From Vitrella brassicaformis CCMP3155 (taxonomy: Eukaryota; Protista; Chromerida), in NCBI GenBank assembly GCA_001179505.1, contig CDMY01000446.1:1-64000 (forward strand): a stretch of 64,000 nucleotides of DNA, written 5' to 3'. Below are positions 1-64,000 of this stretch, one piece after another (positions within the stretch are counted from its first letter, which is position 1; every line of letters begins with the position of its first letter). A program made the position numbers and the translations under genes. The notes under the pieces were generated by a model. It worked only from the letters and a program-made list of their open reading frames with translations. It made no database searches and had not been told where the DNA came from.

Positions 1-297
1 CCAAGTTGCTGCGCCCATGTGCGAAAAGGCCGGTGAGGACCTTTCCTGTAGTTAGCTCAATAGAGGATCTGCTGGGCGGTAAGTCCCAGAGTAAGAGTGC
101 TTTTACTTTAATAAAACCGATGGACTGGCCAATCAGTCAAAGTTATTTCTGTCCACGTATGGCATCATGAAGGGTGGTCAACACAGATCTCACTTCGGTG
201 ATGGCTGATAAGATCGTGCCTCCTCAGAATGCTTTCCTTGTCTTTCCTTGTCTTCTCCTCTCTCTCTCCGTTACACAGCAATCTACCCTAGCTCACA

Positions 298-305
298 AGC
301 TCGCA
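298..305 (-). promoter_or_regulatory. TGCGAGCT motif (AGCTCGCA on +), 5' of ATG 468
   Basis: Exact match to the 8-mer that recurs near start codons across the window. It would fall inside the putative upstream exon if the ATG 167 model is right. Confidence 0.35.
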
Positions 306-467
306 GTGGTTCGTCTTGCCAAGCTGGCAAACCTGACAGGAACCTCTGGAATAATCACGGCCCAGTGTCGTTGAGGTGAGCGATGGACACACTGCACACC
401 CAGACGTGGGCATCTCGAGATATCTGATCCCTGCCGCTGTCTTTTGCGCTTCAGGCCCGCCACCTCT

Positions 468-2162
468 ATGGCACACTTCGATGTGGAGCGAGGCGACATC
501 CGCTTCCGCGTCAAGGTGCCACACGGCTCCAGCGACTTCACATGTCGGCTGGCCGAAGGCGTCCTCCGCCGCAACATCACTGCTGCGCGGGTCAGGCTGC
601 TCATCCAGCTGGGCGCCGATCCCAATGCCACTGTGCAGCTCACAGACCTCAACGAGGGATGGGAGCTGGAGTTCTCCCTGATAGAGCTCTGCATTGACGG
701 ATGGGCGCGCGAGATGGCCTCGTCTGCGTACCTCTACGGCATTAGGTGGGAGGGCCCGGCAGACGGCGGAGCGTCGGTCGTGCGAGAAATGATCGCTGGC
801 GGAGGTCTCATAGCGGGATCGGTGGGCGAGACGGCCCTCTACCGCGCTGTGTGCAACGTCAACAGGAGCGTCGTGGACCTGCTGATTGGAATTGGGGTGC
901 GGCTAAGTGGTAATGAAGCAGAGGAGGAGGGCATCAGTGAGAGTTTGCTGGAGGACATGCTCGAGTACCACCGAGATCTGCACTTCGCCAACCACCGGCC
1001 AGCCAGCGGCCAAGACGTGCTCTACATGATCCGCACACTCACGCGCCGATGGCCCCACCTGCTGGCTCACGAGCGGACTCGCATCGACTGCCTGCGGGCA
1101 GTTCTCAACCACCCTGTGCTGGAGGCCGACGCACAGGAAGCCATCCTGACCCACCTGCACACCAACCCCCGCCCACTCCCCATCGACGACAGGGAGTTCG
1201 GCCGCCTTCTCGCCCGTGCAGCGAGGGGCATGCATCACACGTCCATCGACTGGCTGCACTCCACTGACCCGGCGGCCTTCAGGGCGAGCATCAACACCAG
1301 GGTGCTGGGGGCTACGCCACTCAGCCAGGCGGCGGGCGAGAGGATGAGGGACGACCTCCCAGATGACCTGGCTCAGGAGTGGGAGGCGGAGAGGGGGAGG
1401 TGCATTCGACGGATGATCCAGCTCGGCGCCTGTGTGGAGGCGGCAGGCGTCGCCCCCCTCAAAGCCAAGCCCACGGAACAGCGCCAGCAGTGGGAGAGGA
1501 GGGCGCTGCAGGCCTACAGTGCGGAGCTGAGCCAGCTGTCGACGGGCGAGGCCGTCATGGCCGCCGTCAACGCGGCCTTACGCCCTATGCGCACATGGGC
1601 GGCCAACCTTAGTGCTGCATTACCCGACATGACCACGGAGCAGCTGACGGCGGCCTTCCCCCACCAGAGCAGCCCCAGCCCCATGTCCCCCTCCCCCTCC
1701 CTCCCACCGCCCAGCGGCACCAGGCCCCTCAACCGCGACGTGTCGGCCTTCACATGGCGCATCGGGTCATTCTTCGTCGACCCATCGGCACTCGAGGGCG
1801 CCATCGAGACCCAGACGACCCTCGGCAAGCGCATCAACGCGGCAATGCGCCGGTATGTCGTCGAGGCGTCCTCCCTGTCCGTGTCGTGCAACCAGGAGAT
1901 CACCGGCACGAGCAAGGCTGACCACAAAAGGACGCGCGACGGGCAGCAGCTGGTGCGGCCTTCCCTGCAGTGCTTTGCGCTTGGAGGGGTCAGGGGTGCA
2001 CGGCTGGGCCTGCGGGAGGTGGTGCGCTGTGCCATAGCCGAGGAGGCAGCCAAGTACGGGCTGGCCGTGGACGGCATGTCCTGTGTCCCGCTTTTCGATT
2101 GGCGTCAGCTGGGCTATGTGGCGGGGGGAGGAGCTGTTTTTGTGTTGATGGGGATGGAATGA
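468..2162 (+). CDS. Ankyrin-repeat-like, lineage-specific protein (long single-exon body; possible short upstream exons from ATG 167)
   Basis: 565-aa ORF from ATG 468 with ankyrin-like motifs (LLIQLGADPNA, TALYRAV..VVDLLIGIG, TPLSQAA..MIQLGA). Putative introns ~174-278 and 376-453 would add an in-frame N-terminus. Confidence 0.6.
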   Translation: MAHFDVERGDIRFRVKVPHGSSDFTCRLAEGVLRRNITAARVRLLIQLGADPNATVQLTDLNEGWELEFSLIELCIDGWAREMASSAYLYGIRWEGPADGGASVVREMIAGGGLIAGSVGETALYRAVCNVNRSVVDLLIGIGVRLSGNEAEEEGISESLLEDMLEYHRDLHFANHRPASGQDVLYMIRTLTRRWPHLLAHERTRIDCLRAVLNHPVLEADAQEAILTHLHTNPRPLPIDDREFGRLLARAARGMHHTSIDWLHSTDPAAFRASINTRVLGATPLSQAAGERMRDDLPDDLAQEWEAERGRCIRRMIQLGACVEAAGVAPLKAKPTEQRQQWERRALQAYSAELSQLSTGEAVMAAVNAALRPMRTWAANLSAALPDMTTEQLTAAFPHQSSPSPMSPSPSLPPPSGTRPLNRDVSAFTWRIGSFFVDPSALEGAIETQTTLGKRINAAMRRYVVEASSLSVSCNQEITGTSKADHKRTRDGQQLVRPSLQCFALGGVRGARLGLREVVRCAIAEEAAKYGLAVDGMSCVPLFDWRQLGYVAGGGAVFVLMGME

Positions 2163-2741
2163 GATAGATGAGTCAGTGGGGCTGGCTGATAGACAGAAAG
2201 CGGGCGGGCGCTGTTGTAAGGGAGGGAGCAGTGGCTGCCCTTTGGTGGTATGGTTAGTTCGAGTCTCTGTGAATAGCTGGGGTTGGTGGGGTCGACCCGA
2301 CCGGTGTGTCAGTCAGTGTCTGGAGGCTGTGATCGAGGGCTGACATTGAGCCGATAGAGAGCACATGCCGGTGGGCGTGAGGCAGCGGTGGCTTTGCATG
2401 GATGTCTCTGTGTGGGTAGGCGGCCTTGCAAAGCCTCTGCGTTGAACGCAAACCAGCACACGAAATCTACTCGTGTGGAAATTTCCTTGGTGACGGTCGT
2501 CTTATATCGGGGCCATCACAGTACCTCGTTGGTAGTAGTGTGTGCTGATGCTCATGTCCTCTTTTTCTGCACGGAAAGCATGAGTGTGTCAAGAGACGGC
2601 ACACATGTACACTCTTAGTGGACGAGTGATGTGGTGCGATGCGTGGCTAGCTGTTTGAATCAAGAGTATGTTGTCTGATGACGAAGGACACTCGGAAAGA
2701 AGAGGCTGCACACGAATCGACCACTAAATGTGTCTCACTCA

Positions 2742-5042
2742 CTAGCATGCACCCACGCCACACGTACCACCACTCTCTTGTTCGAAGGCAGAAAGTCTTC
2801 GGTTCTCGACACACCTCAGCAGCGCATCAGTGTTCGCCAACACATCAAGCCGCACCCACTGCAGAACACCCACGAGGTGATGTAGCACCGTCAGGCCGAG
2901 AAACACCTGCCTACAGCTCGCCTCGTCTATCGCTCCCCGCTGGAGAATCGCCCCCAACAACCGCTCAATCACCCCAATGCTTGTGACAAGACACAGGGAC
3001 TCCAGGTGCGCCACAGCCATCAGTGCGATTGAGAGACAGGCGACGTTCCATTCTCTCTGCCCGGCATTTGTCCTGCCGTCCACCGTCAAGTCCACGTGCC
3101 GCACAAGCCTCGTTGTGAGAGGAAGCGTCCAGCGGTACACGTCCAGCTTGGACAACGAGTGCAGAAGAGACGACATATTCTGCGCATCCACATGGACCCA
3201 AAATGCGTGGCAGTGATCCACCAATCTGTCCGCCCTCAGCTCATTCTTGTCCATGTTGTCATAATCGATAACAGCATCATCGTCTGGCTTGACGGCGGCA
3301 GCATCTGCAGCTGGCGCATCGTCATCCTCTGGTGGATGCGGGCATGACACAAGGAAGTTCTGCATTGCTGTGAGGAAGTCGGGCGGAGGCTGGTGCTGGA
3401 ATCTCCCTAGGGCGTTCAGCGTGAGCGATAAGTCGATGGCGTTGGCCTTCCACACGCTGCTGGCCATCTTGGCGACTAGCTGGTCGGTCAGCTGCCGGTG
3501 GAAGTACCCCAGCTTGGCGAGTGCGCTCAGCAGTATGCTGATGTCGCATGCACGGAGGCTGTCGATAAGCGGCCGGTTGCTCCTCTCGTGCCGCCTCTCC
3601 CCATGGCCCTTGAGCATCACCCTCACGGCCTCCTTAACGGCCGCCTTGACGTCAGGGATGCTCGCTGTGTCATCTTGTGTCGGGTGTTCGTCCTCGGCTT
3701 CGTGAGCTTCGATAGCAGAGTCGGGCAGAAGCAGCCCCAGTGAGTGTACGAAGGCCACAATCTCAAATGGCTTCATCTCTCGCATGACGGCAGGCAGCCG
3801 CCGGCACAGGACAATCATCAGCTCCTCGTCCCTCTCCTGCACCCTGGCATAAGCGTTGGCAACGTTCGCCAGGTCCAGCTGGTTCAGCTCGTGAGATCGA
3901 CGCTTCAGTTCGTCAGCCAGGAGGGAGTAAAGAGGCCGCCAGAAGACCCCAAAGCGCGACAGACCATTCAGAATGTTGGCCATGTTCTGTGGCGTGAAGT
4001 CGTGATAGCGCCCCCGCCGCACGAGTTGCTGGCTGAGCATGAGGAAGAGCTGCCGCACCTCTTGCGTGTCCTCAACGCGGCCATGAAAGCGGGCGTAGGC
4101 GTTGATGACATTCGAGTAGCCCTGTGGGTCGAATTCGCCCGCAATCCGATAAATGCGCCGAGTGGCCGCGTGCAGTAAGTGAGGCGGGAAGATATAGAGC
4201 TTGGCGAAGGCATTGAGGATGGTTGACAGCGAGTGGGGGCTGATGGTGTCGATCGATGCTTTGCTGCGGTCATCCGTGAGGATCTCCTGCATGCGATAGA
4301 AGAGGGGCTTCTTGCGGATGTTGAAGCGGGCAAACGCGTTCGCCACCATCGCCACGCCCTGGTGAGTCAAATAAGGCAGCCGGTCCAGCAGGATGGGGCT
4401 CATGAGCTCGAACAGAGCGGGCTCGTTGACATTGAGCTTGGCATAGGCATTGCATATGTTGGCGAGGGACAGATCATCGAGAGCAAAGCTTTGCACCAGT
4501 GCTGACACACGCCGCTGCAGTGCTCGAATGACATCGGGCGATACCTCTCGCCCCTGCACCTTGCCCATTGCCGAGGCCAACATCGACACGTCCTGTGGAT
4601 TGCCGCTGTCCCAGAGAGACTCCCCCAAGTCGACGGCTGCCCTGAGAGTCTCGTGGCCGCTCTCGCGGTGCCTCAGGTTGGCGAGGGCGTTGACAGTGAG
4701 GGCAATCTGCCGCACCTCCACGTGCCGCAACTCACCCACCAGCTCACGCGACAGGGTCCGGAAGAACGATGCGTCGGACATGTTGGTTCTCGCGAAAGCA
4801 TTGGCCAACAGCCCAATAGGTGCGCCGGAGAACTCGTGCAGCCGAGGCTCCAAGAGCGAGGCAGCGTGCCTCCAGAAGGGCGCATCAACGAGGGCATCGT
4901 CTTGCGCCAGCTTGTTGAGCGTGAAGGCGATGTCGTTGGGAGGCAGCTTGGGCATGACAGTGAGCATTTGTTTGGCGAGGCGGAGGGTCTCATCTCGGCC
5001 TCTGCTGTTGCTGTTGACAATGCGCTGAAGGATGTAGTGCAT
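2742..5042 (-). CDS. Heptatricopeptide-repeat (HPR, 37-aa helical repeat) RNA-binding protein, probably organellar
   Basis: Repeats of type F/LxPQxLANxxNAY/FAR/KL at counted 37-aa spacing (NAYAK->NAFAR, NAFAK->NAYAR, NGLSR->NAYAR). First in-frame ATG is 5042; the supplied ORF starts at a TTG, 5111. Confidence 0.8.
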   Translation of the reverse strand: MHYILQRIVNSNSRGRDETLRLAKQMLTVMPKLPPNDIAFTLNKLAQDDALVDAPFWRHAASLLEPRLHEFSGAPIGLLANAFARTNMSDASFFRTLSRELVGELRHVEVRQIALTVNALANLRHRESGHETLRAAVDLGESLWDSGNPQDVSMLASAMGKVQGREVSPDVIRALQRRVSALVQSFALDDLSLANICNAYAKLNVNEPALFELMSPILLDRLPYLTHQGVAMVANAFARFNIRKKPLFYRMQEILTDDRSKASIDTISPHSLSTILNAFAKLYIFPPHLLHAATRRIYRIAGEFDPQGYSNVINAYARFHGRVEDTQEVRQLFLMLSQQLVRRGRYHDFTPQNMANILNGLSRFGVFWRPLYSLLADELKRRSHELNQLDLANVANAYARVQERDEELMIVLCRRLPAVMREMKPFEIVAFVHSLGLLLPDSAIEAHEAEDEHPTQDDTASIPDVKAAVKEAVRVMLKGHGERRHERSNRPLIDSLRACDISILLSALAKLGYFHRQLTDQLVAKMASSVWKANAIDLSLTLNALGRFQHQPPPDFLTAMQNFLVSCPHPPEDDDAPAADAAAVKPDDDAVIDYDNMDKNELRADRLVDHCHAFWVHVDAQNMSSLLHSLSKLDVYRWTLPLTTRLVRHVDLTVDGRTNAGQREWNVACLSIALMAVAHLESLCLVTSIGVIERLLGAILQRGAIDEASCRQVFLGLTVLHHLVGVLQWVRLDVLANTDALLRCVENRRLSAFEQESGGTCGVGAC

Positions 5043-5138
5043 CAATGTAGTGAGTGCATCAATCGCCCAAGTTGCCGGCAGCGGCCCTAATGACAGACGC
5101 AGGGGCGCCAAATCGCAAAGGGGAAGGATCTCCCTTCA

Positions 5139-5146
5139 AGCTCGCA
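5139..5146 (-). promoter_or_regulatory. TGCGAGCT motif in HPR/CKS1 divergent gap
   Basis: AGCTCGCA in the ~190-bp gap between ATG 5042(-) and ATG 5232(+). Confidence 0.55.
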
Positions 5147-5231
5147 TCTGTAAACATTTGAGATCAAACGCGTGAAAAGACTACAGGGGCGAAGGGAGAG
5201 GTGACTGAGGGCTTTGCAGTGTGATACGACC

Positions 5232-5885
5232 ATGCCGCACTATCCCGACACCATCGAATACTCGGACAAGTACCAGGTGAATGGCAGCACCGCTCCTGAC
5301 CCCTTGCAATGGCGCATCTGTTTGTTGGCTGGTCATCTGGTACATGCAGGACGATGTGTATGAGTATCGCCACGTCATTCTGCCGCATGCCGTAAAAGGA
5401 TCACCTCACAGCACAGCACGATGGATGGATGCCAGCGTACAAGGGCGCTCTTTGATGGGTGTGGAATTAACACCTACAGGTTGCTCGCAAGGTGAATGAG
5501 ATCCGTCGCCGCAAGCAAGACCAGCTGCTCACCGAGGCCGAATGGCGGTGAACTGCAATGAATGCTACACAAAGACAGAGGGACACGTGATGGGATGCCT
5601 TTGCGCATGGCATTCGTTGTGTGTACACGTACTGCTGCAGTGAGGTGGGCGTCGTGCAGAGTCGCGGCTGGGTCAACTACCACATCCACGAGCCGTACGT
5701 AACTACCCCATCCACATGCAATTAATGCAACCAGCCAGGAATGAATGCCATGCCTTGTGTGTGTGGTGAATGTGATTGATGTGGTTGGCATGGCATGTGC
5801 ATGTGTCAGGGAGCCTCACATTCTGCTGTTCCGCCGCAAGTTGGGCACCAACCCCAAGACGGGCCAGGTGGAGGGCAACAACTAG
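5232..5885 (+). CDS. CKS1: Cyclin-dependent kinase regulatory subunit (CKS1/Suc1), 5 exons
   Basis: Spliced: MPHYPDTIEYSDKYQ|DDVYEYRHVILPHA|VARK..LLTEAEWR|EVGVVQSRGWVNYHIHEP|EPHILLFRRK..GNN*. Canonical CKS motifs are present. Confidence 0.93.
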
Positions 5886-6640
5886 CAGACCAATAAGTGA
5901 AGACAAGACAGACACATTCACAAACAACTGACACCGATGGTGGGGTGGGGGTGAGGGGGGCGAGCTGAGGCGGACACGACGCGTAGCCTTCCTTCTACTG
6001 AGATGAAGATGGCATACATTACCTGACAATACTATGATGTGTATGCGGTGGGTGGTGGACGGACGATGGATGCCCTCCCTGCGCTGCATGGACGTATTCT
6101 TCCCTCGATGGATGAAGCAGTGCACTCACTGCACGTGTGCCACTCATTCATGTGTGAAGGAAGGAGACTGACTGCTCAAGTAAGTATTTGTTCAAGGGCA
6201 GGGCACGGCAGCATTAATTGCATTCCCATGCACCACTCGAGCCATCCATCCATCCGAGTCCATCCGTGTGTTCGTATCTGTCCTCCGCACAGCACAGGTG
6301 CTCGCAGGCACCAACGCACACACAAGAACGAGCGTACCTACCACACACTTGGACCGACCATTGCTGCAGTGAGTGGCCCGCCCCGCCCCGCCTCACACCC
6401 CCGCACAACACATAAATGCAATGCATCCATCACTTGCCATCCACAGCCATGACCACGAGCCCCCAGAGATCGCCAGCACGAAAATACAAATCGCCAAAAA
6501 ACAACACGTCTGTCTGTCTGTTACCGGCCGGCCTGGTCTGCTGAAGCCAAAAGAATTTGTAACGAGGGCGCCCCCGTGTCTGTGTGTGCAAACAACACAC
6601 ACAGATTGAGTTCTTAATGAGCTATCTGCGATGCAATGTG

Positions 6641-6684
6641 GAGGGAGGGAGAGAGGGGGGAGGGAGGGAGGGAGGGAGGGAGGG
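6641..6684 (+). repeat. (GGGA)n polypurine tract, potential G-quadruplex
   Basis: gagggagggagagaggggggagggagggagggagggagggaggg read directly. Confidence 0.7.
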
Positions 6685-7466
6685 AAAAGTATAGAGAGAA
6701 CAAATCCACTTTATCCATCCATCCAATGGCATCCATGACCGCCACACCACACAGAAACACACAAGCACGACGGAGAAAAGATCGTGACCATAAAGTGACG
6801 TTAGTCGCTGGCTTCCTCGGTTTCTTCTCGTGTCAAGCGAAGCGGATACATAATATCGGTAGGTGCGGTCGGTAATCCCTTTACTGTACTCACTGGTTCT
6901 CGGCAGCTCATTGGCGGCTGGGCTGGCTAGTCTGGTCTGTATACCATATCATCATAGTAAGTAAGAGTGAGGGCGGGTGAGTGAGTGAGTGAGCTATAGA
7001 TATTACATACCTACACAACACAGAGATTGACATACATACACACAGATGGGACAAGGCAAGGCAGGTATGACAGACACGACGGGACATGCAAGCAGGTAGG
7101 TAGCAGGTAGCCAGGCAAGGAAGGCACCAGCCGCACAAATACTTAGTAGTTGACTGACGATCATCGTGGTGTTAGTAGTACCCCGGCCAAGTACTTGAGT
7201 GTCGTAACAAGGCATGCATTGATTGCATCCGTTCGTCCGTCCGTGCGTCCAGCCCCTGCTGGCCAATCGTGTGTCGCGTCCCTCTCGTTATGTGTTGGGT
7301 GTGTCACACAACACAACGATGGACTGACTGACCGACTGTATGGAATGGATAGGTAGAAAAACGACCGATGGAGAACAGCCGCATGTGAGATTGAGCGATG
7401 GGGTGTGTAGGCAGGCATGCAGGTAGTGTCCACAAGCGCGGGTCGGGTGCGTCTCGACCGACCGAA

Positions 7467-8756
7467 TTAGGCCCTTGGGGTGGTCTTCGGCGTGCCGGCC
7501 AACGAATACAACCTACACCAAACACAGAGAGAGACAGGAATGATGTCTGTCGCCTTTTTGCTGCGGTGGTGCCCTGCCTGCCCACGCACGGTACGCACCT
7601 GAGTATTTTGAGTGAGGTGATGACATTTTCCCTGTCCTCGCCGCCCTCGTTGGTCAGCAGCACCAAGTGGGTCATCGAACCCTCACCACTGTCGTACTGA
7701 ACAGACAGACAACACACTCATAATTGCACGAGCAACTCTGGTGGAGTTTGTACCTCGATATCGATGGCGCGGCTCTTCTCCTCGCGCGTCAGCACGCGGA
7801 AGCAGGCATTCTGAAAGGTTAAGGGAGACCACACAATCATCACTGCCTTTGTAGCGCCTGTCAGTCTTGTCTTACCGAAGTCACTTTCGACTCCTCGAAG
7901 AACACCACATCCGATATCTGGTCAGACACACACACACACATGGCCGCCAGTCTAGCCAACGCACATTCCCTCTTCGCCATCTCGCTCACTGTCGTCAGGG
8001 GAATGTTCCTCGTCGCGTCAGGGCCCGTGATGATCATGTGCTGGAAGGACACCCGAATTTGATACACATACACGCACTGCTGCTGTCTGTGTCCGCTGGT
8101 GGCTGGCTGGCTGACCTTGAGCGACTCGGTGAGGTAGTATGTCGCCTCGACCACCTGCCCCGCACCTTGCAGTGTGTCGGGCTCCTTGACAAAGTGACAC
8201 TTGACGCCCACCACCGCCGCACGCGCAAACGCCTTCACCTGTGAAACACACACACGCGCGCACGGACAGAGAAAGAGAGAGTGAGCGAATGAGAACGAAG
8301 ATAAGCGTTGGATTCCTGCCTAACTGACTAACCATCATTTGCAGCCTGTCTTTCTCCCTCTGCTTCTCCTCTTGTGTCAGATAGGCCCCCGAAGTCTGCG
8401 ACACGTCATTGCGCGAGGCGTCCTCCCTCTTATCTGACAACAAGAACGGAAGCAACACGAGCTACAGCGCACCAGAAGACGTCGGTGTCAGTGTCACGTC
8501 CCCCCACCGTTCCCGGACGCGCCGGTGCCTTCCACCCTTGGAGTGGCAGACGACAACACCTCGGGCTCGTCTTCGCTGAAGGCCGACGCGTACGCCTTGC
8601 CGTGGTCGTGCTGAAACAGACAGACAAGCGGGGATGCCTTTTGATGCCTCCCCCCGCTGTTTGCTTTAGTTGTGGGCTGCTTGCCTGGTCGAAGGATATC
8701 TGTGTGACGGCTTCCCCCTTGCCTGGCTGTTCACACGCACAGCACGCGGCGAACAT
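7467..8756 (-). CDS. PH-like domain protein resembling alveolate IMC sub-compartment proteins (ISP-like), with N-terminal Cys cluster
   Basis: Spliced: MFAACCACEQ..ISFDQ|HDHG..GN|DKRED..LQMM|VKAFARAAVVGVKCHF..TESLK|HMIITG..PLTT|ISDVVFFEESKVTS|NACFRVL..IDIE|YDSG..VITSLKILR|LYSLAGTPKTTPRA*. The strand/helix pattern suggests a PH fold; the ISP link is by resemblance only. Confidence 0.55.
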
Positions 8757-8923
8757 CTCGGGCTCCTCCTCTGTCTTCGTCGACGGATCCAGCCTCTTAG
8801 TGCTCTCACACTTGAGATACCGACACTTTTCCTTCTTGCTTCCGTGCTTGTCGTGTTTATGCTGTCGAACCCAACACCTCTTTGGAAGCCCCCTCCTGCC
8901 AGAGACGTCTGCGTTCTTGCGAT

Positions 8924-8952
8924 TGCGAGCTTGGGGGAGGGGGCTGCGAGCT
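8924..8952 (+). promoter_or_regulatory. Two TGCGAGCT motifs (8924-8931, 8945-8952) in ISP-like/CDPK divergent gap
   Basis: Two exact copies 21 bp apart in the 270-bp head-to-head interval. Confidence 0.55.
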
Positions 8953-9025
8953 TTCTTTGGCGTCTTTTTTCCTTTTGTGAAGGCCATCTCTTCTGCGTGT
9001 GAACCGCTTTCTCCTTTGAAAAAAA

Positions 9026-11926
9026 ATGGGTCAATGTCAAACACTGTCCGGGTCAGAGTTCGGGCAGGCCGTGTCAGTTCCCTTGAGTACAAACATGCCC
9101 GGCCCGCCGAATCAGCAAAACAGCGGCGGAGGCCACTTCGTCTCACGACACTCATTGCAAAACCTCGCTCCGAGAACATTGGGGCGGACCTACCGCATCG
9201 GTAATGAGGCTCTCCTACGTATGGCGTGGCCGCATTCGTTGTGTGTGTCTGTTGTTTGCGCAGGGAGGAAGGTGGCAAGTGGGGCCTTCGGGACAGTCTA
9301 CATTGCAAGACACACAGGGCTCCATGAAAAGAGAGGTACCATCGTGTTTGTCCATGTGCTTTAGCCATATTGTACACACAGCTTGCCGTGCCGTCTTGTG
9401 TGTTTGGCGTGGCGTGCAGCATTGAAGCGAGTTTGCAAGGCCGATGTGCAGAGTGAGGCCGTCTTTCGACAGGAGGCCGCCCTCATGAACGAACTGGACC
9501 ACCCGAATATTCTGAAAGTGTATGAGCTGTTTGAGGACAAGGAGAACTTCTACTGTGTCACGGAGCTCAGCACGGGGGGAGAGGTCTTCGAAAAATTCCT
9601 CAAGCACAACTTCTCTGAACCCATGGCGGCGAGTGTGCTGCAACAGGTCGGCAGGGGTCTGTACCTTAGTCGCAGGTCAGTTTCACTTCAATCTTTTCTA
9701 TGTGTGTGTGTGAGTAGGTGTTGAGTGCGGTTGCCTATTGCCACGAGAAGCACGTCTGTCACCGAGACATGAAGCTCGAGAATGTTTTATTCGACTCCAA
9801 AGACCCAAAGGCACCAATCAAGGTGAGATTATTGACACCTGAGAGACAGACAGACAGATCTTAAAGGCACAGAGGTTTCCATCTTTGCTGCAGGTTATCG
9901 ATTTCGGTTGTGCGACTCGTTTTCGTCCCCACAGGCCGATGCGGGAAGTCGTCGGAACCACATACTATGTACGGGTACCGACTGACGTGACGCTATTTGC
10001 GGTGTGTGATTGACGGACTGTTGACGACAGATGGGTACGTGACGCGAGACGGACCATGGCGCATCGACCGAGACAAAATAACGAAAGCCGTGTCTCGCTT
10101 CGTCTCTGTCTGTCAGCTCCTGAGGTGTTCTGCGAGTCGTACAATGAGCTGGTCGACGAGTGGTCGTGTGGGGTGATGCTCTACATGATGCTGGTGAGCC
10201 CCTCCTTCTCCTCCTACTTTTGCTGTCCTTTGGGGATGTGGGGTATGCCTGTGCGTTCGTTTGCTCAGGCCGGTCACCCGCCCTACCTGGGCGAGAGTGA
10301 GGATGCCACCGAGAGGCTCATCTCTTCGGGCAAGCCGATCCGTTTCGAGCCTGCTGCACTGTGGCGGGACATCTCGCCACAGTGCAAAGACCTCATCCTC
10401 AAGGTCAGACATCATACGTGTACACACCCATCGATACGTCGCTTGTCCGCTTGCTTCCAGCTTTTGAACCGCAACCCGTCGAGGCGGCTGACTGCATTTA
10501 GGGCACTCCAGCACGAGTGGTGCGTATGACACACGCAGCGGAGGGGAAAGGGAGGCACTCTCGGTATGCTCGTCAGGTTTCGGAAGAATGTTGACCAACG
10601 TAGAGGCTCCTTTTCGAGCAGCCGTCGTGCCTCTGTGGCCATCGAAAAGATCGTCCAGAATCTGGCTGCATTCAAAGCTCCTCTGAGGCTGCAGCAGGTC
10701 AGTTAACCGCCCACTTACACATCTCATCCCCCATCCGCGGAGACAGAAGCCATGTATGATCATTGCTGTCTGCACTGCAGACCACCCTCTCCTTGGTGGT
10801 GCATCAGCTGGTCCCCAAGGCTGAGTTGCAGGAGCTTGCAGCAGCTTTTGGCGAGATGAACAAATCGGGGAATGGGGTCAGTCAGCCCACAGAAGGGCCA
10901 ACACAGACACAGCATGGGCACGTGACACCTGTTTGCTGCTGTGGCTGCGTTAGGAGATCACTTTGGCTGAGTTCCAGCAGTTTTTTGACCGTTGGCACCG
11001 CTCTGACAGCGGTCCTCTCCTCAGCAGCCAGGAGGTCGCGGCCATTTTCGCCAACGTCGATGTGAATGGGAATGGGTTCGTTAGCTACAGCGAGTTCCTG
11101 CAGGCCGCATTTGAACCTCACAAGCTGCTCAGCAAAGACAGGATCAAAGTAGGTCAGACAAGCTTCTTTGTTCACCCGCAGCTTGCCTGCACCCTGCCTG
11201 CGGTCTGCATATAGCGTTCTTTCGACATGCTTGACGTCGATGGGGACGGCTACCTCTCGCTGGCAGACCTGGAGGATGTCATGGCGCCAGGCAGGTGGGC
11301 AGATCAGAGGGCATGGTGGCAACGGATGAGTACAGGAATGGGCCACTGTGTCTCCTTAGGGTTGCGCTGCCTCAGCTGGTCTTCAGCGAGATTGGCAAGT
11401 CGGGGGAGGGAGATGGGCGCATCGGTCAGACAACCGAAAAGCCAAACCGAAACGCAAAAAACTGCGTCCATCAATGTCTCTCTGGTCCGCTTGTCGTTAT
11501 TCAGACCTGACAGAGTATGAGACGGTCATCCGTGCCCTCATCCCGGCCACACTCACTCCGCGCAGGTCGGGCAGCCTTGCATCCTTCATTCGCGGCGCCT
11601 CCATGCTCTCATTGCTCTCGGGCCCGTCGAACAAAGACTCAAGAAGCGGATCGACAGAGGACGTGTCTCAGGGCACACCCCACAAGAGACGCAGGCGGCC
11701 GAGCGGCAGCAATGCGAGTGTGGGCGATAGCAGCTCCACACAGTCGCCAAAGTCGCCCGTCAGGAAGGGCGAGTGGACGCCCTCGACCGAGAGGAGGGAA
11801 TCGGGGGGCTGTGGGGGGGAAGAAAAGACAAAGGAGGCGCAGTTGCAGGCGCCTCCTCCGTTGTTTCAGGAAGACATGGTTCGCTTTACGAGTGGGGGAG
11901 GCATAAGCGGGGGTGAATCGAATTGA
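9026..11926 (+). CDS. Calcium-dependent protein kinase with N-terminal MGxC acylation motif and Ser-rich C-terminal tail
   Basis: MGQCQT start; SGAFG loop, [35 protein letters not shown]; EF-hands [39 protein letters not shown], plus a degenerate fourth. Confidence 0.92.
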
Positions 11927-13011
11927 CTTGATTTGGGGAACGTTGCACGCTTACGTCTGTGTGTGCATTTGTCATTTATTGGGAGTTCCCTCTGGCGGGC
12001 TTTTGTATGAGATAGCTAGCTTGTAATAGCTAGGGGACAAAAAGTGAGAGTACTTGGCTATTTTGGTGTCCATGCATGCTCTGTTCTTCCTCCACAGGGG
12101 CATCACATCAAGAACGGTAGCCACCACACATTCATACGTACATGTATCGATGGCCTGTGCTTACCTTTTCTCGTGTGTTTCAAACGAATGCGACTAGCCC
12201 CACGGTACTCACCGACACCAGTAAGATGGTGTTGATGTGGAAAACACTTAGTGTGCCCGCTTGTCTTCCTCGTTCCAGTGCCTTTTTCCCATGCTTACAC
12301 CCCCATGTCTTACAGAAAATGGCATCCCTCACCCTCCCCCCAGTAGACATGCAATCCCCCTTCCCCTGGTGTGTCAGACGCCCTGTCTCACAGTGCTTTA
12401 CATGTGCAATCCTCAAGCAAACAGTGGTGCGGTTCCATTGGGGGGCCCCTCAGGGTCCTCACGTCCTCCGTCAGCAGCAGCGTGAGCGGGCTGCGGCTGA
12501 TCCTGCAGCCAGCGGCCATAGCCGTAGCCGTACTTGCTGCGGTACCTGCACAGTCACCCGCGGGCATAATCACGCATGCATATTGTATTCAGCCATGCCC
12601 CTCTCGGACTATCATCTCTCTTCCCACCGGTTGTATCTTCTGTACGCTTTTCTGTATCTCTTGTAGCGCCTCCATCTGTACTTCCAGCCAGACAAAGTGA
12701 CCAGGGGGAACGACACCAGCAGTAGCAGCAGCACAAACACACGCATGGCGGCTGGGGAAAAAAGGGGAAGGGGAAAGTCGAGATCCTGTGAAACGGATGA
12801 TGGCCAAGGCTTGGGTTCACATTTTCCGGCTTCGCAATGTGTCGGGCGCTGAGCGGCGGGCGCATCTGAGCAGCACGGGAATGCGGAGAAATCGATGAAA
12901 TTTCTTCCTGACGATGGTTTCCTGATTCGCAGCGGTGCCTTCTGGTTGGTGGGATAGGTGGGACTGCCCGGCCTCAGCGAAGGAGAATAAGAGACCCCGC
13001 CGGCCGCCCTC

Positions 13012-14739
13012 ATGGCAGAAGGTGCAACCAAGCACAAACACACCTTCCACAGCCGATGGGATCTGCGGGGGTGTGTGCAGGTGGCGGCTGTGGTGGTGGT
13101 GGGTCTGCCTTATCTTGCAGCGGCACCAATGTGGCGCGCCAGCAGGTCAGCCGTCGGTCGTGTCCCCTGAAATCCACCGATAACACCGAAGATCTCTTCC
13201 CTCTTTCTTGGTTGGCTTGTTTGCTCATGCAGTTGTCGGCTGATGTGTCGGGGGCTCGTGCTCGTGCGCTGCTGCACAGCCAAGGGGATGTACAGGTACG
13301 CGCCTGGGTGGGTGGTGGATGCACGACGTGACGCACCAGACACCCGATCGGCGCAACACCTCACCTGCCGTGCTGTATCTGCGTGTGGCCCCGGAGTGAA
13401 GTGTCGGCCATGACGGGCAGATCGACGCTCATCAACGACCTCTTAGACAACCCACACACACAGGTGGGTACACACAGATACCACAGGCGCATCGATACGA
13501 GCCAGGGGACCCGACAGAGTGTGGTGTGGTGTGGTGGGATGTCGTCAGGTGGGCGTTAGCGGATCGGTGGACGTAGAGCATCATGCCGATGGCGGACCTG
13601 ACGCATCGAATTCGGTGCGCCACGGGCAGCCATGTGGTTCCTCTCTGCTGCTGTGTGTGCATGTGTGAATGCGTATCTCTGTATTGTCGCGGCAGGGTGG
13701 CGATGGTAGCAGTTGTGGTACAGTGGCGGAGACGAACCAGAGGGCATCTCGTCCATCCAATGAGGTGCGCAGGACCACAGACATAAGGGCCATCGGTGTC
13801 AGCTATCTGGTACTCACTGCGCCCGTGTGTGTGTGTGTGCAGGTAGCTCTTACCGGCGTGGCGGGCGGTATGGCGCTGTCAGACAATGACGCACTCACGG
13901 TAGGCAAACAAACGACACACACAGAGGCAGACGGGATGGTGGGCAGGCACGCCGTCCGCATGTGTGTGTCTGCTGTGTCAATTCGTGTAGGTGTCCGCGA
14001 GTGCGTCGTCGTGCCGTCCGTTCGCCAATGGCAGCGCAGTGCCGGCGGGTCGAGTGTGGATGTTGTCGGAGCAGAAGGACAAGGCTCTGGTGCTGGCGGA
14101 CGTGTACCGCACGGAGCCGGAGCCGACGTACACGGAGGGAGGAGACTCTGCATGAAGGAGGTCGATGGGACGGAGATTTTCGAGATAGTGGTGCCCAGCA
14201 CAACACCGCACTTCAAACAGCTTGACAATCGTGCAGTAAGCAAACAGACACACACAGAGGGAGCGGGCTGTGTTTGATGCCGGGCTGCGACCACCTCTCT
14301 CTCTGCGTGTGGTTGCTTGTTGGAATCAGGTGTGTGGCGGCTTCCGTTACTACGACAAAGGAGATCCCCTGGAGCCGCACCACCGACTTGCGGGCACGGT
14401 CGAGCAAACCACAGATGGGGTAAGCGAATAATTAATACAAGCGGGCATGGCACAAACACGCGCATGTGTGTGTGTATGTATGCTGATGTCGTCACTGCTG
14501 TGATCAGAATGGACCTCGTGCATCCAATTCGGTACACCGAGAGACACGCAGAGACATACGCCATGTGAGTATATTCCGTCCATCTCATGGTCCCTTTGTG
14601 TGTGTGCAGGTAGCCGTGTCGGGCAGCAAGCGGGCTCGCGTGGAGCATTCCCCAAGCCGTGCCGCTGCCAGTGGTGGGGCGCGACACACTTACGCAGAGC
14701 ATGGATGACCCACCACACCAATCAGATACGCTCATTCCC

Positions 14740-14776
<37 letters not shown>

Positions 14777-16518
14777 TGTGTTCGTGCAGGTAGCTTGTCG
14801 GGCGGACCTCAGCAAGCGGCGCAGGGCCATGACCAACAGCACCAACAGCAGCAGCAGGTCAGTGAGCCGACACGTGGCCAAGACAATCACACATCCACAC
14901 ACCCGCAGCGGACCCATACCTTTTTGTCCGTGTGTGTGTCAGGTTGTCCATCGGCCGTGTCTGTGTGGCCTGCCGGGCCACCTGTTGTGTGAGATGGCGT
15001 CGCATCTGACCACCATCGAGGCCACCGCCCTCCTCTGCCTCAACAGCGACATCAGGAGCAAGGCCAACTACGACCCAGACAACACACCCACCACCCAGGA
15101 CAACACGGACGGCACGTCAGTCGGCATCTTCCGACACCTCACCATCGCACCTCACGAAACCGACACGTGGAAGAGGCTCAAGAAGGCCACGCGCACCCGG
15201 CTGTTGGGCAAGCTGGTGAGGGATCCTTCGTTGACCGAGACAGAAACACCACCAGACTTGTCATATGTGGGCGGCCTCTCTGTTTGTCCTTTCCATCAGG
15301 GTCATGTCACGGAGGCCCGCATCGCGGCCGCCGGACCGTACCCCCTGCCCTTCGTGTCGACATCCCTCGAGGCCTCAAAGGCGACCCTCACACAGGTGTA
15401 CATCACGGTTGCTGACGAACGGCGTCGATACAAGCCGAGGCCCAGGAATCGGCCCCCACCCCCTGTGGCCTTCGACAATGTCACCACGCTGCACGTGACG
15501 TCCGGCGTGTGGATCCAACACTTCAGGTGAATGAAGCCAATGTGACATGCCTGCCTGCGGATCTGTCTGCTTGAATCTGCCCGTGTCCTTTTGTGCTGTT
15601 TGTGTCAGTGACTGTAACTGGAGGTTCCAGAGCCTTGTCAACTTGCGAGTCGGTCACCTCACCAGTTGCAGATACGGTGACCTCCCTCACCTCCCTCACC
15701 TCACTCGCATCGTGCAGACATCTCCCAAGCTCAAGACACTGACAACCGAGCGCATCAAGGGACACGGCGTGGGCGACGGGTGGCGTGCCTTCACGGATGC
15801 CCTCCGCGAGTGCAGACACCTCACCACCATCCGTGGGGTGGAGGTCTACGACTCGGCTGACCTGCAGCAGGCCCTCGAGACCATCTGGGGCCGAGAGGAC
15901 ATGCAGGGTGAGATGGACAGACACACACCCACACATCCATCCATCCATCAGCCACCTCTGTCTCATATGGCTGTATTCGATGCGTGTTGTCTTGCTGCCT
16001 TTCGCCAGGCGTCCAGAAGACCATCCAGCTGCTGTTCACCAGCCCCACCATCAGCCACACCTTCGACGATCACACCCGCCCCCTGCACAAGTTCCTCACC
16101 TGGGCACGGAAGCTGGGCGTGTCCGTCGAGTGGCGACCCCTGGCCGAGCTGCCCCTGGTCGAGGATGACGATGACGAGCCCTCCATGAGAGTGGACTGCA
16201 GGGAGGAGGTGTCGAGCGCTTCCCCTGCTGTGGTCCAGCAGCTGGCGCAACAGGCAACAAAGGTGAGAAGACAGCGACATACACGGACTGATCCAAAGGC
16301 TCACTTGTGATGGTGTGTATGTATCCTATTCCCTTTTTCAGGTGGATCTCTACTGCGGTGGCACGCCTCTCCATGAGTCGCGGAAGTCGCTCCTGACCTT
16401 CCCCAACGCCAAGACGCTGTACATCGATGCCCCTGACGACACGCCGGTGCAGAAGGGGCTGGACGGCATCCCCCCATTCGTGCTCGAGACCGACAAGGAG
16501 GACGGCAACAACAAATGA
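13012..16518 (+). CDS. Lineage-specific multi-exon protein with F-box-like motif and LRR-like region; ends at a TGA that is CGA in the duplicate copy
   Basis: Exon chain from MAEG (13012) to CLCGLPGHLLCEMASHL (F-box-like) and FQSLVNLRVGHL..LPHLTRIVQTSPKLKTL (LRR-like). The 5' exons are uncertain. Confidence 0.45.
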
Positions 16519-17951
16519 TTCCCAGCCATCGAGCACCTCGACATCGGATTGAGGCGTTTGTCTCTCGGCCCCAACACAGACACACTCCTAGCCAGCCTGG
16601 GCGACCCCACCAGCCCACTCACTACACTGCTAGGCAGCCTGCGTCGTGTCAGATCAGTCACATTCCGGTCGTCCTTTAGCCTGGCTGCCGTGGCTCAGTG
16701 TGTGGCGTGCCTGCGTGTCGATGAGCTAGATGAGGTACGTGTGTGTGATCCTCGGGGTACACTGCCTGACGAGCACCACCACCACACTCACACTCCTCCA
16801 CACGTACACCGCCTCTCGGTGGAACAATCTGATGAGTGGAACAATCTGACGAAGGCAGGGGCCTTGTCGTGTATGCGCCTTGCAGAGAGGTTGAGGGCAA
16901 GGGAGGCACAGTTCGTTTTGGGGGGAAGGGAGGTAAAGTACTTACCCGACTTTGGGGCGGAGTACCTGCGCTGTCACGGCTACGGCCACCTGGCTGACCT
17001 GCAGCAGGCCCTGGATACCATCTGGGGCCGAGAGGACATGCAGGGTGAGGCGGACAGCCGCACAGCCACACATCCATCCATCCATCAGCTCCCTCTGTCT
17101 CATATGGCTGTATTCGATGCGTGTTGTCTTCTGCCTTTCGTCAGGCGTCCAGAAGACCATCCAGCTGCTGTTCTACTACCCCACCATCAGCCACACCGTC
17201 GGCGACCACACCCGCCCCCTGCACACCTTGCTCGCCTGGGCACGGAAGCTGGGCGTGTCCGTCGAGTGCCGGCTCAAGCGCCATCCCCTGCACAAGGATG
17301 ACGAGCCCTCCATGAGAGTGGACTGCAGCGAGGAGGTGTCGAGCGCTTCCCCTGCTGTGGCTGACCTTGTGGCTGACGTGGTCCAGCAGCTGGCGCCACA
17401 GGCAACAAAGGTGAGAAGACAGCGACATACACGGACTGATCCAAAGGCTCACTTGTGATGGTGTGTATGTATCCTATTCCCTTTTTCAGGTGGATCTCCG
17501 CTGCGGTGGCACGCCTCTCCATGAGTCGTGGAAGTCGCTCCCGACCTTCCCCAACGCCAAGACGCTGTACATCGATGCCCCTCAGAAGCTGCTGGCCAAC
17601 AGCATCTCCCCATTCGTGCTCGAGATCGACCAGAAGGACGGCAACGACAAACGATTCCCAGCCGTCGAGCACCTCGACATCGGATTGAGGCGTTTGTCTC
17701 TCGGCCCCAACACAGACACACTCCTAGCCAGCCTGGGCGACCCCACCAGCCCACTCACTACACTGCTAGGCAGCCTGCGTCGTGTCAGATCAGTCACATT
17801 CCGGTCGTCCTTTAGCCTGGCTGCCGTGGCTCAGTGTGTGGCGTGCCTGCGTGTCGATAAGCTAGATGAGGTATGTGTGTGTGATCCTCGGGGTACACTG
17901 CCTGACGAGCCCCACCACCACACTCACACTCCTCCACACGTACACCGCCTC
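15855..17951 (+). repeat. Tandem segmental duplication, ~960 bp x2 (15855-16815 and 16992-17951), introns included
   Basis: ggctgacctgcagcaggccct..cacgtacaccgcctc recurs at offset ~1136-1137, with shared intron text. Confidence 0.92.
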
Positions 17952-18008
17952 ACTCTGAAGGGCTGGCCGGTGCCGCCCTCCTCACTATGGGGAGCTAGAG
18001 GGGGATAA
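16992..18008 (+). pseudogene. Duplicated 3' fragment of the F-box/LRR-like gene, cut off at 17951
   Basis: Same exons as 15855-16815. Homology stops at 17951 and the frame runs into unrelated sequence (LTLKGWPVPPSSLWGARGG*). Confidence 0.55.
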
Positions 18009-18659
18009 TCTAGAGGAGGTCCTCTCTAGAAAGCTTGCGCCCGGCACCATGGGCTGCAGGCGCTCGGTGTCGAGTGCTTCAGACAGGTGTAGGGCTCATA
18101 TGACTGCCTCACTTAGATAGACACAGAGTGTGAGGTGGATTGTGACGAAGACAGGACTTACTTTAGCTCACTGCAAGTCAGGCTCAGTCTGCAGGCCATG
18201 ACGCCAGGTGGGGTGGACAAGGAAGTGACTGACTGACTGAGTGAGTGTTGGGGTGGCTGTTGGGTCGAGAAAGAGCCGCCCGATGCAGGCAGGCAGAGTG
18301 TTGATACGCGCTTACATGCAATGCCTTCACTTCATCGCCGGTGGGTCGGTGGGCCATGCCGTGTTTTTCAAGCGGATGCATGTGCTGTGTTGTGTTGTGT
18401 GTGATCGATCAACACAGCGCAGCACACCACTCGTGCGCACGTGTCATGCATGCCCAAGTCCCCTCCCTACTTGCTTGGTCAGACAGACAGACAGACACAC
18501 ATCTCTCCTGCCAGGGCTGCCTGGCTGGCTGCCTCCGTGACCTGGCCCACTTTGTCGACCGATTGCACGGTGCATTCATTGGATGGCTGGCGACTTACTA
18601 TGCACACATACACACATAAATGGGTTGGCCGTCACCATTTTATGCATTCGTCAGACCTG

Positions 18660-20439
18660 CCTGCCTTGCCTGCCTGGATTTTTGCCTCCTCCATGTTCCG
18701 TCGGACGGATGGCGACTTACTTGCGGGCTGTTCACACACACCATATACATACATCAATGTGTTGTCTGTCTCCGTGGGTGCTGGTGCCATGCATTGCTGT
18801 GGATGCCACGCTTGTGCCGTGCCTGCCTTTCTGCGTGCATACATATGCACTCTGCTGATGAATTCGATGGACATGGCGGGCGGCCCCACGGCTGTCTGGG
18901 GAGGGAACAAGGGCGAAGGGAGAGGTGGGTCGGGGGATGTGTGTGAATGATAGCCACGCTCTCTCCTCTCTCCTCTCTCCTGTTGCTGATGCGTAGCCAT
19001 GCAAACGGGCGGGCCATGCAGATGAGAGATGGATGGCGGGAAGGACTAGGCGGCCAGGCGCCAGGTGGGCAAGGCAAGGAGGGCAGGCAGGTTTTGATCA
19101 ACGAAAGTACCGGTGCGCAAGCATCGCTGTCGCTGCCCCTCTCTGCCAACCTTCCTGCCTTTCTGCCTGCCTACTTGCCTCACCTTGTGGACACATTACA
19201 CGGTGAATGCATTAGATTAGATGCATGTCGACTTGCTTGTGGACTCTCTACGTGTGTCAGTCATGGGTGTCAATGATGTGCTCGTGCTATGCTGGGCATC
19301 TGAGTGCCACCCCCACCAAATCACTACCATTCATCTCAACAGTCAACGAGTCAATACCTACAACAAAGACATGCCCATGCACGCCACAAGCTGCAGAACG
19401 AATGGCGCTCCGGGAACATCGTCCGTCGTACAGGTGGTCAAAAAGAGACACCGCATCACATCAAAGAGCTCACACGTGAGGAACAAGCAAGGCAGAACTA
19501 CTGCAATGCGAACGTCAGACAGACAGACAGACAGACACCCTCCCTGCATGCCTGCCGGCCAGCCTGCCTGCCTGTCTGCCTGCCTGGTTTTTTGCCTAAT
19601 GCTCCGTCGGACGGATGGCGACTTGCTTGCGGGCTGTTCACACACACACCATATACATACATCAATGTGTTGTCTCCGTGGGTGCTGGTGCCATGCATTC
19701 CTGTGGATGCCACGCTTGTGCCGTGCCGTGCCTGCCTTTCTGCGTGCGTACATATGCACTCTGCTGATATATGAATTCGATGGCCATCTATCTATCTGTG
19801 TGGGCCATGGCGGGCGGCCCCACGGCTGTCTGGGAAGGGGACAAGGGAGAGCTTACCGGGTCTGGGGATTTGTGAATGATAGCCTCGCTCTCTCCTGTCT
19901 CCTGTTGCGATGGGTAGCCATGCAAACGGGCGGGCCATGCAGATGGGAGATGGATGGCGGGAAAGACTAGGCGGCCAGGCGCCAGGTGGGCAAGGCAAGG
20001 AGGGCAGGCAGGTTTTGATCAACGAACGTATCGGTGCGCAAGCATCGCTGTCGCTGCCCCTCTCTCTGCCAACCTTCCTGTCTTTCTGCCTGCCTGCCTG
20101 CTTGGCTCACCTTGTCGACACATTACACGGTGAATGCATTAATTAGATGCATGTCGACTTGCTTGTGGACTCTCTACGTGTGTCAGTCATGGGTGTCAAT
20201 GATGTGCCCGTGCTTTGCTGGGCATCTGGTGCACCACCCCCACCAGATCACTATCATTCATCTCAACGGTCAACGAGTCATACATACCACAAAGACATGC
20301 CATGCACACCACAAGCTGCAGAACGAATGGCGCTCCGGGAACATCGTCCGTCGTACACGTGGTCAAGAAGAGACACCGCATCACATCAAAGAGCTCACAC
20401 GTGAGGAACAAGCAAGGCAGAACTACTGCGATGCGAACG
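18660..20439. repeat. Non-coding tandem duplication, ~860 bp x2 (about 18660-19514 and 19575-20439)
   Basis: Shared anchors ccgtcggacggatggcgact (18698/19604) and gcaaggcagaactactgc..gcgaacg (ends 19514/20439). Confidence 0.9.
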
Positions 20440-20463
20440 AACCGAGACCCCTCTCTGTCTGTC

Positions 20464-21838
20464 TCACTCGTGCTTGCCCCCGCCCTTATAGAGGCCTGCA
20501 TTCTCCTGTACCCATTGCCTGAAGGTGCGGTGCGGCTGGAGGACTTTGAGCAGCCCCTCATCCGTCGTCATGGTCGCAAAGTGGCCGTCCCGCCATATCT
20601 GCATCATGTCAGCAACGGCAGCATCGGGGTTGCCGAAATGCGCATGCGCCCATTCACGGGGGGTCATATCGCGAACAGAGATCGGAGTGTCCAGCACCTC
20701 AGAATAGACCTGTGTGCACCCACACACCACACAATCAATGCTCACGTACGTGTACAGGTCTGTCGTGTGTGTGTGTGGATGAAGTGATTGATGTGTGCGC
20801 AGCGGACCGACCTTTGCAATCAGCTGAAAGTCCAGCAGTTCGGGCCCGGTGATCTCATATGTCGCGCCCACATGCTGCTGCCTCTCCTCTTCAGGCATGA
20901 TCAGCAGCCTCACGGCACACTCAGCGACGTCCCGAATATCGATCCAGCCCGCCTTGCTAGCCCGTGTGCAGTCGTAGATGCAGCGCTCCTTGGTGATGGT
21001 GGAGATGTCTATCAGGTGGTTCTGCATGTAGAAGCACGGGTGCAGGACGGTGAAGGGCACACCACTGGACCGAAGGAAGCCCTCGATGTGCGTGTGCTCC
21101 CGGCCATAAGCAACGGGTGCGTCGGTGCCGTAGATGGGATCTGCCGTGCCGGCCTTGACCTGATCCATCGACACAGACAGACAGACGAACGACAAATGGC
21201 ATTCATTGTCCAAATCATACATAGCTCTTGTCTGTCTGCTGGTTGTACCAGGTACTTGACGCCCTCCTCTTTGGCACACTCGATGAAGTTCTCCTCGTTG
21301 GCCGTCTGCTCCCCCTCCTTAGCCGTGTTGCCGCACACCAGAAAGGCCTCCGTGCAGCCCCGCAACGCATCCCTCAGGGCCTTCCTGTCCTGCACACACG
21401 GATGAACAGACAGGCCACCAGACAGTCAGTCATCGGTTTTGTGCCTGCCTCCCAGTCAGTAAGGTGCACGAGCTGCATCTCACTCACTCACCTTCATGTC
21501 GGCCAGCACCACCTTGACTCCCGGTAGTTGATCCATCCAGTCGGCACGGTGGCCACGTCTGTTCCGCACCAATGCCCTGAATGAATGAATGAATGCATTC
21601 TTGGATTGAGTTTCAGCCATCTCCTTCGTCTGTGCTGTGTGAGCCCCAAACGTACTTACCGAATCTCCCAGTCGGCATTGGCGAGTTGTCGTTGTTTCAC
21701 CAGCTCCTTGAGTACCTCGCCGCCTGTGCGGCCAGTGCAGCCTGTGATAGCGAAGATCCGCTTGGACGGTGTGAATGACATGGCGAGAGGCAACAGGGAC
21801 AGAAGGATTGGAAATGAAGAGCCACGCTTGAGGAACAT
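20464..21838 (-). CDS. NmrA-like atypical SDR / NAD(P)-binding protein, 5 exons, hydrophobic N-terminal leader
   Basis: AITGCTGRTGGEV (GxxGxxG), ALVRN, VVLADM, ALRGCTEAFLV, HxxIExxLRSSGVPFTVLHPCFYMQN, WIDIRDVAECA, TYEITGPELL. Confidence 0.88.
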
Positions 21839-21851
21839 CTGCTTGAGGGAG

Positions 21852-21868
21852 CAGGGTTTGAAACCCTG
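21852..21868. other. Terminal hairpin CAGGGTTT-G-AAACCCTG (inverted TTTAGGG-type unit)
   Basis: Perfect 8-bp inverted repeat at the left end of repeat copy 1. Confidence 0.75.
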
Positions 21869-22639
21869 GACCCACTAGGGGTGTGGGACGACACACTCCA
21901 CCGCACGCACGATCATTTAGAGAGAGGTCTCCATCAGCACACACATGCATTGGTTGCGAGTGATCCGCCAGGCAGCCAAACACAGTCACACACCCCGGAG
22001 CATCACATCAAAATCGGCCATTGCAGCAGCGAAGAGCACCAAGCGCACCCACAGCCCCACCCCCAGGCAGCCAGCGAGCCATGAGGACGAGAAGATCTCT
22101 TACAGACAGACAGACAGACAGACAGACAGAGACGTAGAGGGGGAGGGAGAGACGCACCGATAGCGCACGGACAAAAGGCACAGCCATAGCCTGACTAACG
22201 CAACGCATGCATCAGAGGCATATGGTGACCCCTGACCATCCCAAATCCAGAGCGAGTGGGTGGCACACCGAGCACCCCTCGTCCTGCGCACACACGGACC
22301 GGACAAAGAGAGGCCAAGAAACCCTCCTAATGACACACATACAACGCAATAATTGGATGACCGGAGACATTAATCGGCTTTGCGCGTGGCATTTCTGTGG
22401 CGTACCAGTGGTAGTTGGACCGCTCAATCAGACACCGCCACCTGTCGAGTGCACAGGGAGGGACACACTTGTGTGCTGTATGCCTTCCCTCCCTCCCTCT
22501 TTGGTACCTGCACTGCCCTCATCATCGCCGCCATCGTGGGAACCTAACACAACACATAAACACACAAACACACAAAACAAAAGCCACGTCGTGCCGTCCA
22601 TCCGGCCCGTGTTTGTGTGTGTCCCTACCACCGTCATCA

Positions 22640-23504
22640 TCATTCTACTTGGCCGTCGAAGACGTATGGCGCCGCTCGCTCAAACGCCACACGGGCCAGC
22701 CGAGTGGTCACGGGGAAGCGGTCCTTGAAGGCACGCCACTCACCAGCGACAGGCGCCTCGGTCGTCCAGACCTGGACCCTCACTGCAGACAGACAATGAC
22801 AGAAAGAAAACACTGATGACACTTGACACCAGCAGAGCTGCATGTCGGTCGGCCTGACCGGTGCCGCCCCCCCAAGCGAAAAGGTTAATCCATGCGACGA
22901 AGGTGTGGCTGCTGTCGGTCAGCACCAGATCTCGAATAGGACCATTCCAGGTGAGTGTGGTGGTGCAGCCGGCCACTGGTGTGTGGGGCGAGTCCGTCAG
23001 CAGGCCATCCAGACGGCCGCCACCAACACGCCTGAACCAACCACACACACACACACACACAATCACACACGCACCCCTCTCGCCACTGGTTCCATTGGTG
23101 TGCTACCTGTTGAGTGCCATCAGTGTGTGACGATTGAGTGTCGCTAAGTGTGGTTGAGGCCAACGGTGAGTGTCGTAGAAGTGGAAGCAGATCATCCGCT
23201 TGGCGAAGGACGACACCGACGCATAGGTGTCCGGGTAGCGCACCGAAGTCCATTTGCCGGTGAAGCCAGAGTATTCGATGCGGCTTGCCACTGGTGGGCC
23301 ATGCTCTAGTCGGTGCTGCTGATACAGATGGCCGGCAAGGAGGGGCGGGTTGAGGTCCAGCTCGAAGCCGGGCTCGTCCTTGATGGCCCGCACCTCACCG
23401 TTGGCATAGCGGAAGATCCGCAGGCAGCTGCCGTTGCCATTGGCATGGCGGCCCACCACCATGAGCTGCGCCAACACACGGGGAACCGACAGATACGCCT
23501 ACAC

Positions 23505-23550
<46 letters not shown>

Positions 23551-23993
23551 ATGATGCCTCTCTGTTCGCTCCCGCCCCTCTGTGTGTGCCTTACCGTCTT
23601 GCTGGCGTGTGTGTTGATGTCGTCTGCTGTGAGGCTGAGAGGCAGCGCGCAGCAGCCACACTGCCCCGCCCACTCAATCACCTCGCCGATCTCCACCCAT
23701 TCTCCCTCCTCCATCACACACACAGTGTGATGAAGCAGGTCACACACGCCGAACTGCTCATCGTCGAACCGCATCAGCTGCACTTGCCGCCCGTTGACCA
23801 CCCGCCGCAGCCCCGCCTGTGAGCCCAGCGAGTGACGGAGCCGATCTCTCAGCTGGGCCGCTCCGAAGAGCTTGCTGAGCCATTTGCAGGTGGCTCTCAG
23901 CTGGAGTATGTCTGTGAGGCTGAGGAGGTAGAAGGTGCGGCGGCCAACGAAGATATACGAGAAGGGATGCTGCTGCTGATGTTGCTGCTGCAT
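22640..23993 (-). CDS. Lineage-specific expanded-family protein (MQQQHQQQHPFSYIF.. type), apparently intact copy
   Basis: Four exons spliced in frame: MQQQ..DLLHHTVCVMEEG..HASKT|AYVSVPRVLAQLMVVGRH..LNR|RVGGGRLDG..GGT|VRVQVWTT..FDGQVE*. Confidence 0.65.
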
Positions 23994-24041
23994 CTGGAGA
24001 TGAAAAGCCAGGGGAAGAGGCAAAACGTCGGCGATCAGATC

Positions 24042-24049
24042 TGCGAGCT
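24042..24049 (+). promoter_or_regulatory. TGCGAGCT motif between repeat-1 gene and eIF5B
   Basis: Exact match, 49 bp from ATG 23993(-) and ~125 bp from ATG 24174(+). Confidence 0.55.
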
Positions 24050-24173
24050 GCGCGAATAACAGCTTTCTCCAGAAGGTGAGTCGTCTGGTGCATATCCCAG
24101 GCGCCACAGCACTGATCTCGTGTGCATCTGTTGTGTTTCGGTTGTCAGATCACACCGACGAACATCTGTCACG

Positions 24174-27100
24174 ATGGCACCGAAGCGTCGCGGCCGCAAA
24201 AAGGAGGACGATGATGATTTCGTCGAGAAGAGCGTCGACATCCTCAAGGAGCCACCAGCCGATGAGGATGACGGCGTGCCATCGCCTCAAGCTGGAGGCG
24301 GCAAGGGCAAGGGCAGAGCAAAGAAGGACAAGGGCGGCGGGGCAGGGGGGTTCGGGGCACTGGCGGGAAGTGACGATGATGACAAGGGTGACTTCACACA
24401 TCGTGGCAGCCACACACGCACACGCACACGCTCACAGGTACCCCGACAAGTCTGCTGTATGTCTGTGTGTTGTGTGGATCAGCTGGTGCATTGGCGGACG
24501 GCAAGCCAGCGGCTGATGATGACGAGGAAGAGGAGGAGGAGGTCGCAGCACCGGCAGCCGTGCCCAAGAAGAAAAACAGACGGGCCAAGAACAAACAAAA
24601 GGTGGGCAGGGTGCCCTGCAGGGACAGTAGTTACTAACACACGCACCATCGATGCGATGCACCTGTCTGTCTGTCTGTCTGTCTGTCGGTCTCAGGGCGG
24701 GTTCGCTGCGCTTGACGAGGATGGCGACGAGGAGCAGGAAGAGGAAGAGGGCGCCCAGCCATCGGCTGGCAAGAAGGGCGGCGGGTTTGCGGCCCTGACA
24801 GGCGGTGATGGGGATGACAACGAAGACGAGGAAGAGGACGAGCCCGTGAGCTCCATGCCGTCCACTGCATCGAGGCGAAAACAGAAGAAAAACCGAGCAA
24901 AGGTCAGGCAGGCAGGCAGGCACCACGCACACGGCCATCCCTTTTGTATTGGCTTGTTTTGGCAGGGTGGATTTGCGGATCTTGGGGGTGAGGACGAGGA
25001 TGAGATCAATGGGGAGGAGGAGAGCGCGCCCGCCAAGCAAGAAGAGCCGGAAGAGGCGCCTGTTCCTGAGGCCACCCCGGCTCCCGCCGCACCCAAAGCC
25101 AAAGCCAAGGCCAAGGGCAAGAAGGGCAAGAACAAAAAGAAGGTCAGTCAGCTGCAGGGCCCCGCCGGTGGCGTGAGGCGAATCCCTACTCATTTCTGCT
25201 TTATGTGTGTGTGTTCTCAGGCTGATGACGACGAGGATCTGGACGCCATCCTGGCAGAGATCGAGGGCAAGGCCAAGACGGTCGAAGCACCAGCACAAGA
25301 AGGTACACACACACATCGCCACTCCACCTCTTGTTTGTCTGCGAGCGACTGCGTTCCTGTGTGATGTCCTTTGGGTGCAGGCGAGGCCCCATGGGTGGGT
25401 GCTGAGGTCGAGGCGCCCCCGGTGCTGACCAAGAGCAAGGCGCGGCAGAAGAAGAAACAGCAGCAGAAAGGGGAGGACACCGAGGACATCGATGCCATAC
25501 TCGCGGAGATCGAGGGCAAGCCGAAGCCCGAGGCACCAACACCATCACCACCACAGCCACTGCCACAGCAGGAGGAGGAGCATCCGGCAGAAGAGGCTCC
25601 CAAAGGTAATGAAAGCGAGGGGCCGAGAGGGGGGCATGCAATGCATTGATCTTCACGCGTCCGGAGGAACTTGTGTGGCTGCGTTGTGCAGGTGAGGCGG
25701 CTGCAGCTGCTGAGGTGGCGGCCGAGGGGGCCAAGCCCGAGGAGACCCCAGCGGCGTCAGAACCGTTAGCCGCTCCGCAAGGCAAGGATCCGATCCACAG
25801 TACGCACCATACTCAGACATGGGTGACATGAGGATTACGTGCGTCTGTGCTTGTTGTAGGTGCAGCCGAGGAGCCCCCCGCTCCCGATGCTGTCACCGAG
25901 GCCACAGAGGAGACCGAAGGCACCACCGGTCTGCTGCTTTGCTCCCACACACGCGCACCTTGTGTCACTCACTGGACTGGAATTTTGGCTCTCCGTTCTC
26001 TTGATTTCTTGTTTCCTTGCTTGTTGTGCAGATGGTGTGTTGGACGAGGCGGCCAAGCGTGCGTTGAAGAACAAACTCAAGAAGGAGAAGAAAAAGGCCA
26101 AGGCCAAGGCTGCCGTCTCTGACGAGACCGAGGACAAGATAGCCGATGACCCAGAAGCCGCGCAGGCCGCCGAGGTGAGTGACGATAGGCGCAAAGCAAT
26201 GCCCACCGGCTTTTGTGGTGGTGATCTATCCCTGTGTGGTTGTCTTGCGTGTGCCTGAAGCAGGCGGCAGCTGCCCCAGCCCCTGCTCCATCGGCTGCAG
26301 CTGCTGACAAGGGCAAGAAGAAGAAGCCGGGGCCCGTCAGCGCCGCAGCGCGAGCAGCGCAGGAGCGGATACAGGCCATCAAAGAGGTCAGCACACTCGA
26401 TCACAGCACCACATGCGCGCAGAGGTCGGCACCGCAGGGGTGTGTGCGTGTGTGGGTGTGGTAGGCTGAGGAGCAGCGGAAGAAGGAGGAGGACGAGGTG
26501 CGCAAGAAGGAGGAGGAGCGTCTCCGCAAGATCGAGGAGGAAGAGGCGCGACAGGAGGAGGAACTCAAGAAGAAACGAGAGAAGAAGGAGGCACAGAAGG
26601 TGCGCACCGCACACCAGTGGGCTGGGCGCACACATGACTGTCATGTGTGGGTACGTGTGTGCTTGTCGTGTGGGTGTCTTCATCAGGTTCGTCGCCAGCA
26701 GTTAAAGAAGGAGGGCAAGTTGCTGAGCAAGGCCGAGAAGCAGCGGGCCGAGCGGGCGGCCGAATACAGACGACAGCTCGAGGAACAGGGGCTCATCCAG
26801 AGTAGCCAGCACCCGCACTCACACCTATCCATCCATCCATCCATCCATTCCGTTGTTCCCCTGTGTGTGCAGAGCGTCCCGAGGGTGAGTCAGCGCACAC
26901 CGAGGGGCCCAAGAAGACAGTGGTGGTGTCCGACCGGCGGAAGAAGAGGCGGCCGCAACACGACACCATTAATGGGCACGAGGAGGGCGGCGAGGGCGAC
27001 GTGACCATGGCCGACGAGGGCAAGGCAGACGAGGCCATGCAGCCTGTCGCAGACGAAACACACAAGGGTGAGCTATCTATGAGACACGTGGCGACACACG

Positions 27101-30100
27101 CGCGTGGGCGTATGGACACTTGTGTTGTGTGTGTGTGTGTAGATGAGGTTGAGGGAGAGGAGGAAGTGGATGATTGGGAGGCCCTCATCGACGAGGAGGA
27201 TGAGTCCAAGAAACAGCCACCAGCCATGGCTGAGCCGTCGGCTGCACCAGCCGCCCCTGCCGCCGGCAAGCCCGCCGCACCTGCCAGGGCCGCCAAACCT
27301 GAGCAAGACGTCCACATGGTAAGGCGAGGGGCCTCCTGCCGGGTTCACCGCACCCGCATTGATGTGATGTGGTTGGGGTGTGCTGTGCATTACTCAGGAG
27401 GAGGATGAGGAGGAGGAAGAGAGCGAGGAAGAAGAGAGCGAGGAAGAAGAGGTGCGCCGCGCCACACACAGACCATTATGTACCCACCCTGACTGGCACA
27501 ACTTCATTCGTGCATCTGATCTGCCTACCCTGCAGGATGAGGAAGAGGAGGACGAGTCCGACGAGGACGACCACCGCAGGCCCATGCTACGGGCCCAGCC
27601 CGTCCCGAAGGCCCCCAAGGTCGACAAGGCCACGGCGAGGCTGCGGTCACCCATCTGCTGCATCCTGGGACACGTCGACACCGGCAAGACCAAACTCCTC
27701 GACAAGATACGGCGCACCAACGTGCAGGAGGGTGAGGCCGGCGGCATCACACAACAGATCGGCGCCACGTTCTTCCCTAAGGAGGCACTCTGGGAGCAGT
27801 GCAAAAAGGTCGGTCAGCCAGTCCAGTCCACACCCCTCCCTACCCCGTGTGTACCGTGCGACTGCATGAATGTCCTTTCTTCTTTCCTTGGCCGGCCATC
27901 TCTGTCTTGTCAGGTGGATCCCGAGCTTGAGCTGCACGTGCCCGGCCTGCTCATCATCGACACGCCCGGGCACGAGTCGTTCAACAACCTTCGTGCGCGA
28001 GGGTCGTCTCTGTGTGACATCGCCATATTGGTGGTGGACATCATGCACGGGCTGGAGCCGCAGACGCTGGAGAGCCTGGGGCTGCTCAAGAAGCGCAAGT
28101 GTCCCTTCGTCATCGCCCTCAACAAGATCGACCGGATGTACCAGTGGGAGGACATCCAGTACACACCAGCCAAGGAGGCCATCGACAGGCAGCAGCCTTC
28201 TGTCAAGGTATGTAGGCATCAAATCGAGAGCGCTATTGGGCACGGCCCGGCCCACACAGGAGGACGGCCCATCTGACTGATTGTTGTGTGTGGTAACGTC
28301 AGGATGAGTTCAAGAACCGTGTGGATCAGTCTCTGGTGGCGTTGGCCGAGCAGGGCCTCAACTGCTTCGTCTACTGGGACAACCCCGACTTCCGCAGAAA
28401 CGTCAGTGTGGCCCCCACTAGCGCCATCACCGGCGAGGGCATCCCTGACCTGCTCATGCTGCTAGTCAAACTCACACAGGTCAGTCAGACACACAAGCAG
28501 CCAGCCGCAGAGAGAGGGGTCCATTACATTCATCCATATGTGTGTGTGTGTGTGGTTGTTCAGGACATCATGACGAGTGCCATCGTGTACAAGGAGGAGC
28601 TGCAGTGCACCATCCTGGAGGTCAAGAACATCGAAGGCCTCGGCACCACAATTGACGTTATTCTCGTCAACGGCACACTGCACGAAGGTGCGTACACATG
28701 ACATGGACGGACGTACCGATCCGACGATGCACGCAGAAGAAACACGTGTGTGTGTGTGTGTGTGTGGGTGTGTATACGTGTGTGCAGGCGACACCATCAT
28801 TGTGTGTGGGATGAGTGGGCCGATCGTCACAAACATCAGAGCCCTCCTCACGCCACAGCCGCTGAAGGAGCTGCGCGTCAAGGGCGAGTACATCCACCAC
28901 AAGCAAATACACGCTGCAATGGGCGTCAAAATCTCCGCGCAGGTTCGACCGTCCCGCCCTCACACAAAAGACGCACACCAAGGTGACGTTCATCTCCTAT
29001 GCCTCCTCAGGGTCTCGAGGACGCTGTGGCTGGCACGTCGCTGTTTGTGGTTGATCCTGACGATGAGGAGATGATAGAGGATTTGAAGGACGAGGTCATG
29101 GCCGACATGAGCGACATATTCAAGTCCGTCGACCGGTCCGGCAGCGGCGTATACGTCATGGCGTCCACGCTGGGCTCACTCGAGGCCCTCCTGGCCTTCC
29201 TCAAGGACTCCAAAATACCCGTCTTCTGCGTCAACATCGGTAAGCGGCGGCGCAGCGGCGCAGCAGGCCGACATGGGCGTGGGAGTGCTATCCGAATGTG
29301 TGTCTCTGTGTGTATCTGTCTGTCTGAAGGCACTGTCAACAAGATCGATGTCAAGAAGGCATCGGTGATGAAGGAGAAGGGGCACCCCGAATTTGCCACC
29401 ATACTCGCATTCGACGTCAAGGTCAGCTGGGCTGGGCTGGGTCTGTCGGCGTGACGCAAAGACATGCGGCCCGGCCTTGTCTGTGTGTCGTGTCGATCAG
29501 ATCGACAGTGAGGCGCGTAAGGAGGCTGAGCACCTGGGTGTTCGTATCATGTGGGCGGAGATCATCTACCACCTCTTCGACCAATTCACCGACTTCATGG
29601 CCAAATTCAAAGAGGACAAACGGTCGGTCAGCTCAGCCGTGTGTTGAGTGAGGACCGGTCAAGGCCTACGCAAATGCTGAAAAGTGTCGCTGTGTTGCTC
29701 TCCTGTCTGCTGCAGAAAGGAGAAGTCCAACGTGGCCGTGTTCCCCTGTGTGCTCAAGGTGCTGCCGCAATTCGTCTTCAACAAGAAGGACCCCATCGTC
29801 CTCGGTCAGACAGACATGCACACGTGAAAGTGCCACCCGACTTGGCCTGCACACACTCGTTTTGTGTCCTTCGCCAGGTGTGGTGGTTGAGGATGGCATC
29901 CTCAAGATCGGCACGCCCCTGTGCGTCCCCGATAAGGAGGTAAACAGCAGCCCAGCCACGCAGAGAGCGGACAGGGGGAACATCGGATGGCTTGACGCAC
30001 CGGCCTGGCCAATCAATGTACGTCTGTCTGGCTGTGTGGTCAGAACATGCGCATCGGTCAAGTTGGGAGCATCGAGAACAACAAGAAACCCGTCGACAGT

Positions 30101-30550
30101 GCCAGAAAGGGTAAGTTCAATAAGGTACCGACCCACCACACGAACGAACGTACCATCAGGAACTGCATGCGCATTGCGCCATGTGTTGTTATGTGCGAAG
30201 GGATGGAGGTGGCTATCAAGATTGTGGGCGACACGAGCGTTACATATGGCAAACAATTCGACCATACAAACAAGGTAAGTAAGCTGAGGTGAGGCCGCAG
30301 GTCGGTCGACACACAGCACAGCACAGCTGTGTGTGTGTGCGTTGTTTGTTCAGCTGTATTCGCGCATGACGCGTGACGCCATTGACTGCCTGAAGGAACA
30401 CTTCAGGGATGACCTCAACAAGGTAGGTAGACCAAACCCAGCAGAAAGCAGGCTAGATACAGTACTTACGTGTGGTGTGTGTCTTGTGTCATCCTCCAGG
30501 ACGACTGGAAGCTGGTTGTGGCCCTCAAGAAGGTCTTCGCCATCACCTGA
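24174..30550 (+). CDS. eIF5B: Eukaryotic translation initiation factor 5B (IF2 family GTPase), many exons
   Basis: Charged low-complexity N-terminus; [78 protein letters not shown]; ends KKVFAIT*. Confidence 0.97.
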
Positions 30551-31251
30551 CCGGCTCTTGTCTTGTCTGGCCTGTATTGCATCCCCTCCGCCTGTCTGTC
30601 TGACTTCGTTTCTGGTTGATTGGTGGCTTGGCGGGGCGGCCTCTCAAACTTCCCGTACATATTTGTACGCAAGGGATGGGCGGCTTTTAATGGATTGCGT
30701 GATGTGATTGTGTGTGCTCGCTGCGTGTACCTTTCTCTGACGGACGAAGTGGAGGCGAGAGGAAGGCGTATTTTTTCAACCCGATGCATGCCATCATTGG
30801 GTGCCGTGCAGTGGGTGTGCTATGCCTATGTATGTGGACATGACATCCACACGGCGAATGCAATGCATGGACGGAGTTTGTTGTTTGTTGGAGCAATGAA
30901 TGAATGAATGGATCCAAATGCAAGTGGGTTGAGCTAAGCAAAGAGTGATTTAAGCAGTGCGCAGTGCAAGGATGGAGTAGGCGTGTGAAACTTTCATGCT
31001 GCTCGCTCCTTTTGAATGATTCCGTGTCATCCCCTTCCCATAACATCCCCAAAGCCAGTCTCTCGCCTCGCCGCTCGGTGTGACTCGGTGCCTCCCGATG
31101 AATGATAGACGGCAGGGACTCTTAAGCGTCCCGCCTGTCATTCATCGGCGTACACAGTGTCACGCAGAGCGGCCAGACAGAAAGCACGCAGCCACCCACC
31201 CATCCATCCATTCACACACATCTATGCCCCCCCGTCGATCCCCACACGCAC

Positions 31252-32168
31252 CTGTGAAGTCTTCCACTTTCTTGTCGTTCAGGTTGTAGAAGAGGGCATT
31301 GAACGTAAAGTCACGACGCTCCGCATCTGGCAACACAGGCGACCAAGCCATCTTCCGCCGGTCTGTCTGCCTGTCTGCCTGTCTGTCTGTCTGTGTGTGT
31401 GCCCACCTTCCTTTGGCGTGCCGATGTCGATCTTGGGTATTCGGGAGTCCTCTGTGTAGGTCTCGGTGCGGAGGTTGACAAAGTCCACCGACACACCCAT
31501 CAGCTTGACCGTCGCCGTCTCGAGATGCTTCGACTGGTCGGGGTTCCGCGCTATCACGCCGATCTTGTGCGGCGACTCACCCTTGGCCGCCAACCAACTA
31601 CACACACACACACACTCCGTCATTCCGTCCTGTCTATCAATGTCGTCTCTCTCACTCACTCGTTGACGTGTTCGGCGAACTTGAGCCCCAGCATGTTGTC
31701 GAGAGCGATGTCGATGTCGGGCGAGGCGGTGTCCTTGCCAAGCAGCTTGTCCCGCACCCACCCGCCCGCGACACGCAGTGTTGTCTCGAGACCCTGGTCT
31801 TTGACCACATTGAGCAGCAGCTCGAACAGCGACTCCTCCAGCTTGGTCAGCTTGGTCAGTCGCAGCTCGTGCGACAGCCGTGAGGGCGACGGCAGCGGCT
31901 CGTTCGTGTCTGTCATGATGCGAGGACGGTACCGCAGACGAGGGGAAGAGGGCACTTCAGCGAAGGCGCTCGAAGAAGGGGTCGCACTGAGAGAAAAGCG
32001 GGATGCTCGGGTGCTGGGTGGGACGAAGGGACTGACGAAGGCCTCACGCAGCCTCGGCGATGAACTGATGATCCGACGCGCTTGCGACACAAACGCCAGG
32101 GTCAGGATGAGGAAGATCCGCCGTAGATGAAGTAGCGCAGTCCAGTCATGGCTGCGCAAGCGGCTCAT
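31252..32168 (-). pseudogene. CCA1: CCA-adding tRNA nucleotidyltransferase, N-terminal head only (3 exons), with bipartite plastid-type leader
   Basis: LRVAGGWVRDKLLG..DIDIALD, VDFVNLRTETY, DAERRDFTFNALFYN..VEDFTG. No DDPLRxLR motif or body/tail exons were found before the convergent eIF5B stop at 30550. Confidence 0.75.
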
Positions 32169-32250
32169 AAGAGATCTCCAACATCAAAGTGCCTCGGCTT
32201 TGAAACCACTACTAATTTTTTCAGTGCCCAGATCTGCAACAATTTGGAGA

Positions 32251-34313
32251 GGAGCAGGGTTTGGAAACCCTGGACCCGCGTCCTGGGTGTGGACCGTTGG
32301 ACACTCCACCACACGCAATCATTGAGAGAGAGGTCTCCATCAGCACACACGTGCATTGGTTGCGAGTGATCCGCCAGGCAGCCAAACACAGTCACACACC
32401 CCGAAGCATCACATCAAAATCGGCCACTGCAGCAGCGAAGAGCACGCAGCCAGCCATGAGGACGAGAAGATCTCCATTCACACAGACAGACATACAGACA
32501 TAGAGGGGGAGGGAGAGACGCACGGACAAACAGCAGAGCCATAGCCTAACTCACGCGACGCGTTCATCAGAGGCATATGGTGACCCCTGCAGATCCAGAG
32601 TGAGTGAGTGAGTGAGTGAGAGAGTGAGCGGTACGCCGACCACCATTCGGCCTGCGCACACACAACGCAATTAGATGACCGAAGACATTCATCGGCTTGG
32701 CGCGTGGCATTTCTGTGGCGTACCAGTGGTAGTTGGACCGCTCAATCAGACAGCGCCACCTGTCGTGTGCACAGGGAGGGACACACTTGTGTGCTGTGTG
32801 CATTCCCTCCCTCTTTGGTACCTGCACTGCCCTCATCGCTGCCATCGTCGGAACCTAGCACGACACATCAACACACAACCACACACAACACAAGCCACGT
32901 CGTGCTGTCCATCCGGCGCCTATTTGTATGTGTCCGTACCACCGTCATCATGATTCTACTTGGCCGTCGAAGACGTATGGCGCCGCTCGCTCCAGCGCCA
33001 CACGGGCCAGCTGAGTGGTGACGGGGAAGCGGTCCTTGAAGGCACGCCCCTCACCACCGACAGGCGCCTCGATCGTCCAGACCTGGACCCTCGCTGCAGA
33101 CAGACAATGACAGAAAGAAAACACTGATGACACTTGACACCAGCAGAGCTGCCTGTCTGTCGGCCTGACCGGTGCCGTCGACCATATCCCTAATCTTAAT
33201 CCACGCGACGAAGTTCTGGCTGCTGTCGGTGAGCACCAGATCTCGCGTAGGGCCTTCCCAGGTGAGTGTGGTGGTGCATCCGGCCACTGGTGTGTGGGGC
33301 GAGTCCGTCAGCAGGCCATCCAGACGGCCGCCACCAACACGCCTGAACCAACCACACACACACACACACACACACAATCACACACGCACCCCTCTCGCCA
33401 CTGGTTCCATTGGTGTGTTACCTATTGAGATCTATCGATGTGCTATTGATCTGCTGAGTCTCGCTGCTGAAGTGGTCGAGGATCGTATGCTTGGCGAATG
33501 ATGATGCTGACGCGTACTGGAACAGGTTGATCGACACCCATTGGTCGATGTCGGGAAAGTAGGAGATGCCGCTCCGCACTGGCGGGTCATGCTCTAGTCG
33601 GTGCTGCTGATACAGATGGCGGGCGGGGAGGGGCGGGTTGACGTCCAGTCGGAAGCCGGGCTGGACCTCGAGGGCCCGCACCTCACCATTGGCACGGCGG
33701 AAGATCCGCAGGCAGCTGCCGTTGCCATTGGCATGGCGGAAGATCCACAGGTGGCTGCCGTACACACCGAAGCGCACATGGCGGCCGACCACCATGAGCT
33801 GCGCCAACACACGGGAAACCGACAGATACGCCTACACCACACACACACACAGACAGAAAGAGAGAGAGGGGATGATGCCTCTCTGTTCGCTCCCGCCCCT
33901 CTGTGTGTGCCTCACCGTCTTGTTGGCGTGTGTGTTGATGTCATCTGCCGTGAGGATGACGGGCAGCTCACAGTTGCCGCACTGCACCCCCAGCTCAATC
34001 ACCTCGCCCATCTCCACCCAGCTCCCCTCCTCCATCAGCACACAGCCGCCAGCAGGTCACACACGCCGAACTGCTCATCGTCGAACCGCATCAGCTGCAC
34101 TTGCCGCCCGTTGACCACCCGCCGCAGCCCCGCCTGTGAGCCCAGCGAGTGACGGAGCCGATCTCTCAGCTGGGCCGCTCCAAAGAGCTTGCTGAGCCAT
34201 GTGCAGGTGGCTCTCAGCTGGAGTACGTCTGTGAGGCTGAGGAGGTAGAAGGCGCGGCGGCCGACGAAGATGTACGAGAAGGGGTGCTGCTGCTGATGTT
34301 GCTGTTGCTGCAT
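32251..34313 (-). mobile_element. ~2.1-kb dispersed gene-carrying repeat, copy 2
   Basis: Homologous to 21848-23993, same orientation, ~10.4 kb away. Terminal hairpin CAGGGTTT-GG-AAACCCTG at 32255-32272. Confidence 0.5.
32948..34313 (-). pseudogene. Second copy of the MQQQHQQQHP-family gene, with an apparent 1-nt frameshift
   Basis: DLLAAVC is followed by TGA (gctgtgtgctgatggag) near 34035, while copy 1 reads TVCVMEEG in frame. Confidence 0.6.
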
Positions 34314-34335
34314 TTGCAGCAGATGATATCGGAAG

Positions 34336-34343
34336 TGCGAGCT
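34336..34343 (+). promoter_or_regulatory. TGCGAGCT motif between repeat-2 gene and PKD2-like gene
   Basis: Exact match inside an 83-bp head-to-head gap. Confidence 0.55.
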
Positions 34344-34395
34344 GTTGAAGGGGGGCGGTGGGGGTTCCCCAGTCTCAGCAGAAGGCGAATCCCCC

Positions 34396-37300
34396 ATGAT
34401 GGACAGTACAAATGGTGCCGTGACGCTTCCCTCACCCATAACACAGTACAGAGCGGAAAGCGAGGCGCCTCCGCGGCGCAAAAAGAAGAAGGCCGTTATA
34501 GATGACGACGAGAAGCGGCGCGTGAGCAAGGTGGGCAGCTTCGGCAGCCCCACGGCAGGCAAGAGGGCCGAGGAGACGCCCCCGCAGAGGGCGTCCACGG
34601 CGTCTGAGGTGGGGGTGCCGCTGGGCGGCGTGCTCTTCCTGCTCCGCAAGCGGAACAGCGAAAACTTCTGCCTCAAGCTCTTCTTCTACAGCGTGTTCCT
34701 GGGGCTGTTTATTGCCATCACCATGCTGGCAAGGCCTACCAAGTCATCCTATGAGATGCTGGCGGCCGCACGGGGGCTCAGCGCATTGGTCAGCCAGCCA
34801 CAATCACACTTGCACATCCGTATATCTATTTGTCCATGCATGCCGTGCGTTCTTCGCCTGTATGCATGCAGGAGGCAATGCCGAACGCCAATTTTGAGAA
34901 GACCTTTGTAGATGTGGCGCACGACGGCGATTGGTGGGATTGGTGCCTCACGGTGCTGTCGCCGTTTCTGCGTAGTGCGTGGTGGACCAACAAGGAGAAC
35001 CGGACGGGCCTGCTGTACAACGCCGTCTTCATGCCGGTGCGCTTCCGGCAAGTGCGGGTCAAGGAGGACACCTGCAACACACCCGACGGCAACTCAGGTA
35101 CCCACCTGTGTGAGAAGAACACCATGCAGAAATGCATATTGGCAATGTGTGGGCAGAGATGGCCCGTCCGTGCTGGGGCAAGTTCACGTCGAAGCATCTG
35201 GATGACAGTCTTTTCGGCGAGGAGTATAATAACACATTCAAGACAGACATGAACAAAGTGTCGGGCAAAGAGGTACATACACATATGCACACCACCCCTC
35301 GACACGCGCCAGCCGGCATTGGTATTCATTGAGCAGGGGTACGGTCCATCGTACGGCCGTGCTGCACATGTGGTGGACATCATCTTCGGCCCGATGGTAG
35401 AGAACGGCACCGACATTGGGCTGCTGACTCTGACGAGCGACAATACGTCAGTGCTGCCTGACGCTGGTAGTGGCATGCCAGTTGAGAGCGTGGAGGTGCC
35501 CTGGCAGCTGGCACTCATGCTCAACGACACTTGGACAACCTACGCCACACGCGCTGTGAGTGAGAGAGGAAGTGGGAGGGCAGTCAACGAACCCGTATGT
35601 GTGTCTCTGTGGCAGATAAGCGTGGAGGCAGGGATGTATAACCCCAATGTGGACTTGGCCATGTATGTGCGGTGGCACCTGGACATCAGCCCGGGCGGCC
35701 GCGTCGAGCCGAGCATCCTCTTCACGCCTTGCAGATTGCTCCCATACAGGTAGGAAGGCCAGAATGAAGGGAGGGAAAACGGAAACGACATTGCTTCTTG
35801 GCTTTGTTGTCTTCTCTTCTGTCTTGTCCATGGTGGTACGTGCAGTCAGCCGATCGACTGGTTCCGGTTGTGTTTGGAGGTGGCGTTCACGTGCTATATT
35901 GTGGTCTACTGGTGGATAGAGTTCTATGAAATGCGGACGCTCGGGCTCAAAGCCTACTTCTTGTATGTACCCATCCCCCAACACATGAACGCCACACCGA
36001 GGGAGACAACACACGGATGGAGGGATGCATGTGTGTTCGGGCTCGATCAGGTCGTTGTGGAACTGGATTGAGCTGGCCAATCTGTCGATTTACTTGACCA
36101 TCCAGATCTACTGGTTTGCATACCTCTCATTTGACAGGCAGAAATTCACCAAGGTACACACTCGTACTGCTCGGCTAGGTATGTCTCTGTGGCACCTGTT
36201 GGATGTGCGTGTGTCAGGTGTTGGATGAGTTTGGCGAGGAGTTCTTCCGCATAGCCGACCACTACAACTTCACATCCAACCTCGCCGCCTTCAACATCAT
36301 CTGGGCGTTCATCAAAGTCAGTAGATGCACCCGGATGCAGCCATGTCTCCTCTATGCTCTATGTGGTGTGCTGTGCTGTGCTGCGCCGATCAGGTGTTCA
36401 AGTATCTGCAGATGTATCCGTCGATGAACACCCTGTGGGAGGTGCTGTCGCTGTCGATGAAGGATACCCTCCCCTTCGCGGCGGTCTTCCTCCTCTTTGT
36501 CTTCGGCTTCACCTTTGCGGCCCACTGGCTGTACGGATTCACTCTCAGGGAGTTCCACTCGTGGGGACAGTCATTCTCGACACTCATGCAGACACTCAGT
36601 CAGTGATGATGCAGACAGACAGACAAAAGAGCACACGATGGTTGATGGGGTGTGTCTATGTGTGTAGGTGGTGGGCTGCCATATGAAGACATGAAGCGGT
36701 TCGCGCCCGTTGCCACACCGATATTCTTCGCCGCATGGTCAGCCACACACACCCCCACAGAGAGGACACAGGCAAGTAGCAATGGCATTGGTTGTCGTGT
36801 GTGTCAGGATATTGATGATAGCGTTAGTGATGGTCAACATGTTTGTGGCCATCCTCACCGATGCTCACACAGAGACACAAACACGACTGAGGAAACTGGA
36901 GGAAATCGAGGTCAGCCAGCCATTGGGAGCACGCAGGCGACTGAATGCATTGTGTTTCTGTGGGTGTGTGCAGGCGCGGCACACCGGCCGGTCAGCGCTG
37001 ATCAATTTCTTTCAGGGCGTGTGGAGATACATCACATCATTCGTCAAGAAGCGAAGAGAAGCCGCAGGCTACAAGGTAGTCTCCTGCGCACACCACACGC
37101 TCCCTAATCTCTCTCTCTCTCTCTGTGTGTGTGTGTCTCGCGCCTGTCAGAAGGATCGCAGCGGCATGTGGCCGCACGTCCCCGAGCAGAGCAGCAGCAG
37201 CATGCTGGACATGGACCAGAAGTCGCCCAAGCGGGATGTGGAGGCGGGCGTCGTCGAGGGCGAGGGCGGCCCACTGTCTTCCTTCCAGCCGCAGGCGGAG

Positions 37301-38282
37301 GAGGACCACATGCCCGAGACGCTGTGGGACTATGACCCAAAGACGGAGGCGCTCAACGTCCTCATGAAGAAGGTCACTCATGAGAGAGAGCGAGGCTGGA
37401 TTGATTGCACAGGCCATGTGTTTGTGTGTGTATGCAGCTGGATCAGCGGAAGGGCTGGGAGCATGTTCAGCGGGAGGTGTTATCCAACAACACCGTCAAG
37501 AAGGCAGACGGGCTCGCACCGCTATTCGGAGGGGACATCGAGGCTGCCCGTGAGTTTGCCAAGCGTCTGAACCACCTTCTGACTGAAGGACAGGCGCTCA
37601 CATGGGTGAGGAGACAAGCGACAGCGAGAGACACACCATCAGCCAGCCAGGTGTCCGCACCCCGTCTCCTTGTCTTGTATGTAGGAAGAGCAGCGCGAGG
37701 AAGATGAAGTGAAGATGCTGCTTGTGCTGCAGACACAGGTCAGGATACAAATGGACGTATAAATGGGGAGACATGATGCAAAACCTTGTTTGTCTGCAGG
37801 TGAGTCAGCTGCACCATCGCGTCAGGGCAGTCCGCAAGCAGGCCGAGAAGGCCCACAAGGAGCAGAAGCTGGCCTCCGCCCTTGCCCTTCCAGCCAGCAA
37901 GAAGAAGAAGAAGAAGAGCAAGGTGGAGGCCAAAGACAAGGACGCCGGCTCCCCGGTGCAAGATCGCCCGAGCCCTGAGGGCGGCGGGTCCATCGAGGAG
38001 ACACCGCCCCAGCAACAGCCGCAGCCATCTGCAGTCCTGCCCGGCCTGCCGTCACCAGCCCCACCGCACACGGAGCAGGCCCCTCGGCTCGAATACACCA
38101 ACGACTCTTACTTCGAGCGGCAGCCTTCAAAGGGCAGCGGCAGCCCCAGCCGGGCCCTGACTGTGAACCACAGGCGGTCCAAGGCACGCATAGACCCGCT
38201 GTCTGCCTTCAGTGCAGGGGAGGGGGAGGGGGTCAGGACACCGCTGCCGGGGCAGGTGTCGGAAATGGAAGAGGGAGACTGA
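34396..38282 (+). CDS. Polycystin-2-like (TRPP/PKD2) cation channel
   Basis: TM1 LFFYSVFLGLFIAI; extracellular TOP-like VRFRQVRVKEDTC; SLWNWIELAN; IKVFKYLQMYPSM; pore EFHSWGQSFSTL; S6 VMVNMFVAIL. Confidence 0.88.
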
Positions 38283-38573
38283 GGTCAGCAGCCGTTTCCC
38301 TCTTTGTGTGTGTGTGGTTGGTGTAAAGGGCGACGGACATTTTATGCATGCGTATTTGCGTGGATGCCAGCTAGATTCGGGTCCCTCATAAGTGCGTTTA
38401 GATCCATCCATGGTTGCGTGCTTCCATATGTCGCTGTTCGATAGACTCGGTGTCGCTTTCTTACATGCTCACACTTTTTAATTACACATGGAAGGCAATG
38501 CAGTCGTCCTCACACACGTACATGCAGCCATCGATGTCCAACCTTCACCCACACGTGAGACACGAGCAATACA

Positions 38574-39728
38574 TCAGCTCCATGATTTCTTGCCGCGTGC
38601 CCGCAATCGCTGAACAGTGGCTTGCGCGTGCTTGTCCCTGATCCCATGTACATGCATTCGACAGGGCGTCCGGATTCAGTCAACGCATCGATTAATGCAG
38701 AGAGTGTACCTCGGCAGCCATCTGAGGTTGTTCAGGGAATTGTTGCATGGATTGCCATCGATGTGGTCCACGTCCAGATAGCTCTCATCGTATCCTTCCG
38801 ACAGCCACCGGGCCTTCTCCTCATGCAGAAACACCTCAGCGCACAAGCGGTGCACCAAGTACTCGCGACCTGCAAGTCCTACGCTCCGATACCCCGACGC
38901 CACCAAGTAACCCTCGGTCGTCCGTCCGTTGCTATGGCGCACTCTGCCTTGATTCGACACCATAGGGAGCCGCTTGCCGACGTAGCTGTCCGCAAGAAAT
39001 CGGACGGAGCGGAAACGCTCACCAGGCCAGTTCAACTGGGGCAGAAAGTAGAAAGCCCAGCCACATGTTGGCCTCTGTCGCCTCCTCGCGACCTCATTCA
39101 CGTGAACTGGTGGAAGATGCAGCTCTTCTGATGCGTGACGGATGGACCGGAAGACTCGTGTCTCCCCGGTGCGAAGGCAGCGGGCTTTGAGGGGCATGGC
39201 GCTGGCGATAAGGGGCCTCGGGCGGGGCAGAGTGGAGGCCGTCTTGATGGCGTGGTGCTTCGGCGTCACCCACTGCAGGTTCGAGACAGTATTGTTGTCT
39301 CGCACGCCATCTTTGTGGTCCACTTGCAGCTTCCCCGCCATATCCTCGCCGTGCTCAGCGATGAGAATGGCCTTCGCGTGCGTCAGGAAGGTCTCAGCCA
39401 CCAGCCGATGGACGCGATATGGCTTGTAATTCAGCGTGATGATGCGATAGCCGCTACGGTTTAGGCCGCCAGCTGAAACAGTGCCGTTCGGCCGCCAGAT
39501 TTGTCCAGTGGTGGACGCCTGGGCCCCTTGTTTGCAGTGACCATCGAATGGAGGGATGGGCCGGTAGCTCTCACCATTGCCTGGAAGTGGCGGCACGGAA
39601 TGAGTCGTGCCAAACAAGCGGACGGTGCGTGTGGGCGTGTGGGGGGTGGGGACCGGGATCCACTGCAAGCTGGTCACGCAGCAGTTCGAAGCCACGAGTA
39701 GTGCACTTGGACGGCAGACGCGAAGCAT
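38574..39728 (-). CDS. Tandem NUMOD4-HNH / NUMOD1-like HTH / NUMOD4-HNH homing-endonuclease-like protein, one 72-bp intron (38638-38709)
   Basis: VHRLVAETF..VDHKDGVRDNNTVSNLQW and VHRLCAEVF..VDHIDGNPCNNSLNNLRW; NUMOD4-like VSNQGRV; HTH-like TGETRVFRSIRHASEEL. Splicing gives WLPRDKHAQAT..SWS*, parallel to WVTPKHHAIKT of domain 1. Confidence 0.88.
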
Positions 39729-40587
39729 TTTGGGGTTCGGAGAGCCGCAGTCGATCCCTTTTTCCTCGTCAATTTCTTCCTTCCCTCCCGATTAGCCCAA
39801 ATCTGGGCCAATTTTCGTCATCAGGGATGCGCGAGGGACGGTTTGCCACTCGTCTCGTTCATGCCGCAACTTTCTTGTGTCTTGTGTCGTGTAGCTCTTG
39901 AGAAGGCAAATACACAACCCCTCCCACACACAACCAACGCGGCAGCCAAGCCCGAAAGTCAATTATAATGCACATACATACAACCATTCCATCATGTCCA
40001 ACCACAGCACGCGCGAGGCATGCCTCATGGTCGTGCTACCAACACGTGGCCCCTCTCAACCCCTCCCCCGTCCTATGCACGGTATCAATGTGTATATCTA
40101 TATATAGTAGTGTGGACTGTGCTGTCTAAGTACGTACAGTCGTAAATGCATCCACGAGATGTGTGTGTGAGTGTCCTGTGTGTGATTCAGGTCTGGTCGA
40201 GGCGTGTGTGTGTAAGTAAGTGAGGAGAGAGATACATGCACGGCGGGACATTAACTGTCTGGGCAGAAACGAGGGACATGGACAAAAACTGCCAAGCGAA
40301 ACAGTACAGTGTCGTCGCTACACGTACAAATGAGTACACATGCAGAGAGACAGCACAGCACCAGCCAAACCGAAGCAAAAATCCGGGGAGTGCGACAGCC
40401 GCCCGACCTTACCACCAGCAGCACATCATCATTTCCACGCATGTACGGTACGCGCTGTGCTGTGCGTGGCTACCCCTCCCATACAGCCAGTGTATGGATG
40501 TAGGCCTGGCGTGCTCTGCTTGAGCACATGTATGTAGGCATAAATGAAGACATACATACATCACACGCACATCGTCCGTCTGTTAAG

Positions 40588-42994
40588 CTAAGCTGCACTA
40601 ACACTTGTCCCGTGCGTGTCGCCCCTGAGCAGCTCCCACTTGCCCGCCAAGGAAGAATGAATCAGCACCGCTATGTGGACGACCATCGACATGGCAGTGC
40701 TGACGAGCTGCATCACCAAATAGAGAGGGCTAAACAGCTCTCGCGCCTCGGCTGGCGCGACGTGTGCGCTCTCCGGCAGCACCCAGTAGAGTGTCGACGG
40801 GGTCTCCCCTGTCGTCCTGATGCTCGAGAACAGGATGATGGACGCCATCAGGATGGGCGCCTCCCCACACAGACCCAACACGGCATACATGATCCGAACA
40901 GCCGGGCCATTGTCAGGGTATGCCAGCTTCACAAACCAGCAGGCGGCGTCCAGCCCGCACAGCACCATGATGCCCCAGCCAACGGGAGAGCTCCACTTAG
41001 TCAGCTGCAGCACCAAGAGTGCGGTGGTGGCGTCTGCCACAAGGTCCACGGCCGTGAGGAAGCAGCGGACGACATAGGCCATCCATCTGCGCATGGGGCG
41101 GGCGGGCATGTACCTCCCCAGCACACAACGCATGGCGCGGAGCAGCAAGCGTTGCCATCGCGGGGTCGTCCTCTGCTGCTCGCCGGCTTGCTTATTATTC
41201 TCCTCGGTCCTGAACCGCTCATACGCCCGATCTCCGATAAGAATGCAAAAGACCTGCAGGCACCCACACACATCGACGTGCACGACCGTCCCCATACTGC
41301 TTGTCTGTCTCTGTGTGTGGTTCTCCCTCTCCCTGTTGGCTCCACTGACCAGTGTGTTGACGAACATGGCCCACCAAACAACGACCAGCGAATTCCTGCC
41401 CCACATCTGGGCGTCGGGCGTGTCGCTCACAGAAGTCCGTATGAGATCGTAAAAACGGTAGGCCGACATGAGCTGGTTCGGCCACCACAGGCACCACTTG
41501 ACGCGACGCAGCGCCGCTGGCCGAGCGAACAGCGTGACGAAGAGAAAGAGGCTCATGTTGGCAAGCAGCAGCACCAGGATGATAATGTGTGGCCATGTGA
41601 CGTATTTCTGCATCTGACCTGCATTCAGGCAAAACACACACAGACACGTCATCTGCTCCCTCAGGCACACACGCAAAGCATCTGACCGTCATGAAACTTG
41701 TCGTCGTAGCGGCGGACGAGCAGCGTCGTGAGGGTGCCGGCCCATAGGAAGGCAGAGAACCCCACAAAGCCTGGTGGGCCGACATGATGCCTCAAATTGT
41801 CCCACGAAAACTGCTGGTAGACGTCGTAGATGCCGCCGGGTGTCTTGTGCTGCCCAATCGAGGGACCCTGCAGCTGCTTGGCCTGGTCAATGACGGATAT
41901 CACGTGCACGAACGAGTGAGCATGAGCATCAGGTTGCTGATCAAAATTGGCCGAGCAGTTGCCTGTCGCATCTTCTGCTGGGGAGGGGGGGCAGGGCGTG
42001 TTGTGTGGGGTCGGTGCGGGAGGTGGCTTGGGAATGGACGAGTGGCGGCGACTGGCCGAGTAGAGCACAAACAAGAGGCAAGCTGTGAGAACCTCAGACA
42101 GGCCTGCAGACACAGAAGAGAAGACACCGTTGTCCCTCCTTCCCTCCTCGTGGCTCCCTAAAGTGGTTGACTGACCAATCAGCGCCACATCCCAATCGAT
42201 GAAGGCCATGATGTAGGGATCCCTGTACAGCTTTTTCACATCCCGTGGCCTCCCAAACAACGAGATGATGCCGCCATTGACCCCACCGACCGCGGCAAGT
42301 ACACCAAACACCGCCATGAGCAATCGAAGCAGCCTTTGCATAGAGGAGTCGTCAACTCGCAAGTTGCGAGGCGCGGGCGCTTCCCGCGAGGGAGGGTCGT
42401 GTGGCGTGGAGGGGGATCGTGTGCTGGGGGTGGACGGCAGCACTTGCTGCTGCTGCTGTCGTGGTGTGCACCGGTGGAGCAGCGAGGAGAGCTTCGTCAC
42501 CGTATAGCCAAGAGCGCACAGCTGGCGGCGGACCTGCATAGACAAACAAGGGGACACAGACGTGTGTCTGCTGGATACACATCCTCATGTCGACACAGAC
42601 GTGTGTCTGCTGGATACACATCCTCATGCCGCGTCTACCAGAAGGGCTAGAGTAAGGCCGACACATAGCCCACCGGCCATCGCGAACACCCTGAGCAGCA
42701 AGCCAGACACCAAGTGCGGAGAAACGATGGCTGACTGCATATATGTGTTGTGTGGATTGCTCACTTGACGAAGATCAATTCTTTGAAGCCAGGCACTTGC
42801 AGCAGGGTGGGTGCGTATCTCTCGGGGAATGGCCGGACCACCGTTGCTGTGTTGAGGCAGAGAGAAAGAAGCAGCATCGCCACGCAGATCCATGAGCATC
42901 GTTCGGCGAGGATCACTGCGTCGTCAAGCGCCGCCTGCCGCGTTTCGGGAGGAGGCCTCTCGTCGAGATCCTTTGCTGCCGGCGTGTCCGGCAT
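40588..42994 (-). CDS. Multi-pass membrane protein of unknown family
   Basis: Many hydrophobic stretches in the ORFs at 42761-43018, 41661-42557 and 40588-41676. No recognised family motif; exon joins uncertain. Confidence 0.55.
42553..42628. repeat. 37-bp direct repeat x2 (period 39), probably intronic
   Basis: gacacagacgtgtgtctgctggatacacatcctcatg at 42553 and 42592. Confidence 0.9.
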
Positions 42995-43076
42995 GGTTGA
43001 AAGATCTGGGTAGAGCACAGCTGCCCCAGCTGCCCCATGGCCTCTGTCCTTCCCTCTGCGTTCTCTCCCGGTCCAC

Positions 43077-43084
43077 AGCTCGCA
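43077..43084 (-). promoter_or_regulatory. TGCGAGCT motif ~85 bp upstream of the membrane-protein ATG
   Basis: AGCTCGCA on +; a one-mismatch variant TGCTCGCA lies at 43188-43195. Confidence 0.45.
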
Positions 43085-43203
43085 TTTGCTAGCGTCGTTC
43101 GTTCGTTGACGATTAGCGAAGAGGAGCCCTTCGCGGGCGATCTGCTGCAGAATGAAGACGTGGGAAGAACTGGCGCTACCCTGGAATTGCTCGCATCATA
43201 AGA

Positions 43204-43275
43204 GGAAGGCGGCGGGATCGAACCCGCATTGAATCGTTCATCCAGAGAGCGGTTGATTGATTGTGCTACACCTCC
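43204..43275 (-). pseudogene. 72-nt tRNA-like relic (tRNA pseudogene or SINE head); anticodon not assignable
   Basis: Acceptor stem GGAGGTG/CGCCTTC (7 bp, 2 G-U), TAGCACAA at positions 8-15, T-arm GCGGG-TTCGAT-CCCGC starting at position 49. D and anticodon arms do not fold canonically. Confidence 0.45.
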
Positions 43276-43715
43276 CTGATATGTTAGCGAGGACAGATCT
43301 GCACGGTCCTGACCATTGTCTGCGCATTGGTGGGTTCTCTACCGTACGTTTGAGGACTTCAGTGGACTCCTGTGTCACTTCAAAATGATTGAGTGTGTCC
43401 AAGTCACATGGATCAACCAACCACACACCACACGGCACTCGTGCGTCACACCCACCGCCACCTCACCCGGGCCCGGCCTAGCTATCGCCTCCTCTTCACG
43501 TCACGCACACAGGGCATCCAACCCTCCACTGAGGCAGGCAGCTAACCGAGCCCTTAGAGGCGGACCAGCACGCACGACACACGCCAACACTCACACGCAT
43601 TCCATGCACAGACACACGCATCATCGCCGTCTGCAGAGGGACGGTTGGTTGGTCGATGGTGGATGGCCTGGCGCGTGAGGCACCCCTCCTTGGCTGGCCG
43701 GCTGCATGCCTCGCC

Positions 43716-44997
43716 TCACTTGGCCTTCGCCGCCTCCTTCTTGGCTGCTGCGGCCTTCTGGTCGTGCTCCTCCCTCTTGTGCTCCTTCTTGGCCTTCTTC
43801 CACGCATCCAACACCTCCTGCAGCGCACCATCATACCCACACCACACACACCACACGAGACGAACGAAGTGAGGTGGATGGCCTGGCCTGCTCTTCTGTG
43901 TGATCGGCCGATTCGATAGGCGTATGTGTGTTCAGTGAGTACCCTACGAACGTACCTTATATTTGGCGGCCGCCTCGCGCGACTTCTTGACCTTGGCGAT
44001 CTTGTCCTCCTGACATCACACACACCATACGCACCGCAAGACTCGACTTCAAGGGCCTAGCCCTCCCCGTGTGACCCACCTGTCGCTTCTTCTTGCGGTA
44101 GATCCTGGTGGAGGTGATGAGCCGCTGGATCTTGGGTGCCTTGTCGCCCTTGCGGCCCTCGATGGTCCGGCGGATGACGTGCGGCCGCACGTCCTCGTCC
44201 TTGGCCAGCGCAAAGAGCTTGCGGATCTTGTTGGCGCGCTTGGGACCCAGGCGGCGGGGCTGGTTGCCGTCGGTGAGGCCGGGGATGTCGTTGTCGCCCT
44301 GCTTGACCACGGTGAGGGCGAGGACACCGATGTCGGGTCCCACGATGCAGCCGCGGACGGACTTGCGCTTGAACTGCCCTTTGCGCCTGGGGCGGAAGCA
44401 GGGCATGCCCTCCTTGAAGAGCAGGCGGACTCGTGTGTTGGTGAGGACGCCCTGCATCATGGGGAAGCCCTGCTTGTCGTTGCCGCCGGTGATGCGGAAG
44501 ATGTAGCCCTTGAACTCGTCACCCAAACTGTCGCCAGGCACCTCAGCAGCCATGCGCTGACACACACAACACACACACACACACAGACACACAGATCTGG
44601 CTGGTGAGGGGGATCTCTCTGTGTGTGGTGTGGTGTGCTGTGGTCTGTGTGTCAGCCGTACCTTGTCGAAGAAGGGCAGGAGCTTCCTGTCATCCTCGAC
44701 CTCCACCGTCTTCTGCTGACCATTGGCGGGGTTCGCGATGTTGACTGATAGCGCACACACACACACACAGAAGCAGCAAACCGCAGACCAACGACGAGAT
44801 GATGATCAGTGCGACGGCGGCATCAGGCAACCAAGTAGGGCAGCCACGTGTCGTGTGACCTGTCACTTCGCCTCTCTGTGACCTCCCCACAGAACAGCAA
44901 CCTTCCCCATCTGTCTGCGAGTGCCTGACTCGTGCGTCTGTGTGGATCACGCCATATCTGCCCTTCCCATGGTGTCCCCCGTCTGCTTACTCTTCAT
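43716..44997 (-). CDS. RPS6: 40S ribosomal protein eS6
   Basis: MK|[22 protein letters not shown]; [17 protein letters not shown]; RKSVRGCIV; [16 protein letters not shown]; KAPKIQRL. Confidence 0.98.
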
Positions 44998-45033
44998 CGT
45001 CGCCCGCGGAGGCCTCTTTCAAAAGGAAAGGCG

Positions 45034-45058
45034 TGCGAGCTCAGCTGCGAGTGCGAGC
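45034..45058 (+). promoter_or_regulatory. TGCGAGCT plus two variants (TGCGAGTG, TGCGAGCC) in RPS6/Kelch-BTB divergent gap
   Basis: gcgtgcgagctcagctgcgagtgcgagcct, 37 bp upstream of the RPS6 ATG. Confidence 0.55.
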
Positions 45059-45159
45059 CTGAGAAAGGGAGGAAGGGGAAGAGAGTGCAGGGCGTGTGTG
45101 TTGTGTATGTTGGCGTGATGGTTGAGCTTGAAGTGTTGAAAGCGGGGTAGCGACGCGTC

Positions 45160-48100
45160 ATGGAAACGGAACTTGGTGAGCAGAGTGTTCAGAGGCAAAT
45201 GGCTGTGCCAGGAGGACCATGGCTGTGTGTGTGTGTGTGTTGCGGTTGGTGTGTTTATTCAGACACTGCTGATGAGCCGGGATGCTTCCAGTGGGCACCA
45301 GTCAAGGCCATTGGCAATCCGCCTCGACAGGTAGGGAACAAAAGCAAAGACAGACGAGAAGAGCACGGTTGTTCAGCCGTGTTGACGCTCACGCTGACTG
45401 CTTCCTTGTTCCTCGCGCCCACTGTCTGTCTGTCTGTGCCGTCTGATCGGTTAGCGCTCGCTGCACGTGGCGGTGGTGGTTGACAAGTGCATGTACGTGT
45501 TCGGCGGCTATGACGGCAGCAACCGCGTCAACGACTTCCTTAAATACAACTTCAGTACGGACGGCCAGACGACACTACATTCACTCATGAGCCCGACCCA
45601 TCATGGTAACTGATTGGTTCGGCGATTGCTTCAGAAACGACCAAGTGGAGTCAGATTCAGTCGGGCGCCGAGCGAGGTCCGTCTGCGCGCGACCGGCACG
45701 TGGCTGTCGCACACGACAAGTGCATATACATCTTTGGGGGCTATGACGGCAGCAACCGGATCAACGACTTCTGGTGCTTCGACACCGGTAGGTATGCCTT
45801 AGTGCTCGTGGCCCATCTACTGTGTGTGTGTGTCTGTGTGGCTGTAATGTGTGCAGAGAACGAGACGTGGACGCCGATAGAGAGTCAGGGCACCACTCCG
45901 TCGCCGCGCCACTCGCACAGCGCTGTGGAGTACAACCACAGCATGTACGTGTTCGCGGGATACGACGGCAACTACAGGAGCGACTTCCACGAATTCAACT
46001 TTGGTAACCAAACAAACACAAGCAACTCACACCAACCGACGGAAGGAAGGGCCTTCTGCGTCATGTTTTTCTTCTTCCTTTCGGTGCACTCACTGCAGCC
46101 CAGAGGAAGTGGGCGCCGGTGCAGGTCAAGAACCAAAACCAGGCGCCCAAGGTGCGGTGCGCATTGACAGTGCAAACGTCACATCATTGTTGAGGGAGCG
46201 AACGAATGGCGTACGGATGTTGACTTGGTGTGGTGTGCTTCTTTCTTGTGTCCACCAGGCGCGATACCGGACGTCTGCTGTAGTGTGGAAGGACACGATG
46301 CTGGTGTTCGGGGGGCACGACGGGGCCAAACACCTTAATGACTTCTACGAGTACAACTTCGGTAGGCATCGCATTATATGCACACAGGCGAAGACAAACG
46401 TCCAGAGGCCATCCATCCAGCGGTCGCTGTCTGTGTCCCATCCTCTCAGAGGAGCGCATTTGGACTCAGATTGAGCAAGGAGGTAACAAAGACACACACA
46501 CACACACGACGTCTGCGGGTTTGGATGGATGTAACGGCTGTGTGTGACTCTCTGTGTGTACGTCTTGTCTTGTATGTGCAGGCAAGATGGGTCCCCCGTC
46601 CCCCCGCGACTCGCACATCGCAGTCATCCACGGCGACTCGATGCACCTCTTCGGCGGCTCCACCGGACAGGCCAGAAACGACCTTTTCGAGTTCAGACTA
46701 GGTACCCACCGACGGACGGACAGCTGGGGGCATCTTATGTGTGTGACGAGGAGGGGGAGGTACGTGTGTGTGTGTGTGTGTGTGTGTTGTGCAGACACTC
46801 GTGAGTGGCACGAGGTGAAGCCCGCCCTGCCCAACACGTCGCTGTCGCCTGTCCAGGGCCGCACCGCCGCGTCCACACAGGAGGCCATCCAGAAGGCCAC
46901 ACCATGCCCCAGGTGAGTAGCGAGGCAGGCAGGCCATTCTCACAGGGACGGCTGGATGTTCAGCCTCTGTGTGTGTGTGTGTGTTGTGTGTTGACAGGTT
47001 TTGCCACACGGGTGTGGTTTACAACAACAGTCTGTACATATTTGGGGGCTACGACGGGCAAAACAGACTCAACGACTTCAGACAATTCAAACTCGTCGAC
47101 GGTATGCGATGCGCGCAGCGCATGGCAGCAAAGGAAGGCACATCCTGGACTGGACGGATGGATGGATTGGTGGATGTGGGTGCCTGCAGAGGTGAATGTT
47201 GAGATTCCGAGCAGTTCTCTGATCCAGGATCTGAAGAACTACATCAACTCGCCCCTCTTCAGCGACGTCACATTCATCGTCGAGGGAGACAAGAGGGTCT
47301 ACGCCCACAAGCTCATGTGTGTCAGGTACACAACCACACACACACACGCGCGCGCGCACAGATGCATCCATGAATCGTGGCGCCTACTCTGTGTGTGTGT
47401 GACTGCAGGTGTAGCTACTTCCGCGCCATGTTCCAGGGGGAGATGAGGGAGGCCAGGCAAAGCGAACCGGTCGGTCGGCCTGCCTGTCAGACACACACAC
47501 ACACACACACACATTCACAGCGCTCAATATCTGCCCTTATGTGCGTGTAGGTCGAGATCAAGAATGTGTCCCACCGTGTGTTTCTGGGCCTGCTCGAGTA
47601 CCTCTACACCGACGAACTCGACATATCCCTCGACGTAACGGCTGCACGCCACAAACAAACCGACAACGAGGAAGCCACCTGCATGGATCTGTGTGTGGGT
47701 GGTGTCTCATCTATCCAGATGGCCATGGATCTCTTCGTTGCGGCGGATCAGTTTGGGGTGGAGAGGTCGGCAAAGTAGCGAGCGACCGAGCGACACAATT
47801 TACTTTTGTGTGTGTGTATATGTGTGTGTACTATGTCAGGTTGAAGAAGCTGTGTGAGCGCAAGATCCTCACGTCCATCGACATCGACAACGCAGCCACC
47901 ATACTGCAGGTAAGGATGCGATCTCCGCCCCCACATTCATACCATCCACGCCACTGCTCCATCGCTCACTCTGTGCGTGTGTGTGTGTGTGTGTGCCAAT
48001 ACTCAGGCTGCGGATCTGCACACGGCCGTGAGTTTGCGCCAGAGCTGCTTCGACTTCATACTCAGAAACTTCGACGCCGTATCAAAGGTGACCGACATGC

Positions 48101-48261
48101 ACGACACAACTAACATGACACATTGCGCCACACATCATTGCATTGTATGCGCCTCGCCTGCGTGTGCTGTGTTCACTGTGTTCACTGTGCAGACTCAGAG
48201 TTTCGAGGAGATGGGTCGCGCCAACGTGGAGCTCGTGTTCGAGATACTCAAGAGGAGATGA
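45160..48261 (+). CDS. LZTR1-like Kelch-repeat + BTB/POZ protein
   Basis: Repeated MYVFGGYDGSNRxNDF Kelch blades (PSPRHSHSAV, PSPRDSHIAV); then FSDVTFIVEG..VYAHK, VFLGLLEYLYTD, IDIDNAATIL, CFDFILRNF. Confidence 0.92.
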
Positions 48262-49767
48262 TCATCTCCTACACATACATACATAACTGACATGCGCGAC
48301 GCACACAACACGGACATCGTACCAGATCCACACATACATACGGTCGTTTTGATCGATCCATCTGCTTTCCCCCTGTGTGTGGATGGGACGAGGCGAGTTT
48401 GTGGGTGGGGTGCCTGCCTTGGTGGGCTGGGCGGCTCGGGGGGTGGGGGTGTATTTTGGTGTGGCTCCGCCTGTCTGTCGTGTCGGTCGGTCGGTCGGTC
48501 GGTCGGTCGGTTTTGTACGGTTGGTGTGTTGATTTGACACATGGTGGCCACATGCGCCTGGCCCATGCCTCCCCCCTTCCCTCTCTGCTTCGGTGCCTGC
48601 CTGCCTGCCTGCCTGGAATGATGCATACGTGCTTGGCTGCCGTAGGTCGATAGCGAGAGAGCAGCACCTGCACCCCTCCCCCCCAACCCCCCCTCTGTCA
48701 GTCTCTCTGTCTCTCTGCGTAATTGTTTACATGATGGCTGGCTTGGCACAGCTGACGGACACAGGCAGGCAGGCAGGCAGGCAGGGGTGTGTGTATGCAG
48801 GCAGGCACAGGCAGGCACAGGCAGGCAGCCATGTGGGTGGGTCGGGGGATGGGATGCTCATAGGTCCTGGTGGCTGGGTGGGTGCCAGTGGGTGGTTTGT
48901 GGGTTGGTTGGGGGGTTTTTGCAATGAATGGACGGCCGAAGGTAGCTAGCGTAATTGATTGATTGATTGCTTGATCGATTGATCGTACTGACGTGGATGG
49001 CATGGCTCGATGTGATTGATGGGTGGTACACACGTACACGTACTCGTGCATGGTATGGTGTGATTTGGTGCGGTGTATACCTGCATGAATCCAGTATGCC
49101 CCGCACACACACACACACAGAAAGACAGACAGACAGACCCTCTCTGATGGCGATATGATGATATTTGTTTGTACGTGTGCGTCTATGTCTGTGTGCGTGG
49201 CGTGTTGCCCACACTTCCTGTCTGCCTGCATGCGCACACAAGACACCGGCTGAGCGCCGCGTCATGTCTGGATAACAACTTGTTCTTGTCTTGAATGAAT
49301 GGTGTCTCTCCCGTCCATCCGCCCGTTGATGGTTCCTCCCATCATATCATATGAATGCATGTGTGGTGTCATATCGGCTGCCCACCTCACTTTCTCCCCA
49401 CCCACCCACCCACCCACACACGAAGATCTGCCGGCGTCCTCTCGACGCATGGATGGAGCCACAAAGGGTGAAAGAAAAAAGAGAAGTGTGGTGTTGACCC
49501 ACACCAGCACAGACACACAAATAGAAAACGACAGCAGTTGTCAGTCAGTCAGTGTCGGTCGCTTGAACAAAGAAATGTCGCCGATGTAGTATCTATCTAT
49601 CAAATCAAGGCTGCGCTGCGCTGCACATGGCTGTATGCTATGCACATTATAGACAGACACTGGGGGGCCTGTGTGGACACTAGACTAACAATAACAGAAA
49701 AAAGACCCAACCATCCATCCACAATTACACGAGAATCTCCTCATTCTCCTGCAGCATCCGCCCGCCC

Positions 49768-52700
49768 TCATTTTCCTGAAGCATCCTCAGGAGCATCAGC
49801 AGGAGGGGCCCCTGTCTCCGTCTCGGCGTCGTCAGCCAGCCATCGTGGCGTGGGATAGTGTCTGGTGACGAAGGCGATGGGCGCCGCGTCGGGGAAGACC
49901 TCCACAATGGTGCACTGGTCGCATATGTGTGGGTGGAGCTTGTTGACAAACGCCATCACATCGTACGAGTAGAGGATGGCGTGGGTGCGGCCGGTGGAGA
50001 GGGCGTCGAGCATGGCCTCCAGAGAGAACAGGTCGACAATCGTGGCCTGGAAAAGACAGAGAGGGACGACAATGCATGTCTATGTCTCTGTCTCTGTCTC
50101 TCTGTATCTCTGTGTGTGTGCGTCTTGTTGTGAGTGTGGTCGGCAATCCTTACGTTGGGTAGGTGCTCTTCGATGATTTCGTCTCTGCTGGTGCCAGGTG
50201 TGTGGCCGATCTTCATCTTGGCCGTATTCAAGGCCTCCAACTCCAAAGACGACGAATTCAGCACTGATCGAATACCAGACATCACATCACATTGGTCGCG
50301 TCTCTCTCTGTGTGCCTTTCAAGACAAGACAAGGTACCTTTGGTTGCGTTTGGTCCTGCGATGAGTGCACTCCTGTCGCCGGCCATGTATGGGCACGGGA
50401 ACGATACCATCTCAGCGCGCACAGGGGTGGGGAATACTGTGGCAGACACGACGTCATAGTGGTCGTCGTACCTGCCACCAATACAACCAACACACCACAT
50501 GGAGACATCAACCGTGAGGTGTGTCCATGTCTCTCTGTGTGCGTGTGTGAGCGTACAGGGGTGCAATGAGGTCCACAAAGAAGTCTCTGTGAACAGGTCG
50601 GTAGACGAAGATCGGCCGCACTGAGATGTCGTAGAAGTCGCTCAGGTAGTCCGCCAAAGCGTTGATCACGTCCACCTCGAAACCCCACACAGACCTTCAC
50701 CCACCCGGACACGCACAGAGCACAGAAGAGCAGCACTCACAACGAGACACATTCGGTACGGACCATTCCATCGATCCACTCACCCGTTTGCAGATCTCCA
50801 TGCGAATGGGGGGTACCCGAAGTCGCTCCCCACCCACAGCTCGCCGCTTGACAAGACGCGCTTGAGGGTCCCGTGTGCATCCTCCATTGGGGGCAGCGAT
50901 GTCTCGCGGCACACCTCATCGGACCCTTCTTGCAGCATCCTGCCGTCACCGACCGCCCCACCATGCCGCCAGTAGATGGCCGCGTCAAGGGGCATTGGAA
51001 TCTGCGGATCGCCGTCGAAGTATTTCGACCTGTCAAGGAGACACAAGGACAGGTGAAGATCCGTGTTTTATCTTTGCTTTGTGCATTGCCCACCATATGT
51101 CGAACCACTCGCCGCTGTCCAGTAGTTTCAGCAGGGTGGCGCTGAGAGCAGAAGTCAGCTGGTCGTCTCCTCCGTTGGGCAGCTCACCCATGGCTTCGTA
51201 GGGCGCGAGTGAAGATGAAGCAGCCACCACCTCGCCCCCCAACACCGAGCCCGTTCCATGGATATACGGTTGACTCGCATTGCGGCCGTATGAGAGAGAG
51301 GATGGCCCAGTGCGGTTGAGTAGGAGCTCTCGAAGTTTGCCGCCTGAAGACTCCGGCACTTGAGGTATTTTGACGTCTTCGCGTCCCTCTTTGACCCAGT
51401 AGCCGTCGTCCCACTCCTCGCTGACGCCCTCTTCCGGATCAGGCACCCAGTAATACGTGACGTTCGCCACCTCGTAATAATACGTGCCTGCACACAGGCA
51501 CCGGAATGAAGACATGACCCATGGCGTTCAATGGAAATACAGCCCTCTCACCGTTGGCAAAGTAGACCTCTCCCTCCGGATCCTCATCGACCTCTATCAG
51601 CTCGCTCTCATCAGGATCGATGGCCTGCCCGGCCGGGGGTAGCTCAGTTCGGTTGCTCTTAGCGTCGTAGTAGTATGATGGGTCGAAGGGGGTCTCTTCG
51701 GGCGGGACGTACGACACATCCACGTCGACATTGGTGACCGTGCCGGTGCTGGAGCTTGGGGGCTCGGCGGGGTCTTCTTGGTAGTTGTCGCGGTAGAATG
51801 GCTCGCAGTAGCCTTGCAGGCAGTAGCCCGAGCAGCAGTGGATGTCATCGGTGCATGCGTAGGCGTCGGGCTGGCACTGGCTGCCGTAGTAGTCGGCCGT
51901 GTCGTACCGGTCGTAGTACCGGTCATACCACCAGTAGTATGGAATGTAGGGGTACCTGAGAGAGACAAAAAAGGACGGTCAGATGTGGTCTCCACACGTC
52001 TGCATGCTCACGTACCACCAGCCAAATCCGAAGTAGAAGCCGACACCCAGGCCTAGACCCCGGCCACGCACTCGTAGGGGGATGGGAAGAGCCCGACGGA
52101 AGCGCCTCCCCAGGAGAAACCTCGGACGGATCGCCTCGAGGCAGGCAGACACTCACATTCAAGAATGACCACACATGAAAACCCGTCCACGTCTCTCTCT
52201 CCTCTCACCTGTCCACGAGGCACCCTCCGGATCAGTCTCCTGATCTTCCTCGTTGCTCTCCGGGGGGCGCGGCGCGGGACATGCGGGCGCCTGAATGGCC
52301 TGTTGTACTGCACATAGCGTGGGATGCCGCTGCGGGCGCGGACTCGGCGTGATACAGACCGGAAACCAGGCCGTGCGACATTGGCTAGCGATGGACGAGC
52401 GCCGCTACGGCGTCTGGGGCGACGACCGGCTGTGCCCTTGCCGCTGCCTCTCTCCCCGGGTCGTCGTCCCTCACCGACAGATGGGCGAGCTCCCTTGCCG
52501 CTGCCTTTTCCGGCCGCAGGTCGTCGGCCCTTGCCGGACCCCTTGCCTCGAGCGCCCTTGCCTTTCCCTCCACGCGCCCCTTCGCCGCGAGACCCTTTGC
52601 CGCGAGACCCTTTGCCTCGCAAACCCTTGCCGCCGCGAGATCCCTTGCCGCGAGAAGCTGTGCCTTTGCCGCGGCCGCGACTGCCCCCGCCTCGGTTGGC

Positions 52701-53947
52701 GACGTTGGGTGGCCTTGGGCGTGCTCCCTTGCCTTTGCCGCGCTGAACGCTGGGAGAGGCTGGGTTGCGGCCAGTGGTACGAGGAGGGCGCGGCTGAGCC
52801 CGGTTCCAGTTGCTGAAAGAATGGAAAGCAGAGGTGAGACATGTAGATTTGTGTGACCCTCGGCCACTACGCGTCTTCGTATTATGGTTACTTGGCAGCC
52901 TGTCGGGCTCTGCTGCCCGTGTTGGGGGAGAGCTGTCCTGTCGGCCTGCGAACCGTCACCGAGCCGGAAGCGCGCTGGCGCGAAGTACTGGCCGGGCGGT
53001 TGGCAGGACGATTGGCGGGCCGACCGGCAGGGCGAGAACGGGACGCTGACCAAAGGAGACACGTGTTGACGTGTTAAGAAACAGAGAAATGTGTCCGTCA
53101 TTGCTTGTGTCACCTGTGGGGCTGCGTCTCGAGGTGGTTGTACGGCTGGGTCGCCGTCCCGTGCTCGACGGGCGTCGGCGGACTGTGGACGACGAGCGGG
53201 AGCGGGAACGCGAAGGGGACGACCTGCCACCTGCACGCACATAGAACACATCAGAAAATTGTGAACGTGTTGTTTTCTCGAACGAACATGCACGTGGGTC
53301 AACATTCGACAACGATGAGAACAGAACTCTCAAGAATCAAATACAACTTAATATAATATGATCTACAGCACAGCGCACCATAGCTGAAACTGGACCTCCT
53401 TCCTGCTCCAGAGGAGCGTCGGCCGCTGCGCGACACAGATGACCGGCCCCTAGAGCCGAACGAGCCGCCCCTTCTCCCCCCGAACGAGCCGCCCCGCCTG
53501 CCTCCACCCCGAGACCCCCCACGTGATCGGCTCCCGCCTCCCCTGCCCCTACCTCGCCCACCGCCTCCTCGACCACGACCACCTCCACCTCTGTCACTCG
53601 ACGATAGATAGAAGCACAAGACGATATGGATGCATGCAGTGTCGGTATATAGTGCATGTGAGGGTGAGTGTACCTTCCTCTGCCTCCTCCCCCTCTGCCC
53701 CGGCCACCGCCTCCACGGCCGCGGCCGCCACCACCCCTTCCGCCGCCACGGCCTCGCTGCAACTCTCGGCTGCCTTGCTCAGCGCCAACCTCCTCTGACC
53801 AGGAAAGCCGCACACAACACATACGTCGTCGGTGAGGGATGTGCGGTTTCTGGTGGGTGGAAGAAGTGGTTTGTGGATGGGGATTTGCTCACCGAATAAA
53901 CACACCACAAAGAAGAGGAGGACGGCGACAAAGTGCCACACACGCAT
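49768..53947 (-). CDS. Secreted chimeric protein: signal peptide, long Arg/Gly-rich region, Tyr/Trp-rich segment, 6-Cys knottin-like motif, acidic linker, bacterial family-3 solute-binding (PBP2) domain
   Basis: In-phase splicing from MRVWHFVAVLLFFVVCLF through RGGGGRGR and RGKGS repeats, WWYPYIPYYWWYDRYY and C-x6-C-x5-CC-x3-C-x4-C, to TLKRVLSSGELWVGSDFGYPPF, GFEVDVINALA and VFPTPVRAEMVSFPCPY. Confidence 0.75.
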
Positions 53948-54919
53948 CGCGGCTGATCCGGTGGGGCCTCACGAGATCACGGAAAATGGAACGATGGAAG
54001 GAAAACCGCTCGGGCTGGATGCAGCTGATGGACGTTCTACGACCACCTGACGGACGTGCAGGCCTTCTAGAACACCCAGAGAGCGGGGAAAGTCCCTGCC
54101 AACGGCGGCTCTTGGGGGTGTTGTGTTCACAAGATGAGACTGGTGGTGGAATCGCTGGAAGGGAGGGGTGCGTGGGTGGTCCCGCCTGAGGCGGGACACG
54201 TGCTGTTATCCATGCTGACGTTCTATCTTCTCTACATATATAACATCATCCGATCGTGCGCTTTCGGTCTTGGGTGGCTCCCGATTGACTTCATTTCCTC
54301 AAACACACACGTACAGCGGAGATCTGTCCCCAAGAGCTGACTGTCTGCCTCATGGGAAAATCGCTGACAGGGCATGACATCGACAAGTCACTGTACTGAT
54401 GGCCTCACGTTTTGTGTGCCATGCTGCCCTTGCTGGCTTATCTTGCCCGCCGTCACCTTACTAACCTGGCGCAGACAGCAGGCCAGGATAATATGGTCAC
54501 GCCTGGCGGTGGCAGCCATGCAATGGGCCGCATAGCATTGAAGCATCATCGAAAGCAGGCGAGACAGAAAGATAGACGCACACCACTGGGAGTCAAAAAC
54601 GAAACGCATCCGCCGTATCGCACCCACCATCCGTTGGTCAAAACACTACACCTGCCTCCCTCCCTGTCTGCCTGACAGACCACATCGACTGACTGATCCA
54701 TGCACGCTTAGCATGCACCACCCGGACGCAATAGATACCCTGACCACACCAGCTGTCCTCCCACCCACTCACTGCCGCATTCGTAATGCACCGCACCAGT
54801 TAGTTACTCTACACACACGAATCGGCGAAGATGATGATGGCAGGCACACCGACGTGGCGCAGCACAAGGTTGGTGATGGAAAAATAGATGATGCGTTCGT
54901 TGCTCCGTATGGCGCCCCA

Positions 54920-54989
54920 GGGGAGGGGGAGGGGGAGGGGAGGGGAGGAGGGAGGGAGGGGGAGGGAGGGCCATGGGATGGGTGGAGGG
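54920..54989 (+). repeat. G-rich polypurine tract (potential G-quadruplex) just 3' of the HslU stop
   Basis: (GGGGA)n/(GGGA)n run read directly. Confidence 0.7.
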
Positions 54990-54996
54990 AGGCTCA

Positions 54997-57906
54997 TCAG
55001 AGGATGAATTTGTGGAGGTCGGTCTTCTTGAGCAGCTCACCAACAGCAGTGCGGACCACATCAGCCGTGATGCTCACCCTGCCGAGGTCCAGGTGCCATG
55101 GGATCAATGATGTCTTTGCGTGTGCATGTGTGTGTCGGGGTAAGCTTACTTTTTGCCCGACTCCATCTCTGGTGCATTGTAGCTGAACTCCTCCATTATC
55201 CTGACAGGCAAAGACAGCGACAGAGAGACATGTCGGCGTGTCGTTTGTCTGTTCGTCTCTCTGGCAGTGTCTCACTTCTCGATGATGGTGTGCAGCCTCC
55301 TGGCTCCGATGTTCTCGACCGACGTGTTGACCTCAGCGGCAACTGCTCCCACCAATGAGAGACACAACTTTCACTCCACCCACGAGCACTCATTTCCCTC
55401 GTCTGTGTACCTTTGGCGATTTCCTGCACCGCTGTCTCGTCGAAGACGACCTCCACACCCTCTGTCTCAAGCAACGCTGCATAATGATGGCACACACAGG
55501 GAGAGAGACAAGATATCCGCACACACATCTGCGCATCTGTGTGTTGCTTTACCTTTGTTCTGGTCAATGAGGTTGTTCCGTGACTCCTTGAGAATCTTGA
55601 CAAAGTCCTCCTCTGTGAGCGGCTTGAGCTCCACTCTCACGGGCAGCCGCCCCTGCAGCTCGGCCAGCATATCGCTCGGCTTCACCGAGTGGAAGGCACC
55701 GCTCGCTATGAACAGAATGTAGTCCGTCTTGACGCTGCCTGCACACGCACATGAGAATCCACACATACGTCGTTTGCGGGATGTCTCCACTTCTGTCTTG
55801 GTGTGCATGTGTCGGCTGACTGACCATATCGAGTCGGTATTGATGATCCCTCAATGAGTGGCAGGAGGTCTCGCTGCACGCCCTCTGAGGATGCATCGGG
55901 GCCACGATACCCACCCTGCAAACGGGGGAGAGAGAGGTGGATGGAAGAACGGATGGAGTTGATCGATCACATGCAGGTGGCTGACCGATTTGGTGCAGAT
56001 CTTGTCGATCTCGTCTATGAACACAATGCCCTCCTGCTCGACGGCCTCTATCGCCTTCTGCAAAACCATGTCCTGTTGGTGAATGGTCAACGCACACCAA
56101 GACAGGTCGCACCATACCATGCTGGGGAGTTAGTTACTGATGCGCACCGCACCTGGTTGATCATTTTGTCGAGTTCGATTTGGACGAGTTTGGTCTTGGC
56201 CTCCTTGATGGCCATCTGCTTCTTCTCGGTGGGCTTCTTGCTGCTCCCACCACCTGCACACACACACACATACATCCACGTAGAACATGGGAGTATCTGT
56301 GGGTGTCTGTCGTACTCCTGCTACCCACCGGTGGGTGTGACGACCTTGATGGCCTTGATGTTGCCCTGCCTTTGTGTGATGTAGTCCTGGATGATGTCGG
56401 ACACGTCAACACCGAAGCCAACGGCCTGCGGCATGCCGCTGCCCGAACCACCCACTGCACGAGTCACACACCACCCACAGATGCACACACATCAGCGGGA
56501 GCTCATTGGGCGGCAGGTATACGTGTGTCCTCATGCATACTCGGGAATGAGTTTGGTGGCGATATTGGCACCTCAACTTGGATCATCTGGTCGTCCAGGT
56601 GACCCTGAACACACATTGTCAACCACCACCACCGCCATGAGTACCTCCCATCTCCCTCCCCTGCCGCTTCTTTGCTCACATTCCTCAGGTGGTCAAGCCA
56701 ACTCTGACGGTCAGAATTCTGAACGCACCCAGCACAACATGTGACCCCAAATGACCCTCCTCCCCATGTCGTCGCGCACACCCTCCCACGTACGTACCCC
56801 GATCTTTCCGAGCAGCGCCTCGAGTATCTTCTTCTCGGCGGCCTCTTCTGCCTGTGGCTTGAGCTCCTCCTCGAGCCGCTGCCTTTGCCTCTTGATGGCC
56901 AGCTCCACCAGGTCCCTCAGGATCTGGTCCACGTCGCGGCCGTGGAAGCCCACCTCGGTGAACTTGGTCGCCTCCACCTTGATGAACGGCGCATCCACCA
57001 ACTTGGACAGACGACGCGCAATCTGACGACACGAATGGGCCAAGGAGTAATCTGGTGCCTGTGGGGTGTGTTGTGTGGCTGTGTGCGTACCTCTGTCTTG
57101 CCGCAGCCGGTGGGTCCGATCATGAGGATGTTCTTGGGCATGATGTCTGATCGAGCAGCGCACGCGCACACGTCCACAACATGGAATCCTTCTTTCTGTG
57201 TGGTTATGGCTTACCGTCCTTCATTTCTGAATCCTTCAGCTGCTGACGCCGCCAACGATTCCCTACACAGATAATGACAGACACAACAAATTGATACGCA
57301 TGTGCCTACATGCGTTCTCCCCCCTCCCCCCCTCCCTCCCTTACGCAGTGCGTTAGCCACTGCCCTCTTGGCGTCTTTCTGCCCGATGATGTACTGGTCC
57401 AGGTACTGCACCATCTCTGAGGGCTTCATGCCCTTCCGCTCACTCACACGCCCCCTGGCCTTCTCCACCACATCCTTGTCGCCATCGGCGGCAGCCGTGG
57501 CAGCCTCCTTCGCAGGCTCCACACCATTCTCGCCGCTCACCGCATTCAGAGGCGTGATCGGGGGCTCGGACGAAGCCGACTGCGTGTCGGATGCAGCCGC
57601 AGCATCGCCACCAGACTCCTTCCCCGGTGTCGTGTCGGGCTGTTCTGTCGCCTTGTCGGCATCGGCCTTGGCTTCATCCTTCGACTCGCTCGAGAAGTGC
57701 CGCACAGCACTCCTGTAGGCGTCCCGGTCGATGACGAACAGGGTTGCTGGCTGCAGAGAGGCCGGATGTCTCTGTCTGGAGCAGTGCGATAGGTGCCGGA
57801 TGTGTGTGGTGAAGGGGAGTCTGTCGCTGAGCAGGGAGGGGGGGGGCGGGGCGGCAAATCGACGGCGGCCAGCCGACGCTGTTCGCAGGATGCTCTGGTG
57901 ACGCAT
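54997..57906 (-). CDS. hslU: Mitochondrial HslU (ClpY) AAA+ ATPase subunit of the HslUV protease
   Basis: Arg-rich presequence; [16 protein letters not shown]; [20 protein letters not shown]; [20 protein letters not shown]; IVFIDEIDK; [12 protein letters not shown]; [10 protein letters not shown]; [10 protein letters not shown]. Confidence 0.97.
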
Positions 57907-58014
57907 GACCACAGCAAAAGATGATGTACAAGAGACTCTCGCAGATCAGCAGCACCTTTCACAAAGGCCTAGCAACGCCTCTGCATTTCCTCCTTTTCCG
58001 GCATCTTCTTTCTT

Positions 58015-58035
58015 AGCTCGCAATGTTTGCGAGCT
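58015..58035. promoter_or_regulatory. Inverted pair of TGCGAGCT motifs forming AGCTCGCAA-TGT-TTGCGAGCT in the HslU/calcium-sensor gap
   Basis: Perfect 9-bp arms with a 3-nt spacer in a 168-bp divergent interval. Confidence 0.6.
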
Positions 58036-58073
58036 TTTCCTGAATTCTTCGAAACGCTCGCCGAGTGTCCACC

Positions 58074-59181
58074 ATGGGCAACAGGAGCAGCAGCTCAGGC
58101 GGCGGTCCAGCCACTGTGACGTCAGCAGGCTCCGAGACCGAGATCAAGCTGGTGAGCGACATCACCAGCGAGAGAGTCCGCAGAGGATTCAGACAACACT
58201 GCAACCGGGACGGCAAACTCGACAAGCCCACCTTCAACGCAGCACTGTCCATCCTGGTGGGCGGATGGGTGCATCCTCCCATCACACACGAACGAGATCT
58301 CTCTCTTGCCTTTTGAATGTTTGTGCATCAGGAAGATCTGGGTCTGCGGCGGTTGCGTGAGACTCCCTTGGGCGAGCGGCTGTTCAGCCTGTTCGACAGG
58401 GATGCAAGTTCTGCGGTGGATGAAGAAGAGTTCGTCAAAGGCGTGTCCATCCTGACAAGCGACAGCCAACCGCAGAAGATTGACCGTAGGCAGCCACTGC
58501 ACAGACGGAGTTGATTGAGGCACAGAGTGTCGTCTGTTGTGTGTGCATGGTATTGTGTCAGTGACGTTCCAGGCGTATGACACGCGCAAGGACGGGCGGA
58601 TATCGAAGGCCGATCTGGTGGACATCCTGCAGGCAAGCTGGCTGGCGGCCTTCAGGTGACTCCCCTCCCTCACCCACCCCCTTGCTGACATGCACACGCA
58701 CTTCCCCTGTGTCGTCCCTCCCTTCGTGCAGGTTTCTGGCTGAGAAGCTACGTTCGTCTTCTCATGGGTCGTCTGACGGCAAGCCCTCGTCGAGACAGAT
58801 ACAGGACTTCGCCAAGAAGAACCTCAGCAAATTCAGGGAGGCGACCGAGCGCTCATTTGATCGATACGACCCCTTGCGAACTGGGGTAGGCAAACGAGGC
58901 AAGGCGGACGGGAGACAAACATGGCAGAGGAGGAGAATGATGTGCCTGTATGGGTCTCTCTCTGTAGTACCTGGATCGTGCTGCGTTCGAGCAGTGGGCA
59001 TCCCAGGACCGGACAATCAGCGCCAAGTATGGGAGCCACGCCATGCAGGTGCGTGAGCCAAAGAGGGAGGGAGAAAGCCAACAGGCTGATCGATATCTCC
59101 CCTGTTGTCCTTACTTTGGTGTGCCAGGTAGCTGTGACGTTTCTGAATATCGAGAAGCCGCCTCTGTATCCGAGCCTGTAG
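58074..59181 (+). CDS. N-myristoylated EF-hand calcium sensor (calcineurin B / NCS-like)
   Basis: MGNRSS start; GERLFSLFDRDASSAVDEEEF; FQAYDTRKDGRISKADL; FDRYDPLRTG|YLDRAAF; ends KPPLYPSL*. Confidence 0.82.
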
Positions 59182-59597
59182 TCGGTCGGTCGATCTGTGT
59201 GTCGACTTATGCATTGTATGACGCCATTGTCTCTTGGAGCGTCGTGCCAGACATACATGGCATTCATGTAATATGCGATGAATCCATCAGTCGTCTGTAT
59301 CATATATATGTACACACCTCACTGGTCCACGGTTCGTGTCAAGGAAGGAAGACGTACGCACAGACACCCACGATTGCCAACACACCCACACACACCCAGA
59401 CCCACACACAGCTGCATGCAGACAGGGCTGATCTCCCGGGCTGCATGGCCATGCAATCAGGAGCCGGCAGCAGATGTGTGTGCGCATCGCATCATTCGCG
59501 TGGATGTAGAACACAACACCAACGCACCGACACGATGGAAGTCAGGCCTGACACACTCGCGCGCCCCCACTCGTCTGCGTCGCGGCCGTCACCTCCG

Positions 59598-60460
59598 TCA
59601 AAGTCTCACTGCGCGCACACACATTTACCGCATGCCATGTATGTACTGATGCCTGTCTCCACCTTACCTTCGCAGACGACCTCCGCACCTCGCCCGATGT
59701 CGTATCCTGCGATGGTATGGCTGTCCTTCAGCTGCCTGTCTCCGAAGATGAGGCACTGGTTCTCGATGGGGCCGCCACCCTTGTCCTTGATCTCCGCCTT
59801 GCCACTCGCGATGGTGTCGGTGGGCCACACAAGCAACGGAATACATGAGGGAAGACCGCTGGAAAAAAAGACAAAAGAAACGAACCCACACGTGTATGGG
59901 CGCGCGTCTCAATGGAGCGGCAAGTGATGTCTGCACTCCTCACCACCCCAGACGCAGCACCACGTGGAGTGTGCTCTCCTTCTCGATGTTGCAGTCCGAC
60001 ACAGTGCGGCTGTCCTCCAGCTGCCTGCATTGGAAGATGAGGCGCTGTTCGTCAATGGGGATGCCCTCCTTGGCCTGAATCCTGGCCTTGACGTCCTCGA
60101 TCGTGTCAGCCGGCGCCACGTCCAGTGTTCTGGTCGCCCCTGCATGAAGGAAAGAGAGACACAGGAAGTAAGTATCCTCCAGTAGGCGTGGTGTATGAGG
60201 ATCTATGTGTGTGACCTTGAATCTTGTAGAAGATCTGGTATGTGGGTTGCTGCTCCGTGGCCGAACGCGCAGACACACCTGAACACCGGTGCGACACGAT
60301 GGATGACGCACACCATGCCATGCCACATGGGTGTGGTGTGGTTTGTTTCATTCCCTCTCCTTCCGTATTCGTGTTTACCTGTGTTGATGGCCTTCGGGAG
60401 ACCTGGTTTCTCGTGTGTACTGTGTGTACCACCGAGAAGACGACACTTGACGAAGATCAA
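59598..60460 (-). CDS. Diverged tandem ubiquitin-like protein lacking di-Gly (possibly a pseudogene)
   Basis: QIFYKIQG|[46 protein letters not shown], then a second UBL ([35 protein letters not shown]). Start not resolved. Confidence 0.65.
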
Positions 60461-60751
60461 GATTCTCGATCCTGCGACGATCCTGAACGTGACGTGCAGG
60501 AAGAGGCGGAAAACACGACGCGTTGCACGTTGTGAATCAGCGCGTACTTGACGGTGACCAGTTCTCGGAATCTCTCGTACTGGCGACCTTTGTCTGCAGA
60601 CGCACGAACAACGGGAGAACCCGAACTAAGTCAATCTGCCCTTCTTCATGGTGATTTGCCCTCAACGTTCTTACATCTGCATGCTGGGTCGTCTGCCTCG
60701 AATCGCTCCTCATACTCGTCCGGTACCGTCACTCGTGTATACACCGTCACC

Positions 60752-62198
60752 TCACGCTCGCCCAGCCTGTCCTGCCCCTTGGCCACTCGCGTTCAGCCGC
60801 AGCTCGTCACTCAGCAAATGGCTGTAGAGGCCATACTGCCGAATGCTGGCCGGCCGGCTGTTGAAGACGGCCTTGCTGCCCATGTTCTGCAGGTCCTCAC
60901 CCGCCAGCTGAATGGGCAGCTGCTGCACGTAGCCACCGTGTTTGGCCAGGAGAAGCACCAGCGCATTGCCCCTCCACTTGCTGCCCCCATTCACCAGCAC
61001 GTAGCGCAGCCGAATCAGCTGCGATGGCCGACGAGCGTCGGCCGACTCTCGCAACGGCCGGTAGTCGATGATGCCGGTGAGGGCCTCCTTGTGGATGAGT
61101 CTGTCGATTTCTGGCACGATGGCGTCCGCGACTGCGCTGCCGACCGCCTTGGATGTGCGACAGAGGGCAATAGTGCTGGCCAGCAGGCGTCTTCCACCGA
61201 TGAGGGGAAGCAGGGTGCAGCTGAGGACATCCATGGGAATGGTGTGCAGGCGTGGTGGTGGCGAGGCTGCAGCGTCAGGTGGCACGATACCCCCGTCGTC
61301 AACGCGGCGGCGCTTGGCACCAGCCTCATCCTGAACACATGGCACATCGTAGATCTGACCATCCGGAAAGCGTCGCCATCATTCGTGCGACGTACCTTCT
61401 TGTGTGGATTGATGGTCGTGTGACTCTTCTTGGCATCGGCGTCGGCCTGGCCGATGAACCTGAAGGTCTTGAAATGGCCCTCAAGCTGATCACACACACA
61501 GACAGGGAAAGCCTCACTCATTCATGAGTCGACGGACGGACGATGCGTGTATGTGTACTACGAACCAGCGCTAGGCCATCCAGTCGCTTGTACTCGGCCT
61601 ACAGGTCGTCCAGTGCATCGGATATGCCCTCGACGGCACCCTTCAGTATCGGCATGCGAGTCCCACCAACAGACCCCTACACACACACGCACAACACACA
61701 CATCCAAAGCATGTGAGGGCTCCAAAGCTATGCCTTGACTGGCTGACCTTCTCAACAAGGTATCTGACACAATCAGCCGCCTGCAGCACATACACCGCAC
61801 ACACGACTCATATGACACCACCCCCATCTCCCTCCCTCCCTCTCTGCCTGCCGTCCATGTCCTCTCACCTGCGACTGCAGTGCAGCCAGCTTGTCCTGGA
61901 ACTGCCACAGCTGCTCCACCTCACGAGCGTACATCTGCAGAGGGCACACGTGACATCAGGGGAGCATGTGAGCCCTGACGCATCTTTGGGTTTTGTGGCT
62001 GCATCAGGGCTCACCGCCTGCCCAGCTTCTTCTGTGCCGCTGCGATTGATGAATCGAAACACATTGATATCACCACTACCTGACCAAACGAACGCACACA
62101 TCCGCACCTTATTTCCACACAAGGATTCCCTCCCTCCCACTCCATCAGTCAATCAGCCTACCTGCAGCAGATGACGCCGATGCTGCTGCGCCATTCAT
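60752..62198 (-). CDS. Lineage-specific protein: coiled-coil-like N-terminal exons, NLS-like AKRRRV, F-box-like motif and family domain
   Basis: MNGAAASASSAA..QMYAREVEQLWQFQDKLAALQSQ|AADCVRYLVEK|LEGHFK..|DEAGAKRRRV..RLHTIPMDVLSCTLLPLI..LPIQLAGEDLQNMGSKAVF. The 3' end is uncertain. Confidence 0.55.
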
Positions 62199-62227
62199 GC
62201 TGCGCCCGCCGGACCCTCCAGATCTTG

Positions 62228-62235
62228 AGCTCGCA
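62228..62235 (-). promoter_or_regulatory. TGCGAGCT motif in the last divergent gap
   Basis: AGCTCGCA 30 bp upstream of ATG 62198(-) and ~185 bp from ATG 62420(+). Confidence 0.55.
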
Positions 62236-62419
62236 AAAATGTAAACGGAAGAAGCTGCATTGCTGTGCAAAGGCCGTTTTCCACATTGAGCCTCCGTCGC
62301 ATCGTTACACATCAATACCACACGCGAAGTTTGAGTGATGGAAGAAGCCAGCGAGACGCCGCAGCTGGCTGACGCTGCTTCCTTCGTGTTTCCGTTCCTC
62401 GACGGCAGAGAGCTGCTCA

Positions 62420-64000
62420 ATGGGCCAGACCGAGGTACGCAACGATGATGCGATGCACAGAGAGGGAAGAACGCATTGTAAATGGCGTTGTTTTGCTTGT
62501 CTGTTGTCATCAGACTCATCGAAAGCGCCGCCCATTTCCCCCCACCACACTGCCCCTCGCCCACCTCAAATGCCGTCCAATCCGCATGCTCATCCGCACA
62601 CACCGACACGTACACGCTACTACCCGATAATCAGTACCGAGAGGCGTACTGCCGCGGCAAGAAAATCGAGCCGCTGGGCACGGGTGGCGGTGGTGTGGGT
62701 GTGCTGCGGTGGGGCAAGGCCAAGTGCATGGAAGAGCGGCTCGAGATGGCGCGGAGCCGACCCTCACTCTTCATCTGCGGGAAATATCTCTATGTGTTCG
62801 GTGAGTCATGGAGAAACACGGGGGGTTGGTGCATGCTCCTGGGAGGGTGTGGTAACTCATTGTGGCTGGCGGTGCGTTGGTCCATTGCAGGTGGTGTGAT
62901 TGGTGACGGCAACTACAAGAACGACCTTGGCGGTACCCTCACAACACACACGGACACTCACGTCACACCATCTTATGTGTTCCTCCGTCTGTGTGTCAGT
63001 GTGTCAGTCAAGTCGCTGCTGTCGAGCGGCAAGTACAGCTGGCAGGAGTGTGAGGTCCGCGGCACGCCCCCATACGCATCGGACTCACTCACCCTCACAT
63101 CCATCCACATCCCCTCACCCGACACCCCCACAGCCTCATCGCAGCCCCACCTCCCGCACAGATACTTCGCGTGCGGCGGGCCTCTGTCTTCGGACAACGG
63201 CACGCCCCGTGAGCAGATGTGGGGCGTGTTGGAGATCAGCAAGGAAGAGAAGGAGCAGGAGGGCGAGGGGGCAGGTGGGGCAGAGGGGGCGAGTGAGAGT
63301 GAGCGTGAGATCGAGTATCGCTACCAGTGGGTTTCCAAGCGTGAGCTGAGGGGACAGGAGAACGGTGTGCCGAAGAAACAGAAGACCACTCTGCGGCTCA
63401 AGAGGTGAACCCAGCAGTCATAAGGTGGTCCTCCAGTGTCCATGTGTGTGCATGGCTTGCCATTCTTGTTCCAGGCGCAGGCGCTACTACTTTACTTCCA
63501 CGTTTCTGCCCATCCGGTCGACTGAGCACCCCGAAGGCTACGTCTTCATCTTCGGTGGCCGAGCCGACTTTCTCGACCCGGACGACATGAGGTGGGCTAA
63601 TGATGTCATGCCGATGTCGACGATTGCTGATGCAGCGACATGGTCATTGGACGGGTATGCAACCGCACACGAGATATCTAGTCGGGTGGGGCCCCACCTT
63701 GTCTTTTTTTTCTTTTCCTCCTGGCTAGGAGTGACCCTGTGTTTGGTGAGGGACCGGACGGCCGTCTGAATCACACGGCCACCCTCGTCAAGGATCGCTA
63801 CGTCTTCATCATCGGCGGACTCCAAGAGGGTAAGCCGAACCAACTTCCTGATGAGCATTGGTGTGATGGTCGGTTTGAACGATGCAGGCGCGCGTTTCGA
63901 GGGCCTGCATCGGGCCAGGTATTTCGATGCGGGCCTCGACATACTCGACGGCAACACCAAAACGTACGGGCGTGAGCCGTCAAGCCACTTCACTTCATTT
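62420..64000 (+). CDS. Kelch-repeat protein, runs off the window end
   Basis: ARSRPSLFICGKYLYVFG, YVFIFGG, PDGRLNHTATLVKDRYVFIIGG. Confidence 0.75.

Follow-up and report, generated by a model that had tools for sequence, protein, structure and literature searches.

A single-copy, host-adapted nuclear gene of the chromerid Vitrella brassicaformis encodes a 360-residue protein that is predicted to be a tandem I-HmuI-like endonuclease, comprising a leader, a NUMOD4-HNH_3 module, a helix-turn-helix (HTH), a second NUMOD4-HNH_3 module and a terminal basic helix. An RNA-derived contig shows that the gene is transcribed and that splicing takes out its 72-nt spliceosomal intron precisely at the predicted borders. 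The protein falls in a chromerid clade whose nearest relatives, as judged from sequence comparison, are tandem HNH proteins on giant-virus contigs. We hold the descriptive core, namely a spliced host gene for a tandem HNH endonuclease within a chromerid clade, with high confidence. The complete reading, in which a giant-virus-derived host gene would supply an enzyme that is imported into the mitochondrion, is assigned a probability of about 0.4.

The gene lies on the minus strand of the window, the whole 64,000-nt stretch of DNA that was analyzed (strain CCMP3155, contig CDMY01000446.1, positions 1 to 64,000). The unspliced minus-strand open reading frame (ORF) at 38676-39728 encodes 350 residues. 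The ATG at 39728-39726 is its sole possible start; an in-frame stop precedes it by 23 codons, and no further Met occurs before residue 129, which sits within the first nuclease core. A GT at 38709/38708 and an AG at 38639/38638 enclose a 72-nt segment that contains the stop codon of this ORF. Removal of the segment yields ...RWLP-R-DKHAQ..., which reads on to the TGA at 38576-38574 (Table 1), whereas a retained intron would stop the predicted protein after 350 residues, and the second HNH site would lack its last His and its helix. An intron of 72 nt is typical of the region, since the neighboring introns measure 61-79 nt. The spliced product exactly matches an annotated protein of 360 residues (termed P0001; V. 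brassicaformis CCMP3155, contig CDMY01000446.1), with an identity of 100%. Homology searches were queried with exon 1 at first, and from then on with P0001 itself, as taken from the database. The gene model is thus already public, as an unnamed HNH-domain protein. Literature searches for HNH together with Chromera and Vitrella, and for tandem HNH_3 proteins, found no paper, and a search by the Chromera gene identifiers found no paper naming them; the supplements to PMC6668581, which deals with chromerid compartments, do not list these identifiers either. The chromerid genome paper mentions the HNH family nowhere.

Table 1. Features of the double HNH endonuclease gene, in window coordinates.
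Feature	Positions	Strand	Remarks
Whole coding region, two exons and one intron, 360-aa double HNH endonuclease	38574..39728	-	Equals the public Vitrella protein P0001
Exon 1, 1019 nt, codons 1-339 and two bases of codon 340	38710..39728	-	Exact in RNA contig L002 at 3062-4080
Spliceosomal intron, 72 nt, GT..AG, phase 2	38638..38709	-	In-frame TGA at 38678-38676
Exon 2, 64 nt, stop TGA at 38576-38574	38574..38637	-	Codes for D341-S360
H343 and most of the terminal helix 340-359 with the basic tail, included in exon 2	38630-38628 (H343)	-	
N-terminal leader, residues 1-52, candidate organelle-targeting peptide	39573..39728	-	From composition and pLDDT
Module 1, NUMOD4-like β region and HNH_3 core, residues 53-166	39231..39572	-	
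Module 1 catalytic codons, D137-H138 and H159	39320-39315 and 39254-39252	-	
I-HmuI NUMOD-like helix-turn-helix, residues 177-229	39042..39200	-	Below the Pfam threshold
Module 2, exon 1 part, residues 236-339, NUMOD4-like region and HNH_3 core	38710..39023	-	
Module 2 catalytic codons, D321-H322	38768-38763	-	

Splicing was observed in the Logan contig L002 (run ERR558152), which is colinear with positions 43204..34269 of the window minus more than 20 introns. Because more than 20 genomic segments are missing from it, L002 derives from spliced RNA; those missing segments that were checked are GT..AG introns, which were independently seen in the RNA run X6. In L002, exon 1 and exon 2 are both exact and directly adjacent, the unspliced donor context is absent, and the ORF of the contig is P0001. 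The 41-nt junction string was compared with this natural RNA contig only. The initial annotation had proposed that a GT-AG intron restores the terminal helix of the second domain, which the exact junction and the identity of the product with P0001 confirm; its concern that the gene might be neither expressed nor spliced is answered by the spliced junction that L002 carries. The contig runs over three genes, including the upstream gene, and read-through transcription is therefore possible. Covering three genes, L002 defines no single transcript. Poly(A) and strand-specific RNA-seq data were deposited beside the DNA reads and served as evidence for introns (PMC4501334); the runs X1, X2 and X5 are DNA, not RNA. 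In the RNA run X6, the neighbors are covered at a depth of ~5 and a neighboring gene is spliced, yet the depth on 38524-39811 is zero. As X6 covers the neighbors but not the HNH gene, expression of the latter is probably low or conditional. The zero depth itself is neither support for expression nor proof of silence.

The genes around the locus are host genes, encoding a kelch protein, the ribosomal protein S6e and a polycystin/ion-transport channel with many introns, in addition to proteins of 624 and 338 residues, both without a Pfam match. On both flanks the host genes carry spliceosomal introns. The GC content is uniform across the window; the gene has a GC3 of 0.70, compared to 0.74 and 0.78 in its neighbors, and its RSCU correlates with that of the neighbors at r = 0.79, the value between the neighbors themselves being 0.81. 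One DNA unitig spans 37149-42000 at the depth of its flanks in the assemblies of two studies, which rules out a collapsed repeat and led us to reject a multi-copy repeat. No second copy of the gene is found within the window. An integrated viral island or a contaminant was rejected on the grounds of the host neighbors and the host-like codon usage; the chromosomal context, the introns and the codon usage are all those of the host, and the locus is not classified as part of a viral genome. The gene stands between host genes, outside any intron or intein, in agreement with its original description as free-standing. By context it does not classify as a mobile homing endonuclease gene either, being free-standing and single-copy with an old shared spliceosomal intron. 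The initial term "domesticated" holds in the sense of host-adapted, as indicated by the single copy, the host codons and the old shared intron; with regard to the many decaying copies that had been envisaged as a counter-finding, the locus itself is single-copy and intact.

Domain searches revealed HNH_3 twice in Pfam (E = 2.6e-16), along with the PHROGs HNH endonuclease families 59 (E = 5e-39) and 959 (E = 1e-33). NUMOD4 has a Pfam E-value of 0.083 in P0001, which is below threshold, compared to 4.8e-6 in the paralogue P0004. The I-HmuI NUMOD-like HTH of Pfam scores 16.8 bits against a cut-off of 27 and occurs in one copy, after module 1; in addition, PHROG 3855 ("HTH DNA binding protein") matches residues 177-229 (E = 4.6e-4). 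Residues 256-344 could be aligned to residues 14-97 of I-HmuI (PDB 1u3e, E = 2e-6), and I-HmuI is the best match among solved structures in the fold comparison (1u3e, E = 1.6e-10). The AlphaFold2 model, which was built from a 50-sequence alignment with a mean pLDDT of 86 and a pTM of 0.58, possesses two helices (residues 196-203 and 207-216) in the HTH region and strands ahead of each HNH core. The I-HmuI alignment, PHROG 3855 and the AlphaFold2 model back the sub-threshold NUMOD4 call and, more tentatively, that of the HTH. No HTH was found after module 2. The layout NUMOD4-HNH-HTH-NUMOD4-HNH that had first been read from the sequence was thus recovered by the two Pfam HNH_3 hits, the PHROGs, the I-HmuI alignment and the model. 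The placement of the two heads relative to each other in the model is uncertain (pTM 0.58). The protein has both the β-β-α-metal core and the NUMOD4 region of the I-HmuI-like HNH_3 group (His-Me finger group 2). In a 2017 survey, this group comprised 28 eukaryotic sequences, compared to 795 viral and 3288 bacterial ones (PMC5714182).

Further analysis of the two HNH cores revealed that both catalytic sets are intact, consisting of D137-H138/N150/H159 and D321-H322/N334/H343, respectively, and that these residues are conserved at both sites throughout the chromerid clade. Of the two DH..N..N sets in the initial annotation, the intactness stood, but the last ligand is His (H159 and H343), not Asn. 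All chromerid members whose sequence extends to the position have His as this last metal ligand, whereas 28 of the 38 other relatives have Asn. The last-ligand Asn of I-HmuI aligns with H343, which is encoded by exon 2, and the predicted helix 340-359 is also nearly all encoded by exon 2. The second active site therefore needs splicing.

I-HmuI of Bacillus phage SPO1, whose reading frame sits in a group I intron within a phage gene, acts as a monomer with one HNH head and nicks a single strand; its structure was described by Shen et al. in 2004, as cited in PMC5714182. The two proteins share an N-terminal β region followed by a β-β-α-metal core with Asp-His ... Asn, and the NUMOD-like HTH of I-HmuI has a probable counterpart after module 1 of the Vitrella protein. 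By contrast, the Vitrella protein has two heads, His instead of Asn as the last ligand, a leader, and no HTH after the second head. Moreover, its gene stands free in a eukaryotic nuclear genome and has a spliceosomal intron.

A word-index protein search retrieved four annotated Vitrella proteins (P0001 and three paralogues with 46-49% identity to it) and six Chromera proteins, together with two unnamed Vitrella-type sequences, one from a JGI transcript-like contig and the other from an ENA metagenome contig. Besides these chromerid-type members, it returned ~190 more distant proteins. Module 1 alone (residues 50-235 of P0001) gave no match at E 1e-5 in a word-index protein search, a result that is uninformative on fragments or fusions. 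The paralogues (Vitrella CEM35287.1, CEM24381.1 and CEM15617.1; Chromera Cvel_17613, 34553, 10696, 23441, 21252 and 1474) are alike in architecture, catalytic residues, basic tail and type of leader, with an identity of 32-48% in the family alignment; they differ in that they occupy separate loci with other neighbors, and in the length and charge of the leader. Each species has four to six intact family genes, and every full-length member carries the basic C-terminal tail.

The Vitrella paralogues are 44-49% identical to P0001, a divergence at which synonymous sites are saturated. The intron of P0001, in phase 2, interrupts the same codon in P0003 (locus L005; phase 2) and in P0004 (phase 1). 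The annotation of P0003 missed this intron (L005 5099-5172), so the annotated protein ends early. P0002 is without the shared intron and has two other introns instead. As the intron is common to paralogues that are less than 50% identical, the duplications took place at the DNA level, long after the gene had become a spliced nuclear gene. The low identity of the paralogues and their old shared intron also argue against a recent burst. These comparisons point to a long-term residence of the family in the nuclear genome.

A quick-search maximum-likelihood tree (LG+G4, unrooted) of 59 proteins of at least 250 residues, taken from the top 60 matches, placed 12 chromerid-type proteins in one clade with an SH-aLRT of 98, composed of the four Vitrella proteins, the six Chromera proteins and the two unnamed Vitrella-type sequences. 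Within the clade, the Vitrella-type and the Chromera proteins form separate subclades, which indicates lineage-specific multiplication. The sister set, which has moderate support (83), includes P0039, whose gene lies on a Tara Oceans scaffold and adjoins a gene for a D5-type primase-helicase, a giant-virus hallmark. P0039 has the derived features of the chromerid proteins: the last ligand is His at either site, module 2 is not followed by an HTH, and the C-terminal tail is basic. Giant-virus MAGs head the IMG/VR matches, Nucleocytoviricota make up most of the nearest Atlas clusters, and the BFVD matches, which extend over 300-370 columns (E 1e-18 to 1e-20), are proteins of EsV-1, PBCV-1 and the marseille-, pitho- and mimivirus groups. 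Most of the closest distant relatives also have two HNH cores, which suggests that the two-headed design was inherited rather than newly made in Vitrella.

With two NUMOD4-HNH_3 modules in one chain, P0001 is built like the giant-virus tandem HNH endonucleases. Its full-length two-module architecture recurs in EsV-1-119 of Ectocarpus siliculosus virus 1, in PBCV-1 Q98474 and in P0039. Nevertheless, the chromerid and the giant-virus proteins are at most ~30% identical, and the former are distinguished by basic leaders, spliceosomal introns and host codon usage; P0039 instead has an acidic N-terminal region of ~140 residues with an extra HTH-like piece, and no intron. A phage as the closest source was rejected, because cultured phages match one module only, at ~28% identity. 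The initial assignment of the modules to a phage, giant-virus or organellar type is correct in that they are I-HmuI-like, but the search and the tree identify the closest kin as tandem HNH proteins of Nucleocytoviricota, not of phages. The proposal that the basic C-terminal tail was added in eukaryotes as an NLS was also rejected, as the viral sister P0039 has a basic tail too. Neither the word-index search nor the tree contained an apicomplexan homologue, and the dinoflagellate-labelled match P0015 lies outside the chromerid clade, among environmental sequences.

The N-terminal leader carries no Asp or Glu in residues 1-52, the first acidic residue being E53, and contains the R37-L-F-G40 stretch; the acid-free N-terminus and its R-x-F site are thus as originally described. 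In total, residues 1-58 comprise 5 Arg/Lys, 12 Ser/Thr and the one acidic residue E53. The pLDDT is below 50 for residues 2-42, which predicts disorder, and AlphaFold2 models the leader without a helix. The helical moment peaks at a moderate 0.87, and only two positive charges are found in the first 30 residues. In the chromerid proteins the first conserved motif is preceded by 34-90 residues, compared to a median of 29 in the other relatives. The motif R-x-F-[STG] occurs in 6 of the 10 non-redundant family leaders against 0.68 expected, and none of 5000 per-leader shuffles reaches 6, a significance that is overstated, as the choice of motif followed inspection of the data and the leaders come from related paralogues. 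The motif is similar to the R-3 type of processing site in mitochondrial presequences. Since the N-terminus of the giant-virus sister P0039 is acidic, the basic leader is a chromerid feature. Within the family, the leader of P0004 holds 9 acidic residues, and those of P0006 and P0007 have acidic residues at positions 10 and 12.

Two properties of mitochondrial presequences are found in this leader: a basic N-terminal extension with many Ser/Thr and few acidic residues, and an MPP-type Arg site, the latter as a pattern only and recognized post hoc. Residues 10-18 are moderately hydrophobic, with a mean Kyte-Doolittle value of 2.06 that is the family's highest, compared to maxima of 0.8-1.6 in the other members. 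The stretch continues to Q22, followed by W23 and then by a hydroxyl- and proline-rich stretch free of acidic residues. Given the hydrophobic residues 10-18 and Trp23 soon after, a bipartite plastid leader is possible. Altogether, the composition, the disorder, the recurring R-x-F-S/T/G and the contrast with the viral N-terminus fit a mitochondrial presequence. Import into an organelle of some kind is, in our estimate, slightly favored over no import, and the mitochondrion specifically is suggested tentatively, at somewhat less than even odds.

Taking these features together, we propose that one ancestral gene was derived from a giant-virus-like source before or near the split between Vitrella and Chromera, and was then duplicated separately in the two lineages. 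Its product would be a sequence-tolerant, site-specific DNA endonuclease, each HNH head of which may nick one strand, by analogy with I-HmuI. In that case, the two intact heads, joined through the HTH, could nick both strands, and a single chain would be able to produce a staggered double-strand break. The basic, hydroxyl-rich and disordered leader would direct the protein into an organelle, the mitochondrial matrix being favored, with processing near R37-L-F-G40. The imported enzyme would then cut organellar DNA, feeding recombination or repair.

A different explanation is a selfish family of free-standing homing endonucleases, which acts on nuclear DNA or persists without benefit to the host. 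Its copies would be born and decay, the N-terminal extension would be no targeting signal, and the basic C-terminal tail might be an NLS. Such a family is suggested by the viral relatives, which are typical selfish endonuclease genes, by the lineage-specific multiplication seen in the separate Vitrella-type and Chromera subclades, by the heterogeneity of the leaders, with that of P0004 being acidic, and by the basic tail of all full-length members. However, the same tail in the giant-virus sister means that it is no eukaryotic addition, and the divergence of the paralogues (44-49% identity) with their old shared intron speaks against a recent burst. The locus is, moreover, single-copy at the k-mer level, the catalytic residues are kept in both domains clade-wide, and a basic leader with the recurring R-x-F-S/T motif stands in place of the acidic viral N-terminus. 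We regard a selfish family of this kind as rather unlikely. Less still speaks for a functionless relic of an integrated giant-virus segment, or for an assembly contaminant: its closest relatives are indeed viral, but the locus has intron-bearing host genes on both sides, uniform GC and host-like codon usage, the gene has its own spliceosomal intron that is removed in RNA, the reading frame is unbroken, the two active sites are intact, and the same DNA contig was recovered in two independent studies. These observations largely refute a relic or contaminant, which we consider highly improbable.

The same enzyme might also be imported into the plastid, or into both plastid and mitochondrion, via a bipartite leader in which residues 1-22 form a weak signal peptide and the transit peptide starts from Trp23, and there act on plastid DNA. 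The hydrophobicity of residues 10-18, the highest of the family at 2.06, and the position of W23 directly after Q22 are in line with such a route; red-derived complex plastid proteins typically expose Phe or another aromatic residue after cleavage of the signal peptide (PMC6668581). Rice offers a plant precedent in WSL9, an HNH-domain protein encoded in the nucleus, on which plastid function and early chloroplast development depend (PMC7354284). WSL9, however, contains just one HNH domain, and what its mutant disturbs is rpl2 splicing and rpoB editing, not DNA cutting (PMC7354284). It resembles the Vitrella protein in role only, as a nuclear HNH gene related to an organelle. In the Vitrella leader, the hydrophobic stretch is short and broken by Ser and Asn; nothing like it is seen in the other family members, whose hydrophobic maxima reach 0.8-1.6 and whose leaders look mTP-like. 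A Gln at position -1 makes a poor signal-peptidase site, which also counts against this route. Plastid or dual import is accordingly judged improbable, and mitochondrial import of a giant-virus-derived host enzyme is the reading that we prefer.

Apart from import, the protein would be an ordinary HNH_3 endonuclease in an unusual host, and the case for host adaptation of its function rests on one step, the predicted import. Scrambled mtDNA is also found in apicomplexans and dinoflagellates. The tie to the fragmented mtDNA of myzozoans that the initial annotation had drawn found no support, as no apicomplexan member turned up in the word-index search or the tree and P0015 falls outside the chromerid clade. 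The mitochondrial genomes of chromerids are described as fragmented and scrambled, for which PMC8554336 gives only "possibly due to extensive recombination" as a cause; no enzyme is currently known to have been named for it. That a captured, leader-bearing and multiplied viral nuclease makes the double-strand breaks which drive the fragmented, scrambled and recombining mtDNA of Chromera and Vitrella, or else their unusual plastid DNA, is speculation, to which we give a small chance.

The gene documents a case in which a giant-virus-type selfish nuclease gene has turned into a long-term, intron-bearing and expressed resident of a eukaryotic nuclear genome, and its family persists in both photosynthetic lineages related to the apicomplexan parasites. 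Should the leader import these enzymes into mitochondria or plastids, they would become candidates for the cause of the fragmented, recombinogenic organelle genomes of chromerids. If they do break organellar DNA in this way, a virus-derived nuclease would have become a host tool for organelle genome architecture.

In the public annotation, P0003 (CEM24381.1, contig CDMY01000581.1), a Vitrella paralogue of the window gene, ends directly after the NLQW motif. The genomic contig carries a GT..AG intron at the same codon and in the same phase as the intron of the window gene, and the exon downstream of it brings back the final His together with the basic helix. The public gene model of P0003 looks truncated. 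The gene of P0009, an environmental relative of the Vitrella type, is split within the second module, immediately ahead of the conserved VHRLVA motif, which indicates a putative intron in this uncultured relative at a position other than that of the window gene.

Coordinates of the features
Feature	Location	Description
P0009 gene	L007:2494-3518	ENA ERZ893784 metagenome contig; environmental, Vitrella-type
P0003 intron	L005:5099-5172 (CDMY01000581.1)	74 nt, GT..AG
HTH-sized piece of the window protein	window 39042-39200	residues 177-229
RNA-derived contig L002	window 34269-43204	three genes, both strands

The double HNH protein P0015 (399 aa) has one HTH following each module. An identical protein is listed under two dinoflagellate names, Prorocentrum cordatum and Polarella glacialis, and it clusters with environmental sequences, apart from the chromerid proteins. 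Its presence in the dinoflagellate assemblies may reflect contamination or an inserted viral sequence.

Structural comparison of the window protein against the PDB gave 8b6e, a short Paulinella protein that binds DNA and is targeted to the chromatophore, as the second-best fold match (probability 0.99 over 51 columns), and the match corresponds to the HTH-sized piece between the two HNH modules. They both have a small DNA-binding fold, and the Paulinella protein illustrates the import of a module of this kind into a different organelle.

In the RNA-like run X6, no contig fell on the HNH gene (window 38524-39811), whereas the flanking genes were covered at a depth of ~5, suggesting that expression of the HNH gene is low or condition-dependent. 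The gene upstream of it encodes 663 aa in L002, compared to 624 aa in the public annotation. L002 itself is a single unbroken contig that runs across genes on both strands, and this continuity indicates overlapping UTRs or read-through in the compact Vitrella genome.
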